NCBI GenBank assembly: GCA_963811025.1
Contig: CAWEPX010000033.1
Coordinates: 144,583-208,582, forward strand
Direction of reading: 5' to 3'
DNA length: 64,000 bases
Source: an uncultured delta proteobacterium
GTDB lineage: Bacteria > Desulfobacterota > Deferrimicrobia > Deferrimicrobiales > Deferrimicrobiaceae
Shown in pieces: positions 1 through 64,000 of this stretch. Below the pieces are notes generated by a model. That model saw only the letters and a list, made by a program, of their open reading frames with translations. It made no database searches and was not told where the DNA came from. Both the position numbers and the translations under genes were made by a program. Each line of letters starts with the position of its first letter. The stretch's first letter is position 1.

Positions 1-3000
1 CTCGAACGATACGCAACAGGGGCGTGCGCTGAACCGTCGCGTGGAGGTGGAGTTCTGGCACGACGATCCGCTTCAGGATCTTCCCGACGAGCCCCAACTG
101 TGCCCTGACGCCCTCGCCACCGAAACCGTCACCCGCGTCTACGATTCGCCGTCGGGTGGCATTGATCCTATTTTGTTTGAAAACGGCAAGCCTGTGATAC
201 CGGCAGGTTACACCGAACGTTTGCGTCGCATCATGGACGAGATAAGTGACAAGACCAATGTCCGCCTGCGGTTTGTCGGCTACACAAGCAACAAGCGCCT
301 CGACCGGCGGACTGCAGTGGTTTACGGAGACGACATCGGTTTGTCCATGGCGCGTGCACGCCGTTCCATGGCGGCCGTCGACGAGCAGATGGGGTTGGCG
401 GAAGGGCAGTCGGAGTTCGACGGCCGCGGCTATGTTCAGTCAGACGATGTGATAAATGCCGGTTTTATCGAGTCCGATACGTCGAGAGTCAAGGTTCAGG
501 TAGTCTACGATGAACAGATCATCCGCGACGAATACGAAGGCGTGGAAGTCACCCCCATGACTCGCGAGGTGAGCACCGCCGATCCCTTTGCCCTGAATCT
601 CATGCGCATCACGGTAGACGGCAAGCCGCTCGACGATCCGGGAAAATGCAGTTCCGATGTGCAGCGCTGCACCGACGTGGCCCTGGACAATGCCCAAATC
701 CAGGTTAAGTACGACAGCCTGAAGGCGGAACCGCGGTTGAACGTGGCCGCCTGGCCAATTACGGTCCGCTATCGGGATCTGCCGGATACTGCGTTTGCCG
801 AAAACATGGTGCATTTCCGCCTGTACTCGAACTACCGCACCTTTATAGAGAGGGCGGAAGTCAGGATTTTCGAAGAGAAGCAGTCCGTCCGCGATACCCC
901 CATTGCCGTCGTCGAGATGGATGCCGACGGGTTGGCCCAATGGCAGGCCGAGTTCGAGTCCTTCTCCGCGTCGGTTCGCAGGCTGAAATACCTGGTGCGT
1001 GTGTACGACAGAAAGGGGCTTTTTGACGAGACGAGCACCCAGCCACTGTGGGTAGTCGACAAAATCGATCCGTCGGTCGTCGAAGCGAACGTTGACGAAA
1101 AACTGCTGGTCGTTTACGGCGAGAGCCGAATCGCCAGCCGCAATATTCCCCTTCACGGCGGTACGGTGCAGGCGCACGGGACCGCGATTCCAGAAGGAGA
1201 CGGGGTATGGATGGCCGGATACAGAGTGCCGGTGGACAACACCGGTAATTTCGTGGCCGAAGAGATTCTGCCGGAGGGCATGCAAACCGTGGAAGTGGCC
1301 GTGCTCGATGAGTTCGGCGACGGCGAACTATTTCTGCGTGATCTGGCGCTGAAAAAGAACGACTGGTTCACCGTGGGGATCGCCGACCTGACCTTGTCAG
1401 GAGGCAAGACAGACGGACCGGCCGAACGGGTTGCGCCGGATAACCCCCTGTACGGCGACGACTCGAACCTCCAGGGTCGCCTGGCGTTCTATACGACCGG
1501 CAAATTCGAAAACGGCTGGTCGCTGACGGCGAGCGCCGATACGCGCGAAGGTCCCCTGGATGATATCTTTTCCAATTTTCTGGACAAGTCCCCCGAGGCA
1601 TTGTTCAGGCGTATAGATCCGTACTACCACTACCCAACCTACGGAGACGACAGCACCGTCACGCAAGACGCGCCGACCAACGGAAAGTTCTTTGTGAAAG
1701 CGCAAAAAGAGAAAACCTACGGACTCTGGGGCAATTTCAAGATCGCGTATACCGATATCGACCTGGCGCACGTGGAACGCGGGCTTTACGGCGCCAATCT
1801 GCATTATCAACCCCTCGACACCACCAGTTTCGGTGAGCCGCGCCTCTTAGTGGACGGGTATGCCTCGGACCCGGGTACCGTCAAGGGACAGGATGAGTTC
1901 CGCGGCACGGGCGGATCGCTCTATTTCCTGAGGCGCCAGGACGTGCTGGAGGGTTCCGAGCACGTGCGTATCGAGGTCCGCGACAAGGATTCCGGGATTG
2001 TTCTGGGAGTCAAGAACCTGACGCCGGTGCTCGATTACACGATCGACTATCTGCAGGGACGCATTCTGCTATCTCAGCCTCTGTCCCCGACGGCGGACGA
2101 CGGTCTCCTGGTTTCCACCCGCTCCCTCAGCGGGAATCCGGTCTTCCTTGTGACAATTTACGAGTTCACTCCGGGGTTCGACGACCCGGACACGCTGTCT
2201 ACCGGTGGCAGGGTTCATTACTGGTTTAATGACTATGTCAAGATCGGGGCGACTGCAAGTCAGGATGATGAGGAGAACGTCGATAACCGGCTGGTTGGAG
2301 CGGATGTGACCCTGCGCAAGTCCGCGGCGTCGTGGATCAAACTCGAAGCGGGGCATACCAAAGGTCCGGGCGTTTTGGCGACGAATTCCGTGGACGGCGG
2401 TTTCGGTTTCGGCACGGTGGGCAGCTTGCTCGACAATACCGCGGAAGCGCCGGCCTATCGCGTGGATGCCAGTTTGGGCCTCAAGGACATCTTTGAAAAC
2501 GCGCGCGGGAAGGTCACCTTCTACCTGCAGGATCTCGAGGCAGGCTATTCGGCGCCGGGCGTGGCCACCGCACGGGACCTGACCGAATACGGGGGAACGG
2601 CAGAGATACCGTTAACCGACCGTCTGAGCGCACAGTTGAAGATGGACAAGCAGGATCAGCAGGAAGGTCTGGAGACCGAAAACGAGGAACTAGACCTCAA
2701 ATACCAGATAGACGAGCACTGGACCCTGGGGTCGGGGGTGCGTCACGAAGAGCGCAAGGACAATTCGGTGGTGGTTCCCGCCACCCAGGAAGAGGGCGAC
2801 CGGACAGACGCAGTGGCCCGGCTGCAGTACGATTCCAATGCACGATGGAAGACCTACGGGTTCGTTCAGGGCACGGTTCAGTCAAGCGGCACCATTGAGG
2901 ACAATGACCGCGTCGGTGCCGGCGGCAGCTACCGTTTGACCGACAAGTTCAATGTCACCGGTGAGGTTTCCGGAGGAGATCTCGGGCCAGGCGCCAAACT

Positions 3001-4045
3001 CGGGACCGAGTATCTGTATTCCGACCGGACCACCATCTACAGCAATTACACGTACGAGGACGAACGGACGGACAACGGTTTGCTTGCCAGGAAGGGCAAG
3101 ATGACTTCCGGTTTCCGGACTCGTTATTCGGACAGCGCCAGTGTTTACCTCGAAGAGCTGTATACCCACGGCAATGTCCCCACGGGCCTGACGCATTCTG
3201 CCGGTGTAAAGCTCGTGGTTTTCGAGCGGCTCAATGTCGGCGCCAATATCGATTATGGAACCCTCAAGGACCCACTTACTTCGGCTGAACTCGAAAGGAA
3301 GGCGGTGGGCGTGAGCGCCGGCTACGGATTTGACAAGCTGAAGCTTGCCAGCGCCGTGGAATACCGGGTCGACGATATCGAGCAGACCGATCTCAGCTAC
3401 TCCAAACGTACCTCCTGGCTGTTGAAAAACAGTTTCAAGTACCAACTGTCAGAGGATTGGAGGCTTTTAGGCAAATTCAATTACGCTGTGAGTGACAGTT
3501 CGATGGGAGATTCCTATAGCGGTGACTATACGGAAGCGGGACTCGGCTATGCGTATCGCCCCGTCAATAATGACCGACTGAACGCGCTGCTCAAGTACAC
3601 CTATTTCTACAATGTGCCGGCGTTCGACCAGGTGACCGGAACCGGTACGCCGGCCGACTATATCCAGCGCAGCCACATCGGAGCTGTGGACGTCATGTAT
3701 GACCTGACGGACCGTTGGACCGTGGGAGGCAAGTATGCCCACCGGTACGGGCAGGTGTCCCCGGATCGGATTAATCGGGAGTTCTTCACCAGCCGGGCCA
3801 ATCTGTACGTGCTTCGCGCAGACTGGCACATCGTCTACAAATGGGATGCATTGGTCGAAGTGCGCAGACTTGACCTTCCCGACGCGGACGACAACCGCAG
3901 CGGGGTGGTGGTGATGTTGTACCGCCACGTGACCGATCATATCAAGGCGGGAGTTGGCTATAACTTCAGCGATTTCTCGGATGATCTGACCCAACTGGAT
4001 TACAGGTACCAGGGGCTGTGCGTCAACCTGGTCGGGAAGTATTAG
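1..4045 (+). CDS. Large outer-membrane protein with OmpA-like domain(s); 5' end lies outside the window
   Basis: The reading frame is open from nt 2. Window-start residues 'NRRVEVEF' match the OmpA C-terminal motif, and a second OmpA-like segment follows ('RLRFVGYTSN...LSMARARRSMAAV...RVKVQVVYDE'). About 1000 aa of Gly/Tyr/Asp-rich sequence follows with an aromatic C-terminus, consistent with a beta-barrel. It is first in an envelope gene cluster. Confidence 0.6.
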   Translation, partial: SNDTQQGRALNRRVEVEFWHDDPLQDLPDEPQLCPDALATETVTRVYDSPSGGIDPILFENGKPVIPAGYTERLRRIMDEISDKTNVRLRFVGYTSNKRLDRRTAVVYGDDIGLSMARARRSMAAVDEQMGLAEGQSEFDGRGYVQSDDVINAGFIESDTSRVKVQVVYDEQIIRDEYEGVEVTPMTREVSTADPFALNLMRITVDGKPLDDPGKCSSDVQRCTDVALDNAQIQVKYDSLKAEPRLNVAAWPITVRYRDLPDTAFAENMVHFRLYSNYRTFIERAEVRIFEEKQSVRDTPIAVVEMDADGLAQWQAEFESFSASVRRLKYLVRVYDRKGLFDETSTQPLWVVDKIDPSVVEANVDEKLLVVYGESRIASRNIPLHGGTVQAHGTAIPEGDGVWMAGYRVPVDNTGNFVAEEILPEGMQTVEVAVLDEFGDGELFLRDLALKKNDWFTVGIADLTLSGGKTDGPAERVAPDNPLYGDDSNLQGRLAFYTTGKFENGWSLTASADTREGPLDDIFSNFLDKSPEALFRRIDPYYHYPTYGDDSTVTQDAPTNGKFFVKAQKEKTYGLWGNFKIAYTDIDLAHVERGLYGANLHYQPLDTTSFGEPRLLVDGYASDPGTVKGQDEFRGTGGSLYFLRRQDVLEGSEHVRIEVRDKDSGIVLGVKNLTPVLDYTIDYLQGRILLSQPLSPTADDGLLVSTRSLSGNPVFLVTIYEFTPGFDDPDTLSTGGRVHYWFNDYVKIGATASQDDEENVDNRLVGADVTLRKSAASWIKLEAGHTKGPGVLATNSVDGGFGFGTVGSLLDNTAEAPAYRVDASLGLKDIFENARGKVTFYLQDLEAGYSAPGVATARDLTEYGGTAEIPLTDRLSAQLKMDKQDQQEGLETENEELDLKYQIDEHWTLGSGVRHEERKDNSVVVPATQEEGDRTDAVARLQYDSNARWKTYGFVQGTVQSSGTIEDNDRVGAGGSYRLTDKFNVTGEVSGGDLGPGAKLGTEYLYSDRTTIYSNYTYEDERTDNGLLARKGKMTSGFRTRYSDSASVYLEELYTHGNVPTGLTHSAGVKLVVFERLNVGANIDYGTLKDPLTSAELERKAVGVSAGYGFDKLKLASAVEYRVDDIEQTDLSYSKRTSWLLKNSFKYQLSEDWRLLGKFNYAVSDSSMGDSYSGDYTEAGLGYAYRPVNNDRLNALLKYTYFYNVPAFDQVTGTGTPADYIQRSHIGAVDVMYDLTDRWTVGGKYAHRYGQVSPDRINREFFTSRANLYVLRADWHIVYKWDALVEVRRLDLPDADDNRSGVVVMLYRHVTDHIKAGVGYNFSDFSDDLTQLDYRYQGLCVNLVGKY

Positions 4046-4116
4046 AGCGTGGGGGCTTTGCCCGATGGATGCGGAATACAAGGAAAAACGGATTTCCGAG
4101 ATGTGAGGAGGCCAAC

Positions 4117-4632
4117 ATGTTTAGCTGGCAGCGAGGCGTCATTATAGGGATTTCAGTGCTCTTTTTAAGCGCTGTCGCTTACGGGCAGGAAATCTCGAAG
4201 GAACAGATCAAGGGCCTGGATGAACAGGTCCAGGAGGTCAAGAGCGATGTCCTGAGCATCGCGGCGGAATTGAACCAGCTTGAAGAGAAGCTGCTGTATC
4301 CGTCCAACACGCAGGTCGCGGTATTCGTGTCGCTGGCCAACGGCGAGACCTTCCGTCTCGATTCGGTGGAGATCCAGCTGGACGGAGAGCCGGTCGCCTA
4401 CCACCTTTACACCTTCAAGGAGCTTGAAGCCCTGCGGAAGGGCGGGGTGCAGCACATTTACACCGGCAATGTCCGGTCCGGCGGGCATGACCTCCAGGTT
4501 CTGGTCCTCGGCAAAAACGCAGGGGGGACCGATTTCAAAAAATCGGGACGTTTCACGTTCGATAAGGACGTGGGCCCGAAGTTCGTGGAGATATCTCTGG
4601 CCGGCAAGGACATCACCATGAATGACAGGTAG
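4117..4632 (+). CDS. Hypothetical secreted protein (signal peptide, coiled-coil N-terminus)
   Basis: RBS 'gaggagg' precedes ATG 4117. The hydrophobic signal 'VIIGISVLFLSAVAYGQ' is present. No family recognised. Confidence 0.5.
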   Translation: MFSWQRGVIIGISVLFLSAVAYGQEISKEQIKGLDEQVQEVKSDVLSIAAELNQLEEKLLYPSNTQVAVFVSLANGETFRLDSVEIQLDGEPVAYHLYTFKELEALRKGGVQHIYTGNVRSGGHDLQVLVLGKNAGGTDFKKSGRFTFDKDVGPKFVEISLAGKDITMNDR

Positions 4633-4635
4633 ACC

Positions 4636-6528
4636 ATGAAGAGGCTGATAGTTTCATTGACCATTCTGATATTTTCAACGCCTTCGGCGTCGGCCGGACC
4701 GTCCGCTCCGAAGGAGCTGAGGGACCTCCACTTCGGAGAGGCCCTCTATTGCGCGTATCAGGGAGATTGGTTCGACGCCATCTCAAGGCTCGACACCGAA
4801 CTCATGCAGCACTATGGGGTGGACGAGCCAGAACGCGACATCCTTCATTATCATGTCGGCGAAGCGAAGTTCGACGTGGGCGATTTCGAGCTGGCATACC
4901 GGATGCACCGGCGGGCCGGGCGCGCCTATACGGCGGTCATCGAGGGCAACGTCGAGGAGCCGGTGCGCAACGAGGCCATTTTCCGCTTGGCGCGGCTCTA
5001 CTTTCAGAAGGATCAGCCGGTCAACGCCGAGGACGCAGTGGAGAGCATCAGGGGGGACGTCCCGCCGGAGATTCGCAACGACCTGGATTTCCTGCGCGCC
5101 CAGATCCACATGGCCAATGGCCGGTATCCCGATGCCGTGAGAATTCTGAGGGGCCTAAAGGATGCCAAGGGCCTCCAGGGCTTTGCCACATACAACCTCG
5201 GCATCGCCCTTATCAAGGACGGAAAGGAGCTCGAAGGCCGCCAGGTTCTCGACCACACGGGCCAGATAAGCGGCGTTGACGATGTCACCCTGGCGATCAA
5301 GGACAAGGCGAACCTCGTCCTCGGGTTCAAGCTGTTAAAGGAGAAGGATTTCGAGGGTGCCAAGCTGGTGCTTGACCGGGTGCGCCTAAACGGGCCGTTT
5401 TCCAACCGGGCGTTGCTTGCCTCGGGATGGGCGGACGCCTCCCAAGGACGATTCGAGAGGGCGTTGGTGCCCTGGAGCACTGTCGTGACGAGAGAGGTCA
5501 CGGACGCCTCGGTGCAGGAGGCCATGCTCGCCGTCCCTTATGCGTATGGCAAGCTGAACGTGAACAGCAAGGCAGCGGTGATGTACGACGGTGCGCTCGA
5601 GAAGTTCGATGCTGAATTCGACAACCTCGGGGCGTCCATCAAAAGCATCCGCGAAGGCAATTTTCTCCGGGCTCTGACGCGGGAGGAACTGAAACAGGAC
5701 GCTGACTGGGTCGTCAAGCTGCGCGAGCTCCCCCAGACTCCCGAGACATATTACCTGCTTGACCTGATGGCCTCCCATGATTTCCAGGAATCCCTGAAGA
5801 ACTATCTCGACCTGGAGCAGTTGCGCACGAAGCTTTACTCCTGGGAAAAAGATTTGGACGCTTTCGAGGATATCATTGCGCAACGCTGGGCATATTACGA
5901 GCCGCTTCTTCCAGTCATCGACCGGGAGTTCCGGCGGCTTGACTCACAAATGCGCCTGCGCCTGGAGCAGCGGGACCGCATCGAGCAGCGTCTTACGGCC
6001 ATGCTGGTGGTCCCGAGGCCCGATTATTTAGCGACCGCCGAGGAAAGGGTCATCGGTGAGCGGATCGCGCTCTTGGAGCGAAAGCTGACTACGGGTGGCA
6101 CAGCAGTACCCGACGAGGTCGACGCCAGAATCAACCGTTTGCGGGGAGTGCTGCACTGGAACGTCTATACGGAATACGACGGTCGCTTCACAGAGGCCTA
6201 TAAGGATCTACGCGACCTCAATCGAGAGGTGGACCTGTTGAAGAGGCAGTACTCCGCCTTTGTCCGCACCCGCCAAGCCGCCACCCAGAGCTACGAAGGA
6301 TACGACGACGTGATCCGTCGCCTGAGGTCGACGATAGGAAAGGCCCGGGAAAAGGTGGGCCAACTGATGGCACGACAGGGCCAAATGCTCGAGACCATGG
6401 CCGTCAACGAACTCAACGCCCGCCGTGATCGGCTTGCCAAGTTCCAAACCAAGGCAAGTTTTTCCATGGCGGACAGCTATGACCGCGCCACCAGGGCCCA
6501 GATCAAGGAAAAGGAAAAGGGTGAGTAA
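4636..6528 (+). CDS. TPR-repeat periplasmic protein
   Basis: Signal peptide 'MKRLIVSLTILIFSTPSASA'. TPR-like helical repeats throughout. The stop overlaps the next start (taaATG). Confidence 0.65.
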   Translation: MKRLIVSLTILIFSTPSASAGPSAPKELRDLHFGEALYCAYQGDWFDAISRLDTELMQHYGVDEPERDILHYHVGEAKFDVGDFELAYRMHRRAGRAYTAVIEGNVEEPVRNEAIFRLARLYFQKDQPVNAEDAVESIRGDVPPEIRNDLDFLRAQIHMANGRYPDAVRILRGLKDAKGLQGFATYNLGIALIKDGKELEGRQVLDHTGQISGVDDVTLAIKDKANLVLGFKLLKEKDFEGAKLVLDRVRLNGPFSNRALLASGWADASQGRFERALVPWSTVVTREVTDASVQEAMLAVPYAYGKLNVNSKAAVMYDGALEKFDAEFDNLGASIKSIREGNFLRALTREELKQDADWVVKLRELPQTPETYYLLDLMASHDFQESLKNYLDLEQLRTKLYSWEKDLDAFEDIIAQRWAYYEPLLPVIDREFRRLDSQMRLRLEQRDRIEQRLTAMLVVPRPDYLATAEERVIGERIALLERKLTTGGTAVPDEVDARINRLRGVLHWNVYTEYDGRFTEAYKDLRDLNREVDLLKRQYSAFVRTRQAATQSYEGYDDVIRRLRSTIGKAREKVGQLMARQGQMLETMAVNELNARRDRLAKFQTKASFSMADSYDRATRAQIKEKEKGE

Positions 6529-9500
6529 ATGAAGCGGATCCGACTTTTCCTTTGCGCGGCGCCATTGATGCTGGCCGCATGTGCCTCGGTAAGCAACAGG
6601 GATACCATTGCCACGTTGCGACATGAGCATATCGAGATCAAGGAGGAGAAGATCGAGGGCGGGCTTGAGAAAGCGATGATGAGTTACAAGCGTTTCCTGA
6701 AGGACAAGCCGGACTCCACCTTGACGCCAGAGGCCATTCGTCGTCTGGCCGACCTGAAGATCGAAAAAGAATACGGCACCTTCACGACGGACGCCGGGAC
6801 TACCGGGTCGGCCCGGGCGTTGCCCCCCCCTGAACACGTGACGCCTCCCGAGTCCTCTCCGGTCGCCGGAGCAGCGCCGGAGCAGGCAGTGGCGCATATT
6901 CCGGTCCACGACGAGTCTGAGGCGGACTTTGTAGATCGTGCAGCCCACAGCCTGGCGGCGGACAGCACGGCGACGGCCACTGACAGGTCCGTCGGAGGAA
7001 CCGGCGATCTCGAACGGACTGGCGCCCGCGAGGCCATTGCGCTTTACCAGAAGCTTCTCGATGATTACCCCCTTTATGAACGCAACGACCAGGTGCTGTA
7101 CCAGATGTCCCGAGCGTATGAGGAACTGGGGCAGACCGAGGAGGCCATGGCGGTCATGGACCGGATGGTCCGCGAGTATCCACAGTCTCGGTATTTCGAT
7201 GAGGTGCAATTCCGGCGCGCTGAATACTACTTCGTGCACAGGCGCTACTTGGATGCCGAGAATGCCTACGAGAGCATCGTGAATATGGGCGCCGATTCAC
7301 AGTTCTACGAGCTGGCCCTGTACAAGCTGGGATGGACGTTCTACAAGCAGGACCTCTATGAGGACGGCCTGCAATGGTTTATCGCCCTAATGGACCACAA
7401 GGTGTCGGTGGGGTACGACTTCGAACAGACCGAGGACGAGCAGGAACGAAAGCGGACAGACGACACCTTCCGGGTCATCAGCTTGAGTTTTTCCAACCTC
7501 GGCGGAGCCGATTCCGCGGTGGAATACTTCTCGAAACACGGCAAGCGCAGCTACGAGGACAGCATATACAGTAACCTCGGCGAATTCTACTTCGACAAGC
7601 GCCGTTACGCCGACGCCGCCGCGACCTACAAAGCCTTCGTGGATCGCAACCCGTACCACAAGGCGGCACCGAACTTCCAGATGCGGATTATCGAAATTCA
7701 CGCTGCCGGCGGATTTCCCACTCTCGTTCTTGACTCCAAAAAGACATTCGCCGCGGCCTACGGTTTGCAGGCTGATTACTGGAAGTATTTTGCTCCGGGG
7801 GAGAGGCCGGACGTCCTTGGTTATCTGAAAACCAACTTGACCGACCTGGCGAACCATTATCATGCCTGCTATCAGGACCCCCGGCTGGCCAAGGGAAAAA
7901 TCTGCAAACTTCGAAGAGGCGCTGCACTGGTACAGGGAGTTTCTGACCTCGTTCCCCGCGGACCCCGAATCGCCTGCTATCAACTACCAGTTGGCGGATC
8001 TACTGATGGAAAACCGGTCGTTCGGAGAAGCGGCCGTGGAATTCGAGAAGACCGCGTACAACTATCCGACCCATGCAAAATCCTCCCAGGCTGGCTTCGC
8101 GGCGGTCGCCGCGTACCGGGAGCAACTGGCCGCCGCCGCTCCGGAAGACCAGGACGCGGTCAAACGGGAGGTCGTTCGCAGTTCGCTTACGTTTGCCGAT
8201 ACCTTCCCGGAACACGAAAAGGCTGCGATCGTTCTCGGGGCGGCCGCGGATGACCTGTACGGGATGAAGGAATATGAACAGGCGCGCGCCGCCGCCAACA
8301 GGCTCATCGAGGCGTTCCCCAGCGCAGAAACTGACGTCGTCCGCGAGGCCTGGCTGGTCGTCGGCCATGCATCTTACGAACTCTCGCGCTACGGCGAGGC
8401 CGAGGGCGCCTATATGAATGTATTATCGTTGCTTCCAGCGGAGGACACATCGCGCGAAGCTCTGATGAACAATCTCGCGGCATCGATTTACAAGCAAGGG
8501 GAGCAGGCCAATGCCGCCCAGGATTATAGAGCCGCAGCGGACCACTTCCTGCGGGTGAGCCGCGTGGCGCCGACCTCGAAAATCAGGCCGACCGCCGAAT
8601 ATGACGCTGCCGCGGCCCTGATCCAGGTCAAGGACTGGGAGGCGGCAGCATCGGTGCTGGTTGGATTCCGCAATACCTTTCCCGAGCACCCGTTGCAGCC
8701 CGAAGTGACAAAGAAGATCGCCTATGTCTACAGGGAAAACAATCAACTTTCCCTCGCGGCCATCGAGTATGAACGTATCGAAAGGGAATCCCGGGACGAC
8801 GAGACCAGGCGGGATGCTCTCCTGGTTGCGGCGGAGTTGCATGAAAAGGCAAACAATAGCGCCCGCGCGCTTGAGGTGTACCAACGCTACGTGGGCTTTT
8901 TCCCGCAACCGGTGGAGCTCAACCTGGAGACGCGAAACAAAATTGCCGGGATCCTGAAGGCACAGAACGACCGCACATCCTATCTTGAGGAACTCGAAAA
9001 GATCGTAGCCATCGACGCCTCGGCGGGGAGCGAACGGACCCTGCGGACCCGCGAACTTGCCGCACAGTCCGCATTGGTGTTGGCCGAGCAGGCATATGAC
9101 GCGTTTATTGCCGTCGACCTGGTACAACCCTTTGAGGTCAATCTGCAGAAGAAGCGCGAGCTGATGAAGATTGCTACACAGAAATTCAGTCAGCTCGTGG
9201 ATTACGAGATTGGGGACATCACTGCCGCGGCGACGTTCTATCTGGCCGAGATCTACGCCAACTTCAGCAAGGCCCTGATGGCGTCGGAGCGTCCCACGGA
9301 CCTGAGCCCCTTGGAACGGGAACAGTACGAACTGGCCATCGAAGAGCAGGCCTATCCGTTCGAAGAAAAGGCCATCGAGGTCCATGAGAGCAATCTCAAG
9401 CTGATCTCCCGCGGGGTATACAATGCGTGGATCGAAAAGAGCCTTCAGAAACTGGCGAAGTCCGTGCCCGCGCGATATGACAGGCCGGAAGATGCCAGCG

Positions 9501-9967
9501 GCATCATCAGTTCGGCGGACACTTACGTTTTTGCAATCGACAGACCGATTCCAGCGTACTCCCACGTGGCGAAATCCGTGGGGTCCGTTAATGCGCCTCC
9601 CGCCCAGGCTCAAGAACCCGGATCAGTAACGGAGTCTGACATTGCAGCACCTGCCCAGGCCGGAGAACCCGTCGCTACGACAGAGCCGGAAACAGCGGCG
9701 CCGGCCCTGGTCGAAGAACCCGGATCCATAACGGAGTCTGGCACCGCACCGCCTGCCCAGGTCCAGGAACCAGGATCTGAGACGGAGTCCGACACCACGG
9801 CGACTCCCCAGGCTGAACAACCCCGACCTGTGATGGGGCCGGACACTGCGGCGCCCGCCAAGGCCGAAGAACCCGTATCCGTGATGGAGCCGGAGACTGC
9901 TGCACCTGCGCAAAGCGACCGCATGGGCCAGCCCCCGATAAGAACGGGCGATGCAACAAGGAGGTAA
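6529..9967 (+). CDS. Large TPR-repeat lipoprotein (~1140 aa, GltD/AgmU-like), interrupted by a frameshift near 7870-7890
   Basis: Lipobox 'LMLAACAS'. Two overlapping ORFs (6529-8253 and 7862-9967) read as one continuous TPR protein if one indel is repaired: '...LANHYHA' in one frame continues as 'EKSANFEEALHWYREFL' in the next. The C-terminus carries acidic Pro/Glu/Thr 17-aa repeats. Confidence 0.6.
9598..9930 (+). repeat. About 6.5 diverged 51-nt tandem repeats encoding a 17-aa 'APAQxxEPGSxTESDTA'-type unit
   Basis: Successive units are visible in the sequence, e.g. cctgcccaggccggagaacccgtcgctacgacagagccggaaacagcggcg / ccggccctggtcgaagaacccggatccataacggagtctggcaccgcaccg. Confidence 0.7.
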
Positions 9968-9970
9968 GCG

Positions 9971-10663
9971 GTGCACAGCATGCATATAAGAATGTTGCGA
10001 AGGATACAAACACGAACGTGCGCCGGATTCGCCGTTCTTGCAATGGCGCTGGCGGTTCTCGCCGGGTGCGCAACTGGTGGAAAGGTCAAGGCCCCGGATG
10101 CTCATGAACCCTCCGCGGTTAAGGGCCCCTCAGTGGCGAGACTCGCGGATGGCCGGGAAGGGTTCATCATCACGGAAGTCCCCACGATGGATGAGGCGGC
10201 GCGCAGGGACTTCGATCGCGCCGTTGCCATGCTGAAGGACCAGGATTATGAACGGGCCATCGACCTTCTTGAAAAGGTCATCGAGCAGTCGCCGGGCGTC
10301 ACGGCGCCATATATCGACATCGCGATTGCCTATCAGCGCATCGGCAAGCCGGAGCGGGCCGAGGAGCATCTTCGCACAGCGCTGACGCTATTTCCCGGGC
10401 ACCCGGTGGCATGTAATGAATACGGTCTCTTGTATCGCAAGACCGGACGGTTTACCGAGGCGCGGGAGATTTATGAGAAGGCAATCGAGCGCTTTCCGGA
10501 TTATTATCCGGCGCACAAAAATCTCGGGATTCTCTGCGACCTGTATCTGAATGATCCGGCGTGCGCCTTGGAGCATTACGAGATATACAGCATCGCCAAT
10601 CCGGATGATACGCAGGTCACATTGTGGGTCGCGGATTTGCGCGCCCGGCTTGGACGCGATTAA
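9971..10663 (+). CDS. TPR-repeat lipoprotein
   Basis: Lipobox 'VLAGCATGG'. TPR motifs (e.g. '[27 protein letters not shown]'). Confidence 0.65.
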
Positions 10664-10675
10664 GGAGGGACAGCG

Positions 10676-10962
10676 ATGCGTCGCATTTTGGTCCTGTGTG
10701 TGTGTTTGGTACTCTTCCCGGCTGTCCTGCCGCAGCCGGGGATGTGGATAGCGAAGAGCAATCGGAAGCCAAGGAGCTATCCGGCATGTCGATCGTCGGC
10801 AATGACGAAGCACCGAAATCCCTTTACATCGTTCCCTGGAAAAGCTCGGAAATCGGCGCGGAGACCAGCCTGGACACGATGTTGAATGAAGGCGATGTGC
10901 CGGTGGACCGGGACGTTTTCAAGCGGCAGCTTAGATTTTATCAAGTCAGCACGAAGAAATAA
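10676..10962 (+). CDS. Small secreted acidic protein, apparently frameshifted after its signal peptide
   Basis: The signal peptide 'MRRILVLCVCLVLFPAV' is in frame 2. The mature-looking part 'LPGCPAAAGDVDSEEQ...PKSLYIVPWKSSEIG...' is in frame 1. The switch falls at a 'gtgtgtgtgtttgg' run. Confidence 0.35.
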
Positions 10963-10996
10963 CTTTGTTGTCTCGTTTGGGGAGAGGAGGAAAGCG

Positions 10997-11647
10997 ATGG
11001 GATTCTATTCAATAGTGGCGTTTTTCCAGAAGGGTGGGGTGTTCATGTACCCGATCCTGCTCGTGTTTGCGGTTGGGATGGCCATCGCGTTTGAACGCTG
11101 GGTTCAGTTGAACCGCATCCGGGGCGTAAATCAAAAGATGTGGGACATGCTGCATCCGGTGCTGGTCAAGGGAGAGTTCGATAAAGCCCGGGAAATGGTC
11201 AGCAAGGACAAATCCAGCATGGCGCAGATGCTGGGGATGGGACTGGCGCGCCAGGGCGCGGTCCGGCGGCGCGAAGACATCGAAATCGCCATGGAAGAGA
11301 GCATGATGGAGATCATCCCCCAGCTGGAGAAGCGCACGCCCTACGTGGCGCTGCTCTCCAATATCGCCACCCTGCTGGGGTTGCTCGGCACCATCATGGG
11401 GCTGATCGAGGCCTTCACCGCCGTTGCCAATGCCAACCCCGCCGAAAAGGCCGACCTGCTCTCGGCCAGCATCTCGGTGGCCATGAACACCACCGCCTTC
11501 GGACTGATGTCCGCGATTCCGCTGCTGCTGTTCCATGCCAAGCTGACCTCGACCGCCGGCCAGATCGTGGACAGCCTGGAAATGGCATCGGTCAAGACGC
11601 TGAACACCATCTCCAATTTCGCCAAGCGTCAATTCGAGAGGAGCTGA
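10997..11647 (+). CDS. MotA/TolQ/ExbB proton-channel protein
   Basis: RBS 'ggagaggagg' then ATG. Three TM helices and the TolQ/ExbB signature '...LLGLLGTIMGLIEAF...AMNTTAFGLMSAIPLLLFH'. Confidence 0.85.
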   Translation: MGFYSIVAFFQKGGVFMYPILLVFAVGMAIAFERWVQLNRIRGVNQKMWDMLHPVLVKGEFDKAREMVSKDKSSMAQMLGMGLARQGAVRRREDIEIAMEESMMEIIPQLEKRTPYVALLSNIATLLGLLGTIMGLIEAFTAVANANPAEKADLLSASISVAMNTTAFGLMSAIPLLLFHAKLTSTAGQIVDSLEMASVKTLNTISNFAKRQFERS

Positions 11648-11649
11648 CC

Positions 11650-12140
11650 ATGACCAGACGATATCATCACAAAAGGGGAAGGGAAGAAACATCCGGCCTG
11701 GACGTCACGACCTTCATGAACCTGATGGTGGTGCTCGTCCCGTTTCTGCTCATCAGTGCCGTCTTTTCGCGCGTGACGATCATGGAGCTGAGCGTTCCGA
11801 CCAGCGCCGGCGGAGCGGCTCGAAAGAGCCGAATTTCGCCATCGAAGTGATTGTCCGTAAAGCCGGACTGGAGATCGCCAACGGATCGTCCGTGGAGGCC
11901 GCAATTCCGAAAAAAGACGGTCACTACGACATGCAGATGCTGCACGAAATGCTCATGCGCCTGAAGGCACGTTACCCGAAGAAGGATGACGCGACAGTCC
12001 TGATGGAACCGGATATCGAGTACGACTATCTGGTCCAGGTCATGGATGCGGTACGCGGCGCCGAAGTGCGGGCGGAAGGGAGCGAAGAGGTCAAGAAAAT
12101 AGTTCTCTTTCCATACATATCGATAGGAGACGCGCCATGA
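11650..12140 (+). CDS. ExbD/TolR family protein (frameshift near 11815-11830)
   Basis: The N-terminal TM segment 'TTFMNLMVVLVPFLLISAVF' (ORF 11650-11850) and the C-terminal periplasmic ExbD domain 'IEVIVRKAGLEIANG...' (ORF 11847-12140) lie in different frames. Confidence 0.7.
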
Positions 12141-12632
12141 GAGAAACCAGACGCATGAAACGGATGGGGCGCAGCAGGAAGAAGATTACAGGTCTGAACC
12201 TGACGCCGCTGATGGATGTTTTCACCATTCTGGTGTTTTTCCTGCTTTTTCACTCGTCCGGCGGCGATATTGTGGAAGCGCCCAAGCAGATCAAGCTGCC
12301 CGATTCCGTCGTCGAGACCAAGCCAAGGGAAACGGTTGTGATCATGGTCAGCCCCGAGGTAGTGCTGGTCCAGGGCGAAGCCGTGATCGGCACCCCCGAA
12401 CTCCTTGATGACCGGATCGGGTCGGTTGCTGCGAATAACAGAGCGGTTGACGCAGCTTGAGCGCAATATCATCGGGATCAGCACCAAGACGGTTGCCGAA
12501 AACAAAGAAGTCACGATCCTTGCGGATAAAACGATTCCGTTCAAGGTACTTAAAAAAATAATGTCAACCTGTACGGACTCTGGATACGGAAGGATTTCCC
12601 TGGCCGTCATTCAGAAGGCCGTCCAGGGCTAG
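12137..12632 (+). CDS. Second ExbD/TolR family protein (frameshift near 12400-12420)
   Basis: N-terminus 'LNLTPLMDVFTILVFFLLF' and C-terminus '...KEVTILADKTIPFKVLKKIMSTCTDSGYGRISLAV' (ExbD C-terminal pattern) lie in different frames. Confidence 0.7.
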
Positions 12633-12642
12633 CGAGGATGCC

Positions 12643-14121
12643 GTGAAAACATCCATGTTAGCGCAGGAATTGGCGCCTCTGGAGGCGCTTATCGGGCAGG
12701 CGCGGCAAAGGAAAGATGCCCTTGAGGGTGAGTTGCGCGCCGTCGAGGCAGAACTCGAAACATTTTCCGCCGAGAGACAGCGGTTCGATGCGTTGCGGGA
12801 CATTTGCAATGCGTTCGACAGGCTGGGGGAACTGAAAGCGGATGCACTCTTTTGGGAAGGAGTCGCGGAGGGCCAGGACACCGCCGGACACGTGGAACGG
12901 GCGAGGAACCGGGTTGCCCGCTTCGAGGGGGAGATCGGCGGGATCCTGGAAAATCAGGCATCTCTACAGGGGCAGATCAAGCAATGTCTCGACGAATTGG
13001 ACATCCTCTATGAAGAAGTACGTGATGCGTACGACCGTGAAGAGCGGCGGAAGGAAGAGTTCGTCATAGAGCGGGAGATATCCCCTGTTCCCTATCGCGC
13101 AATGGTCATGCCATGGACCAAGGAGGCCGAGAGCGAAAGACGCTTCAATCGCTCCGTCCTCGTGGCGCTTTCCATAAGCTTTCTTTTCGGCGCTCTCATT
13201 TCCCTGATAATAGTGCCGATACCGGACCGCTCGGTCGCCGTTGCGGAAATTCCAAAACGATTGGTCCAGCTGGTCAAGAAGGAGATACCAAAGCCCGCGC
13301 CGGCGCCGAAGCGCGAGCCGAAAAAGGTCGAGGAGGAGACAAAACAGGCGAAGAAAGAGCCCAAACCCAAGGCCGATGAGCCTAAGCCGGAAGCACCGCC
13401 GAAAGAGGCGAAGCCGGCGGAGAAACCTACGAAAACGGCCGCCAATGACGGCGGGGCGGCGGCATCGAGGAAAAAGGCCGAAGGTGTCGGCGTTCTGAAG
13501 TTCAAGAACGCCTTCAAGGACTTAATGAACGAAGTTCCCGTTGCGAAGCTTGGCACCGAGGCCCGTCTGAGCAAGGAGAGCCCGCGGACGAAAGGACAGG
13601 CCGTGGCCCAGCGCTCGCTTGTGGCCATGCAGGGGGTGGGCGGCTCCAGCGGAGGTATCGGCGGCGCAGGCGTCAGCCGCAACGTTGGATACGGCAATGC
13701 CGGCCGGCTCGGAGGCGGCGGCGGTATCGGCAGCGGCGGTGGCAGCGGAGTGGGCTTTGTTCGGGTAGAAAGCTCCATAGCAAATTTGGAAGAATCGTCG
13801 AGGCCGACGAGCGATGGAATGGCCGCTGGACGAACGGATGAAGAAATCCAGATTGTATTCGATCGGTACAAGGCGGCCCTTTACCGGATCTACAACCAGG
13901 AACTGCGCAAGGACTCGACGCTACAAGGGAATATATTGATGCGAATCAGCATCGAACCGGACGGCGCGGTGTCCTTGTGCAAGGTGGAATCAACCGACTT
14001 GGCTTCAACCAAGCTGGTAGACAAGGTTGTGGAGCGCATCAGAAGGTTCAACTTTGGCCCGAAGGAAGGTGTTCAGAAGGTGACCATCCTGTACCCGATC
14101 GACTTTTTACCCGCTGGTTAG
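12643..14121 (+). CDS. TonB-family protein with ~170-aa cytoplasmic coiled-coil N-domain, one TM, Lys/Pro/Glu-rich and Gly-rich linkers, and C-terminal TonB domain (GltG/AgmX-like architecture)
   Basis: Coiled-coil N-terminus. TM 'VLVALSISFLFGALISLIIV'. Linker 'KPAPAPKREPKKVEEETKQAKKEPKPKADEPKPEAPPKEAKPAEKP'. Gly run. The C-terminal segment 'YNQELRKDSTLQGNILMRISIEPDGAV...KVTILYPIDF' resembles a TonB C-terminal domain. Confidence 0.7.
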   Translation: MKTSMLAQELAPLEALIGQARQRKDALEGELRAVEAELETFSAERQRFDALRDICNAFDRLGELKADALFWEGVAEGQDTAGHVERARNRVARFEGEIGGILENQASLQGQIKQCLDELDILYEEVRDAYDREERRKEEFVIEREISPVPYRAMVMPWTKEAESERRFNRSVLVALSISFLFGALISLIIVPIPDRSVAVAEIPKRLVQLVKKEIPKPAPAPKREPKKVEEETKQAKKEPKPKADEPKPEAPPKEAKPAEKPTKTAANDGGAAASRKKAEGVGVLKFKNAFKDLMNEVPVAKLGTEARLSKESPRTKGQAVAQRSLVAMQGVGGSSGGIGGAGVSRNVGYGNAGRLGGGGGIGSGGGSGVGFVRVESSIANLEESSRPTSDGMAAGRTDEEIQIVFDRYKAALYRIYNQELRKDSTLQGNILMRISIEPDGAVSLCKVESTDLASTKLVDKVVERIRRFNFGPKEGVQKVTILYPIDFLPAG

Positions 14122-14190
14122 AAAAGCGGAGGGGACGGGGTATACGTTTAAGGACGGAGACCACCGAGTGTCCGATTATAGGAGGAAACA

Positions 14191-14895
14191 ATGGGAATGA
14201 TTGCGTTTTTCCAAAAGGGCGGGTTGTTCATGTACCCCATTCTGCTGGTGTTTGTCGCCGGTATGGCCATTGTGGTCGAACGCTGGGTTCAGTTGAACCG
14301 CATCCGGGGCGTAAATCGAAAAATGTGGGATATGCTTCATCCCATACTGGCCAGGGGTGAATTCGACAAAGCGCATTCGATAATCGACAAGGACAAGTCC
14401 ACCATCTCTCAAATGCTGGGGATGGGACTGGCGCGCATGGGTGCGGTCCGGCGGCGGGAGGACATCGAAATCGCCATGGAAGAGAGCATGATGGAGATCA
14501 TCCCCCAGCTGGAGAAGCGCACGCCCTACGTGGCCCTGCTCGCCAATATCGCCACCCTGCTGGGGTTGCTCGGCACCATCATGGGGCTGATCGAGGCCTT
14601 CACCGCCGTTGCCAATGCGAATCCCGCCGAGAAGGCTGACCTGCTCTCGGCCAGCATCTCGGTGGCCATGAACACCACCGCCTTTGGGCTGATGTCGGCG
14701 ATTCCGCTTCTCCTGTTCCATGCCAAGCTGACATCGACCGCGGGCCAGATCGTGGACAGCCTGGAGATGGCGTCGGTAAAGTCGCTGAACAGTATTTCTG
14801 ATTTCAATAAGCGCCACTTCGAGGCGAAATCGGAGCCCCCGGCCGGAAAGCAGCAAGTTGCCACCCAGGAACCCCAGCTAGGGACAGCATCGTAA
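14191..14895 (+). CDS. MotA/TolQ/ExbB proton-channel protein, paralog of 10997-11647
   Basis: About 85% aa identity to the first copy. The central 269 nt are ~96% identical at the DNA level. Confidence 0.85.
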   Translation: MGMIAFFQKGGLFMYPILLVFVAGMAIVVERWVQLNRIRGVNRKMWDMLHPILARGEFDKAHSIIDKDKSTISQMLGMGLARMGAVRRREDIEIAMEESMMEIIPQLEKRTPYVALLANIATLLGLLGTIMGLIEAFTAVANANPAEKADLLSASISVAMNTTAFGLMSAIPLLLFHAKLTSTAGQIVDSLEMASVKSLNSISDFNKRHFEAKSEPPAGKQQVATQEPQLGTAS

Positions 14896-14953
14896 TGTCC
14901 GTTCAGGGCACGCGGAAACGATGTGTCAGCATCAAAAGAAAGGAGAAAAAGGG

Positions 14954-15529
14954 ATGAGAAACAAGGGATGGTTGGCTATCGCTCTGGGAGTGATGTTGCC
15001 GGTTATGTTATTCACGGTTTCATGTGCCAAAAAGACGGTGGTCCAATCCCAGCCGGAATCGATGGCTGGATCGGATGTCCAGAAGGCGGCAGTCCAGAAG
15101 GCGCCGGACAGACCCGCCGAGGAAGCCAGGCCGGACGGACGGCTTGAAGAAGACCGATTTCGGGCGGAAACCGCTGCCCGTGAAGCCGCCTTGACGGCGT
15201 TCGTCGGCGAGAATATCCATTTCGAATTCGACAGTTTTCTGTTGTCGGACCAAGCCCGGCAGATTTTGGTCAGCAAGGCCGAGTATCTGCGCACGAATCC
15301 GGATATAATGGTCACGGTGGAAGGGCATTGCGATGATCGCGGCACGAGTGAGTACAATATCGCCCTGGGCGAACGACGTGCCGAATCGGTCAGGATGTTC
15401 CTCGGTGATCTGGGCATCGGAACCAATCGGATGAATACCGTGAGTTACGGAGAAGAACGGCCCATTGCCACGGGACACGATGAGGCTTCCTGGGCCGAGA
15501 ACCGCAGAGCCCAGTTCGTGATCAATTGA
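14954..15529 (+). CDS. pal: Peptidoglycan-associated lipoprotein (OmpA-family C-terminal domain)
   Basis: Lipobox 'LFTVSCAKK'. OmpA/Pal motif 'TVEGHCDDRGTSEYNIALGERRAESV...NRRAQFVIN'. Confidence 0.8.
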   Translation: MRNKGWLAIALGVMLPVMLFTVSCAKKTVVQSQPESMAGSDVQKAAVQKAPDRPAEEARPDGRLEEDRFRAETAAREAALTAFVGENIHFEFDSFLLSDQARQILVSKAEYLRTNPDIMVTVEGHCDDRGTSEYNIALGERRAESVRMFLGDLGIGTNRMNTVSYGEERPIATGHDEASWAENRRAQFVIN

Positions 15530-15796
15530 TTTCCGACTAATCGCTTGTCCTTCAAGAACTGATCATGTGGGCACATCACGAGGTGTTTGGCTTGGAAATC
15601 CGCCGGGCAATCCATCGGCAGGCAACCGGCAATGCATCATTGGAATGTCGGGGTAACCCCCGAACTTCCCGGAATAAGACGACTTCGGAAGAACCCGGAT
15701 AGGATAAGGGAAAAACAGGGCATTTCAGCAAAATTTGGCCAATATACGGGAAACATAAGCGAGAACGTGCGCAATTTCATTGGAGGAGGTCGGTCG

Positions 15797-16201
15797 ATGA
15801 ATGCGATCCGGAAGGCAGGCTGGTTTTTCTCCTTGGTGTTGATGATGGCATGCGTAATGGGAGTACTCGGGTCGATCCGGGGAGAGGCAGTGGCGGGCGT
15901 CATCGCATCCCACGGCACGGACAGCGTGGTTGCTCGGAACGTGGACATCACCAAGGTCCAGTCATTCCTGGAGCAGAAGATCGTCCTGCAGAAGTTCTCC
16001 GACTACGGGGTCTCCGCGGACGAGGCGATGGAAAAGGTCCGCGCGATGAGCGACCGGGAGGTGCATCGGCTCGCTGCCCTGACCGACCGGGCGGCCGAAG
16101 GGACGGACTCCGGGCTGGGCCTGCTGATCGGGCTGGCGGTCCTCGTCCTCCTGATCGTCGTGATCCTCAAGCTGATGAATAAGGAAGTCGTCGTTCGCTG
16201 A
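15797..16201 (+). CDS. Hypothetical exported protein with C-terminal TM anchor
   Basis: RBS 'ggaggaggtcggtcgATG'. N-terminal signal/TM and C-terminal 'LGLLIGLAVLVLLIVVILKL'. Confidence 0.45.
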   Translation: MNAIRKAGWFFSLVLMMACVMGVLGSIRGEAVAGVIASHGTDSVVARNVDITKVQSFLEQKIVLQKFSDYGVSADEAMEKVRAMSDREVHRLAALTDRAAEGTDSGLGLLIGLAVLVLLIVVILKLMNKEVVVR

Positions 16202-16223
16202 CAATGCAGTCGAGCATGTTATC

Positions 16224-16257
16224 GGGCGCCGCCCAGGAATATTGCGGCGCCCTTTTC
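16224..16257 (+). terminator. Rho-independent terminator
   Basis: gggcgccgc-(11-nt loop)-gcggcgccc followed by ttttc. It sits 23 nt after the stop of the 15797-16201 gene. Confidence 0.6.
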
Positions 16258-16926
16258 ATGTAACGACATTTTGTGAGCGCACTCCCGACCTTCCTCTCTG
16301 AAACTCTCATACGGTTCCGAGGTGTTTCACACATCAACACCCTCTCGGCAAGCCCCCCTTTTCATCCAGAAAATGCCAGTTGTTTGCACTGATTTGCAGT
16401 CCGTTCGGACTCACTAAGCGGTACTTAAAGAACTTATGATCATCCGGCGCTATTGGAGTGAATGCGGACAGGGCACTACTTGGGCATACAGGTCTCTGTC
16501 GGGATGAGGATCGTATGCATTGGAGAAGTATGCTTGGGTGTCTAGGATCCCGATGGGATTCACTTCACGGAGATGGTATCTGTAAGCCCCCTAGAATAGC
16601 ATTGATATTGGTTACATTCCTGTCTCGATTCCGCATTCCGCGTCATATTTGTTGTTATGGCATGATTCATGAATTACAAGTTTATTGGGTATTCGGGGCA
16701 CTAAAAAGAGCGTACTTCCGGACCTTTTGGGGGCGCAGGAAAGGAAAGGTTTCGAAATCTTCCGAGCGATACCAAATGTGTAAATTCCCGAAAGAAAAAT
16801 CTAAGATGCGGGTGGAGCAATCACGGGTGATTTTCAGGATAGGCAGTGAAAAATGCAACCTCCTAACGGGGCAACAATCACAAACATTGGAAGAAGCCTG
16901 AGAGGATGACAGGGGGAGGCAACAAC

Positions 16927-17694
16927 ATGAAAAAGTTGCTATTGGGGACAATTCTTTTAGCGTTGGCAATTGTCGTTCCGATTCCAACAATCGCAGGCGT
17001 GAATATAAGTATTGGAATTTCTCTGCCGCCACCCATTGTATTTGAGGCACCTCCGGATGTGATCGTGATCCCTGATACGAACAATGTGTACGTTGTTCCT
17101 AATATAAATGTAGACTTCTTTTTCTGGAATGGTTGGTGGTGGCGTCCATGGGAAGGTCGTTGGTATCGCTCCCATTATTATAACCAGGGTTGGGTGTATT
17201 ATGAAAATGTTCCAAGTTTTTATTTTGATGTAGACCCTGGTTGGAGAAGATACTACAGAAGCCATAATTGGTACGGACATAGGTGGTACTATGAACGGAT
17301 CCCTAGTCGACAGGTTGAACAGAACTGGAAGCGCTGGGAAAATAATCGATATTGGGAAAAACAAAGAACATGGGGTGTGAAGAACTATAAACCTCGGACG
17401 CAATCACGGAGAGAAGAATTACGACATCAAAGACAAGTGCAATATCAACGGAGGCCCGAGGTTAAGCGACATCAGCAACAGATGCATCAGCAGCAAAGGC
17501 AAGGACAAGTTGGGCAACCTCAGAGACAACATCAGCAACCACAAAAAGAAAGACAGCGGAAGCAACAAGCTCAAAGTCAGCAGCAACCCAAGCAGCAGCA
17601 AGGTCAACCTCGGGGCAAGCAACAACAGGGGAAATCACGACTACAACACCCTCAAGAAAAACCTGATAGAGAGGACGAAGGACAACGACGGTAG
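16927..17694 (+). CDS. Secreted Trp/Tyr/Arg-rich protein with a long Gln/Arg/Lys-rich low-complexity tail; sits in an AT-rich islet
   Basis: Signal peptide 'MKKLLLGTILLALAIVVPIPTIAG'. Aromatic segment 'FFFWNGWWWRPWEGRWYRSHYYNQGWVYYENV...RYYRSHNWYGHRWYYER'. The C-terminal ~100 aa are almost entirely Q/R/K/P. The local GC content and codon usage depart from neighbouring genes. Confidence 0.5.
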   Translation: MKKLLLGTILLALAIVVPIPTIAGVNISIGISLPPPIVFEAPPDVIVIPDTNNVYVVPNINVDFFFWNGWWWRPWEGRWYRSHYYNQGWVYYENVPSFYFDVDPGWRRYYRSHNWYGHRWYYERIPSRQVEQNWKRWENNRYWEKQRTWGVKNYKPRTQSRREELRHQRQVQYQRRPEVKRHQQQMHQQQRQGQVGQPQRQHQQPQKERQRKQQAQSQQQPKQQQGQPRGKQQQGKSRLQHPQEKPDREDEGQRR

Positions 17695-17753
17695 GAAAAC
17701 CAGGGGAAGTCCATTTCAAGGGATATTGAAATATCTCATGCTGTGAGCATCTT

Positions 17754-18503
17754 ATGGAAGAAGACTACAATCCTGACATCCTAAAGACTATCGAGCTTTT
17801 ATCAACCCTCTCCGACGAGGAGGTCGAACACGTCCGCGAGCGGGCCGTGATCAAAAAGTTCTTGAAGAACGAGACCATTCTTCATGAGGAGGACACGAAC
17901 GAATTTCTCTACATGATTCTCTCCGGCAGCGTGAAGGTGGTCCAGACGACGCAGGACGGAAAGGAGATGGTGCTTGCCATGCACCGCTCGCGGGACTTCT
18001 TCGGCGAGATGTCGCTGCTTGACGGCAAGACCGTGCCTGCGACCGTGGTGGCGATGGAGGACTCCCTGGTGGCCATCATGTCCAAGAAGGACTTTTACTC
18101 GGTGCTCTTCTCCCAGAGGGCGCTTCTCGAGGCCGTCCTCAGGATCCTATGCAGTCGGCTCCGCGAGTCCTGGGAAAAGGTCCGTCTGCTAACATTCAAG
18201 GACACGGCTCTCCGTATCAAAGCCCTCTTCCTTATTCTGTCCAGCGAGTATGGAGAGGAAGGTGACGAAGGATTAACGCTCAGAATCACGCTCACTCACC
18301 AGAGCATCGCGGACATGACAGGCCTTGCGAGGGAGACCGTCACGCGGATGCTCGACAAGTGGCAGAGAGAAGGGGAGATAACCATCCTCAAGGACAAGTT
18401 CATTCTCATGAACCACGATTTTCTTAAGAAGGACTTGGATAGTTTCGCCGATTTCAGCGACAAAAAGGCCGGATCTTTTGAGTCTCACCTTATTTCTTCG
18501 TAG
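17754..18503 (+). CDS. Crp/Fnr-family transcriptional regulator
   Basis: cNMP-binding fold ('FFGEMSLLDGKTVPATVVA') plus C-terminal HTH ('HQSIADMTGLARETVTRML'). Confidence 0.8.
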   Translation: MEEDYNPDILKTIELLSTLSDEEVEHVRERAVIKKFLKNETILHEEDTNEFLYMILSGSVKVVQTTQDGKEMVLAMHRSRDFFGEMSLLDGKTVPATVVAMEDSLVAIMSKKDFYSVLFSQRALLEAVLRILCSRLRESWEKVRLLTFKDTALRIKALFLILSSEYGEEGDEGLTLRITLTHQSIADMTGLARETVTRMLDKWQREGEITILKDKFILMNHDFLKKDLDSFADFSDKKAGSFESHLISS

Positions 18504-18627
18504 GTCGCTGTGTTCCGCCAAACCAGCGCGAAACCGTCTTAACATAGACACCTATGCTGGCGGCGAACGCTTTCTGCTGTTGTAGTTTGGAGTTCATGGG
18601 TTCTTCGTTGCTCCGGGTTAATTCATC

Positions 18628-19335
18628 CTATGGATGCTTCGGGTAACCCTTCTTCAAAGGTCTGTACGGATACGGGGACATAAAAAAGGAGAGGAAGCAT
18701 CCCCACCCCGTAGACAAGGAAGGGGAGTACCGGCATAAAAGCAGCCGGGTCTTCCTCCAGTTCTTCTTGTTTCCCCTTCGGGCCCATTGCTCCTCCATCC
18801 GTTGTAGTCGGTCAAGCATCTCCTGCCTTTTTCCGGTCTTCCATAACAGTCGGACCAAGGAGACCTGCGTGGGGAATTCGTCCGGGGCAAGGCTCAAGAT
18901 CTTTTCCCCTACCGCGAGAGCCTCTTTCCGATACCTCTTCCCCCGGAACGCCTTGCGAGCCGCATCGAGAACGTTGCGTGCGTCGCCCGCGTGGTCCTTC
19001 CCAAGGTAAAGGGCAGCAAGATGCAGGTACGCCTCCAGGTTGCGACGGTCGACCGTCAGAGTCAGTCGGAGCATCGCGATTGCTTTCTCATTAAAGCCCT
19101 GCTTCTCATACGATGAGATGACTTGGCGGAGCGAATCCTTAGCCTGTTCTTTCTGTCCCACCCGGATGTAGAGCGGTGCGACCTTCATGTGAACGTCGAT
19201 ATCTCGTCGATCAACCGACAGGATCTTTTCGTATTCGCGGATGGCTTTCCGGATTCTCCCTCGCGAGCGGTGTTTCTCTGCAATGCGGAGGATTTCGCCT
19301 CGGTCATAGGAGGATGTAGCCCCCGAGAGCTTCAT
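18628..19335 (-). CDS. TPR-repeat protein (C-terminal ~40 aa look out-of-frame)
   Basis: TPR motifs ('AYLHLAALYLGKDHAGDARNVLDAARKAF'). The tail 'LLLCRYSPSLSTGWGCF...' is compositionally aberrant, so the true stop or frame is uncertain. Confidence 0.55.
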   Translation of the reverse strand: MKLSGATSSYDRGEILRIAEKHRSRGRIRKAIREYEKILSVDRRDIDVHMKVAPLYIRVGQKEQAKDSLRQVISSYEKQGFNEKAIAMLRLTLTVDRRNLEAYLHLAALYLGKDHAGDARNVLDAARKAFRGKRYRKEALAVGEKILSLAPDEFPTQVSLVRLLWKTGKRQEMLDRLQRMEEQWARRGNKKNWRKTRLLLCRYSPSLSTGWGCFLSFFMSPYPYRPLKKGYPKHP

Positions 19336-19906
19336 CTTGTAGGATTGCCCTTGATCCTTTTAGAGTCTTATAACTTTATCGGCAAGATACGGTCCCAGAT
19401 TTAGGAAGAAGCAGGCCGGTGACCTGGCGCCGTCCTGGTCGGCATTGACGTGTCTTCGCCTGTTTATACCTAGCCGGAAGGAGGTTGGAATATCGAAGAA
19501 GCGGACCGTCCCGAAGAGATCATCGGCAAACTGCGGGAAGCGGACATAAGGATAAGCGCTGGAGTAAGAATACTTCAGGCGGTCGTTGTATCGCCAGGCG
19601 GGGAAATTGGGCGGAGTGGACGCTCGAGTAGACCTCGGGTTCGCCGGTGGCATGACCGGTCAGTAGAGGGCGGCACATTCGGGGAGTCATATGTTCGAAC
19701 CGTTATATTGTGATTCACTACGTGATTGTACTAATATATTGCTATCGGTTCTGGGGGTATTATTGGGGTATATATACATCCTAACGTAGATACATTGGTA
19801 TACGGCATGTTGCGGAATCATCGACTCCCCCCGCCTCGCTGGGAATCGTTCATCTGTCATGTGGAAAGAACCATCACTCCGGTGATCACTGACGAAGGAG
19901 GAGACG

Positions 19907-20374
19907 ATGAAGGGCAACAAGAAACTCATCGAGGTGCTGAATTCGCTGCTGTCGGACGAATTGACCGCCATCAACCAGTACATGGTGCACTCGGAGATGT
20001 GCGCCAACTGGGGGTACGAGAAGCTGCACAAGCATTTCGAGAAGCGGGCCATCGAGGAGATGAAGCACGCCGAGAAGCTCATTGCAAGGATCCTGTTCCT
20101 GGAGGGGACGCCGACGGTCAGCAACCTCGGGAAGATGATGATCGGCGCGGACGTGCCCAAGCAGCTGGCAGGCGACCACGCGCTCGAACTTGGTGCCATC
20201 AAGGCCTACAACAGCGCCATCGTGCTCGCCGGCGAAGTGAGCGATTTCGCCACACGGGAGATCCTTGAGCATATTCTCCAGGACGAGGACGCACATATCG
20301 ACGGGATCGAGGAACTGCAGGACCAGATCGGGCACATGACGCTTCCCATATTCCTCACCACGCAGGTCGGATAG
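19907..20374 (+). CDS. bfr: Bacterioferritin
   Basis: 'MKGNKKLIEVLNSLLSDELTAINQYMVHSEMCANWGYEKL...EMKHAEKLIARILFLEG' is a ferritin-like diiron fold typical of Bfr, at Bfr length (155 aa). Confidence 0.85.
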   Translation: MKGNKKLIEVLNSLLSDELTAINQYMVHSEMCANWGYEKLHKHFEKRAIEEMKHAEKLIARILFLEGTPTVSNLGKMMIGADVPKQLAGDHALELGAIKAYNSAIVLAGEVSDFATREILEHILQDEDAHIDGIEELQDQIGHMTLPIFLTTQVG

Positions 20375-20625
20375 CGGCAGGAGTACCTGTTCGGCAGAAT
20401 ATCCGAACTTCGTTCCGAACCAGGGGGCAAGGCCCGGGATCGTTTTCCCCGGGCCGCCGTGTCCCGCGCTGCGATATTTCATCAAGGGATCCCTCTGGGA
20501 TCACCGGGGAAATGTGCCCTCCGCAGAAGCGAAGGCTTTTGATTCAAACCCCTATGATTACCCCGGTCGGATCGCCCCGCTCACTTCCCATATTCCCAAT
20601 GGGGGGATTCAGGTAGGATTTATTT

Positions 20626-22089
20626 GTGACCAAACAGGCAACCGAACTCAGGTACGCTGTCCGGTTTCGTGTGATCATAAAGTATTTCGGACAGTTGTGC
20701 CTCGTGCTCGCCGTGCTGACGGTGGTTCCCCTGGTGGTGTCGCTGATCTTCGGCGAGAGCAACATCACCCTGCGATATGCCGTTGTGGTTTGCGGGCTCG
20801 CAGGCCTGGGGTTGGGGACGGCGCGCCTGCGGGCTCCTTCCGGTATGCAGCCCAATGAGGGCATGGTGGTGGTGGCCCTCATTTTCCTGCTCTCGCCGCT
20901 TGCCATGAGCTACCCGATGATGAGTTCGGGACTGGGTTTCCTGGATGCTCTCTTTGAAGCCATCTCCGGCGTGACGACCACGGGACTGAGCACGAAGGCG
21001 ACGCTCGTTGGCGCGCCGGCGACGTTTCTTTTTTCCCGCGCCTGGATGCAGTGGTACGGAGGACTGGGCATCGTCGTACTCTCCCTGGCGCTCGTGATGC
21101 AGCCGGGACTGGTGGCGAAAGGCCTGGCTGTCACGGAGACCGAAACCGACGATCTGGTCGGTGGCACGCGGGCACGCGCGCAGCGGATACTGAAAGTCTA
21201 CGGCGCGTTGACCGCCCTGGGCATCATCGGTTCCTTGCTGGTGGGAGTCGGGTTTTTCGATGCGGTGCTGTATACCTTTGCGGCGGTCTCGACCGGGGGG
21301 TTTGCCCCGCATGACGCAAGCCTCGGGGCCTTTGGTTGGCTCGCACAGGGGTGGATCACGCTGCTCTGCCTCGCCGGTGCGATCCCGCTGATGATCTACC
21401 ACCGGATGGTACAGGAGAAGCGGCGCGTTGCAGTGGATATCCTGCAACTCCAGGCCGTCGTCATCGCTTCCGTGATCGCTTCGCTCGCGGTAGGCGTCTC
21501 CATGCGGCTTTTTGCCGGCATGGCCTGGCCCCAAGTGCTCCATCACGCGCCCTTGCTCGCCTTTTCCGCGCAGACAACCGCGGGTTTTTCCTCGATGCCG
21601 TGTTCGCAGCTCGATGCGGGTTCGAAGCTGGTCCTGATCTTCTCGATGCTCGCGGGCGGCGGCCTGGGATCGACCGCGGGCGGATTCAAGCTCCTGCGGC
21701 TGTTGATGGCAGCGAGCGTGTTTCGGTTGATCCTCCTGCGGACCTGCCTGCCGAAGCACGCCGTCATCGAGCCCCGGCTGGCAGGCCGCCGACTGCAGGA
21801 CGAAGAGATCCGCGCGGCCCTGCTGCTCATCCTGCTGTTCGTCGTCGTCGTCGCGCTGTCCTGGTTGCCGTTCGTGGCGATGGGATACGGCCCGCTCGAC
21901 TCCCTGTTTGAAGTGGTTTCGGCGACGGGAACGGTGGGGCTTTCCGTGGGGCTGACGAGCGCAACGTTGCCCGCGCTGCTCAAGGGGATTTTGTGCGTTG
22001 ACATGCTGATGGGAAGACTGGAAATTATCGCGTGGTTGGTGATGCTGTATCCCGGGACCTGGTTCGGCAGGAGAATGGAGGGAACATGA
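20626..22089 (+). CDS. trkH: TrkH/KtrB-family K+ transporter membrane subunit
   Basis: Selectivity-filter-like repeats 'SGVTTTGLS' and 'STGGFA'. Many TM helices. Confidence 0.85.
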   Translation: MTKQATELRYAVRFRVIIKYFGQLCLVLAVLTVVPLVVSLIFGESNITLRYAVVVCGLAGLGLGTARLRAPSGMQPNEGMVVVALIFLLSPLAMSYPMMSSGLGFLDALFEAISGVTTTGLSTKATLVGAPATFLFSRAWMQWYGGLGIVVLSLALVMQPGLVAKGLAVTETETDDLVGGTRARAQRILKVYGALTALGIIGSLLVGVGFFDAVLYTFAAVSTGGFAPHDASLGAFGWLAQGWITLLCLAGAIPLMIYHRMVQEKRRVAVDILQLQAVVIASVIASLAVGVSMRLFAGMAWPQVLHHAPLLAFSAQTTAGFSSMPCSQLDAGSKLVLIFSMLAGGGLGSTAGGFKLLRLLMAASVFRLILLRTCLPKHAVIEPRLAGRRLQDEEIRAALLLILLFVVVVALSWLPFVAMGYGPLDSLFEVVSATGTVGLSVGLTSATLPALLKGILCVDMLMGRLEIIAWLVMLYPGTWFGRRMEGT

Positions 22090-22778
22090 GAACCGTTTTT
22101 GTCGGAGCCGGAAATGTGAGCATCGGAACGGCCAGGGCGCTCATCAAGAAAGGCCACGAAGTCGTCATCATCGAGACCGACAAGGCCAAGATCGATGAGT
22201 TGTCCGAAGAGATGGACTGCAGCTTCCTGCAGGGCGATGGCAGCCAGCCGAACATCCTGCGCGAAGTCAATCCCGCGCAGACCGACCTCCTCTATTGCCT
22301 TACCGACAGCGACCAGGTTAACGTCATCGCCAGTCTCGTCGGCCGTTCCCTCGGTTTCAAACGGATCGTGACGAGCATCCGCGATCCGCAGTTCGAGGGC
22401 ATCTGCCATGAGCTGGGGCTTACGGACACGATCATCCCCTCCCGCACGATCAGCCGTTACCTGGTGGACATCGTCGGCGGAACGGAAACCGTTGATCTTT
22501 CCACGGTCATCAAGGACGAGGCCCGGTTCTTCATCTTCACTGTCAAGGAAGAAAATGCGGTGCCGGTCAAAGAGCTGAAGTTGCCTGCCGAGGCCCGTGC
22601 CGTCTGCTATTACCGGGAGGGCCGGTTCGCGCTTGCCGACGAGGGGACGAAACTGCAAAAAGGCGATGAGGTCGTGGTTCTCACGCACAGCAAGAATATG
22701 CCCGCGTTGCAGGAGCGTTTGCAGCCGAAGCCGACGCAAGAGGAGCCGGCGGATTCGGCCTCCAGGAAGAACAAGTAA
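22086..22778 (+). CDS. trkA: TrkA/KtrA K+ uptake regulatory subunit (NAD-binding domain plus TrkA-C)
   Basis: 'MRTVFVGAGNVSIGTARALIKKGHEVVIIE' is a Rossmann fold. Its ATG overlaps the trkH stop (ATGA). Confidence 0.8.
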   Translation: MRTVFVGAGNVSIGTARALIKKGHEVVIIETDKAKIDELSEEMDCSFLQGDGSQPNILREVNPAQTDLLYCLTDSDQVNVIASLVGRSLGFKRIVTSIRDPQFEGICHELGLTDTIIPSRTISRYLVDIVGGTETVDLSTVIKDEARFFIFTVKEENAVPVKELKLPAEARAVCYYREGRFALADEGTKLQKGDEVVVLTHSKNMPALQERLQPKPTQEEPADSASRKNK

Positions 22779-22966
22779 GCGTGGAGCGGTTTACGCCGCG
22801 AGAGCAGGGGACCGGGAGGGTCTATCCGGAGAGGCGCCGGACGTGGTTGTCCTGCCGGGGTCGCATACCCCGCACGGGGGCAACTTGCGGCAGGACATCG
22901 TTTACGGACGGGGAGCACGGGGGCGACACAGCTACCGGATCGGGGATGCACCTTGGGAGGGCTCGG

Positions 22967-23686
22967 TCATTTATCACCGACCAGTCGCCGGGTTTTTTTC
23001 AGGTACCGCACAACCGAATAAAAAATCGTGGCTGCAACAAATGATAAGGACGAGAACCAGATTACGGGCCCGCTTAATTCGTGCCCGTAACGTATGTACT
23101 GATTTTTGACGATCAACAGGATCATGACGGTTATCCAGGCATATGTCGTCCCATACTCTTTTACAAGGAGACGCCTCCAGTTGAACGTCATGCTTTTCAG
23201 TGTCGTCCCGATCCCGGACAGACCAGGGATAAGGCTGTTGACCTTTCCGCAGTATTCCCTGTATTCCTCTCCGAACTTGCCGGAGAGGTAATTCTCCTCC
23301 GCCTTTATGATTGCCATATATGCCAGAACGAAGAAGGGGATTCCGATGAAATAGAACACGGCTGAATCTGCGACTACGCCGAGCCCTGAAACGATCAGGA
23401 TATTCCCCAGGTACAACGGGTTTCTGCAATGGGCGAATATCCCGTTCGTGACCAGGGTATCGGCATATACTTTTTTGTCCCTGCCCCCGCGAACGATGTA
23501 GGCAAGCCCTATGGTCAAAGCTCGTACGAGCTGTCCGCTCAGGGCGATAACGAACCCTGCGAGATAAATCCATGTTTCCGTTTGCCTGTTGCCCAGGAAT
23601 GGTTTTGTGCCCAATATCATAAGGAAAAAGAGAAGAGGGAAAACAAGATTTCTGTACTTGAAAAGAAAATTTCCGAGGCGGATCAT
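22967..23686 (-). CDS. Isoprenylcysteine carboxyl methyltransferase (ICMT)-family membrane methyltransferase
   Basis: Motif 'FAHCRNPLYLGNILIVSGLG' and 'AEENYLSGKFGEEYREY'. Multi-TM protein. GC content is somewhat lower than surroundings. Confidence 0.7.
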   Translation of the reverse strand: MIRLGNFLFKYRNLVFPLLFFLMILGTKPFLGNRQTETWIYLAGFVIALSGQLVRALTIGLAYIVRGGRDKKVYADTLVTNGIFAHCRNPLYLGNILIVSGLGVVADSAVFYFIGIPFFVLAYMAIIKAEENYLSGKFGEEYREYCGKVNSLIPGLSGIGTTLKSMTFNWRRLLVKEYGTTYAWITVMILLIVKNQYIRYGHELSGPVIWFSSLSFVAATIFYSVVRYLKKTRRLVGDK

Positions 23687-23848
23687 CTTGCTACTTTACG
23701 GCTACCATTTTTGGACATTGGCGGATCCGATCGGAAGTTTTTTTCGCTCGCGCAACGCCGCATCCGGCAGCTTTTCTCCATCAGTATACGCGCGGTGGGA
23801 TGGTGCGTGCAATCCGAAATCCACGCGCACGCCGAATGTCGGCCGGCC

Positions 23849-24550
23849 CTATCGATATTGAATCTTTTTGATCCCTTCGAACTGCTCGATTGCCCCGGTC
23901 AACTCTCTGCCGATGTTACCCTGCCGCTGCTTCAGCACCATCTTGAGGAAGATTTCATTTTTTTCCAGGTCCACCTGGGAACTGACCTCCGAAATCCTCA
24001 GCCCCCGCTCATCGACCAATTGCCGGAGATCGTCGTACAGGGAATCGCGCCGCCTGGCGGTAACGGCCAAAAAGAGGTAACGGTCTTTTTTTATGGTCAA
24101 ATCAAACTGTTTCAGAAAAAGCAGACCCACAAGGACGGTAATGGTCGAGAGGGCCCCAAGAGAGAAAAATCCCATGCCGAACGCCATTCCGAGCCCGGCA
24201 ACCACCCAGAGGGTTGCGGCTGTCGTCAGTCCCCTCACGGTGGCCCCCTCCTTGAGGATCACTCCCGCGCCAAGAAAACCGATACCGGTCACAATCTGCG
24301 CCGCCGTACGGGAAGGATCAAGGCGCAAGAGGGACTGCGCATTGTATGCACCGTATTTGAGGAAAAACGTCTCGGAGATGATCATCACCGTACAAGCGCC
24401 GACCGAAACGAGCAGGTTCGTGCGCAACCCCGCAGGACGCCCCCGTTTCTCCCGTTCCAAGCCGACGAGCCCACCCGCCAGGGCAGAAAGAAACAGCTTC
24501 AGCAGGATCGCCAGTTCATAACTTCCGAACAGCCTGGGGTCGAAAAACAT
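23849..24550 (-). CDS. mgtC: MgtC/SapB-family membrane protein
   Basis: 'LKLFLSALAGGLVGLEREKRGRPAGLRTNLLVSVGA...' is the MgtC signature, with a C-terminal ACT-like domain. Confidence 0.8.
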   Translation of the reverse strand: MFFDPRLFGSYELAILLKLFLSALAGGLVGLEREKRGRPAGLRTNLLVSVGACTVMIISETFFLKYGAYNAQSLLRLDPSRTAAQIVTGIGFLGAGVILKEGATVRGLTTAATLWVVAGLGMAFGMGFFSLGALSTITVLVGLLFLKQFDLTIKKDRYLFLAVTARRRDSLYDDLRQLVDERGLRISEVSSQVDLEKNEIFLKMVLKQRQGNIGRELTGAIEQFEGIKKIQYR

Positions 24551-24816
24551 GTCTCACCTCTCGGGCAGGAAGGAAATCCACGGAGTTCCCCGGCCAGGAA
24601 CGGTCACAGACATTTCCTGGTCTGTATTATCCCCGAATGTTGATCGCATGTCCCGAATTTCGAGGGGGCACGCCGAAAACCGGGAGTTTCGCAGGCAGGC
24701 GGCGTCCCGGGGTGGATGCGATGACGAAAAAGCGATATCCTGTCTTCTATCCTTGTCAACCGTATCCGCAAGGGAGAAAAAATCGACGCTCCGTCATCGG
24801 GATGTGGGGGAAGACG

Positions 24817-25143
24817 ATGGAAAGCCCGGGCACGATGATTTCCTGGATGGTCGAGTCGATCACCAACCTGTCTGCATACCTGCTCGATCCGAAATACGAG
24901 GGGCTGCTCTTTGTCCTGTTTGTCCTGGTGGTTTTGTACTCGATCATTTCATCCATCAACCGCCTGAAGAGAAAAATCGAATCCTTCTCCTCGGAGTTGT
25001 CGGCAATCCGGTCGATCCTCAAGAGAATCGAACGGTCCCTTGACAGACCCGAGGGGGACCGCTCCCCAGTCGCAAAGGAGGACAAAGCCATCCGGGACCT
25101 TCTTTTCCGATTGGACAATGACCCGCCGGGAAAGAATCGTTGA
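24817..25143 (+). CDS. Hypothetical small membrane protein
   Basis: RBS 'gggggaag' then ATG. One TM helix 'LLFVLFVLVVLYSIISSI'. No family recognised. Confidence 0.35.
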   Translation: MESPGTMISWMVESITNLSAYLLDPKYEGLLFVLFVLVVLYSIISSINRLKRKIESFSSELSAIRSILKRIERSLDRPEGDRSPVAKEDKAIRDLLFRLDNDPPGKNR

Positions 25144-25154
25144 TCGGGATCCGC

Positions 25155-25721
25155 TCATCCCCGGGAGCGCTCTGCCTCCGCGGGGACGTTCAACGTGAAG
25201 CCGTCTCTCCGGTGAAAGTCCGGTCGGGGGCCGGGATGGACGCACGCCCAGTGGCTTGTATTGCCCGTAATGGTCTTGATGACGGCGCAGACTGCGGCCT
25301 CGATCGCTTTCCCCGCCGGGAGGATCTTTCCGATGTCAAGCTCCAGGGAAAGACCGATTGTCCCGGGGTCCGCCAGGACACGGAAGGGGAGTGACCCAAA
25401 GGCCGGTTCCTCCCGCATCCCCTTCCGGTACGACGTGAAGCGATAGACATTCCAGTTTCCGGCCGGCGAGAGGTTGAATTCCCAATAGCGTACCGAACCC
25501 TTTTCCGCGAGAAACAACTCCAGGCAGGTTTCCTTCCAGAGCCGGTCCCGTCTTCCCGGCGAACCGGTCGGCGAGGGGATCGCGACCCCCGAAAGGTCCC
25601 CCAGGAGCGCGAAGCCGAGGGATAACGTGTTTCCGCGCCGCCCGATCGTCCCCGGGATCGTGAGATCAGGCCGTTTTTCCTCTCCGGGAAACGGCTTCAG
25701 GGTATAGCTCTGGGGATCCAT
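25155..25721 (-). CDS. Hypothetical protein
   Basis: Complete ORF with plausible composition ('YWEFNLSPAGNWNVYRF...'). No family recognised. Confidence 0.4.
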   Translation of the reverse strand: MDPQSYTLKPFPGEEKRPDLTIPGTIGRRGNTLSLGFALLGDLSGVAIPSPTGSPGRRDRLWKETCLELFLAEKGSVRYWEFNLSPAGNWNVYRFTSYRKGMREEPAFGSLPFRVLADPGTIGLSLELDIGKILPAGKAIEAAVCAVIKTITGNTSHWACVHPGPRPDFHRRDGFTLNVPAEAERSRG

Positions 25722-25762
25722 CCGTTGTCCCGGTGTCGCGGGAGAGGGAGGCAGCGCCCGTT

Positions 25763-26953
25763 TACGGGGCGTACCGAAGATGCCGGGCCCGCCGCTTTGC
25801 GAACGCCCGCTCCTCGCGCGCCCACGCCGTCGCCAGGTCGCGCCACACCTGCCCTCGCTCGATCGCCTCCCGCTCCCGGGCCGAGCCGCACAGGAGATCG
25901 ATGGCGGGAACGTGCTTCACGAACTCGTAGGCCTCGGTTCGCCATCGGAAACGCGCCGGGATCCTGGGCGCGGGCCGCAGCGATGCACGCGATGCCGGTG
26001 CGAAAGGGACGAAACGTCTCCCGGTCGACGACGACTTCGACGCCGTGGCAGCGCGCCCCGGCGTGCTTGTCCCAGGTCGGCACGAAGCTTACCGGCCGGA
26101 ACCGGGCTCCCGGCAGCCGTTCGCCCGCAAGCGATTGAGCCAACCGGTCGCGGTCCAGCCATGGCGCCCCGAACAGTTCGAACGGCCGCGTGGTGCCGCG
26201 CCCCTCGCTCAGGTTCGTGCCCTCGAGAAGGCACATCCCGGGATAGACGAGCGCCGTTTCCGGCGTCGGCATGTTGGGCGAGGGAAAGACCCACGGCAGC
26301 CCGGTGTCGCGCTGGTGCATTCCCCGGCGCCAGCCGCGACAGGGAATCACCGTGAGCGCAAGGTCCAGTCCGCGCTCCTCCCGGTACAGCCCCGCCAGCT
26401 CGCCGACGGTCAGGCCATGCCGGATTGCCACGTCGTGCACGCCGCAGAAGCTCTCGAAGCCGGGTTGGAGTGCCGGTCCCTCCACGGCGAGCCCGCCGAT
26501 AGGGTTCGGCCGGTCAAGGACGAAGAAGGCGATCCTCGCGCGGGCTGCGGCCTCCATGCAGAAGAGCATGGTGGACTGGTAGGTGTAGTAGCGTGCCCCG
26601 ACGTCCTGGATGTCGAAGACCAGAGCGTCGAGATCGCGCAATACCGCAGGATCGGGACGAAGCGATCCGGCATTCTTTCCGTAGAGCGAGTGGACCGGAA
26701 CCCTCGTCCGTCCGTCGTTTTCGCCCTCCACGGGGGCCATATACTGGGTGTCGCCGCGGACGCCGTGTTCCGGACCGAAAAGAGCCTTGAGCCGAACGCC
26801 CCGCGCATCATGCAGCAGGTCCGCGGCATGACGCAGCCGCCGGTCCACCGCAGTGGGGTTGCAGATCAGGCCGACCGCAAGCCCCCGCAGGGGGGCGAAG
26901 CGTTTCTCGACGAGCACGTCGAGGCCTGACGCGACCCTCCTACTCATTCCCAT
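25763..26953 (-). CDS. DUF1343-family protein (NamZ/YzbB-like exo-muramidase family), frameshifted near 25930
   Basis: DUF1343 core 'LFGPEHGVRGD...VFDIQDVGARYYTYQSTM...VLDRPNPIGG'. The conserved C-terminus 'EAYEFVKHVPAIDLLCGSARER...RYAP*' is in an adjacent frame, reached by removing one T in 'gcgttt'. Confidence 0.65.
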
Positions 26954-27093
26954 AATGAAAGGACGATACCATATCCCGCGCGGTTTGTTCTGCGGCGTCG
27001 GCAGGGTAGTAGGCAGGGTGTCGGGCGGCTCGACGCCGGCCTTCAAGGAGATAAGACCAGGGGAAATAAGCGGGCGAGCACTTGCATATCCGA

Positions 27094-27521
27094 ACGCCGG
27101 CTCGAGAACGACCTCTGTCCGGATGGAGTTCGAGACGAGGCAGTTTTTCTCCGCCTTGTGCAGGATCTCTTCGGCCTGTTTACGGTCCTCTCCGGGAAGT
27201 AGCGCGACCCGGGGACGGACGACGATCTTCGTGAACAGGAACCGGCCGTCCACGAACTCGAGTAGCCCCTCAGCCTCGCTCTCGTATCCTTCGAAGGCCA
27301 GGCCCGCCCGCTCCAGCGAATGCCAGGAAAGTCGTCATGATGCAGGAGTTCACGGAGGCGACGTAGAGGTCCTCGGGCGACCAGATCCCCTCGTGCCCCT
27401 TGAATTCGGGCGGGGTCGCCACTTCCACGGAGGGCTTCCCGGAGACGTCCATCATCCCCTTTTTCTCTCCCGTCCACCGGACGGATGTCGTGTACCGGAA
27501 GCTCTTGGGGCGAGTCGCCAT
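27094..27521 (-). CDS. OsmC/Ohr-family peroxiredoxin-like protein (frameshift near 27290; no in-frame stop before the DUF1343 gene)
   Basis: N-terminus 'FRYTTSVRWTGEKKGMMDVSGKPSVEVATPPEFKGHEGIWSPEDLYVASVNSCIMTTFLAFA' (27270-27521). The C-terminal half 'DGRFLFTKIVVRPRVALLPGEDRKQAEEILHKAEKNCLVSNSIRTEVVLE' lies in another frame and reads on into the DUF1343 ORF. Confidence 0.65.
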
Positions 27522-27539
27522 CTGTCGCTCCTTTCCCGG

Positions 27540-28734
27540 TCAGTATACGAGGCGCACCCGGATCGTGTTGGGGATCGCCTCGAGGTCCGAAAGGATTCCC
27601 GCGTTGCACGGGCCGTCCACGTCGATGACCGCGTAACCGACGCTACCCCGGGTCTGCAGGTGCTGTCCGGCGATGTTGACATGTCGTTGCGCGAACACGT
27701 CGTTGATGCGGGCGAGCATCCCGGGGATGTTTTCGTGGATGTGCGCGAACCGGTGAAGATAGGCCTTGCCCAGCGGCTGGTAGGCCGGGAAGTTGACGCT
27801 CGTGACGGTGGAGCCGGAGGCGAAATACGCCGCAATCCGCTCCGCGACGAAGGTGCCGATCCCCGCCTGGGCCTCTTCCGTAGAGCCCCCGACGTGCGGT
27901 GTCAGGATCACGTTTTGCAACCCCTGCAGGGAGGAAGAAAAGGGTATCTTGTTGCTTTCCGGTTCCAGCCGGGAAGACGTCGACGGCGGCCCCCCTGACT
28001 CTGCCTTTTCGGACCTGGCGCGCGAGCGCCTCCACGTCCGCCACGAATCCCCGGCTCAGGTTCAGGAAGATGACCCCCTTCTTCATCGCGGAGAATTCCT
28101 TCTGCCCGATGAGGTTCCGGTTGGACTCCCGCCCGTCGACATGGACCGTGACGATGTCGGAGCGGCGCAGGAGTTCCTTGAGGGGGACCTTCCGGGCGTT
28201 CCCCAGGGAGAGCTTTTCCTCGATGTCGTGGTACACGACTTCCATCCCGAGGGATTCGGCGAGGATGGACAGCTGGGAGCCGATATTCCCGTATCCGATG
28301 ATCCCCAGTCGTTTTCCCCGGATCTCGTGGAACCCTTCGGAGGACTTCTTCCATACGCCGCTGTGGAGCCTGCTGCTGTTTTCGAACACCCCCCGAAGAA
28401 GCATGATCATTTCGCCCAGGGCCATCTCGACGACGCTGCGCGTATTGCTGTAGGGGGCGTTGAAGACCGCGATCCCTTGCGCGCTGCAGGCGGAAATATC
28501 GATCTGCTCGGTGCCGATGCAGAAGGCGCCGATCGCCGACAGATTCGGTGCCCGCTGAAGGATCTCGGGTCCGACCCGGGTCTTCGACCGGATCCCGAGG
28601 ACGTCCACGTTCTCCATCATCCGGGCAAGAATCTTTTTCCCGGGGCTGTGGGGCAACATCTCCACCTTGAACCCCGCCGCCTTGAATACCCGGATTGCCC
28701 CGGGGTGGATGTTCTCCAGGAAGAGCGCCTTCAT
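27540..28734 (-). CDS. serA: D-3-phosphoglycerate dehydrogenase / 2-hydroxyacid dehydrogenase with C-terminal ACT domain (frameshift near 27920-27960)
   Basis: NAD-binding 'RLGIIGYGNIGSQLSILAESLGMEVVYHD' and catalytic 'RGFVADVEALARQVRKGRV' (ORF 27643-29109). '...NVILTPHVGGSTEEAQ' plus an ACT-like tail sits in ORF 27540-27920 in a different frame. Confidence 0.75.
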
Positions 28735-28945
28735 GCGGATCACTATACCATCCGTTGCGGCCGATGAAACCCCGCTCTTCGCTGCTTGCCATATGTACCC
28801 CGGCCCGCAATAATGAAAATGCCCTGTCAGGGATGCTCCCCGACTAAACCTCCGCGGCTTCGCGGCGCAATGGCAGTTTGTTTCGGGCCGGACCGTACCG
28901 GTGACGGGAAACGAACCGCTCTGGACCTTCGGACAGGAGGACATC

Positions 28946-30007
28946 GTGAAAGCGCAAATGCCTGCCATCGGCAAGGTATCTTCCGAAATATTCGATGAAA
29001 TCATCCTTCCCCACCTGGGACGGAAACGCCCGGAAATCCTGGTGGGGCCCCAGCATGGAGTGGATGTGGGGGTTGTCGACCTGGGGGACGGCAAGGTGAT
29101 GGTGACCACTACCGATCCGATTTTCGTGGTGCCTCCTTACGGATGGGAACGTTCCGGCTGGTTTGCGGTCCACATCCTGGCTTCCGACGCGGCCACGTCG
29201 GGAATCCGGCCGACCTATATCACCATGGATCTGAATCTTCCCCTGTCGATGACCCGGGAGGACTTCGAAGCGTTATGGGCGGTGATGCACCGGGAGTGCG
29301 ACAGAATCGGCATGGCCATCATCACCGGACACACCGGCCGCTATGAAGGGTGTGAATACCCCATGATCGGCGGGGCTACCGTGATCGGTATCGGCCCGAA
29401 AGACCGGTATGTGACCCCGAATATGGCAAAGGTGGGAGATTTCATTATCATCACCAAAGGGGCGGCCATCGAGGCCGCCGGATTGTTCGCCGTAACCTTT
29501 CCCCACCGGGTGGCGGAACGATACGGGGAAGATGCGGCACGGGAAGCCGAGGAGATTTTCTGGCAGATGTCCGTCGTGGAGGATGCGCTCACCGCGGTGG
29601 AAGCAGGCGTGCGGGAAGACGGAGTCACCACCATGCACGATGCGACCGAGTGCGGGGTATGGGGCGGTCTGTTCGAGGTCGCCCAGGCCTCGGGAGTCGG
29701 GATGACCATCGACAAGGAGAAGATCATCGTGCAGGACGCGGTCCGGAAGGTGTGCGACCTGTTCGGCATCGACCCGTTTTCCTCGATCAGCGAAGGAACC
29801 CTGATTCTCACCTGCCGGGCGCACAAGGCGCAGGAAGTGGTCCGGCGGCTGGGTGACAAGGGGATCCCTGCCACCATGGTGGGGGAAATCGTGGAGCGGC
29901 AGCGGGGGATGCGGTTTTTCGAAAAGGGAATTTCCCACGAGTTGGTCCATCCCCGGGTGGATCCGTTCTGGGGGGCTTTCGGAAAGGCCGCGTCGCAGGG
30001 GAGGTGA
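28946..30007 (+). CDS. AIR-synthase-related (PurM/HypE/ThiL-fold) protein
   Basis: RBS 'ggagga' then GTG. 'VGPQHGVDVGVVDLGDGKVMVTTTDPIF...' is a PurM-like N-domain. It lies directly upstream of, and co-oriented with, tenA-thiE-thiL-thiD. Confidence 0.65.
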   Translation: MKAQMPAIGKVSSEIFDEIILPHLGRKRPEILVGPQHGVDVGVVDLGDGKVMVTTTDPIFVVPPYGWERSGWFAVHILASDAATSGIRPTYITMDLNLPLSMTREDFEALWAVMHRECDRIGMAIITGHTGRYEGCEYPMIGGATVIGIGPKDRYVTPNMAKVGDFIIITKGAAIEAAGLFAVTFPHRVAERYGEDAAREAEEIFWQMSVVEDALTAVEAGVREDGVTTMHDATECGVWGGLFEVAQASGVGMTIDKEKIIVQDAVRKVCDLFGIDPFSSISEGTLILTCRAHKAQEVVRRLGDKGIPATMVGEIVERQRGMRFFEKGISHELVHPRVDPFWGAFGKAASQGR

Positions 30008-30723
30008 CATCGGTGTCGAAACGTTCCTTTTACCAGGAAATGCGGCATGCGTCCGATCCCCTCTGGCAGGCGATTCTGGCGCACCCGTTCGTGACGGGGA
30101 TCGGAGACGGCACCCTGTCCCGGGACCGGTTCGAGTTCTACCTGAAGCAGGATTACGTGTACCTGATCGATTTCAGCCGGGTCTTCGCCCTGGCGAGCGC
30201 AAAATCCTGGCATCTTCAGGATATGGGAACCTTTGCCACTTTGCTTTCCACCACCCTGAACGTGGAAATGAATCTCCATCGGAAAACGTGCGCCGCTTTC
30301 GGGATTCCGGCGCAGGACCTGGAACAGACCCGCAAGAGCATGATCACGTCCGCCTATACCGATTTCCTGGTCCGGACCTGTCACGAGGGGAACCTGTCGG
30401 ACATCCTGGCGGTGCTGACGCCCTGTGCCTGCGGGTACGTCGAGATCGGCCAGAAGATGAAATCCCGTGGCCTCCCGGACAATCCGTTCTTCCGGGACTG
30501 GGTCGAGACCTATTCCTCCCCGGAGTTTTGCGATCTTGCCGACTGGCTTGTCGGAAAAGCGAACGAGTACGGCGGGGACGCCCCTGCGCAGCGCAAGGAG
30601 TACTGGTACCGGCTCTACGAAACGAGCACCCGCTTCGAATACCTGTTTTTCGACATGAGCTGGAAGAAAGAGGAATGGCCGGCCGCAGCCACGTATTCTT
30701 CCGGGGGATTCCCCATTGATTGA
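30004..30723 (+). CDS. tenA: Aminopyrimidine aminohydrolase (thiaminase II, TenA/ThiC family)
   Basis: 'WQAILAHPFVTGIGDGTLSRDRFEFYLKQDYVYLIDFSRVFALA' is the TenA signature. Confidence 0.8.
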   Translation: MTSVSKRSFYQEMRHASDPLWQAILAHPFVTGIGDGTLSRDRFEFYLKQDYVYLIDFSRVFALASAKSWHLQDMGTFATLLSTTLNVEMNLHRKTCAAFGIPAQDLEQTRKSMITSAYTDFLVRTCHEGNLSDILAVLTPCACGYVEIGQKMKSRGLPDNPFFRDWVETYSSPEFCDLADWLVGKANEYGGDAPAQRKEYWYRLYETSTRFEYLFFDMSWKKEEWPAAATYSSGGFPID

Positions 30724-31372
30724 CAGGGTCTCTCCCGGCCGCTGGCGCCTCTATGTCATCACGGACGAGTCGGTAAGCCGGGGCCGGTCGCATATCGAGA
30801 TCGCGGAGGCCGCGATCCGGGGCGGAGCCGATGTCATACAGCTGCGGGACAAGACCGCCTCCGGGGGAACGCTTTACCGGGTCGCGCTCGCGCTTCGAAC
30901 GCTCACCCGGGAGGCGAAGGTTCCGCTTATCGTCAACGACCGTATCGATATCGCTCTGGCCGCCGACGCCGACGGGGTCCACCTCGGCCAGAAGGATCTG
31001 CCTGCGTCCGTGGCGCGCCACATCATGGGACCCGGCAGGATCCTGGGGGTTTCCGCGGAGACGCTGGAAGAAGCCCTCCTGGCGGAGAAGGACGGGGCGG
31101 ATTACCTGGGGGTGGGCCCGGTGTTCGAGGCCCGGAAAACCAAGGCGGATGCCGGGGAGCCTCTCGGCCTGGGACGGATTGCACGTGTCCGGAAGCATTG
31201 CCGCCTCCCCATTGTCGCGATCGGAGGGATCGACGCGCAAAACGCGCGGCAGGTGCGGGAGGCGGGGGCGGATTCCGCAGCGGTGATATCCGCGATCGTC
31301 GGGGCGGACGATATTGCCCGGGCGGCAGAGCAGATGAAATCCCTGCTCCGGTTGCCGGGGGAAGTCCCGTGA
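30716..31372 (+). CDS. thiE: Thiamine-phosphate synthase
   Basis: 'LYVITDE...GADVIQLRDK...VPLIVNDRIDIALAADADGVHLGQKDL...IVAIGGI'. Confidence 0.85.
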   Translation: MIDRVSPGRWRLYVITDESVSRGRSHIEIAEAAIRGGADVIQLRDKTASGGTLYRVALALRTLTREAKVPLIVNDRIDIALAADADGVHLGQKDLPASVARHIMGPGRILGVSAETLEEALLAEKDGADYLGVGPVFEARKTKADAGEPLGLGRIARVRKHCRLPIVAIGGIDAQNARQVREAGADSAAVISAIVGADDIARAAEQMKSLLRLPGEVP

Positions 31373-32427
31373 GAAAAGGGCGGAAAAGCGTGGGGGAGAT
31401 CGGGGAATTTTCCCTGATCGACAGGATCGGGAAAATCCTGCCCGCCACCAGAGCCAGGGATCTGCTGATCGGCATCGGAGACGATACCGCGGTGATCCGG
31501 ATGGACAAGCGGCGGGCGCTGCTGGTGACCTGCGACATCCAGGTGGAAGGCCGGCATTTCCGGTTCGACCGCATCACTCCTTACCAGCTGGGTCGGCGTG
31601 CCATGGCGGTGAACGTAAGCGATATCGCCTCGATGGGGGGAAAGCCCACCTTTGCCCTCGTCTCGCTGGGACTCCCGGGCGACTTTTCCGTCACAAGCTA
31701 CGACCGGCTGTTCGAGGGGATGCGGGATGAGCTGAAACGCCACGGGGCCCGGATCGTTGGGGGGAACCTGGCCCGGACCGAAGACGTGCTGATCGTGGAC
31801 ATCACCCTGATGGGGGAAAACGATCTGTCACGGGTGATGACCCGCGGCGGCGCCCGGGTGGGCGACCGCGTGTTTGTCACAGGGAGACTGGGAGCGTCCG
31901 GCGCGGGGTTCCAGGCGCTGAAGGCGTTCGGGAAAAAAGTACCCGCAAGGTACCGCCACCTGGTTGCCTGCCACCTTGTTCCCACGCCCCGGGTTACGCT
32001 GGGGCGGCGGATCTCGCGCGCCGGCGTAGCCACCGCAATGATCGACCTGAGCGACGGGCTGGCCGGCGACCTGTTCCACATCTGTACCCGGAGCAAGGTG
32101 GGAGCGGAGATCTATCCGGACCTTCTGCCGCTTCCGGAACGGATCGGGGAGATCGCGGCAAGGTCCGGCAAATCGGTGATCGACCTTGCCCTGCACAGCG
32201 GGGAGGATTACGAATTGCTCTTTACCGCGCCGCCCGGCGTCCCTGCGCGAACGATTCGGTCCCTCTCCCGCGATCCGGGGATACCGATCACCGAAATCGG
32301 AAAAATCGTGGGGCGGAAAGAAGGATATTGCCTGGTCGATTCCCAAGGGATCAGAACCCCCTTGACCCCGGCCGGCTGGGATCATTTCCGGACACCGGGA
32401 AGATCGCGAAAGGAAACGAAACGATGA
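31370..32427 (+). CDS. thiL: Thiamine-monophosphate kinase
   Basis: 'GEFSLIDRI...IGIGDDTAV...LVTCDIQVEGRHF' is the PurM-fold ThiL signature. The GTG start overlaps the thiE stop. Confidence 0.8.
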
Positions 32428-33224
32428 AAAAGGCGCTCACCATCGCCGGCTCCGACAGCGGCGGAGGAGCAGGCATTCAGGCGGACCTGAAAACGTTTAC
32501 GGCATTCGGGGTTTACGGGATGTCCGCCGTCGCTGCCTTGACCGCCCAGAACACGGTGGGAGTGCAGGGGATATTCGACATCTCTCCCGACTTCGTCCGG
32601 GAGCAGATCCGAAGCGTCATGACCGATATCGGTACCGATGCCGCCAAGACCGGGATGCTCTCCAACGCGGCTGTCGTCAGGACCGTGGCGGATGCCGTCC
32701 GTACGTTCCATATCCCCAATCTGGTCGTCGACCCGGTGATGATCGCCAAGAGCGGCGATTCCCTGCTGGCGGCGGACGCCCGCCGGGCGATCCGGGAGGA
32801 ACTGCTGCCGCTGGCCACGGTCATTACCCCTAATATTTTCGAGGCCGAGGCGCTTCTTGGGTGCAAAATCGGGGATCTGGACGCCATGCGGGACGCCGCG
32901 CGGGAGCTCCGGGAAATCGGGTGCCCGTGGGTGGTCTTGAAGGGCGGGTGCCTGGATATCGAATCCCAGGCGATCGACATCCTTTATGACGGGAAGGAAT
33001 TGGTTCTCCTGAAATCACCTCGCTTCGATAGCCGAAATACCCACGGCACCGGCTGCACCTTCGCTTCCGCCATCGCCGCCGGACTGGCGAAGGACCTCCC
33101 GCCGCCAGAAGCCGTCAGGCGGGCGAAGGACTACATTACCGAGGCCATCCGGAGCGCAATCCCGATCGGAAGCGGACACGCTCCCCCCAACCACCTGACC
33201 GGCGTCCACAGCGAATGGGCATAA
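32424..33224 (+). CDS. thiD: Hydroxymethylpyrimidine/phosphomethylpyrimidine kinase
   Basis: 'ALTIAGSDSGGGAGIQADLKTF...VVDPVMIAKSGDSLL...HGTGCTFASAIAAGLA'. Confidence 0.85.
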   Translation: MKKALTIAGSDSGGGAGIQADLKTFTAFGVYGMSAVAALTAQNTVGVQGIFDISPDFVREQIRSVMTDIGTDAAKTGMLSNAAVVRTVADAVRTFHIPNLVVDPVMIAKSGDSLLAADARRAIREELLPLATVITPNIFEAEALLGCKIGDLDAMRDAARELREIGCPWVVLKGGCLDIESQAIDILYDGKELVLLKSPRFDSRNTHGTGCTFASAIAAGLAKDLPPPEAVRRAKDYITEAIRSAIPIGSGHAPPNHLTGVHSEWA

Positions 33225-33339
33225 ACCGTTCCGGTTTGCTGCGGGAAGAGACGTGCCGCCGCCCATATCGCCGGGCGTTTCTTCGTACCGGTTGTCCTTT
33301 CCGCGGCGCCTCGACCGGGACGGGCAAAGGAGAAAGGGA

Positions 33340-36300
33340 ATGAAGACGCATCGGAACGGGCCGCGGTACAGGGAGCTCAGGAATCTCCTCTCCGGGTCGG
33401 AGCGGCGAGCGAAAGAGAATCTCGACTGGCTGATGGCCAACATGCACCCGGTGTTCTTCGAAACGATGCGCGGGGAGCAGGGAGCCGTAGCCACGCTGTG
33501 CCGGGAGCTGGACGCCTTGAAGGACAACCGGCACCTCCTCCTCGCGGAGCGGGAGAAGGCGCTGATCGTGGCGCGCCTCGACGTCCCGGGGTCTCTCTAC
33601 GAGACGATCCGCCATATGACGGAGCGGGAGATCTCCTACTCGGAGATGTCCCACTCCTATGCCCCCCTCCCGGGGACCGGCTTCTTCCTGGAAGTGCAGA
33701 GATTCGAGCTGGACCGGAAAGAGGAACGGGAAATCGCGACGTATGATGGGCCGGCTTTGCCGGAGTCGATCCGGCGGCGTGTTCTCGCGGTGGTCCGGAG
33801 GGAATATCCGGAGATCCCGCCGAAAGCCCAGGGAAGGATGCTGGAGATCCTCTGGAGGAACAACCCTTCCTTCCTCCGCTTCTCCCCGCCGCTGCGGGTG
33901 GCCCGGATGGTCTGGCTCCTCCACCAGGGAAAGGCCAACGAGGGGGTATTCCTCGGTCTCCAGGACCCCGGGGGATCGGAGGAGTGGGGGGAGAGCCGGA
34001 TCCTCCTGGCCGTGTCGAATCCGCCCGACCGGGGGTTTCTCGCCCAGATCATGGAGGTCTTCAACCGGCTCGACCTGGGGGTGCGCCGGGCCTACACCCA
34101 TGCCATCAGCTCGGGGGTCCAGCCGTGGTTCATGGGGACCTTCTACGTGAAGCAGCGGGGCGAGAGGGTTCTCCTCCTCCCGGAGAAGGAGCGGTTCCTG
34201 AGGCTCCGGGCGGAGCTGTTCAACACCCTGATCCTCTCGAACGCCTCACCCATCTACAGGGAGTTCGTCGTTCCCCGGAAGATGACGGGCGACGAGGCGT
34301 CCCTGCTGAACGCCTTCATCGCCTTCAGCCACGCCAGCCTGGCCCACGTCGATCCGGACCGGTATGACTACGACGAGGTCCACCGGGCTTTCTCTTCCGA
34401 CCCGGAGATGGCGCTGCGGTTCGTCCGCCTCTTCGAGCTCCGGTTCGCCCCCGAGGTGGAGGGACGGGAAGAGGGCGTGGCGCACGGCCCTTGCCGAAGC
34501 GGATAGGGAGATCGAGGAGTACAACACGGGGCACAGGTTCCTGGACGACTTCCGGCGCACGGTCTTTCGCGCCACCCTGGCCATGATCCGGAGGACGCTC
34601 AAGACGAACGCCTTCGTGGCGGAAAAGCACGCTCTCGCCTTCCGGCTGGATCCCCGGTATCTCGACGATCTCGGGGAGATGTTCACCTCAGGCCTCCCGC
34701 CGGAGCGCCCCTTCCGCGTGACCTTCTTCTTCACGCGCAACGCCCTGGGGTTCCACGTCGGCTTCTCCGACATCGCCCGGGGGGGGTGGCGGACCGTCAT
34801 CACCCGGACATGGGACGACGTCGTCACCGCCGCGAACACCCTGTTCCGGGAGGTATACGTCCTGGCCCACACGCAGCACATCAAGAACAAGGACATCTAC
34901 GAGGGAGGCTCGAAGATGGTCACCCTCCTCTACGCCCCGGAGACCCATACGCGGGCGCTCCTGGACCAGCGCCTCTACCAGGCCCAGCTCGCCTTCGCGA
35001 ACGCTTTCCTGGATCTCTTCGTGACCGAGGACGGCAAGGCAAGGGACAAACGGGTCGTCGACTACTACGGGGAGGACGAGCCGATCGAGCTGGGGCCGGA
35101 CGAGAACATGCACGACGCGATGATCGAGACGATCGCCGAGCTCGCCGTGCGGCGAGGGTACATCCTCGGAAACGGGATCATGTCGAGCAAGAGAGTGGGG
35201 ATCAACCACAAGGAGTACGGGGTGACCTCCACGGGCGTGGTGACGTTCGCCGAGGTGGCGATGCGGGAGGCGGGCGTCGACATCCGGACGGACCCGTTCT
35301 CGGTGAAGTTCACCGGCGGGCCGAACGGGGACGTGGCGGGGAACGCCATGCGGATCCTGCTTTCCCGCTGCCCGGAAATACGTATCCGCCTCGTCCTCGA
35401 CGGGACGGGAGCCCTCGTCGACCCGGGGGGGGCGGACCGGAAGGAACTCTCCCGGATCGTGTTGAAGGACGACGTCGAAGGATTCGATCCGTTCCGCCTT
35501 TCCCCGGGCGGGTTCCTCCTCTACCGTAATGTCCGGAAAACGGAGGGGCTCAAGGAACTCTACCGCAGGGTCGACCGGACGGCGGAAGGCGTAAAGGAGA
35601 CGTGGCTCACCGTGGACGACTTCTACCGGGAGTTCGAAGGCCTGATCTTCACCGTCCCGGCGGATCTCTTCATCCCCGCGGGAGGCAGGCCGGAGACGGT
35701 GGACGGGAGCAATTGGCGCCGGTTCTTCCCGAAAGAAGGCGATCCCGCCGTGCGCCTGATCGTGGAGGGGGCGAACTCGTTCCTGACCCCCGAGGCGCGC
35801 CTTGCGCTCCAGGACAAGGGTGTCGTGATTCTGCGGGACGCCTCGGCGAACAAGTGCGGGGTCATCTCCTCCTCCTATGAGATCATCGCGAACCTCCTTC
35901 TGTCGGAAAAGGAGTTCTTCGCCCACAAGGAGGAGTACGTGGCGGGGGTGCTGGAGGTCCTCGAAAAGCGGGCCTCGGACGAGGCGGAGCTGATCTTCCG
36001 CCGTTACCGCGAGGCGGGGGGGAAGGTGCCGTATACGGAGATCTCCGGATCCTTGAGCCGGGAGATCAACGACTGGTACGCAAGGATCTTCGCCCATTTT
36101 CAGGCGAGCCCGGATCTTACTCTCAAGAATCCGTTCCGACGGGCCCTCCTGGCCCACCTGCCGGCGCTGATCCGGAAGACCCCGAGGTTCCGCGTCCGTG
36201 TTCGCAAACTCCTGCCGAAGTACCGGGCGGCGATCCTGGCGGCGGAGATCGCAGCTACGATCGTCTACCGCGACGGGTTCACCGCGGATTTCGGGCAGAA

Positions 36301-36364
36301 TCTGAAGGCCTACGTGGCCCGGACGTTCGGGAGGCGCGGGAATGGCGAGGTTGGCTCCTTCTGA
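33340..36364 (+). CDS. Large NAD-specific glutamate dehydrogenase (Bac_GDH family, ~1000 aa), frameshifted near 34480
   Basis: Catalytic segment 'KFTGGPNGDVAGNAMRIL...RLVLDGTGALVDPGG' lies in ORF 34364-36364. The N-terminal part lies in ORF 33253-34506 in a different frame. RBS 'aaaggagaaagggaATG' precedes 33340. Confidence 0.7.
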
Positions 36365-36447
36365 CCGGAGTCCACGGCAAATGGTAAGGTATCTGCCTGT
36401 CCATGGCATCGAGACAGGCAATCATCCCCATCAGGGAAGGAGGAATC

Positions 36448-36897
36448 ATGGAAATTTCGGAATTCACCGAAGTGCTGCTGGAAGCCAAGGAGGACAAGGG
36501 TCTTTCTTTCGCGGCTCTTGGCAAACTCGTCGGACGCAGTGAAATGTGGGCGGCGGCCCTGCTCTACGGCCAGGCCCAGGCCACGGCGGAGGAAGCAGGG
36601 AAAATCGTCTCCAAACTCGGATTGGAGGAAGAGAAAGAGGCGTTTCAATATTTTTTGACCTCTTTCCCGAGCAAGGGGCTGGGGCCGGTCGTTCCTACCG
36701 ACCCCCTCATTTACCGTCTCTATGAGATCATGCAGGTTTACGGTCATCCTTTCAAAGCGATCGTGCACGAGAAATTCGGCGACGGCATCATGAGCGCCAT
36801 CGATTTCACGATGGATGTGGTAAAGGAGAAAGACCCCAAGGGAGACCGGGTGAAAGTCATAATGTCCGGGAAATATCTTCCCTACAAGATCTGGTAG
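36448..36897 (+). CDS. cynS: Cyanate hydratase (cyanase)
   Basis: '[23 protein letters not shown]...[44 protein letters not shown]...[15 protein letters not shown]' is the full-length cyanase signature (150 aa). Confidence 0.85.
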
Positions 36898-36925
36898 CCC
36901 GGAATCGTATCCCCCCTCGTATCGC

Positions 36926-36971
36926 CCGGACAGGGAAGGGATTGCCGCAAGGCGATCCCTTCCCTGTCCGG
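36926..36971 (+). other. Very stable stem-loop (about 21-bp stem, GCAA tetraloop) after cynS; terminator-like but without a U-tract
   Basis: ccggacagggaagggattgcc-gcaa-ggcgatcccttccctgtccgg. Confidence 0.5.
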
Positions 36972-37010
36972 CCTGAGTGAAAACGCGAAAGGGAACGAGG
37001 TGCAGCGGTT

Positions 37011-37751
37011 ATGAAAGTCTTCCCCTGGCAGGGCAAGGTCCTGGTCCTGTGCTTGCTGGTCGCATTCGTATTCAACGCGGCGCACTACGCCGTATTCCGG
37101 GACAGCAATTATGTTTTCATGTTCATCCTGGCCCAGCTCGGTTTTCTTCCCGTCTCGGTGTACCTGGTTACCATCGTCATCAACCAGCTTCTTGGCAGAC
37201 GGGAAAAACAGGCGATGCTGAAAAAGCTCAACATGGTGATCGGCAGCTTTTTCAGCGAGGTCGGCACGGACCTGCTTCGCCGGATCACGAAAAGGGAGCC
37301 GGACAAACGCACGAGCCGGGCGCATCTGCTGGTCGGTCAGGAATGGGGTCGGTCCGAATACCACCGGGCTCGGGCCCGACTGGTGGAAGGGGGCGGCACG
37401 CTCAGCCAGGAGGCAATGGACTGGGAAGGTCTGCGCTCTTTCCTGACAGGAAAACGTTTCTTCCTCCTGAGCCTGCTGGGAAACCCCAACCTGCTGGAAC
37501 ATGAGTCGTTTACCGATCTTCTCTGGGCGGTGTTCCATCTCGCGGAAGAGCTTGGAAACCGCGACAGTGTCTCCTCGCTGCCGGAAAGCGACCAGGAACA
37601 TCTCATCGGCGATATCAGGCGGGTAAACGTCCTGCTTTCGCTTGAGTGGCTCGCTTACATGCAGCATCTGCAGGAGGATTATCCGTATCTTTTTTCCCTG
37701 GCGGTGCGCACCAATCCTTTCGACCCGGACGCCAAAGTGGAAGTCGTGTAG
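37011..37751 (+). CDS. Hypothetical membrane protein (two N-terminal TM helices plus cytoplasmic domain)
   Basis: Complete ORF with coding-like composition. No family recognised. Confidence 0.5.
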   Translation: MKVFPWQGKVLVLCLLVAFVFNAAHYAVFRDSNYVFMFILAQLGFLPVSVYLVTIVINQLLGRREKQAMLKKLNMVIGSFFSEVGTDLLRRITKREPDKRTSRAHLLVGQEWGRSEYHRARARLVEGGGTLSQEAMDWEGLRSFLTGKRFFLLSLLGNPNLLEHESFTDLLWAVFHLAEELGNRDSVSSLPESDQEHLIGDIRRVNVLLSLEWLAYMQHLQEDYPYLFSLAVRTNPFDPDAKVEVV

Positions 37752-38029
37752 GATCCCACCCCGCCCGTTCTCTTCGGTGTTATATCGACAATGTGGCAAT
37801 ATGTGGCCATACTGCTAAAATTTATGTGCCTCCTTGACGGGAAAATCAGCGTCCGCCAGTGATCTCATACAGTGTATTTATGCATAGATAACAAATGGTT
37901 ACAAAATGGGGATGTCACGCCTGCCCATTGGCACGCTCCTTGAGTCTTACGTTGTCGACAGAGATGATGTTCAAGGACAGGGGGATTCATCCCGGTGGGC
38001 AATGGGAAAGGCAGGAAGGGGGTGGCGTC

Positions 38030-38347
38030 ATGGAAGAGGGAAGGCTAAGAGACCGTGTATGCGGGGCGATGAAGCCCATCTGCACCTGTTTCTCGGTTGC
38101 CGCCAGGCAGGCCAGAGAGGCAGAGATCGACGTTCCTTCGAAGAGGCGTTTCCGCCAGGGGGCATTATCCGGGGAAGCATCTTCGGCTATTCCGCCGGGT
38201 GCGGGCGCCGGCTTGCATGAAGTGGCGGCGCGCACGGGGATCGGGGTGCGGACATTTCTGGAATGCATGAGCGATGCCAGAAAACGGGTCGAGCAGAGCA
38301 GAACCGATGGCATCTTACGAATGTCCTACCGGAAATTGCCGGAATGA
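38030..38347 (+). CDS. Small hypothetical protein with 'CxxxxxxCxC' motif, possibly BFD-like or metal-binding
   Basis: RBS 'gaagggggtg' then ATG. 'VCGAMKPICTCFSVAARQA'. Weak call. Confidence 0.3.
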   Translation: MEEGRLRDRVCGAMKPICTCFSVAARQAREAEIDVPSKRRFRQGALSGEASSAIPPGAGAGLHEVAARTGIGVRTFLECMSDARKRVEQSRTDGILRMSYRKLPE

Positions 38348-38421
38348 GACGGACCCGCGGACCACGGGAATGACGCTTAACCCGTGCAGCACATGAACGC
38401 CGGGGGGTCGATCCGACCCCC

Positions 38422-39957
38422 CTAGCTCTTGGTGATTCCCCGTTTTTTCATCCGCGCCGTGAAGGTGGACCTCTTGATCCCTGCCCGGCGGGCCGCCGCC
38501 GCGATATTCCATTTCGTCCCGTCCAGAAGCGAGAGAATGTAGTCCCGTTCCAGCCCCTCCCAGGAGTATGCCGAGAGCAGAGCGGCATGTGGTTTCTCCC
38601 CGAAGCCGGGGGAAGCCGTGCCCGGGCGGGACTCCGGGACCTCGGACCGGCGCTGGCCGAAGAGCGTGGGGAGGTCGGAGAGCTGGATGGTGTTTCCCCG
38701 GGCCACGGTGAGAAGGAACTTCACCGTGTTTTCCATCTCGCGAATATTGCCGGGCCAGTGATATCCCATCAGTTTTTCCATCGCCTCGGGTGCGATCCTC
38801 GGGGATTGCCTCCCGGATACCCTGGTGAACTGCTGAAGAAAATGATTGATAAGCAAAGGGATATCGTTTTCCCTGTCCCGAAGTGGCGGCATCACCAGGG
38901 GCAGGACGTTGAGGCGGAAATACAGGTCCTCCCGGAAATGCCCTCTCTCGATGCCACTGGTCAGGTTCCTGTTCGTGGCCGCGATGATTCGCATGTTCAC
39001 CTTATGGGACTCGGCGCTCCCCAGCGGTTTGATCTCGTTGCTCTGCAGGACGGTGAGGATCTTGGCCTGCAGGCCCAGAGGCATGTCCCCGATCTCGTCA
39101 AGGAAGACGGTGCCCCCGCGGACGGCCTGGAACAGCCCTACCTTGTCCTTCGTCGCTCCGGTGAACGCCCCCCTCCTGTATCCGAACAGTTCGCTCTCCA
39201 GAAGGGTGTCGGGAATGGCGCTGCAGTTCTGGGTCATGAAGGGCTTGTCCCTCCGGGAGCTGTTCCGATGGATCTCCCGGGCGATAAGTTCCTTGCCGGT
39301 CCCGCTCTCTCCCGTGATCAGGACCGGGAAATCTTCATCGGCATAGGCCTCGGCGGTCCGCAGGACCGAAAGCAACGCTTCGCTCCGCCCGATGATGAGC
39401 GGCGGGGACCGGACCTCGTCCAGTATCCTCCTCAACTCGATGTTCTGTTTCTGCTGATCCTGCAGGGCCAGGGAGGCGCTCAGGGCGATCCCCCCGGTGG
39501 TCACCAATCCTTCCAGCAGACCCAGGTAGTCGGCATCCAGGTTCAGCCGGCCTCCTCCCGCGCTCGTGTCGATGATCTGCACGGCCCCGTAGACGGCACC
39601 GTCCTTCAATTTCAGGGGAATACAGAGGATCAGGGTACTCTTGACGTCCAGGGAGTGCTCGATCTCCTTGAAGTGGCGGGGGTCCTTCCCGGCTTCGGCG
39701 ATGATCGTCCTTCCCGTCTTGAACACGGAATCCACGATGCTCCGGTGCCCGGCGTTGATGGCCAGCCCCTTGACCTTGTCGCTTTCGGGACCGGCCGCCT
39801 CCGTGCAGATGTACCTGTCCCCCCTCCGGATCCACACGGACCCCCTCTCCACGTTCTGGATCTGCATCAGGGTTTCCAGGAACTGAATCTGGAATTGGTC
39901 GGGATCGAGCTTATCGAACAGGGACTTGATGAATCGGAGTGGTAACTTCTCATCCAT
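38422..39957 (-). CDS. Sigma-54-dependent transcriptional activator with N-terminal GAF domain
   Basis: 'VLITGESGTGKELIAREIH', 'GAFTGA', 'ESELFGY' and a C-terminal HTH 'AAARRAGIKRSTFTARMKK'. Confidence 0.85.
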   Translation of the reverse strand: MDEKLPLRFIKSLFDKLDPDQFQIQFLETLMQIQNVERGSVWIRRGDRYICTEAAGPESDKVKGLAINAGHRSIVDSVFKTGRTIIAEAGKDPRHFKEIEHSLDVKSTLILCIPLKLKDGAVYGAVQIIDTSAGGGRLNLDADYLGLLEGLVTTGGIALSASLALQDQQKQNIELRRILDEVRSPPLIIGRSEALLSVLRTAEAYADEDFPVLITGESGTGKELIAREIHRNSSRRDKPFMTQNCSAIPDTLLESELFGYRRGAFTGATKDKVGLFQAVRGGTVFLDEIGDMPLGLQAKILTVLQSNEIKPLGSAESHKVNMRIIAATNRNLTSGIERGHFREDLYFRLNVLPLVMPPLRDRENDIPLLINHFLQQFTRVSGRQSPRIAPEAMEKLMGYHWPGNIREMENTVKFLLTVARGNTIQLSDLPTLFGQRRSEVPESRPGTASPGFGEKPHAALLSAYSWEGLERDYILSLLDGTKWNIAAAARRAGIKRSTFTARMKKRGITKS

Positions 39958-40130
39958 GGGGCGGCTCCATTTTTTTTCTACCTCTCTTCCCGGGAGAGCG
40001 TCAAGCGGACGTTTCCGGCGAGGGTGACCCGGATCATTTTTTTGCCCTGACGACGAGAAAGCACCCCACGCCGTGCCCTTCCCGGACCGGACCCGTCTTT
40101 TCCCTCCCGCCCGGATCCCCCCCGGCGGTC

Positions 40131-40397
40131 CTACTCCGCTCCTCCCTTGCCCGGCCAGGGACAAGCGTTCGATACCGTGATCACCATGACCGCGTGACCC
40201 TTGGCCGCGGCCCCGCGGAAAGCGTCGAAAAGGGCCGGGAAGACCTTCTCGTCATCGCCCCACACCAGGGTGCTCATCGCCCCGGTCTGTCTTTCGATCC
40301 CGTGTTGCGCAAACGTCTGCGTCACGGCGTCGATGGAGGGGGAGAGATCATCCTGCCCCAACGGGTAGAGGCTTACCTGCGCGGAAATTCCATACAT
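40131..40397 (-). CDS. MTH1187/YkoF-family small protein (thiamine/HMP-binding fold, DUF77)
   Basis: 'MYGISAQVSLYPLGQDDLSPSIDAVTQTFAQHGIERQTGAMSTLVWGDDEKVFPALFDAF' is the characteristic pattern. Confidence 0.65.
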   Translation of the reverse strand: MYGISAQVSLYPLGQDDLSPSIDAVTQTFAQHGIERQTGAMSTLVWGDDEKVFPALFDAFRGAAAKGHAVMVITVSNACPWPGKGGAE

Positions 40398-40467
40398 GTC
40401 GCTCGACCTCCTTGTGGTAGGCGCCTCCCTGCCGTCCATCCGACGGGCACGGATGACTCCCTGGAAC

Positions 40468-41213
40468 CTAGTGATGTCCCCCGTGCTTTTCCAGAAGGCG
40501 GAGGATGTTCTCGTAGCCCCTGTGGTCCGCGTTCTGCAGTGGCGTAACGCCGAATTTGTCCCTCGCGTTCACGTCGGCCCCCTTCGCGATGAACAGCCTG
40601 GCAAGGTCCTCGTATCCCTTCAGGGCGGCCAGGTGCAGCGGCGTGATTCCGTAGTTGTTCCTCGCGTTGACGTCTGCCCCCTTCGACACGAGCAGTATCG
40701 CGACCGGTTTGTGGCCCATGTAGACCGCCTTGTGCAGCGGCGTGTCGCCACCCTGGTCCTTCGCGTCCAGGTCGACACCGCGCGCGAGAAGCTGTTTCAT
40801 CACGGCCTCGTTTCCCGTATCGGCCGCGTACAGCAAAGGCGTCTGCCCGAATCTGTCTCTCGCCTCCACGTCGGCGCCGTTCGCGATCAGGAGTTTCACT
40901 ACCTCTTCCCGGTTTTTCTCAACGGCCTTGTGCAACGGCGTTCCGTCATTGGCATCCTTCGCGTTCACATCGGCGCCGCTTTCGATCAGGAGATTCGCGA
41001 TGGCCCCGTTTCCCGACTCGGCTGCCCAGTGCAGCGGCGTTCTGCCGAGGTTATCCCTCGCGTTCACGTCGGCGCCCTCGGCGATGAGCTCCACCGCCAG
41101 CAACCAGTTTCCGTCCATGGCTGCCAGATGAAGAGGCTCCGCGGATACGGGAGATGCGGCAATCGCGATCGCGGATATCAGAATTCCGACCAGGAGAAAA
41201 CGAACGGCCACGG
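40468..41213 (-). CDS. Secreted ankyrin-repeat protein
   Basis: GTG start after 'aaaggagcaaaccc'. Signal peptide 'VAVRFLLVGILISAIAIAASPVSA'. About 6 ANK repeats ('GRTPLHWAAESGNGAIANLLIESGADVNAKD...'). Confidence 0.75.
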
Positions 41214-41432
41214 GTTTGCTCCTTTCCGGCCCGGACAGGGTAACCCTGCTGCTATTTTTACACGTAACGTGCCGGAACCGAAGTTCCGATACACAGGACG
41301 TGAGGAGGAAGATGACCATGACGATCGATGTGGACCCGGACGCCGGCGAGATCTTCGTCAAGGATGATGCCGGCAACGAGCGCCCGGTGAAGTCCATCGT
41401 GGCATCCCGGCGCCTGGTAATATTGTGCCCGC

Positions 41433-41957
41433 CTACGGATAGTTTTCTCCGTAATCCGTCGTTTCCCGGAGAACCTTCTCTTCCAGACGAATTCGCTGCC
41501 GGAGCACGACAAGGTTGGCCAGGGAAAACGCGACGAGCGTGAACGGCGCGCGCAGAAGGAGGGGAAAAAGGAGAAACTCCAGCACGATGACGAGGTAGTT
41601 CGGATGCCGGAAGAACCGGTAGGGGCCGGCCCGGGAGACCTTGCCGCCCGGGACGGAGACGATCCGTGTCGTCCACCTTCCCCCCAGCGCCGAGATGCTT
41701 GCGTATCGCAGGGCGGTAACGGCGACAAGCCCGGCAAGGCAGGCGGTTGTCCTCGTGTCCAAGGGCACGCGCCACGGGTACGACTCCCAGGCAAGGGAAA
41801 GGAAGAAAAACGTGTGGAGGCTTACCATGACGGGATACGTTTCCGGGTAGAATTCCTTCCCGCCCCGGGCGATCAGGGCACGCCTGTTGCGCCGGCAAAG
41901 CGCGAGCTCGCCCATCCGCTGGAGAAAGAGCACCGCCAGGATCCACGCGAAGGACAT
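41433..41957 (-). CDS. Isoprenylcysteine carboxyl methyltransferase (ICMT)-family membrane methyltransferase
   Basis: 'YRFFRHPNYLVIVLEFLLFPL' is the ICMT/PEMT motif. Four TM helices. Confidence 0.65.
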   Translation of the reverse strand: MSFAWILAVLFLQRMGELALCRRNRRALIARGGKEFYPETYPVMVSLHTFFFLSLAWESYPWRVPLDTRTTACLAGLVAVTALRYASISALGGRWTTRIVSVPGGKVSRAGPYRFFRHPNYLVIVLEFLLFPLLLRAPFTLVAFSLANLVVLRQRIRLEEKVLRETTDYGENYP

Positions 41958-42150
41958 GACCCCTGCCGCTCCCCCCGAACGTGTTAGAATCCCACCTATT
42001 ATACGAGGGATAACGGCTCATACGAGGGACAACAGCGATTCCCCCGGGGAGTCTCCCGCCACGATGACGTTTCCCCGCTTTTCGAATTTCCTTTGCCGTT
42101 TCTTCGTCCTGTCGCGGGAGCCGAAACGATCCGTCAAGGAGACGCCGTTC

Positions 42151-42741
42151 ATGATGAAGGTGGCGAGAATGGCGGTTGTTTTCCTTCTGGTGCTTGCCGC
42201 CTCCGCCCGGGCCGGGGAGCTAAAGGGTACGTGCTCCTTGCGGTTCGCGGGGGTTTCCACCCTGCACGATTTTACGGGAACCGTCCGTTGCCAGCCTTTC
42301 TCCGCGGACCTTGTGATGGGCCCGGACGGGGGGACGAGGATTCCCCACGTGGAAGTCGACGTCCAGGTACGGGAAATGGACACCGGGAACGATACCCGGG
42401 ACGGACAGATGCGGGAGATGTTCCAGAGCGACAGGTACCCGGTTATCCACGGAACCGTCAGAGAGATCGACGTGGACGGGATTCGGCGGGATATCGGGAA
42501 AGAAGGGGGAGGAAAGGCGTTCTTCGATCTGACGCTCGGGATACGGGATGTGGAAAGAACCATCCATGCCGCGGTGACAAACTTCCGGGAAGAAGGGAAC
42601 CGGGTCGGCTTCGACGTGGAATTCCCCATATCGCTTGCGGATTACGGCCTGAAGGCCCCGTCGTTTCTCGGGATATTCAGGGTTCGCGACAAGGTTACCG
42701 TAACGGGGAACGTCCGGCTGGAAGTTTCATCCAAGCAGTAG
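42151..42741 (+). CDS. YceI-family periplasmic (polyisoprenoid/lipid-binding) protein
   Basis: Signal peptide 'MMKVARMAVVFLLVLAASARA'. 'FAGVSTLHDFTGTV...FDLTLGIRDVERTIHAAV...ADYGL' is a YceI-like pattern. Confidence 0.75.
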   Translation: MMKVARMAVVFLLVLAASARAGELKGTCSLRFAGVSTLHDFTGTVRCQPFSADLVMGPDGGTRIPHVEVDVQVREMDTGNDTRDGQMREMFQSDRYPVIHGTVREIDVDGIRRDIGKEGGGKAFFDLTLGIRDVERTIHAAVTNFREEGNRVGFDVEFPISLADYGLKAPSFLGIFRVRDKVTVTGNVRLEVSSKQ

Positions 42742-42780
42742 GACCGCAGAGGGAAACGCTGGGCGCCGGGGGTAACGTTC

Positions 42781-43944
42781 ATGGCGGTGTGGATTCATCG
42801 GATCGATTCGCTTCTGCCGGATTTCTCCTTCACCCAGGAAGAGGCGAGCGCAAAGATGCAGGAGTGGGCCCGGGACGAGCGGGAAAGGCGTCTCATCCGG
42901 GCCATCTATCGGAGCTCCGGCATCGAGCGCCGGCACGCAGTCATAAGGAATTACGACGGCGATGCCCCCGACAGCTTCTTCCGGGCAGGTCCCGACGGGA
43001 GCATGAAAGGGCCGGGCACCGCAGCGCGAAACGCCATCTTTGCCTCCGAGTCCCGGCATCTCTCGGTAGCCCTGGCGCGAAAAACACTGGACAACTGCCC
43101 CGGGGTCGATGCGGGAGACGTAACGCACGTCGTCACGGTCTCCTGTACGGGCTTCTACAACCCCGGGCCCGACTACTACATCGTGCGCGACCTCGGGATG
43201 TCCCTCGGCACCGAACGATACCACCTGGGGTTCATGGGTTGCTACGCTGCCGTCCCGGCGCTGCGGATGGCAGTCCGGTTCTGCGAGGCGGATCCCGGCG
43301 CCGTCGTCCTGGTCCAGTGCCTCGAATTGTGTTCCCTGCATCTCAAGCTGTCCGGCACGGAGGACATGATCCTCGCGAACTCGCTTTTCTCGGACGGGGC
43401 GGCCGCCGCGATCGTAAGCGCGAGGGAGCCGGCCCCTGGCCAAAGCGCGTACCGGATCGACGGATTCCACAGCACGCTTGTGCCCGGCGGCGAGCAGGAT
43501 ATGGCCTGGCGCATCGGGGACAACGGCTTCGACATCGCTCTTTCCAGCTACGTTCCGAAGATCATCGGCGCCAACCTCCGGGAGTTCGTCGAGCCGTCTC
43601 TTTCCGTAACCGGCATGTCGATCGCCGACGTGGACCTCTGGGCCATCCACCCGGGGGGGAAATCCATCATCGACCAGGCGCAGAGGTGCCTGTCCCTGCG
43701 GCCGGAACAGGTTCGGGAGTCGCGCGAGGTGCTTCGCAAGTACGGCAACATGAGCAGCGTTTCCATCCTCTTCGTGCTCGCGGAGATCCTGGAACGGCAG
43801 GGCGAGGCCGGCGAGGAAACGGTCTGCGCCGTTGCTTTCGGCCCGGGACTGACGGTGGAAATGGCCCTCCTGTCGGTCCTTCGGACCGCGTCCGGTATCC
43901 GGGACGACCGGGCGGGAAGGGAACGTTCGGCCGTCAAGGTCTGA
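42781..43944 (+). CDS. Type III polyketide synthase (chalcone/stilbene synthase family)
   Basis: Cys-His-Asn triad contexts 'VVTVSCTGFYNPG', 'WAIHPGGKSII', 'YGNMSSVSILFVL'. Length 387 aa. Confidence 0.85.
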   Translation: MAVWIHRIDSLLPDFSFTQEEASAKMQEWARDERERRLIRAIYRSSGIERRHAVIRNYDGDAPDSFFRAGPDGSMKGPGTAARNAIFASESRHLSVALARKTLDNCPGVDAGDVTHVVTVSCTGFYNPGPDYYIVRDLGMSLGTERYHLGFMGCYAAVPALRMAVRFCEADPGAVVLVQCLELCSLHLKLSGTEDMILANSLFSDGAAAAIVSAREPAPGQSAYRIDGFHSTLVPGGEQDMAWRIGDNGFDIALSSYVPKIIGANLREFVEPSLSVTGMSIADVDLWAIHPGGKSIIDQAQRCLSLRPEQVRESREVLRKYGNMSSVSILFVLAEILERQGEAGEETVCAVAFGPGLTVEMALLSVLRTASGIRDDRAGRERSAVKV

Positions 43945-44037
43945 CCTTCCCGATGCATACGCGGAATCCTTCCCCGCTCCCGGTCTTCCGAAGGAAGGGG
44001 AATGTTGGAAAGGGACAGCGTACAGGGAGGAGGCGTC

Positions 44038-45345
44038 ATGAGGCTTTCCGTCGCCACGAATTTCGACCCGGCGCTGGTCGAGGCGATGAACGGATATCCC
44101 GTCGTGGAGCTTTTCGGAAAGCTCCGGGAGGACGCCGTCGGCGGAGGCCGGGCGCCGTACCAGCTGGCTCGCGTGTCCCGGAAGCGCCTCGCGGACCATG
44201 TGCGGCAGGCCCGCCTGGCCGGGATCGAATTCAACTATCTCCTGAACGCCTCCTGCCTCGGGAACCGGGAGATGACGAGAGCGGGGCAGAGGGAAATCGA
44301 GGAACTCGCCGGCTGGCTCTGCGGGATCGGCGTCGCCTCGGTGACGGTATCTTCGCCTTACCTGCTTACGCTCATCAAGACCCGGTATCCGGGACTCAAG
44401 GTCCGCGTTTCGGTCTTCGGCGGGGTGGACAGGGTGCGCAAAGCCCAGATGTGGGAGGAGCTGGGAGCGGACTGCATCGTGCTCGACAGCATCCTGGTCA
44501 ACCGGGAGCTCGGGGTGCTCGAACGAATCCGGAAACGTGTCCGGTGCGATCTTGCGCTGCTGGTCAACAACAACTGCCTGTCGGGATGCGCCTTCTCTCC
44601 CATGCACATGAACGCGCTTTCGCACGCCGGACAGTCGTGGAACGGGAACCGGGGATTTTTCATCGACTGGTGCTTCCTCCGGTGCACGGAGATGAAGCTG
44701 CGCGACCCGGTCAACTATCTCCGGTCGGAATGGATCCGTCCCGAAGACCTGCACGTGTACGAAGATCTCGGGTACGACCTGTTCAAGATCGCCGAGCGCG
44801 ACATCCCGACGCCGCTCATGGCAACAAGGGTCCGGGCGTATGCCGGGCGAAGGTACGACGGAAACCTCCTCGATCTCGTCCAGCCCTATGCTTTCCAGGG
44901 GGTGGAACAGAACGACCGGTATTACCGGCGCGGCCCGGCATGGATCCTGCGCTTTCTCCTGCGTCCCTTTCTTGTGAATCCCGCGCGGATGATGCTCCTC
45001 AAGCGCGTGGCCGATCTGCGGCACATGACGCGGCCTCTCACGGGGGAGGCTCCCGTCCATATCGACAACCGGGCCCTCGACGGGTTCCTGGATCGTTTCC
45101 GGGAATCCGGATGCCGCGACGTCGAATGCGAGGAATGCCGGTGGTGCCACGAATTCGTCCGGAAGGCCGTTCGGATCGACGAGGCCCACCGGGCGCAGGT
45201 CCTCAAGGCCTACGAAACGTTGTTCGGGGCGCTCGACGACGGGAGCATGTGGAGGTATCTCCCCGGAAGGGACGGCGGGGAAGGGCCGCTTTTCCCCCGA
45301 CCCTCCCTGGCGGGGGCGAGCGACGGGGGAGACGAGGAAGGGTGA
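44038..45345 (+). CDS. Peptidase U32-family protein (UbiU/UbiV/RlhA-like; putative Fe-S, O2-independent hydroxylase fold)
   Basis: RBS 'agggaggagg' then ATG. 'LSVATNFDPALVEAM...YPVVELFG...AGIEFNYLLNAS' is the U32 N-terminal pattern. Cys cluster 'NNNCLSGC...WCFLRC'. Confidence 0.7.
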   Translation: MRLSVATNFDPALVEAMNGYPVVELFGKLREDAVGGGRAPYQLARVSRKRLADHVRQARLAGIEFNYLLNASCLGNREMTRAGQREIEELAGWLCGIGVASVTVSSPYLLTLIKTRYPGLKVRVSVFGGVDRVRKAQMWEELGADCIVLDSILVNRELGVLERIRKRVRCDLALLVNNNCLSGCAFSPMHMNALSHAGQSWNGNRGFFIDWCFLRCTEMKLRDPVNYLRSEWIRPEDLHVYEDLGYDLFKIAERDIPTPLMATRVRAYAGRRYDGNLLDLVQPYAFQGVEQNDRYYRRGPAWILRFLLRPFLVNPARMMLLKRVADLRHMTRPLTGEAPVHIDNRALDGFLDRFRESGCRDVECEECRWCHEFVRKAVRIDEAHRAQVLKAYETLFGALDDGSMWRYLPGRDGGEGPLFPRPSLAGASDGGDEEG

Positions 45346-46181
45346 TGGCGCGGTTCGACCTGAAAAGCAGGGACTACCTCCGCGTCCCGGAGAGAAAAAA
45401 ACTCTACAACGAGCTTCATTTCGCCGAGGCGGCGCCGCGATACGACACGGCCACGCGCGCCATGTCGCTGTTTCGCGACGCAGCGTGGAAGAGACGACTC
45501 GTCGGCTCGCTGCCGGAGATCGCAAAGCCCTTGTGCGTGGACATCGCGTGCGGGACGGGAGACGTCTCCTTCCTCCTGGCGCAGCGGTATCCGGAAGGCC
45601 GAACCGTGGGACTGGACATCGCCGAGCCGATGCTTGGCATCGCCCGGGAGCGAAACCGGTACCCCAATCTTCGTTTCGCAAGGCAGGACATGTGCGCGAT
45701 GGAATTTCCGGAAGGATCCGTCGACGTCGTCACGGGAAGCTACGCGCTGCGCAACGCGCCGGATCTCCCGCGCGCCCTGGGCGAGATCCGGCGGATCCTG
45801 AAGCCGGCCGGCACGGCCGCTTTTCTCGATTTCTCGAAGCCCCGGTCGGCGATATTCCGGATCCCCCAATACCTGCTCCTGCGGACGTGGTGCGGCTCCT
45901 GGGGGCTGATCCTCCACGGGAACCACGAGATCCACGGGTACATCGCGGCAAGCCTTGGGGCGTTCCCGGACAGGGGCAACCTTCTCGACCTCTTCGCGCA
46001 GAGCGGTTTTGCCCTTGTCCTGGCGAAGCGGTTCTTCCTGGGGATCACGGAACTTCTCGTTTTTCGGCGCGCGGTCCGTAAGACGCAAACCAACCGGCCA
46101 ACCTGCCTGCCTATCGGCCACGGTCAAGGTCCGTCCGGCCCCGGCATCCGGCGGACGCCGACCCGCACGGGAGGAGGGTAG
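45345..46181 (+). CDS. Class I SAM-dependent methyltransferase (UbiE/MenG/COQ5-like)
   Basis: Motif I 'VDIACGTGDVSFLLA', post-I 'VGLDIAEPML', motif II 'VDVVTGSYALRNAPD'. The ATG overlaps the U32 stop (ATGA). Confidence 0.75.
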   Translation: MARFDLKSRDYLRVPERKKLYNELHFAEAAPRYDTATRAMSLFRDAAWKRRLVGSLPEIAKPLCVDIACGTGDVSFLLAQRYPEGRTVGLDIAEPMLGIARERNRYPNLRFARQDMCAMEFPEGSVDVVTGSYALRNAPDLPRALGEIRRILKPAGTAAFLDFSKPRSAIFRIPQYLLLRTWCGSWGLILHGNHEIHGYIAASLGAFPDRGNLLDLFAQSGFALVLAKRFFLGITELLVFRRAVRKTQTNRPTCLPIGHGQGPSGPGIRRTPTRTGGG

Positions 46182-46189
46182 CCCCGCTC

Positions 46190-46654
46190 CTACTTGATCT
46201 TGAGCTTCTCCCGTTCCTCGTGGACCTGCTCCGAGGTGAGCTTCTTTCCCCGCAGGGCCTTGACCTCGGCGGGTGTGATCTTCTTGTGGCCTTTGGGCAG
46301 CAGCTTCTCGTTTCCCCAGCTGGACAGGACGTAATTCAGCACCGCTGCGATCTCTTCGTCTTTCAGCTGGTCCCCGAGAGCGGGCATCTCGCCGTTGTAC
46401 TTCTTCCCCTCGACCTCGATCTCGCCCTTGAGACCGAACAGGACCACCTGGATGGGAAAGGATCGCCTGGCGTCGACAAGCTTCGCCGCGTGCCCTGCGA
46501 GGGGCGGGAAGACGCCCGCGATGCCCCCTCCGGTCGACTGATGGCAACCGAAGCACCGTCGATAGACGGCGGCGCCGTCCGCCTTGGCCAGGGCCGGGGC
46601 GGCCAGGGCCAGAGACAACACCAGAACTGCCAGAAGAGTCCATGGTTTGCGCAT
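46190..46654 (-). CDS. Class I c-type cytochrome (monoheme)
   Basis: Signal peptide 'MRKPWTLLAVLVLSLALAAPALA'. Heme motif 'CFGCH'. Met ligand region 'YNGEMPA'. Confidence 0.75.
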   Translation of the reverse strand: MRKPWTLLAVLVLSLALAAPALAKADGAAVYRRCFGCHQSTGGGIAGVFPPLAGHAAKLVDARRSFPIQVVLFGLKGEIEVEGKKYNGEMPALGDQLKDEEIAAVLNYVLSSWGNEKLLPKGHKKITPAEVKALRGKKLTSEQVHEEREKLKIK

Positions 46655-46900
46655 GAATACCTCCCGAAACCCGCCCGGGACGATGCGGGGATGATAATCG
46701 AACGATACGCCTGACGAACGGTGAAGGCAAGGATGCTGTTTTCCCGGGGTCACGTTGTCCGTGCCGGCGGCGGGGATCTCCTCCCCCACGGAGATGCGAT
46801 AGTAGCGATTCCGGAATATTCCTGTGGTAATTTTAAAACGGGCCGGGCAAAATTCCATACCTGTCGTGATAACAAACAATGCCGGAGCACGGGAAGAGAG

Positions 46901-49564
46901 ATGAGGAACCGGGACGGGCGCAATGACGGGAAGCAGATCGACCACGCGATCGCTCATTCCCTTTTCTGGGATGACGAGCGGTACATCCTGCTGATACTGC
47001 GAGAAGACGGCAGAATCATCGACGCCAACAAGAAGGCCGTCGTGTCCTATGGCTATGACAAGGACGAGTTGCTCTCCCTGCGCATCCATGACCTGCGGGA
47101 TACGGCCACCGTTCCCCTGGTGGACGAGCAGATGGCCGTGGCGGCCCGCGAGGAGGTTTTCTTCGAGACCGTGCACCGCCGCCGGGACGGGAGCACGTTT
47201 CCCGTGGAGGTCAGTTGTCGCGGGGCGGTTGTCGGGAAGGGAAAGGTCCTCCTGAGCATCGTCCGGGACATCTCCGCCCGCAAGGAATCGGAACAGCGCA
47301 TGGCCGAGGCTCTCGAGTTCAACCAGAAGATCATCGAGTCGTCCCCCCTCGCCATCCTGACCTACGACGCGTCGGGACAGTGCATTTCCACCAACGAGGC
47401 GACCGGGGCGATCATCGGAGCCTCCCGGGAGCAGATCCTCCGGCAGAACTTCCGCACGGTCGAACCGTTCCGGAAGAGCGGGGTGGTAGACCTCGCCGAA
47501 GAAGCACTGGCCAGCGGGACGGAACGTCGGATCGAGTTCCACACCGTGAGTTCTTTCGGAAAGGAAGTCTGGCTCGATACCCTCATCGTTCCTTTCACCA
47601 CCCGCGGCAAATCGCACCTGCTTATGCTCTGCGCCGACATGACGAGGCGCCGGAAGGTGGAGGAGGCTCTGCGAGCCAGCACCGAAACCCTGAGGGCGCT
47701 GATCCAGGCCGCACCGCTTGCCATCGTGGCCTTCGACCCCTCGGGAATCATCCAGTTGTGGACCCCCTCCGCCGAGCGAATGTTCGGGTGGACCGAGGAG
47801 GAGGTTGTCGGGAAATTCCATCCGATCGTCCCCGAGGAAAAGCAGGAGGAGTTCCGGGCCATCCGGGAGTCCGCGATGCAGGGGAAGACGTTCACGGGCA
47901 TGGAGCTTCGGCGCCGCCGGAAGGATGGCTCGTTCATCGACATCAGCGTTTCCACTTCTTCCCTGCGCGATGGCGACGGGCGAATCACCGGCATCATGTC
48001 CATCATCAACGACATCACCGAGAAAAAGAAATCCGAGGGGGCCCTCCTTCGCCTCGTGACGGCGGTGGAGCAATCCGCCGAGATCATCATGATCACCGGC
48101 GTCAACGGCGCCATCCAGTACGTAAACCCCGCCTTCGAGCGCATCACCGGCTACCACCGCGACGAGGTTCTCGGAAAGAACCCCCGGATTCTGAAGAGCG
48201 GCAGGCAGCCCCCCACCTTCTACGAGGAGTTGTGGGAAACCCTGAAAAGAGGCGACGTCTGGTCGGGCGTGTTCCAGAACCTGCGGAAAGACGGAACTCT
48301 TTACGAGGAGGAGGCGGTCATCTCTCCCGTGCGGGACGGAAGCGGGGAGGTGATCAATTACGTGGCGGTCAAGCGGGACGTGACGAAAGAGCGGCAGGTG
48401 GAGGAACAGCTTCGCCATGCGCAGAAGATGGAGGCCGTCGGCAAATTGGCAGGAGGTATCGCCCATGATTTCAACAACTTGTTGACGGCCATTGCCGGGT
48501 ACAGCGATCTGTTGTTGCTGCATCTCCCCGAAGGCGAAGCGGCGCACAGGGAGGTGCTCGAGATCCGGAAGGCGAGCGACCGGGCGGCTGCGCTCACGCG
48601 CCAGCTTCTGGCGTTCAGCCGGCGGCAGGTCCTCCAGCCGAAGGTGCTGGACCTGAACCAGGTGGTGATGAACATGGAGAAGATGCTTCACCGCCTGATC
48701 GGCGAGGACGTTGAGCTGATCACCAGCCTCGCGAGCGACCTCGGGCAGGTGAAGGCCGACCCGGGCCAGATCGAGCAGGTCATCGTGAATCTGGCCGTCA
48801 ACTCGCGGGATGCGATGCCGGAAGGGGGGAAACTCATCCTGGAGACGGCGAACGTGGAACTCGACGAGCACTATGCAACGCGGCACGAGTCTGCCCTCCC
48901 CGGCTCCTACGTGATGTTTGCGGTCGCCGACTCGGGATGCGGCATGGACGAGGCGACGATGTCCCGCCTCTTCGAACCGTTCTTCACGACAAAGGAAGTG
49001 GGGAAGGGGACGGGACTCGGGCTGGCGACCGTCTACGGGATCGTGAAGCAGAGCGGCGGGTACATCCGGGCGTACAGCGAGGTGGGGCGCGGAACGACGT
49101 TCAAGGTATATCTGCCGAGGGAGAAGATGGTTGCCGAACCGGTGGAGAAGGAAGATCTCCCCCTGTACTCGCCCGAGGGAGAGGAGACCGTCCTCGTCGT
49201 CGAGGACGAGAGGATGGTGCGGGACCTCGTCCGGGAGATCCTCTCCCGGCAAGGGTACGAAATGCTGGAGGCGGGCCGGGGGGCGGAAGCCCTCGAGGTG
49301 AGCGAACGACACAAGGGGCCGATCCACCTCCTGATCACCGACGTCGTGATGCCCGGGATGACCGGGCCCGAACTGGCGCGGCACCTGACCGCCCGTCGGC
49401 CTGCAACGAAAGTTCTCTTCATGTCCGGGTACACGGACGACGCCATCCTGCACCACGGGGTTCTCGAGCCCGGCACGGAATTTCTCCAGAAGCCCTTCAC
49501 GGCGGGTTCCCTGGCTGCCAAGGTTCGGCACGTCCTCGATGCATCCCGGGGCAGGAAGGCATAG
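46901..49564 (+). CDS. Multi-PAS hybrid sensor histidine kinase (PAS x4, HisKA, HATPase_c, REC)
   Basis: HisKA 'GGIAHDFNNLLTAIAGYSDLL'. HATPase 'GTGLGLATVYGIVKQSGGYIRAYSEVGRGTTFKVYLP'. REC 'TVLVVEDERMVRDLV...LLITDVVMPGMTG'. Confidence 0.85.
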   Translation: MRNRDGRNDGKQIDHAIAHSLFWDDERYILLILREDGRIIDANKKAVVSYGYDKDELLSLRIHDLRDTATVPLVDEQMAVAAREEVFFETVHRRRDGSTFPVEVSCRGAVVGKGKVLLSIVRDISARKESEQRMAEALEFNQKIIESSPLAILTYDASGQCISTNEATGAIIGASREQILRQNFRTVEPFRKSGVVDLAEEALASGTERRIEFHTVSSFGKEVWLDTLIVPFTTRGKSHLLMLCADMTRRRKVEEALRASTETLRALIQAAPLAIVAFDPSGIIQLWTPSAERMFGWTEEEVVGKFHPIVPEEKQEEFRAIRESAMQGKTFTGMELRRRRKDGSFIDISVSTSSLRDGDGRITGIMSIINDITEKKKSEGALLRLVTAVEQSAEIIMITGVNGAIQYVNPAFERITGYHRDEVLGKNPRILKSGRQPPTFYEELWETLKRGDVWSGVFQNLRKDGTLYEEEAVISPVRDGSGEVINYVAVKRDVTKERQVEEQLRHAQKMEAVGKLAGGIAHDFNNLLTAIAGYSDLLLLHLPEGEAAHREVLEIRKASDRAAALTRQLLAFSRRQVLQPKVLDLNQVVMNMEKMLHRLIGEDVELITSLASDLGQVKADPGQIEQVIVNLAVNSRDAMPEGGKLILETANVELDEHYATRHESALPGSYVMFAVADSGCGMDEATMSRLFEPFFTTKEVGKGTGLGLATVYGIVKQSGGYIRAYSEVGRGTTFKVYLPREKMVAEPVEKEDLPLYSPEGEETVLVVEDERMVRDLVREILSRQGYEMLEAGRGAEALEVSERHKGPIHLLITDVVMPGMTGPELARHLTARRPATKVLFMSGYTDDAILHHGVLEPGTEFLQKPFTAGSLAAKVRHVLDASRGRKA

Positions 49565-49590
49565 GCGGCGGACTTTCCTCGTGCCGTCGG

Positions 49591-50982
49591 TCAGAACTCC
49601 TTGAGCGCCGCGATCAGCTCGAGGACCGCCTTTTTCCCGTCTCCGAACAGCATGACCGTGTTGTCGGCGGCGAACAGGGGATTGGGGATCCCGGCAAACC
49701 CGGGGCTCAGGGAGCGTTTGATCACCACGACCGTGCGCGCCTTGTCCACGTCCAGGATGGGCATCCCGGCGATCGGGCTGTCCGGATCGGTGCGCGCCAG
49801 CGGATTCACCACGTCGTTGGCCCCGATCACGAGGGCGACGTCCGTCTGGGCGAATCCGGAGTTGGCCTCGTCCATCTCCTTGACCTTGTCGTACGGGATG
49901 TTCGCTTCCGCCAGCAGTACGTTCATGTGTCCCGGCATCCGCCCTGCCACGGGGTGGATCCCGAACTCCACCTCGCACCCACGTGATTCGAGAAGGTTGG
50001 CCAGGTCTCGCACGGCGTGCTGCGCCTGGGAGACAGCCATCCCGTACCCGGGGACGATTACCGCCCGGCGCGCCGTGTCGAACACCATCGCGACCTCCTC
50101 GGGCGAGGCCGACTTGACCCTCCCCTCGTAGATCTCCTCTCCCGGAACAGGTCCCGTTCCCACCGTACCCCCGATGCCGAACAGGACGTTTCCCAGCGAC
50201 CGGTTCATCGCCCTGCACATGATGCGGGTGAGGATGATCCCGGACGCCCCGACGAGCGAGCCGGCGATGATCAGGACATTGTTATCCAGGACGAACCCCG
50301 TGGCTGCCCCCGCGAGCCCCGAATAGGAGTTCAGCAGGGCGATCACGACGGGCATGTCCGCCCCTCCGATGGGGATCACGAGGAATACCCCCAGAATGGA
50401 TGCGACTCCCACGATCGACATGTAGTTCGCGGGGTCGTCGGGGTGCACCACCAGCAGTCCTCCCAGGAACGCGATGACGATCCCGATGGCGGCGTTGATC
50501 GAGTGCTGGCCCTTGAATACCATGGCCTGTTCGGAGATGAGCCCCTGAAGCTTTCCGAAGGCGACGAGGCTTCCCCAGAAGGTGATCGAGCCGATGATTC
50601 CGCTTGCTCCGACGGCCACCAGGAACCGGTCGGAACGCGGCTCGCCCAACGCGATCGCCTCCAGGAAGCTTGCGCCGGCCACCAGCACGGAGGCGCCGCC
50701 GCCGAACCCGTTGAAGAGGGCGACCATCTGGGGCATGGCCGTCATCGGCACCTTCACGGCGAAGGCCGCGCCGATGGCCGACCCGACCAGAAGGCCCGCG
50801 GCAACGATCTCGAAGCTTACGATCTGGCGGTCGAGCAATGTTACCGTCACGGCGAGGAGCATCCCCAACGCCCCGTAAAGATTGCCCCTGACCGCGGTCC
50901 GCGGGTGCGAAAGCCCCTTCAGGCAGAAAACGAACAGTGCCGACGCGGCAAGATAGGAGAGGTTGATCAGGGCGCCGCTCAC
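49591..50982 (-). CDS. pntB: NAD(P) transhydrogenase subunit beta
   Basis: '...VIVPGYGMAVSQAQHAV...GIHPVAGRMPGHMNVLLAEANIPYD...' The GTG start overlaps the pntAB stop. Confidence 0.85.
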   Translation of the reverse strand: MSGALINLSYLAASALFVFCLKGLSHPRTAVRGNLYGALGMLLAVTVTLLDRQIVSFEIVAAGLLVGSAIGAAFAVKVPMTAMPQMVALFNGFGGGASVLVAGASFLEAIALGEPRSDRFLVAVGASGIIGSITFWGSLVAFGKLQGLISEQAMVFKGQHSINAAIGIVIAFLGGLLVVHPDDPANYMSIVGVASILGVFLVIPIGGADMPVVIALLNSYSGLAGAATGFVLDNNVLIIAGSLVGASGIILTRIMCRAMNRSLGNVLFGIGGTVGTGPVPGEEIYEGRVKSASPEEVAMVFDTARRAVIVPGYGMAVSQAQHAVRDLANLLESRGCEVEFGIHPVAGRMPGHMNVLLAEANIPYDKVKEMDEANSGFAQTDVALVIGANDVVNPLARTDPDSPIAGMPILDVDKARTVVVIKRSLSPGFAGIPNPLFAADNTVMLFGDGKKAVLELIAALKEF

Positions 50983-51266
50983 CGGTCCTCCTTCTTCCGG
51001 AACATCCCGAGCATCCGGTGGGTGACGAGGAATCCCCCCACGACATTGACGGTGGCGAAGACCACCGCGACAAAACCCAGAACGGTCGTGAGCAGGGTAT
51101 GCTGGTGGCCGGCCGACAGCAATGCGCCGACCAGGGTGATGCCGGAGATGGCGTTTGATCCGGACATGAGCGGCGTGTGAAGCGTCGGCGGCACCTTGGT
51201 GATCACCTCGAAACCTACGAAGATGGCGAGGACGAAGATCGTAAGGCTTGTGATCAATCCCTCCAT
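50979..51266 (-). CDS. pntAB: NAD(P) transhydrogenase subunit alpha part 2 (membrane)
   Basis: 95-aa protein with three TM helices, 'SGSNAISGITLVGALL'. Confidence 0.8.
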   Translation of the reverse strand: MEGLITSLTIFVLAIFVGFEVITKVPPTLHTPLMSGSNAISGITLVGALLSAGHQHTLLTTVLGFVAVVFATVNVVGGFLVTHRMLGMFRKKEDR

Positions 51267-52453
51267 CAGGTGCTCCTTTCCGGGGAAGTGGTTTCGCCGA
51301 CGGGGAGCCCGAGGGCGGCCCTGACACGCGTGTGGACCACGTCTCCCCCGCGAGCGACGAGCGTCTCCCGGGTGATCTCGTCGGAAACGTCCTGCGCGAG
51401 CTTCCCCTCTTTCCCGACGTGCAGCAGAAACGCGGCGGCGTTTTTGGCGTACATCTGGCTGGCGTGGTACGGCACGGTCGAGGGCAGGTTCGCGGGCCCC
51501 AGGATCGTCACGCCGTGCACGGTGACGGTCTCGCCCGCGCGCGTCCCTTCGCAGTTTCCCCCCTGTTCGGCCGCGAGATCCACGATCACCGACCCGGGCC
51601 CCATGCCGGCCACCATTTCCTCCGTGATCAGCAAGGGGGCTTTCTTTCCGGGGACCTGGGCCGTGGTGATTACCACGTCGCTCGCGGCAACGACACGGGT
51701 CATCGTTTCCCTCTGCCTGCGGTAGAACTCCTCGTCCTGCTCTCTGGCGTATCCGCCCTCTCCCTCGGCGCCATCCGCGGGAAGCGGGAGTTCCACGAAC
51801 TTCGCTCCCAGGCTTTCCACCTGCTCCTTCACTGCGGCGCGAACGTCGTATGCTTCCACGACGGCCCCCAGCCGCCTCGCCGTGGCGATCGCGGTGAGCC
51901 CCGCCACGCCCGCCCCGACCACGAAAATGCGGGCGGGGGAGACGGTCCCCGCGGCCGTCATGAGAAGCGGGAACATCCGGGGCAGTTCCGCTGCCGCGAG
52001 CAGAACCGCCTTGTACCCGGCCACGGTGGACATCGACGAGAGGACGTCCATCGACTGCGCCCGGGTGATCCGCGGCAGGAGCTCCAGGGAGAACAGGGTT
52101 ACACCGAGGCGGGCCGCCTCCCGGATCGATTCCGGGGCCCCGAGAGGATTGCAGAGGCCGATCACGCCCTGGCCGGCGCGAAACAGATCGTTGTCGGCTT
52201 GGCTTGCCACGGGATTGGCGCCGAAGGCATGTACATGGAGAATGACATCCGCGCCGCCGAACAGATCGGCTCGCGAAGCCACGATTTTCGCTCCCTTTTC
52301 CCCATAGGCGGAGTCCGGGTACCCCGCGGGGGTCCCGGCGCCCGATTCCAGCAGGACCTGGATTCCCGTTTTGCCGAGCGAGGGGAGCACGCCCGGCACG
52401 AGGGCGACGCGCCGCTCTCCGGGGAACGTTTCTTTGGGAACACCCACGATCAA
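51266..52453 (-). CDS. pntAA: NAD(P) transhydrogenase subunit alpha part 1 (soluble NAD(H)-binding)
   Basis: 'MIVGVPKETFPGERRVALVP...FVVGAGVAGLTAIATARRLGAVVEAYDVR'. Confidence 0.85.
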   Translation of the reverse strand: MIVGVPKETFPGERRVALVPGVLPSLGKTGIQVLLESGAGTPAGYPDSAYGEKGAKIVASRADLFGGADVILHVHAFGANPVASQADNDLFRAGQGVIGLCNPLGAPESIREAARLGVTLFSLELLPRITRAQSMDVLSSMSTVAGYKAVLLAAAELPRMFPLLMTAAGTVSPARIFVVGAGVAGLTAIATARRLGAVVEAYDVRAAVKEQVESLGAKFVELPLPADGAEGEGGYAREQDEEFYRRQRETMTRVVAASDVVITTAQVPGKKAPLLITEEMVAGMGPGSVIVDLAAEQGGNCEGTRAGETVTVHGVTILGPANLPSTVPYHASQMYAKNAAAFLLHVGKEGKLAQDVSDEITRETLVARGGDVVHTRVRAALGLPVGETTSPERST

Positions 52454-52645
52454 GGAAACACCATCCCGGTCAAGAAATTGCCCTTGCGAGGGGCTTTGTG
52501 GCCGTATTCCGCGCGACTATACCGTATGATGCAGAAAAGCGGGAAAAAGGGTTCCCCGGGGGGCGATTTTCCCGGATAATCTAATATTTGCCGGTAAGGA
52601 GCACCTTGTGGCGAGTTGCCGGGAGAAGGGGGAGGATGAAGGGGG

Positions 52646-53368
52646 ATGCGCGCAGGCGGGAGAAAAGCGGGGGATCTCCGGAAGATCCGCGTCACGGCGG
52701 GCCTGCAGAAGCACGCCGAGGGGTCGGTGCTCTACGAATTGGGAGAGACGAAGGTGGTTTGCGCCGCGTCGGTCGAAGACCGCATCCCGCCGTTCCTCCG
52801 GGGAACGGGTAAGGGCTGGGTGACCGCCGAGTACGCGATGCTGCCGCGGGCGACGAACACGAGGACCCAGCGGGAAGGGCGTGCCGGGAAAGTCCAGGGT
52901 CGAACGCAGGAGATCCAGCGGCTGATCGGCAGGTCGCTTCGCGCCGTTGTGGACCAGGGTGCCCTGGGCGAGCGAACGATCACCATCGATTGCGACGTTC
53001 TCCAGGCGGACGGCGGAACCCGCACCGCGTCGATCAACGGGGCCTGGATCGCCCTGTGGCAGGCATGCTCCCGGCTGGTCGACAGCGGGGCAATCCCGGG
53101 AAATCCCGTCCGGGAACCGGTGGCGGCGGTCAGCGTGGGGTTGATCGGGAGCCGTACCCTGGTCGACCTCGACTACGCGGAAGACTCGAATGCCCAGGTC
53201 GACATGAACATCGTCATGACCGGGAGCGGGAATCTGATCGAGATCCAGGGGACGGCCGAGGGGGCGCCGTTCACGCGGGAGCAGCTGGACCGGATGCTCG
53301 AGGCGGCGGTGCGTGCGGGAAAACGGATCCTTCAGATCCAGAAGAAGTGGAAGGGGGGCGGCCGTTGA
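52646..53368 (+). CDS. rph: Ribonuclease PH
   Basis: '[42 protein letters not shown]...[23 protein letters not shown]' matches the E. coli Rph pattern. Confidence 0.9.
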
Positions 53369-53970
53369 AGCTGTTGATCGCTACCCGGAACCGCGGGAAG
53401 GCAACGGAGATCCGGGCGTTGCTCGGGTTGGGGCTGCAGAAAAACGTCGAGGTCCTGACGTTGCCCGACCTGCCGACCGGAAGGGATCCGCGCGAGATAG
53501 GGAAGACCTTCGCGGAGAACGCGAAGATCAAGGCGTTCCATTACGCGAAAGAGCACAATCTCCTGTGCATCGCGGACGATTCCGGCCTCGCGGTGGAGGC
53601 ATTGGGCGGCCGGCCGGGCGTACGGTCGGCCCGCTACGCAGGCGAAGAAGCGACCGACGAGAAGAACATCGCGTTGCTTCTCGAAGAGCTGAATCCCCGT
53701 CCCAAGCCATGGAACGCCGCGTTTCTCTGCGTGGCCGCGGCCGCTCTCCCCGGCCGGATGATCGCCGAGGCGACCGGCCGGGTGGACGGGGAAATCGTAT
53801 CCGTCCCGCGCGGGGACAACGGCTTCGGGTACGACCCGGTCTTCCGGGTCAAGGGCTCCTCGAAGACGATGGCGGAGCACACCACCGAGGAGAAGAACAG
53901 GATCAGCCACCGGGGGCTGGCGGTGCGGCGCATCATCGAGGAGCTGAAGAAAAGCGGGGTGTTCGGGTAG
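53366..53970 (+). CDS. rdgB: Non-canonical purine NTP pyrophosphatase (RdgB/HAM1)
   Basis: The TTG start overlaps the rph stop. '[20 protein letters not shown]...FGYDPVF...KTMAEHTTEEKNRISHRGLA'. Confidence 0.8.
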
Positions 53971-53986
53971 GGTATATTTACCGAGT

Positions 53987-54063
53987 CGGGACGTAGCGCA
54001 GTCTGGTAGCGCACTTGCCTTGGGAGCAAGGGGTCGCCGGTTCAAGTCCGGCCGTCCCGACCA
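53987..54063 (+). tRNA. tRNA-Pro (anticodon UGG)
   Basis: Acceptor stem CGGGACG/CGUCCCG. D-arm GCGC-AGUCUGGUA-GCGC. Anticodon stem CUUGC/GCAAG with loop CUUGGGA. T-arm GCCGG-UUCAAGU-CCGGC. Discriminator A plus CCA encoded. Confidence 0.85.
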
Positions 54064-54247
54064 ATTTTTTCAATTAGTTACAAATTTCACCTTCCTGGAT
54101 GAACATTCATTTGTGACTGATTTGAGACGTTCCGGTGTGAAGTTGCCCCTCTTTCGGCCGGACACGCATCGTTTGTGAACGCCTTGGTCCTATTCATCCG
54201 AAAGATTTTTCGTGTGATCACCTGATAGGGGTGATATCATCACCCCT

Positions 54248-54532
54248 ATGAAGGCTACCTTGATCCGCCATTCCCGATTACGTTTCGCTGACGGGGGAAT
54301 GATCGAGGTGAAGCTATGGAAGGTTCCACAATCGGCGTACGCGCCTCACGGCTACAAGTATTCCCTGGTTTATATCGAGGGGAGGAAACGGGTCATAGGC
54401 TATGACAACGGTGAGCGGCGCGGTGACCATCGGCACTATGCCGACACAGAGGATTCCTACGCATTTACATCCATCGATAATCTGATCCGGGATTTTCTGC
54501 GAGACGTCTCGAAGTGGAGGGCGAAGAAATGA
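54248..54532 (+). CDS. Small toxin-like protein (DUF6516/TumE-like family; name recalled from memory)
   Basis: 'GYKYSLVYIEGRKRVIGYDNGERRGDHRHYADTEDSYAFTSIDNLIRDFLRDV'. A 4-nt ATGA overlap links it to a downstream HTH gene. Confidence 0.5.
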   Translation: MKATLIRHSRLRFADGGMIEVKLWKVPQSAYAPHGYKYSLVYIEGRKRVIGYDNGERRGDHRHYADTEDSYAFTSIDNLIRDFLRDVSKWRAKK

Positions 54533-54903
54533 AGATCAAGAAACTGAACATCGGGATCCGGAGCGTCGATCAGGTCATGGGCGATTTCGCGAAAGCGGCC
54601 AAAGCATTGGAGCGGGGAGAGCCGGTGTCGAAAAAGGAAGGTCTCTATTTCATCGATCTTCGTGCTTTCCGGCGGGCCCTCACCGACCAGCGACTTGCCA
54701 TCCTGCGTACGATCAAGGAACGCAATCCGGACTCGGTCTACGAGCTGGCCAAGATCATCCAAAGGGACGTCAAGAACGTTTCGGCCGATCTGTCTATCCT
54801 GGAAGAGTTGGGACTTGTCGAACTCAGAAAGACGAAAACAGTGCGGGGAAAGGTCAAGCCATCGGTCCCGTACGACTCGATCCATCTGGACATCGCGGTA
54901 TGA
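54529..54903 (+). CDS. HTH DNA-binding protein, putative antitoxin/regulator partner (HVO_A0114/TumA-like)
   Basis: Winged-helix-like segment 'QRLAILRTIKERNPDSVYELAKIIQRDVKNVSADLSILEELGLVEL'. Translationally coupled to the upstream small gene. Confidence 0.5.
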   Translation: MKIKKLNIGIRSVDQVMGDFAKAAKALERGEPVSKKEGLYFIDLRAFRRALTDQRLAILRTIKERNPDSVYELAKIIQRDVKNVSADLSILEELGLVELRKTKTVRGKVKPSVPYDSIHLDIAV

Positions 54904-55065
54904 CGGCTGGATGAGCGTTCATTCATCGTTTGTGACCGATTTGTGACCATCCGGTGCCTGGAATGCTTGGATGGGGTGGCCCGCGGGGAAGGTGTGGACA
55001 TCGCAACCCGCAGATTTTCCTAGGGTCGCATTTCTGCTTGTTTTTCAGAAAGTTAGGCTGCCCAA

Positions 55066-55110
55066 CTTGGGAGCAAGGGGTCGCCGGTTCAAGTCCGGCC
55101 GTCCCGACCA
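55066..55110 (+). repeat. 45-nt direct repeat of the tRNA-Pro 3' portion (anticodon loop to CCA); att-like
   Basis: cttgggagcaaggggtcgccggttcaagtccggccgtcccgacca is identical to 54019-54063. Confidence 0.8.
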
Positions 55111-55274
55111 GTTTTTTTTAAGGTACGTTGTTTTCGGGCATCTCTTCTTCTCGCTCTATTCGAGTCGTGTCAAGGGGGGCCGGTACCTGATCGACCATGC
55201 CCAATAGGCCGCCTCTTCTCCTGGTGGGATTCGGATTGACGTGTGTACGATGTTGGTCTATTATACCAACATGA

Positions 55275-55566
55275 ATGGCGAGCTCTTTTTTACACGAAAA
55301 GATTACGGACGAGCTGGGCAATACGGTAGAGATAAAGATTTGGCGGGTTCGGGTTTCGGAGCACACCCGCGCACGATTATAAATACTCTCTCGTATACGT
55401 CGGGGACGGGGAGCGGATCATAGGTTTCGACAACGCGGAGCGAAAAGGTGATCATCGGCATTTCTTGGGACGCGAAGAACCTTATCGTTTCCGAGGGCTG
55501 CCGCAACTCGTCCGGGATTTTCAGGGGGACGTTGCACGGTATACGGAGAAGCGACATGAAGGTTAA
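55275..55566 (+). pseudogene. Second copy of the DUF6516/TumE-like gene, frameshifted near 55350
   Basis: Frame b gives 'MASSFLHEKITDELGNTVEIKIWRVRVSEH'. The adjacent frame gives 'TPAHDYKYSLVYVGDGERIIGFDNAERKGDHRHFLGREEPYRF...'. Together these are homologous to 54248-54532. Confidence 0.45.
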
Positions 55567-55921
55567 GAAGGTCATGATCGGCATCAAGAGGGTCGAGGCG
55601 GGCCTGGGGGACTTTGTCCGCGCAGGGGAAGCGGTCGAGCGCGGCGAGAAGGTGAAGAAGGAATCCGGGATCTACATCACGAGCTTGGATGCGGTACGGA
55701 AGGTGCTGACCCCGCAACGGATGGCTCTCCTGCGCCTGATCCGGGAGGAGAAACCCGAATCGCTGCATGAACTGGCGAGGCTGGCGCGACGGAACATCAA
55801 GAACGTCTCCGACGACGTCCGGTATCTGGCCCAGGTTGACCTCATTGAACTCAGGGAATCGGACAAGAAGGTCTCGGCGCGGGTGAACTACGACACGATT
55901 CTCCTGGAAATTGCAGTGTGA
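55556..55921 (+). CDS. Second HTH partner protein (paralog of 54529-54903, ~45% identity)
   Basis: 'MKVKKVMIGIKRVEAGLGDFVRAGEAVERGEKV...QRMALLRLIREEKPESLHELARLARRNIKNVSDDVRYLAQVDLIEL'. Confidence 0.5.
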   Translation: MKVKKVMIGIKRVEAGLGDFVRAGEAVERGEKVKKESGIYITSLDAVRKVLTPQRMALLRLIREEKPESLHELARLARRNIKNVSDDVRYLAQVDLIELRESDKKVSARVNYDTILLEIAV

Positions 55922-55983
55922 CGTAGACCTCCGGCGGTGAATCCGCGAGGAAGTCGAGGAGGGAAGCAATCCGGTGACGACCT

Positions 55984-56886
55984 TTAGGCCTCTGTCTCGA
56001 ACGCGGGGGCGAACACGTTACGAGCGAATTCCTCCAGCGTGGTCCTGGTCGAGTTCTCCGGGCTTCGCTTTTGTGTCGGGACGATCGCGCCCGCGTTGAA
56101 TCCCCGCTCCATCTCGAGCATCGCATCCGCCGCGCTGGGCGACATGCCCATCCCGATCATCTCCCCGCGCGCATCCTCCTCGGGGAACTGGACGTATTGC
56201 AGGTCCGGTTTTCCGATCGCCTCGCCCAGGATCCTGGCGGCCTCGGTCATCGTCAGGTCCCGGGGCCCAAGCAGGTACCGGACCGCGTGTCCGGTCACGG
56301 ATTCCTCTCGCAGCCGCCGCGTGGCCTCCTCCGCGATATCCCGGGTGGCGATCATGGGAATCGGGACGTCGGAGCGGGTCGGGCTCCCGCTTATCCCGTT
56401 CGCCCGGATCACGGGTATGCTCCAGAGATGGTTCTCCATGAAGTAGCCCGGGCGCAGGATGACGACCGCGGCCCCCTGGAGTCCGCCGAGCTTTCCCTCC
56501 ATGTCGTGCAGGCCCAGGATCGGCCCCGTTCCCCGGGACAGGTGCGCCCCGACGGAGCTTAGGGCGACGACGCGCGGGACCCGGGCAGTTTGCAACGCGG
56601 AGGTCAGGCTGTCCGCGATCCGGTTCTGGTATCCCCGGTAGTCCGGGGCGTCGTATCCAGGGGGGATCAAGACGAAAGCGCCCCGGGTCCCTGCGAATGC
56701 CTTTGCGAGGAATTCGGCATCCCCCAGGTCGCCCGACCACGGGTCGGCGCCCTTCGTCTCCAGGGGACCAAGGCGGGTCCGATCGCGCCCGACGGCGCGA
56801 ACCGGTTCCCCGGCGGCAAGAAGCGTTTCGACTACACGGGAACCGATATTTCCCGTCGCCCCGCAGATCACGATCGGAGATTTCAT
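55984..56886 (-). CDS. NmrA-family NAD(P)-binding protein
   Basis: 'MKSPIVICGATGNIGSRVVETLLAAGEPVRAVGRD' is a Rossmann fold with an NmrA-like tail. Confidence 0.75.
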   Translation of the reverse strand: MKSPIVICGATGNIGSRVVETLLAAGEPVRAVGRDRTRLGPLETKGADPWSGDLGDAEFLAKAFAGTRGAFVLIPPGYDAPDYRGYQNRIADSLTSALQTARVPRVVALSSVGAHLSRGTGPILGLHDMEGKLGGLQGAAVVILRPGYFMENHLWSIPVIRANGISGSPTRSDVPIPMIATRDIAEEATRRLREESVTGHAVRYLLGPRDLTMTEAARILGEAIGKPDLQYVQFPEEDARGEMIGMGMSPSAADAMLEMERGFNAGAIVPTQKRSPENSTRTTLEEFARNVFAPAFETEA

Positions 56887-56958
56887 TTACCCCTCCTCGC
56901 CCCGAGCGACGAAATCGCAATCGACCCCAACGTCCCTGCACGCCAATATTTTCGCCAT
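56887..56958 (-). pseudogene. 23-codon remnant resembling the N-terminus of a DUF1059 metal-binding protein
   Basis: 'MAKILACRDVGVDCDFVARGEEG*' matches the DUF1059 start motif (MAKxLxCxDxGxDCxF). It is truncated by a stop immediately followed by the NmrA ATG. Confidence 0.3.
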
Positions 56959-57230
56959 GAGGAACCTCCTTCCGTTCCGTGGTCTGAGGTGATACCGTTT
57001 CGATGTCCATCGGCAGAGGCGGGTTTCCATGAAGCGGAAACGCTTTTTCCGCCGGGTCGGTTCCGGCCGGGGCGCGCCGGTTTCCGCGTCCCCGGCGGCG
57101 GACGCCCGCCCCTCCGGGTGTGGATTTCGACGCATTCCCTGTGGTATAGTCCCCCGGATGCATCCTCGCGGAGCGTCCCGCGGGAGGAGGGCTTCTTGAA
57201 CCAGGACGCCATCGGTACCGCCGCCATCGG

Positions 57231-58685
57231 ATGAAACGAAAAATCATCATCGGTCTGGCAGTCTACTCGGTCGTATTCCTTTCCGCCGGAGCGTACATCG
57301 CCGTCACCATCCACTCCGCCACGGTGGGCCTGGGCCGGTTGATCGAACTCCACCAGGTCGAGATCCTGAGAGAGCACTACCTGAGCCAGATCAAGGGTGT
57401 GCAAGCGGACCTCGCGCTCGCCGACATGAACGGATCCGGGCCACGCGATACCGTCGTGGCGAAGATCGCCAATATGGGTTTTCTCATCGATACCTGCTTC
57501 CGGTGCCACCATTCCTCGCAGGGAACGGAACGGCTCAAGGGGTTGAGGAGGCAGACGCAGAAGTACATATTCGCTCTGGGCCGCGTCTCGGATTCCGGTC
57601 TCAGCCTCCCCGCGTCCACCGCCGAGAGGGAGTCTGCAATGGCGATCGGCGTGGAACTGATCCAGGAGGTCCGGGAGATGATCGACGAAACCGCCCAGGG
57701 TCTCGAGAAAACCACAAGAAAGGCAATGGTCGAGATTGCGCACACGAGGTACCTCCTCTACGGGCTCCTGGTGCTTGCTCCCCTGGTGTCGGCGCTGCTC
57801 GGGTTCGTCTTCATCTCGGACCTGACCCGTCCCGTCAACGTCCTTCTGGAATCCACCCGGAAGCTCCAGGGGGGGGACCTGGACCACCGGGTTACGGGGC
57901 TGCGGGACGAATTCGGCGACCTCGCGGCCTCCTTCAACGATATGGCGGCCTCCCTCAAGGAGCAGATGCAGAAGACCCAGCGCGCCGAGCAGATGGCGGT
58001 CTTCGGGGAGCTGGCGGCGGGCCTGGCGCACGAGATCAAGAACCCCCTCGCGGGGATCAAGGCGGCGATGCAGGTCCTCTACGAGGAGGCCGAGCTGTCG
58101 GAGGAGGACCGCGGAGTTGCGAGAAGGGTCACCCAGGAGGTCGGACGCCTCGAGACCCTGATGAAGAACTTCCTGAATTTCGCAAAGCCGGCGAAGCCGC
58201 GCCTGACGGAGATGAACGTCAACCGGCTGATCGAGGCGGTCCTGGCCTTCTACGGGAGGTCCGACACGATCCATCCGGACCGCAAGGACGAGATCCGCAT
58301 CACGAAAGTCCTCGGGCTCGTCCCGGAGACGATGGCCGACCCGATGCAGATGCAGCAGATCCTGTTGAACATCGTCCTGAACGCCGTCGATTCCATGCCG
58401 GACGGCGGCACGCTGGACATCCGGACCTCCTTCGACAAGAGGGACGGGCTCATCCGCATCGAGGTCTCGGACACGGGAAGGGGAGTGAGCAAGGAGCACG
58501 CGAACAAGATCTTCCATCCGTTTTTCACGACGAAGCCGAAGGGGACAGGGCTGGGTCTGGCCATTTCCCGGCAACTGATCGAGCAGCATGGAGGATCCGT
58601 CACGGTCACCCCCAATTCTCCCCGCGGATCCGTATTCCGGATCCATCTCCCCTTGAAGGCCCCGCCGGCTGTGGAGACGACATGA
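57231..58685 (+). CDS. Sensor histidine kinase (two TM, periplasmic domain with CFRCHH motif, HAMP, HisKA, HATPase_c)
   Basis: HisKA 'AAGLAHEIKNPLAGIKAAMQVL'. HATPase 'GTGLGLAISRQLIEQHGGSVTV'. Partner of the downstream NtrC-type regulator. Confidence 0.8.
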   Translation: MKRKIIIGLAVYSVVFLSAGAYIAVTIHSATVGLGRLIELHQVEILREHYLSQIKGVQADLALADMNGSGPRDTVVAKIANMGFLIDTCFRCHHSSQGTERLKGLRRQTQKYIFALGRVSDSGLSLPASTAERESAMAIGVELIQEVREMIDETAQGLEKTTRKAMVEIAHTRYLLYGLLVLAPLVSALLGFVFISDLTRPVNVLLESTRKLQGGDLDHRVTGLRDEFGDLAASFNDMAASLKEQMQKTQRAEQMAVFGELAAGLAHEIKNPLAGIKAAMQVLYEEAELSEEDRGVARRVTQEVGRLETLMKNFLNFAKPAKPRLTEMNVNRLIEAVLAFYGRSDTIHPDRKDEIRITKVLGLVPETMADPMQMQQILLNIVLNAVDSMPDGGTLDIRTSFDKRDGLIRIEVSDTGRGVSKEHANKIFHPFFTTKPKGTGLGLAISRQLIEQHGGSVTVTPNSPRGSVFRIHLPLKAPPAVETT

Positions 58686-60073
58686 AGGCGAAGGGACGGA
58701 TCTTCCTGCTCGACGACGACGACCTGATCCTCTCCATGCTCGCGAGAGCCCTGAAGGGAGAGGGGTACGAAGTCCAGGCGGAGACGAAATCGGAGGAGAT
58801 CCTCGACAAGATCCGGTCGTTCGCCCCCGACGTCGTCCTCCTGGACATCAAGCTGCCCGGAAGGAACGGAATGGAGATCCTCGAGGAGCTCGTGGAGCAA
58901 AGGGTCGGCGGCCAGGTCGTGATGCTGACGTCGGACGACAGCGCGGAGACCGCCGTGAAGGCGATGAAGATGGGGGCGGTGGACTACCTCACCAAGCCGT
59001 TCGACATGGACGAGGTGAAGATCGTCCTCGCCTCGGTCCTGGAGAAAGGGAGCCTGAAGCAGGAGGTCGAGTACCTGCGGAAGATCAGCTCGCCCCTGAC
59101 CAGCCAGGAGATCATCGGGAGCTCGGACGTCATCCGCCTGGTCAAGGAGAAGGCCGAGAAGCTGGCGAGCGCCGGCGTTCCCATGGTGCTGATCACCGGG
59201 GAGAACGGGACCGGAAAGGAGGTCTTCGCGAGATACATCCACAACCGGATGGGCGGCGGGAACGCCGCAGGGTACCTGCCGTTCATCGGCATCAACTGCT
59301 GCGCGCTGCCCGAGCCCCTGATCGAAAGCGAGCTCTTCGGCCACGACAAGGGATCCTTTACCGACGCCAAGTCCGAGAAGAAGGGGATCTTCGAGCTCGC
59401 CTCGGGCGGGGGCATCCTCCTGGACGAGATCGGGGAGATGAAGTGGGACCTCCAGGCCAAGCTCCTGCGGGTGCTGGAAGAGCGGAAGGTCCGGCGCGTG
59501 GGGGGAAGGCACGACATTCCCATCGACGCAACGGTGTTCGCGACCACCAACCGGAACCTCGATAGGGCGGTGAAGGACGGAGAGTTCCGGATCGACCTCT
59601 ACTTTCGGCTGAACATCTTTTCCCTCCATATCCCCCCCCTCCGGGAGCGGCGGGAGGATATCATGGATCTCGCCCAGCATTACCTGGAGCAGTTCTGCGG
59701 GAAATACAACCGGCCCGTGATCCCCCGCATCCGCCCCGAGGCGGAGAAGCTCCTCCTTTCCTACAGCTGGCCGGGAAACGTGCGGGAGCTTCGAAACGTC
59801 ATCGAGCGGATCGTCGTGCTGGAAAGCGGACAGGCGGTCCTTCCCGACCACCTTCCGAAGGAGATCCTCTTCTCGAAGGAGCAGGGAAGCGCGTCCCCTT
59901 CCTCCGCGGGATTCACGCTCCCGGACGCGGGCCTTTCCCTCGACGGGGTGGAAAAGGACCTCATCCTCCAGGCGCTCGAGAGGTCCGGGAGAAACAAGTC
60001 CCAGGCGGCGAAGCTCCTCGGGATCACGTACGACTCCCTCCGGTACCAGATCAAGAAGTTCGGGCTGGAATAG
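58682..60073 (+). CDS. Sigma-54-dependent response regulator (REC, AAA+, Fis-type HTH; NtrC family)
   Basis: REC 'RIFLLDDDDLILSML...VLLDIKLPGRNG'. 'GENGTGKEVFARYIH', 'GSFTDA', 'ESELFGH'. The ATG overlaps the HK stop. Confidence 0.9.
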   Translation: MKAKGRIFLLDDDDLILSMLARALKGEGYEVQAETKSEEILDKIRSFAPDVVLLDIKLPGRNGMEILEELVEQRVGGQVVMLTSDDSAETAVKAMKMGAVDYLTKPFDMDEVKIVLASVLEKGSLKQEVEYLRKISSPLTSQEIIGSSDVIRLVKEKAEKLASAGVPMVLITGENGTGKEVFARYIHNRMGGGNAAGYLPFIGINCCALPEPLIESELFGHDKGSFTDAKSEKKGIFELASGGGILLDEIGEMKWDLQAKLLRVLEERKVRRVGGRHDIPIDATVFATTNRNLDRAVKDGEFRIDLYFRLNIFSLHIPPLRERREDIMDLAQHYLEQFCGKYNRPVIPRIRPEAEKLLLSYSWPGNVRELRNVIERIVVLESGQAVLPDHLPKEILFSKEQGSASPSSAGFTLPDAGLSLDGVEKDLILQALERSGRNKSQAAKLLGITYDSLRYQIKKFGLE

Positions 60074-60075
60074 CC

Positions 60076-60747
60076 TCAGGCCGGGAATTTCAAGCCGGCC
60101 GTGATACCGGGCTCATCGGGAACGGCCCACACGACCTCGGCGGCGGCGCGCTGCGGCATATCCTGAAGGAACGGGTCGTTTCCGGCCGGGATCCGGACCA
60201 CGAGCCTCTGTCCCGCCTGCAGGGGATATTCCGTCCAAAGGCGCACTCCTCCCAGGCCGATGTCGACCGCCGTGCCGAGGATGTCCTGGGAATCGGAAAG
60301 AGATTCCCCCGGCGCGAGAGCGATGACGGAGAATTGCACGGGGAGACGACACAGATGCCTCGGATGGATCCGGATCCGGGAATATTCTCCCGTGGCGCTT
60401 TTGAGGATCCGGCGGAAGTCGGAGAGGTCGAACGGTTTTTCCAGGAACTGCAGGGCGCCTCCCGCGAGCGCCCGCCTGCGGTTGCCTTCGCAGGCGTCGC
60501 AGCTCATGACGATGACCTTCGTGTCCGGGGAAATCCGTTCGATTTCGGGGAGAAGCGCATTTCCGTCCGAATCCGGAAGGTGGATATCGAGGAACAGGAG
60601 GTCGTACGGCTGCGTGGAGAGCTCCGAGAGGGCGTCCGCGCCGGTCTCGACGGCATGGGGGGCAAGACGGAGACCGGCGATTTCCTTCTCCAGCGCCCAG
60701 CAGATCAGCTTGTCATCATCGACGACAAGGACCCTTTTCCCCACCAT
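60076..60747 (-). CDS. Response-regulator receiver fused to PilZ (c-di-GMP-binding) domain
   Basis: REC 'RVLVVDDDKLICW...LLFLDIHLPDSDG'. PilZ motifs 'RIRIHPR' (RxxxR) and 'DIGLGG' (DxSxGG-like). Confidence 0.75.
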   Translation of the reverse strand: MVGKRVLVVDDDKLICWALEKEIAGLRLAPHAVETGADALSELSTQPYDLLFLDIHLPDSDGNALLPEIERISPDTKVIVMSCDACEGNRRRALAGGALQFLEKPFDLSDFRRILKSATGEYSRIRIHPRHLCRLPVQFSVIALAPGESLSDSQDILGTAVDIGLGGVRLWTEYPLQAGQRLVVRIPAGNDPFLQDMPQRAAAEVVWAVPDEPGITAGLKFPA

Positions 60748-61075
60748 TTGCTAGTCCTTTGATGCGGAACTCCGCATCCGTCCGGTCGATGAGGCGCGTT
60801 CGCAATGTCGTCTCGCCAGATCTATATAGCAACTAGCGTGCCTCGAAAGGATATCCCTCCTCCCAGTGCATCAATGCTCTATCGATATGCCGGAAGCGTT
60901 CCGGGGAGGAGGGGGAATTGTTCCGGGATATTCCGATGATGGCGGCTTCGCCGCCGGAGGCTCCGCCGGGCCAGGCGATCGATCCCGCCTTGCCCGGAAT
61001 TCCCTTGGCGAGGATGGAGAAGCGGTGATATCCCCGACCGCGTCCGGCTTTCCACCGGGTAAGAGCGGTACGGGT

Positions 61076-62008
61076 TCAGTGCCTGTCGATCCCGTGGAGC
61101 ATGAAGAACAGGTGCTCCATCGTCTTCGTGATTTCGGACAGGTACTCCGAGACGGCCTTGACGCTTCCGGGAAGGGTGTAGACGACGGTCTTTCCCATGA
61201 CGCCGGCGACTCCCCTGCTCAGGAGGGCATTGGGCTTTTCCATGCCGTACTTCACGCGGATCAGCTCCATGATCCCGGGAATCTGCTTGTCGAGCAACGG
61301 AGATACGGCCTCCACGGTCACGTCCCGCTCCCCGATCCCCGTTCCTCCCGTGGTGAATACGAAGTCGGTCCCGCGTTCCCTGCATTCGACCAGGATCTTT
61401 CGCAGGGCGTCCCCGTCGTCCGGGATGACCGTGGTTTCCATCTCCACCGGCTGCTCCCATCCCGCGAAGAAGGCGTCCAGGATTTCCCGGACCTTCGGGC
61501 CGCTTCGGTCCTCGTATTCTCCGCTGCTCGCACGGTCGCTCAGCGTAACGATCGATACGTGGAACACCTTCGGGAGATGCAGGATCCCGTCGCCCGGACG
61601 GATCGCGCCCGCTTTCCGCACGCGGCAGAAGATCCCTTCCTTCGGCATCACGCAGTTGCCGACCTCCTTGAAGATCGCGCAGGCCGTACCGTGGCATTCC
61701 TTCCCGATTTGCGTGAGCTCGAGCTCCGCGTCGCCGATCCGGAAGCGATCGAAGACGCGGCACTTGGCGAGATCGATCCCCTCGGTGGAGATATTCTCCG
61801 CGAATTCGCCGAAGCGGATCTTCCGCTTCGCCTCTTTCGCGAATTTTTCGATGCTCTCGCCGGCGAGCATGCTCACCTGCCGGTGCCAGGTCCCGGCGTG
61901 GGCGTCGTCCTCCACCCCGGTATCCGTGACGGTGATCGCGTCCACCGGGTGTTTCACGGTCCCCTTCCGTTCGGAGATGTTCACGGAAAGCACCCTGGCA
62001 TGCTTCAT
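61076..62008 (-). CDS. MOSC-domain / MogA-MoaB-domain fusion protein (molybdenum cofactor biosynthesis)
   Basis: N-terminal 'MKHARVLSVNISERKGTVKHPV' is MOSC-like. C-terminal 'HVSIVTLSDRASSGEYEDRSGPKV...FTTGGTGIGERDVT...LPGSVKAV' is MogA/MoaB-like. Confidence 0.7.
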   Translation of the reverse strand: MKHARVLSVNISERKGTVKHPVDAITVTDTGVEDDAHAGTWHRQVSMLAGESIEKFAKEAKRKIRFGEFAENISTEGIDLAKCRVFDRFRIGDAELELTQIGKECHGTACAIFKEVGNCVMPKEGIFCRVRKAGAIRPGDGILHLPKVFHVSIVTLSDRASSGEYEDRSGPKVREILDAFFAGWEQPVEMETTVIPDDGDALRKILVECRERGTDFVFTTGGTGIGERDVTVEAVSPLLDKQIPGIMELIRVKYGMEKPNALLSRGVAGVMGKTVVYTLPGSVKAVSEYLSEITKTMEHLFFMLHGIDRH

Positions 62009-62012
62009 CGCG

Positions 62013-62813
62013 TCACCCGCCGATGCGATGGAACGGGGTTCGCTGATTTTCCGTCCCGTGCTCGGGCTTTGCATCCACGGCCGACCGGATCGCCCGCTCG
62101 GCCCCGAGCGTTCTCACGTTGAACGAGAGGTCGCTGAACAGGCAGGGACGCAGGTTCCCGTCGCTCGACAGCCGCAGCTTGTTGCACATGCGGCAATCGC
62201 CGCCCGTCCCCCCCTCCACGACCGCAAACTCGCCGGCCGCCAGGTTCATCTGGTGAATGAACCGAACGTTGAAATTCCTGCTTTCGCAGAACGCCTTCAC
62301 GCGGACCGCGTCCTGTTCGCTGGAGGATTCCTTCACGACGCAGTTGATCTTGATCGGCAGGAGTCCCGCCCGTTCGGCGGCGTCGATTCCTTCCATGACG
62401 TTCCGGATCTCTCCCACCCGGGTGATTTTCCGGTATCTTTCCGGGTCGACGGTATCGAGACTGATGTTCACCCGCTTCAAGCCGGCGTCCTTCAGCGGTT
62501 TCGCAAAATCCTTCAGCAGGATCCCGTTTGTCGTAAGGGACAGGTCCCGGATTCCGTCGATGCCGGCAAGCAGACGAACCAGGTGAACGATGTTCTTCCG
62601 TACGAGCGGCTCTCCTCCGGTAATGCGCACCTTGTCGATTCCCTGTTCCACGGCGGTCCCGGTAAAGGAAAATATCTCCTCGAACGACAGTATTTCTTCC
62701 CTCTTCAATAGTTTTGTTCTGGCTCGCGGCATGCAGTAGAGGCATCGGAGGTTGCATCGATCCGTCACCGATATCCTGAGATAATGGATTTTTCGGTCAA
62801 ACCGGTCGTACAT
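62013..62813 (-). CDS. moaA: GTP 3',8-cyclase (radical SAM)
   Basis: 'YLRISVTDRCNLRCLYC' is the CxxxCxxC radical-SAM motif. The second cluster is 'CRMCNKLRLSSDGNLRPC'. The C-terminus is '...IGG'. Confidence 0.8.
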   Translation of the reverse strand: MYDRFDRKIHYLRISVTDRCNLRCLYCMPRARTKLLKREEILSFEEIFSFTGTAVEQGIDKVRITGGEPLVRKNIVHLVRLLAGIDGIRDLSLTTNGILLKDFAKPLKDAGLKRVNISLDTVDPERYRKITRVGEIRNVMEGIDAAERAGLLPIKINCVVKESSSEQDAVRVKAFCESRNFNVRFIHQMNLAAGEFAVVEGGTGGDCRMCNKLRLSSDGNLRPCLFSDLSFNVRTLGAERAIRSAVDAKPEHGTENQRTPFHRIGG

Positions 62814-63211
62814 CTACGCCCTCGCCACGAGATATAAATGGGTAATCCGGATACATAAAGGAGGAATCGGCCGTCTCTTCCGGTAGGCCGATTCAAGATG
62901 AGCGGATTGGGATCCCATTTTTCCGGCAATCGAGACTACCATCCGGGCGTTTCGATGTCAATGATCGACGAAGGAGAAAGGAGGAAGGAGGAAGGAGGGA
63001 ATGGTGAAATCACCAGACCGGATCGGTTTTTCCACGGTCCCGGCCGGATGGCCAGGCGATCCGCGCCTCTAATCATCTAAATTTAATGAGAATCACTAAT
63101 CTTTACCGGCGGCATGTTCCTTGCTCCCCTCGGGCGTGTGCCACCCTGATCCCAGGCGACGGCAGCGGAAGACAACATCCGAATACACCGCGGGTGAAAA
63201 GGAGGAGGCAA

Positions 63212-64000
63212 ATGACGGACGTACGAAGGAAGGTTCCCGTAAAGCCCGGTGAAGACGTATTGTCCGGTAAGGTTGCGGAGTACATCCACAAAATCGTTAC
63301 CCGGCGAGCATTTCTGCAGGGGACGGGCGTCGCCGGTCTCGGCATCGCCACGTTCTGCGTTATGGGATGCGGAGGGAGCAGCAGCGGGTCCGCTGCCGCG
63401 GAAACGACGCCGCGACAGATTTTCGTGGCCAACTCCCTCGGGATGATCGTCGCCGAGCCGAGCCGCTGCGTCGGATGCCGGCGTTGCGAGCTGGCGTGTT
63501 CCGAGTATAACAGCGGCAAGTCGCAGCCCTCCATCGCCCGGATCAAGGTCGGCAGGAACTACAATGTCGGTCCGCAGGACACGGCGGCGGGATTCGGACG
63601 GGGGGACGGAACCTGGGGCAACCACCGCATCATTCAGGACGTTTGCCACCAGTGCCCGCACCCGGTGCCGTGCCAGCTCTCCTGCCCCAACGCCGCGATC
63701 GAGGTCATCTCCCCGGTCAACGCCCGGGTGGTGAACGTCGACAAGTGCCAGGGGTGCGGCATCTGCACACAGGCGTGCCCCTGGGCGATGACGTCCCTCG
63801 ACGGACCGATGGGAGGGCCGAACACGAAGGCGACCAAGTGCACCCTCTGCAACGGCAACCCGGAGTGCGTCCAGATGTGCCCGGTGGGGGCCATCCAGTA
63901 CATGCCCTGGCAGGACATGACCGACGCCTTCCCGCCGCGCCAGATCGTCCCCGCAACCATTCAACTGCCGGAGGACGTCGCGAAAACTTGCCTCGATTGC
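63212..64000 (+). CDS. TAT-signal 4Fe-4S ferredoxin-type protein (iron-sulfur subunit of a molybdo-oxidoreductase); 3' end lies outside the window
   Basis: RBS 'aaaaggaggagg' then ATG. Tat motif 'TRRAFLQGTGVAGLGIA'. Multiple CxxCxxCxxxCP clusters ('CVGCRRCELAC', 'CHQCPHPVPC', 'CQGCGICTQACP', 'CTLCNGNPECVQMCP'). The ORF is not in the supplied track because it has no stop within the window. Confidence 0.7.
   Translation, partial: MTDVRRKVPVKPGEDVLSGKVAEYIHKIVTRRAFLQGTGVAGLGIATFCVMGCGGSSSGSAAAETTPRQIFVANSLGMIVAEPSRCVGCRRCELACSEYNSGKSQPSIARIKVGRNYNVGPQDTAAGFGRGDGTWGNHRIIQDVCHQCPHPVPCQLSCPNAAIEVISPVNARVVNVDKCQGCGICTQACPWAMTSLDGPMGGPNTKATKCTLCNGNPECVQMCPVGAIQYMPWQDMTDAFPPRQIVPATIQLPEDVAKTCLDC

Follow-up and report, generated by a model that had tools for sequence, protein, structure and literature searches.

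The 64,000-nt stretch of DNA analysed here (the window), from an uncultured sediment bacterium, carries an ordinary mobile-DNA scar at its tRNA-Pro(UGG) gene, and what the initial annotation had observed there is, as a whole, confirmed. The locus probably results from at least two tyrosine-integrase insertions, one after the other, into the 3' half of this gene, which left an integrase-less, CIME-like element (cassette 1) and an older remnant (module 2). In the Deferrimicrobiaceae (MBNT15), the same tRNA gene is a recurrent integration hotspot; none has been described in the MBNT15 lineage, as far as a literature search showed. The locus comprises the following features.

53987–54063, + strand: intact tRNA-Pro(UGG) (ARAGORN; Rfam tRNA model, 69.9 bits), whose 3' 45 nt (54019–54063) are the attL copy of the repeat
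54064–54136, + strand: mosaic left junction of cassette 1 (pairwise alignments; direct repeats)
54137–54247, + strand: conserved tumE1 upstream region, common to the cassettes in L082, L096 and L127
54248–54532, + strand: tumE1, intact 94-aa TumE/DUF6516 toxin gene (PF20126, 54.2 bits)
54529–54903, + strand: tumA1, 124-aa HVO_A0114-type winged-helix protein, putative antitoxin and autorepressor (PF25212, 84.5 bits)
54904–55065, + strand: arm X, conserved non-coding cassette terminus of ~160 nt (identity with L083, L093, L096, L123, L127 and L132)
55066–55117, + strand: partial tRNA-Pro copy (attR), 45 nt exact, the G and T-run carrying the match to 52 nt with one mismatch
55111–55274, + strand: upstream region of module 2, 92% identical to L131
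55275–55566, + strand: tumE2 pseudogene (three-frame translation; comparison with intact tumE2 of L131/L132)
55556–55921, + strand: tumA2, intact 121-aa HVO_A0114 protein (PF25212, 81.5 bits; 86 homologues)
55922–55959, + strand: last stretch homologous to the L131–L133 module-2 cassette (blastn end-points)

The tRNA-Pro gene and its 45-nt repeat

The single tRNA that ARAGORN finds in the window is the complete tRNA-Pro(UGG) already reported at this position, on which the Rfam score agrees, and it is identical at 77 of 77 positions to the tRNA of cassette-free relatives. The 45-nt repeat, CTTGGGAGC...CCCGACCA, corresponds to tRNA positions 33–77, starting 2 nt ahead of the anticodon and ending at the tRNA 3' end. 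It has exactly two exact occurrences (54019–54063 and 55066–55110), and none of 100 shuffles yielded a match, so the exact copy claimed for the tRNA 3' portion stands; with one mismatch (A/G after ACCA), followed by a T-run, the repeat reaches 52 nt. A repeat stretching from the anticodon loop to the tRNA 3' end is the typical pattern of an integrase crossover site. The downstream copy is the original 3' end of the tRNA, displaced. Most relatives share its G after ACCA in the flank of their tRNA, the others having T, and the sequence 3' of the copy is homologous to the post-tRNA flank of L131.

The 3' part of the tRNA brackets low-GC foreign DNA, as in a tRNA-targeting integrative element. The GC content is ~0.49–0.56 across the foreign region versus ~0.63–0.70 in the flanks, and is back to 66–70% beyond ~55959. 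No third, decayed tRNA copy was detected to the right of module 2 at E ≤ 0.5, and the tRNA-Pro 3' half had no match among viral contigs. The repeats had been described as a classic attL/attR footprint, which is appropriate insofar as copies of 42–52 nt bracket Phage_integrase islands in relatives (L118, L095, L123), but cassette 1 is not flanked by a simple site pair, since its left 74 nt are a recombination mosaic and a conserved arm of ~160 nt lies ahead of the partial tRNA copy.

With regard to the recombinase, tblastn of the 64-kb window with three integrases of related islands gave no significant match, a scan for the tyrosine-recombinase C-terminal motif was negative, and cassette 1 holds no integrase of its own, in agreement with the earlier statement that neither an integrase nor other element genes are present. 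A 25-aa similarity to the three integrase queries at 55962–56039 (E 0.95–7.6) overlaps the C-terminus of an NmrA-like protein and was judged not significant. This similarity falls right at the island edge.

The TumE-TumA unit between the repeats

Only two ORFs lie between the repeat copies, forming an intact TumE/HVO_A0114 winged-helix operon. The translational coupling proposed for the ~94-aa protein and the ~124-aa winged-HTH protein is matched by an ATGA overlap of tumE1 and tumA1, and their attribution to the TumE/TumA families (DUF6516 plus HVO_A0114-like HTH) is upheld by Pfam. TumE1 covers positions 2–80 of the 81 of PF20126 (cut-off 23.4 bits against the 54.2 obtained), while both TumA proteins far exceed the PF25212 cut-off of 27.6 bits and show overlapping ArsR/MarR HTH matches. 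NCBIfam and PADLOC are without a TumE model and gave only generic winged-HTH matches for TumA. TumE1, with its invariant KYS...YDN...DH-H residues (K37/Y38/S39 and D60/H61/H63 among them), has relatives in 943 clusters at 50% identity. The suggested fold check yielded an AF2 model (pLDDT 92) of six strands and one helix, without homologue in the PDB by sequence or fold; the published description of TumE is an alpha+beta fold with a seven-stranded antiparallel sheet and two helices, without a PDB match (PMC10584680).

The mechanism of these pairs had been called uncharacterised, which needs partial correction at the level of the family. TumE-TumA is a validated translation-inhibiting toxin-antitoxin (TA) family (Durairaj et al., Nature 2023, PMC10584680). 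In that study, toxicity and its neutralisation were demonstrated for six pairs from gammaproteobacteria, and one of the toxins was found to block translation. These validated pairs belong to the gammaproteobacterial subcluster 1a, in which the toxin lies downstream of unrelated antitoxins, and in most clusters, among them 1, 2, 4 and 6, the toxin is downstream of its partner (PMC10584680). The operon described here resembles that family in that TumE1 is a small protein whose gene overlaps that of a DNA-binding partner in a two-gene operon, but it starts with the toxin gene, and the partner is of the HVO_A0114 winged-helix type. The TumE/HVO_A0114 pairing is present at every homologous locus examined, and the same toxin-first arrangement was seen beside rep on a plasmid of Variovorax and in an Stx1c phage of E. 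coli. TumE-like pairs are found on plasmids, phages and islands, the more distant TumE/TumA pairs sitting among other TA genes.

The putative TumA1 operator lies upstream of tumE1: a perfect inverted repeat of 11 nt (ATAGGGGTGAT/ATCACCCCTAT, 54225–54249) abuts the ATG and is kept, as GGGGTGA..T[ACT]ACCCC, in homologues only 67–70% identical (L088, L090, L134, L136). It embeds a -10-like TATCAT, an arrangement implying a probably leaderless tumE1 mRNA; a simple promoter scan of module 1 returned nothing at the tool's threshold.

The left junction of the cassette is composite. Positions 54064–54098 resemble the post-tRNA flank of L131 in pairwise alignment, 54094–54137 directly repeat part of what follows the tumA1 stop, at the start of arm X, and the two parts are joined at a CTGGA microhomology. 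Pairwise alignments show that the left junctions of TumEA cassettes are not conserved and differ between loci, and this variability is better explained by deletion and illegitimate recombination than by a precisely bounded mobile cassette.

The right end, arm X, is 74–90% identical in six relatives (L083, L093, L096, L123, L127, L132) and in all of them lies directly 5' of a 42–45-nt tRNA 3' copy; in L083, the upstream cargo differs. Arm X is a candidate attP-type arm. It was also considered as an attC-like hairpin or a known RNA, and rejected as such, with no match and no unusual fold, its ssDNA folding being no better than that of shuffles (z +0.74). Two TTTGTGACC repeats lie within it at 54929 and 54940. 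The TTTGTGAC repeats are unlikely to be TumA operators, since TumEA pairs located outside tRNA arrays do not have them nearby but do keep the GGGGTGA/TCACCCC repeat.

The downstream module and the order of insertion

Beyond the partial tRNA copy, the second, diverged module was correctly recognised as having a frameshifted first gene and an HTH gene, as comparison with L131 and the PF25212 match confirm. From 55275, one frame of the tumE2 pseudogene encodes MASSFLHEK...SEHT; the next frame continues with HDYKYSLVYV...RHEG and a stop, ending at 55566. Relative to the intact L131 orthologue, it carries a +1 insertion/frameshift near 55368–55371, and a T-run near 55286 has an indel of 1 nt. Once repaired, TumE2 can be aligned with both TumE1 and the intact TumE2 of L131. 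TumA2 is 48% identical to TumA1 (tblastn). Exact-sequence look-ups of TumA2, of its 157-aa gene call and of the NmrA-like protein returned no record. The module has a sigma-70-like promoter (TTGACG-17-TATTAT, 55236–55264), whose -10 box is surrounded by an inverted repeat, GTTGGT-N7-ACCAAC (55252–55270). On the right, the foreign segment ends at ~55959, 25 nt ahead of the stop codon of an NmrA-like gene in convergent orientation.

L131 settles the order of events. There, RdgB and the full tRNA are followed by intact tumE2-tumA2, and cassette 1 is absent; window positions 55066–55959 are 92.4% identical to this contig. With module 2 and its intact toxin gene directly 3' of the full tRNA in L131, cassette 1 was inserted later than module 2, and the idea of successive integrations holds, the window flank after the partial copy being homologous to the post-tRNA flank of L131.

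Two homologous modules in tandem, together with an additional short direct repeat inside the unit (54095–54137 and 54907–54956), might alternatively be taken to mean that a tRNA+TA segment was duplicated locally in tandem, or by unequal crossing-over, the modules being old paralogues and the 45-nt copy having arisen without site-specific recombination. This disfavoured reading is barely credible, given that the modules are ~48% identical at the protein level, yet the repeat is exact and spans the anticodon loop to the tRNA 3' end, that L131 carries module 2 alone after a full tRNA, and that partial copies in relatives bracket unrelated cargo and integrase-bearing islands.

Both modules have spread horizontally: cassette 1 is 91.7% identical to that of L127 and module 2 is 92.4% identical to that of L131, whereas the hosts' rdgB genes or regions are only 79.7% and 81.4% identical, respectively. 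The toxin genes decay while the antitoxin genes are kept: tumE2 is frameshifted in the window, and tumE1 is deleted or truncated in L131–L133 and L123, leaving an orphan tumA1 in L131–L133.

Recurrent use of the site in related genomes

The survey of relatives covered 38 metagenome contigs carrying this tRNA-Pro 3' half, 14 of which have additional partial tRNA copies. In 13 of these 14, the 3' copies start at tRNA positions 26–39 and nearly all reach position 77; the remaining one (L112) has a copy of the tRNA 5' half only. The arrays consist of tandem 0.8–1.5-kb TA cassettes (TumEA, MNT-HEPN, ParDE, NYN), each ending in a 42–52-nt tRNA 3' copy. Integrases are present in the sister islands L118, L095, L119, L115 and L123, and Pfam confirms Phage_integrase, IS91, MNT, HEPN, ParE/ParD, NYN and SMODS in the related islands, in none of which conjugation or mobilisation genes were seen. 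Representative layouts are as follows (t', partial tRNA copy of the length given).

L127: tRNA, MNT-HEPN, t'52, TumEA, t'42
L123: tRNA, IS91 + Int + MNT-HEPN, t'52, TumE'-TumA, t'45, ParDE
L096: tRNA, TumEA, t'45
L118: 9.5-kb Int/SMODS/RM island, from tRNA to t'52
L095: 6.2-kb Int island

The proposed comparison of empty and occupied sites was carried out and gave, besides L131 without cassette 1, the pairs L125 versus L083 and L130/L111 versus L093. No relative sharing the window's own downstream flank was found, hence no clean empty site for this exact genome. Among close relatives, the tRNA-Pro site is both a synteny break and an assembly break.

The window is probably a metagenome assembly, in which misassembly could account for the tumE2 frameshift and, in principle, also for the joins at the 45-nt repeat. 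Misplacement of cassette 1, truly located elsewhere or in another strain, would agree with the evident origin of the sequence from an uncultured-lineage assembly, with the breakage of many related contigs at tRNA-Pro, and with the closest public copy of cassette 1 being a 1060-bp unitig that starts and ends within the repeat. Such an artefact is nevertheless very improbable: the repeat is shorter than typical reads, ordinary 150-nt reads spanning its 45–52 nt, and independent assemblies show this layout too, running into unique sequence across each junction: the tRNA/TumEA junction in L084 and L087, and that between TumEA, t' and the next unit in L096, L127 and L123.

A decayed island in which the addiction modules survive, as initially suggested, is directly illustrated by the MNT-HEPN units, whose integrase is intact in L115 and L123, fragmentary in L107 and L122, and missing in L108 and L127. 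These units end in another arm, arm Y, which also ends NYN and Int-containing units; such a series was not seen for the arm-X TumEA unit, and no arm-X-bearing element with an integrase was found among the relatives.

It is rather unlikely that the ~1-kb units (cargo, an arm of ~160–190 nt and a tRNA-Pro 3' half) are instead active cassettes that an integrase acting in trans excises and reinserts, shuffling the array in the manner of an integron. The TumEA cassette does stand first or second in arrays of hosts with 75–96% RdgB identity, arm X ends units with other upstream cargo (L083; L132, with module 2 and the orphan tumA1 upstream) just as arm Y terminates diverse units, and Int-bearing units adjoin integrase-less ones in L123. 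Moreover, the partial tRNA copies are 98–100% identical while the adjacent arms differ by 10–26%, but this is expected anyway from an invariant host tRNA. The left boundaries of TumEA are variable, with microhomology joins typical of deletion, the MNT-HEPN units show plain integrase decay, arm X is without an attC-like hairpin, and neither a circular junction nor an arm-X integrase was found. The broader proposal that the MBNT15 tRNA-Pro(UGG) anchors an integron-like system, in which miniature integrase-less cassettes, mostly of TA or defence genes and each closing with an arm of 160–190 nt and a tRNA 3' half, are captured, reordered and exchanged between species by trans-acting tyrosine integrases, is likewise doubtful; if true, the window would hold one fresh cassette ahead of an older one.

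Proposed history of the locus

Under the preferred reading of successive insertions, an older element would have left tumE2-tumA2 immediately downstream of the tRNA. A later unit of ~1.05 kb, made up of tumE1-tumA1, the ~160-nt arm and its own tRNA 3'-half copy, would then have recombined with the tRNA in the anticodon loop. The functional tRNA would now be completed by the element-borne 3' half (attL), and its former 3' end would have been moved 1047 bp downstream (attR, 55066–55110). Lacking a recombinase, this unit may derive by deletion from an element with an integrase, or be a CIME-like element moved by the integrase of a neighbouring or co-resident element.

Its cargo would be a type II TA operon. 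From its family, TumE1 is predicted to be a small beta-rich toxin, relatives of which block translation, and by analogy the winged-helix TumA may neutralise TumE and probably represses the promoter through the inverted repeat over the -10 box and start codon. Post-segregational killing would allow TA pairs to persist after the rest of an island is lost, and we propose that it also accounts for the decay of toxin genes next to antitoxin genes that are retained.

Comparison with known systems

The locus is a clear, well-bounded case of a TA operon outliving the mobile element that brought it, and of one tRNA gene accumulating such modules. It also offers a natural TumE/HVO_A0114 set (intact, toxin-frameshifted, toxin-deleted and orphan antitoxins) useful for studies of toxin mechanism and cross-neutralisation. 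Should trans mobilisation of the mini-cassettes be borne out, this site would offer a compact model of cassette-style gene exchange in an uncultured phylum.

TA cassettes typically stabilise large integron arrays. The tRNA-Pro arrays resemble integron cassettes in being arrays of small, mostly promoter-to-terminator units, each with a conserved recombination-site-like terminus, but they are without an IntI/attI platform, their termini are tRNA 3' halves with a linear arm rather than attC hairpins, and the associated recombinases are ordinary Phage_integrase proteins inside some units.

Parallels exist among tRNA-linked island arrays such as tycheposons, and in Dehalococcoides, where site-specific islands follow one another at one small-RNA gene, ssrA (PMC3146451). 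Partial 3'-end copies of the target gene separate successive islands in these systems as they do here, whereas the cargo of the tRNA-Pro arrays is mainly addiction and defence modules, and many units are without an integrase.

CIMEs are defined as elements that have kept attL and attR and lost integration and transfer genes, and represent decayed ICEs or IMEs (Pavlovic 2004, Bellanger 2011, as reviewed in PMC5704250). Cassette 1 likewise keeps attL and attR without integration or transfer genes, lies in tandem with another element at the 3' end of a tRNA, and has relatives in which an integrase-bearing neighbour uses the same core. In L123, the succession of an Int unit, t'52, a TumA unit and t'45 is, by analogy, the structure that cis-mobilisation would need. 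The units described here differ from CIMEs in being far smaller (~1 kb), with a TA operon as sole cargo.

Architecture of the tRNA-Pro locus

The segment between Ham1/RdgB and the NmrA-like gene carries the features below, where TumE-TumA module 1 and its bordering sequence are named cassette 1.

53987-54063: tRNA-Pro(TGG), the sole tRNA in the window (ARAGORN; Rfam 69.9 bits)
54225-54249: 11-nt perfect inverted repeat abutting the tumE1 start codon
54248-54532: tumE1 (94 aa), first ORF between the tRNA copies; Pfam TumE PF20126, 54.2 bits (cut-off 23.4)
54529-54903: tumA1 (124 aa), second ORF, overlapping the first; HVO_A0114 PF25212, 84.5 bits
54904-55065: arm X, about 160 nt from the tumA1 stop to the partial tRNA copy; 74-90% conserved in six loci
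55066-55110: exact repeat of the last 45 nt of tRNA-Pro
55275-55566: tumE2, TumE-like reading frame upstream of tumA2, with a frame switch near 55368
55556-55921: tumA2, second HVO_A0114 gene, after the partial tRNA copy; 81.5 bits

The repeat, which has no match in shuffled windows, starts two bases ahead of the anticodon and covers the rest of the tRNA, and it reaches 52 nt, running through the T-run 3' of the tRNA, if one mismatch is allowed. Over 54050-55550 the GC content is 0.49-0.56, compared with 0.63-0.70 in the flanks. The genes there are ordinary chromosomal ones: on the upstream side PntB, PntA, RNase PH and Ham1/RdgB, on the downstream side an NmrA-like gene followed by genes for a histidine kinase and a sigma-54 regulator. 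The initial annotation thus described the locus accurately. An assembly artefact is an unlikely source of this architecture, as equivalent junctions are read through in independent assemblies.

The TumE-TumA pairs

Six DUF6516 toxins have been reported to arrest E. coli growth, each being neutralised by its partner, and one lowered 35S-methionine incorporation; RNase activity of TumE is a proposal only (PMC10584680). The published pairs form part of a different subcluster, where the toxin gene is usually downstream (PMC10584680), whereas the window pair has the toxin first and a winged-helix HVO_A0114 protein as partner. Toxin-first DUF6516/wHTH pairs were also noticed next to rep in a Variovorax megaplasmid (L137, NZ_LR594668.1 557135-557847) and, annotated as hypothetical, inserted in an E. 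coli Stx1c-converting prophage (L138, PQ600364.1 15113-15761), and TumA-like proteins are frequent on haloarchaeal plasmids. TumE1 and TumA1 both match full-length PHROG families of unknown function. TumE relatives form 943 clusters at 50% identity, with K37-Y38-S39, Y52-D53-N54 and D60-H61-x-H63 invariant. The AlphaFold model of TumE1 (pLDDT 92) displays six strands and a C-terminal helix, and the PDB returned no significant structural neighbour for it and no sequence match.

The GGGGTGA..T[ACT]ACCCC core of the tumE1 repeat is kept in homologues whose upstream sequence has otherwise diverged. For module 2 the repeat is another one, GTTGGT-N7-ACCAAC, surrounding a TTGACG-17-TATTAT promoter at 6 nt from an ATG. 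From these signals, we infer that TumA may repress its own expression at the two putative operators, and that the modules would be transcribed as leaderless mRNAs.

Order of insertion

By RdgB-based retrieval, the window belongs to Candidatus Deferrimicrobiaceae (phylum MBNT15). The related contig L002 is collinear with it (RdgB 91% identical; 87.6% over 6.5 kb upstream), and the contigs of both GTDB relatives end at most 150 nt after the same tRNA-Pro. A TumA2 homologue with 92% identity is present on three short contigs. In relative L131, RdgB and the full tRNA-Pro are followed directly by an intact tumE2-tumA2. The window tumE2 differs from this one by a +1 insertion (near 55368) and by an indel in a T-run (near 55286). 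L132 runs on into an orphan tumA1-like gene, then arm X, then the 45-nt copy. Window 55066-55959 shares 92.4% identity with L131, against only 81.4% for the rdgB region, and the window's flank 3' of the partial copy can be aligned throughout with what follows the tRNA in L131. From this layout and alignment, module 2 once abutted the tRNA, and cassette 1 with one core copy (1047 bp) was inserted later, leaving the original tRNA 3' end as attR. A duplication giving rise to the repeat and the two modules is excluded in practice, because the 45-nt copies match exactly whereas the proteins share 48% identity, and because in L131 the tRNA is followed by module 2 on its own.

The older, module 2 element has lost its right end, since homology to the L131-type unit goes no further than 55959, leaving 25 nt to the NmrA stop, and a sensitive search detected no third tRNA copy to the right of module 2. 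Exactly at this right edge of the foreign segment, positions 55962-56039 (+), which overlap the C-terminal end of the convergent NmrA-like gene, show weak similarity over 25 aa to three different island integrases (NP..+PL....GR.RY; E 0.95-7.6). This may reflect chance, or it may be all that is left of an integrase gene.

Arms and left junction of cassette 1

TumE1 homologues (87-94% identity) are always paired with TumA beside tRNA-Pro or its partial copy (L082-L087, L096, L123, L127); remoter pairs (67-71%) sit among PIN, HicB, MazF and MNT-HEPN genes, without tRNA copies. Nucleotide identity of cassette 1 is about 92% across the tRNA-linked loci, while that of the host rdgB goes from 96% (L096) to 80% (L127), so the cassette has moved between lineages.

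In two of the six loci with a conserved arm X, the cargo upstream of it differs. Arm X folds no better than shuffled sequence, and contains two TTTGTGACC repeats. The TTTGTGAC-type pattern has six matches in the whole 64-kb window, five of them within the 1-kb cassette 1 unit; these motifs occur in all tRNA-linked TumEA cassettes, are absent near TumEA pairs elsewhere, and may be arm-type sites of an integrase, arm X being a putative attP-type arm. The left side is not conserved across loci.

54110, 54121, 54172, 54929, 54940 (+): TTTGTGAC-type motifs; inverted partner at 54072-54085
54064-54098: left junction, resembling the post-tRNA flank of L131
54094-54137: left junction, repeating in part what follows the tumA1 stop, with the join at a CTGGA microhomology
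54137: start of the core common to other cassettes

As the left-junction pattern is mosaic, microhomology-joined and variable, it points to deletion and illegitimate recombination in the history of cassette 1.

The tRNA-Pro hotspot in relatives

A metagenome scan with the 43-nt tRNA 3' half retrieved 38 contigs, 14 of which carry partial tRNA copies (sensitive search). Thirteen have 3' copies, starting at tRNA positions 26-39 and nearly all reaching position 77; in L112, the fourteenth, just the 5' half is copied. Many of the relatives' contigs break at the repeat. Both empty and occupied sites occur: in L125 the full tRNA is followed by the flank that in L083 trails the last partial copy, and L130/L111 (empty) against L093 (occupied) give the same pattern.

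The tRNA (window 53987-54063) marks a synteny break: the genes 5' of it are collinear among relatives, and those after the tRNA or its array differ in every lineage (CysK-type in L130, Na/H exchanger in L083, YkuD in L082, NmrA/HK/RR in the window). The tRNA lies at most about 100 nt after rdgB in all loci except the close relative L096, where about 2.9 kb with a ~609-aa ORF (1986-4875) separates them (rdgB 95.8% identical). Positions 1-45 of the tRNA are copied beside rdgB in L127 (812-1062), L112 (1080-1330) and L117 (1985-2088). Between this copy and the full tRNA come a GC-rich non-coding insert of 206 nt (97% identity between L127 and L112; 84% over 105 nt for L117) and then 10 nt of the T arm, which has the look of another, independent miniature insertion whose entry duplicated the tRNA 5' half.

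Mapping of a protein panel onto all loci, with Pfam confirmation, revealed complete islands between tRNA and partial copy at some of them (L118, L095). The 9.5-kb L118 island harbours a Phage_integrase gene, a SMODS nucleotidyltransferase and restriction-modification-like genes (the Pfam check covered integrase and SMODS), and the 6.2-kb L095 island has its integrase adjoining the tRNA. With a CBASS-like SMODS gene and its small membrane-protein partner, a GHKL-type ATPase-like ORF, two DNA methyltransferase-like ORFs and a small endonuclease-like ORF (192-1669 and 3253-9403), the L118 island appears to be a defence island. A smaller element recurs in L115 and L123, with the order tRNA / (IS91) / Int / RHH-MNT-HEPN / ~190-nt arm / 52-nt copy, and forms a decay series: L107 and L122 retain integrase fragments, and in L108 and L127 the integrase is gone and nothing but the 0.95-kb MNT-HEPN unit separates the tRNA from the 52-nt copy. 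Many independent contigs have, between tRNA and integrase, a gene of the IS91 family (Y2 transposase), as in L094 (2752-4104), L115 (537-1889) and L123 (474-1826), or fragments of one (L082, L098, L102, L107, L114, L117, L122, L128), which suggests that the left end of the Int-MNT-HEPN element is a preferred target for insertion.

Arrays are common among these loci (t' followed by a number denotes a partial tRNA 3' copy of that length in nt).

L127: tRNA / MNT-HEPN / t'52 / TumE-TumA / t'42
L123: tRNA / IS91-Int-MNT-HEPN / t'52 / truncated TumE-TumA / t'45 / ParDE
L122: three copies
L082: NYN / t'51 / TumEA-MNT / t'43, then IS91 and integrase fragments

Toxin loss has occurred repeatedly with the antitoxin kept: L131-133 have no tumE1 and L123 has a truncated one, and in these loci tumA1 is intact. 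The decay (L131 1668-1910; L132 888-1262; L123 4571-4648; window 55275-55566) is reciprocal, the window retaining tumE1 and having lost tumE2, and L131-133 retaining tumE2 and having lost tumE1, with tumA1 orphaned. Both antitoxin genes are intact in every locus covering them, and orphan TumA genes might act as anti-addiction modules.

Comparison with known mobile elements

An active, integron-like cassette system at tRNA-Pro is a possible reading of the same arms on different cargo, the varying cassette order, the spread across lineages and the integrase-bearing neighbours. However, the left junctions vary and the loss of integrase can be followed stepwise across loci, which favours mostly passive remnants, and neither an IntI/attI platform nor an attC-like structure was found, so that the class 'integron cassette' is ruled out on these tested defining features; 'integrative element with its own integrase' is likewise ruled out for cassette 1. 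The locus is real and well explained by known biology, and what merits a further look is that, across the family, miniature TA cassettes are arrayed at a single tRNA in a phylum without cultured members. Cis-mobilizable elements are defined as keeping attL and attR while having lost recombination and transfer genes (PMC5704250). Cassette 1, in tandem accretion with an older remnant and with a TumE-TumA family member as cargo, likewise retains attL/attR without such genes, and the locus is a tRNA-linked island remnant that fits this published definition.
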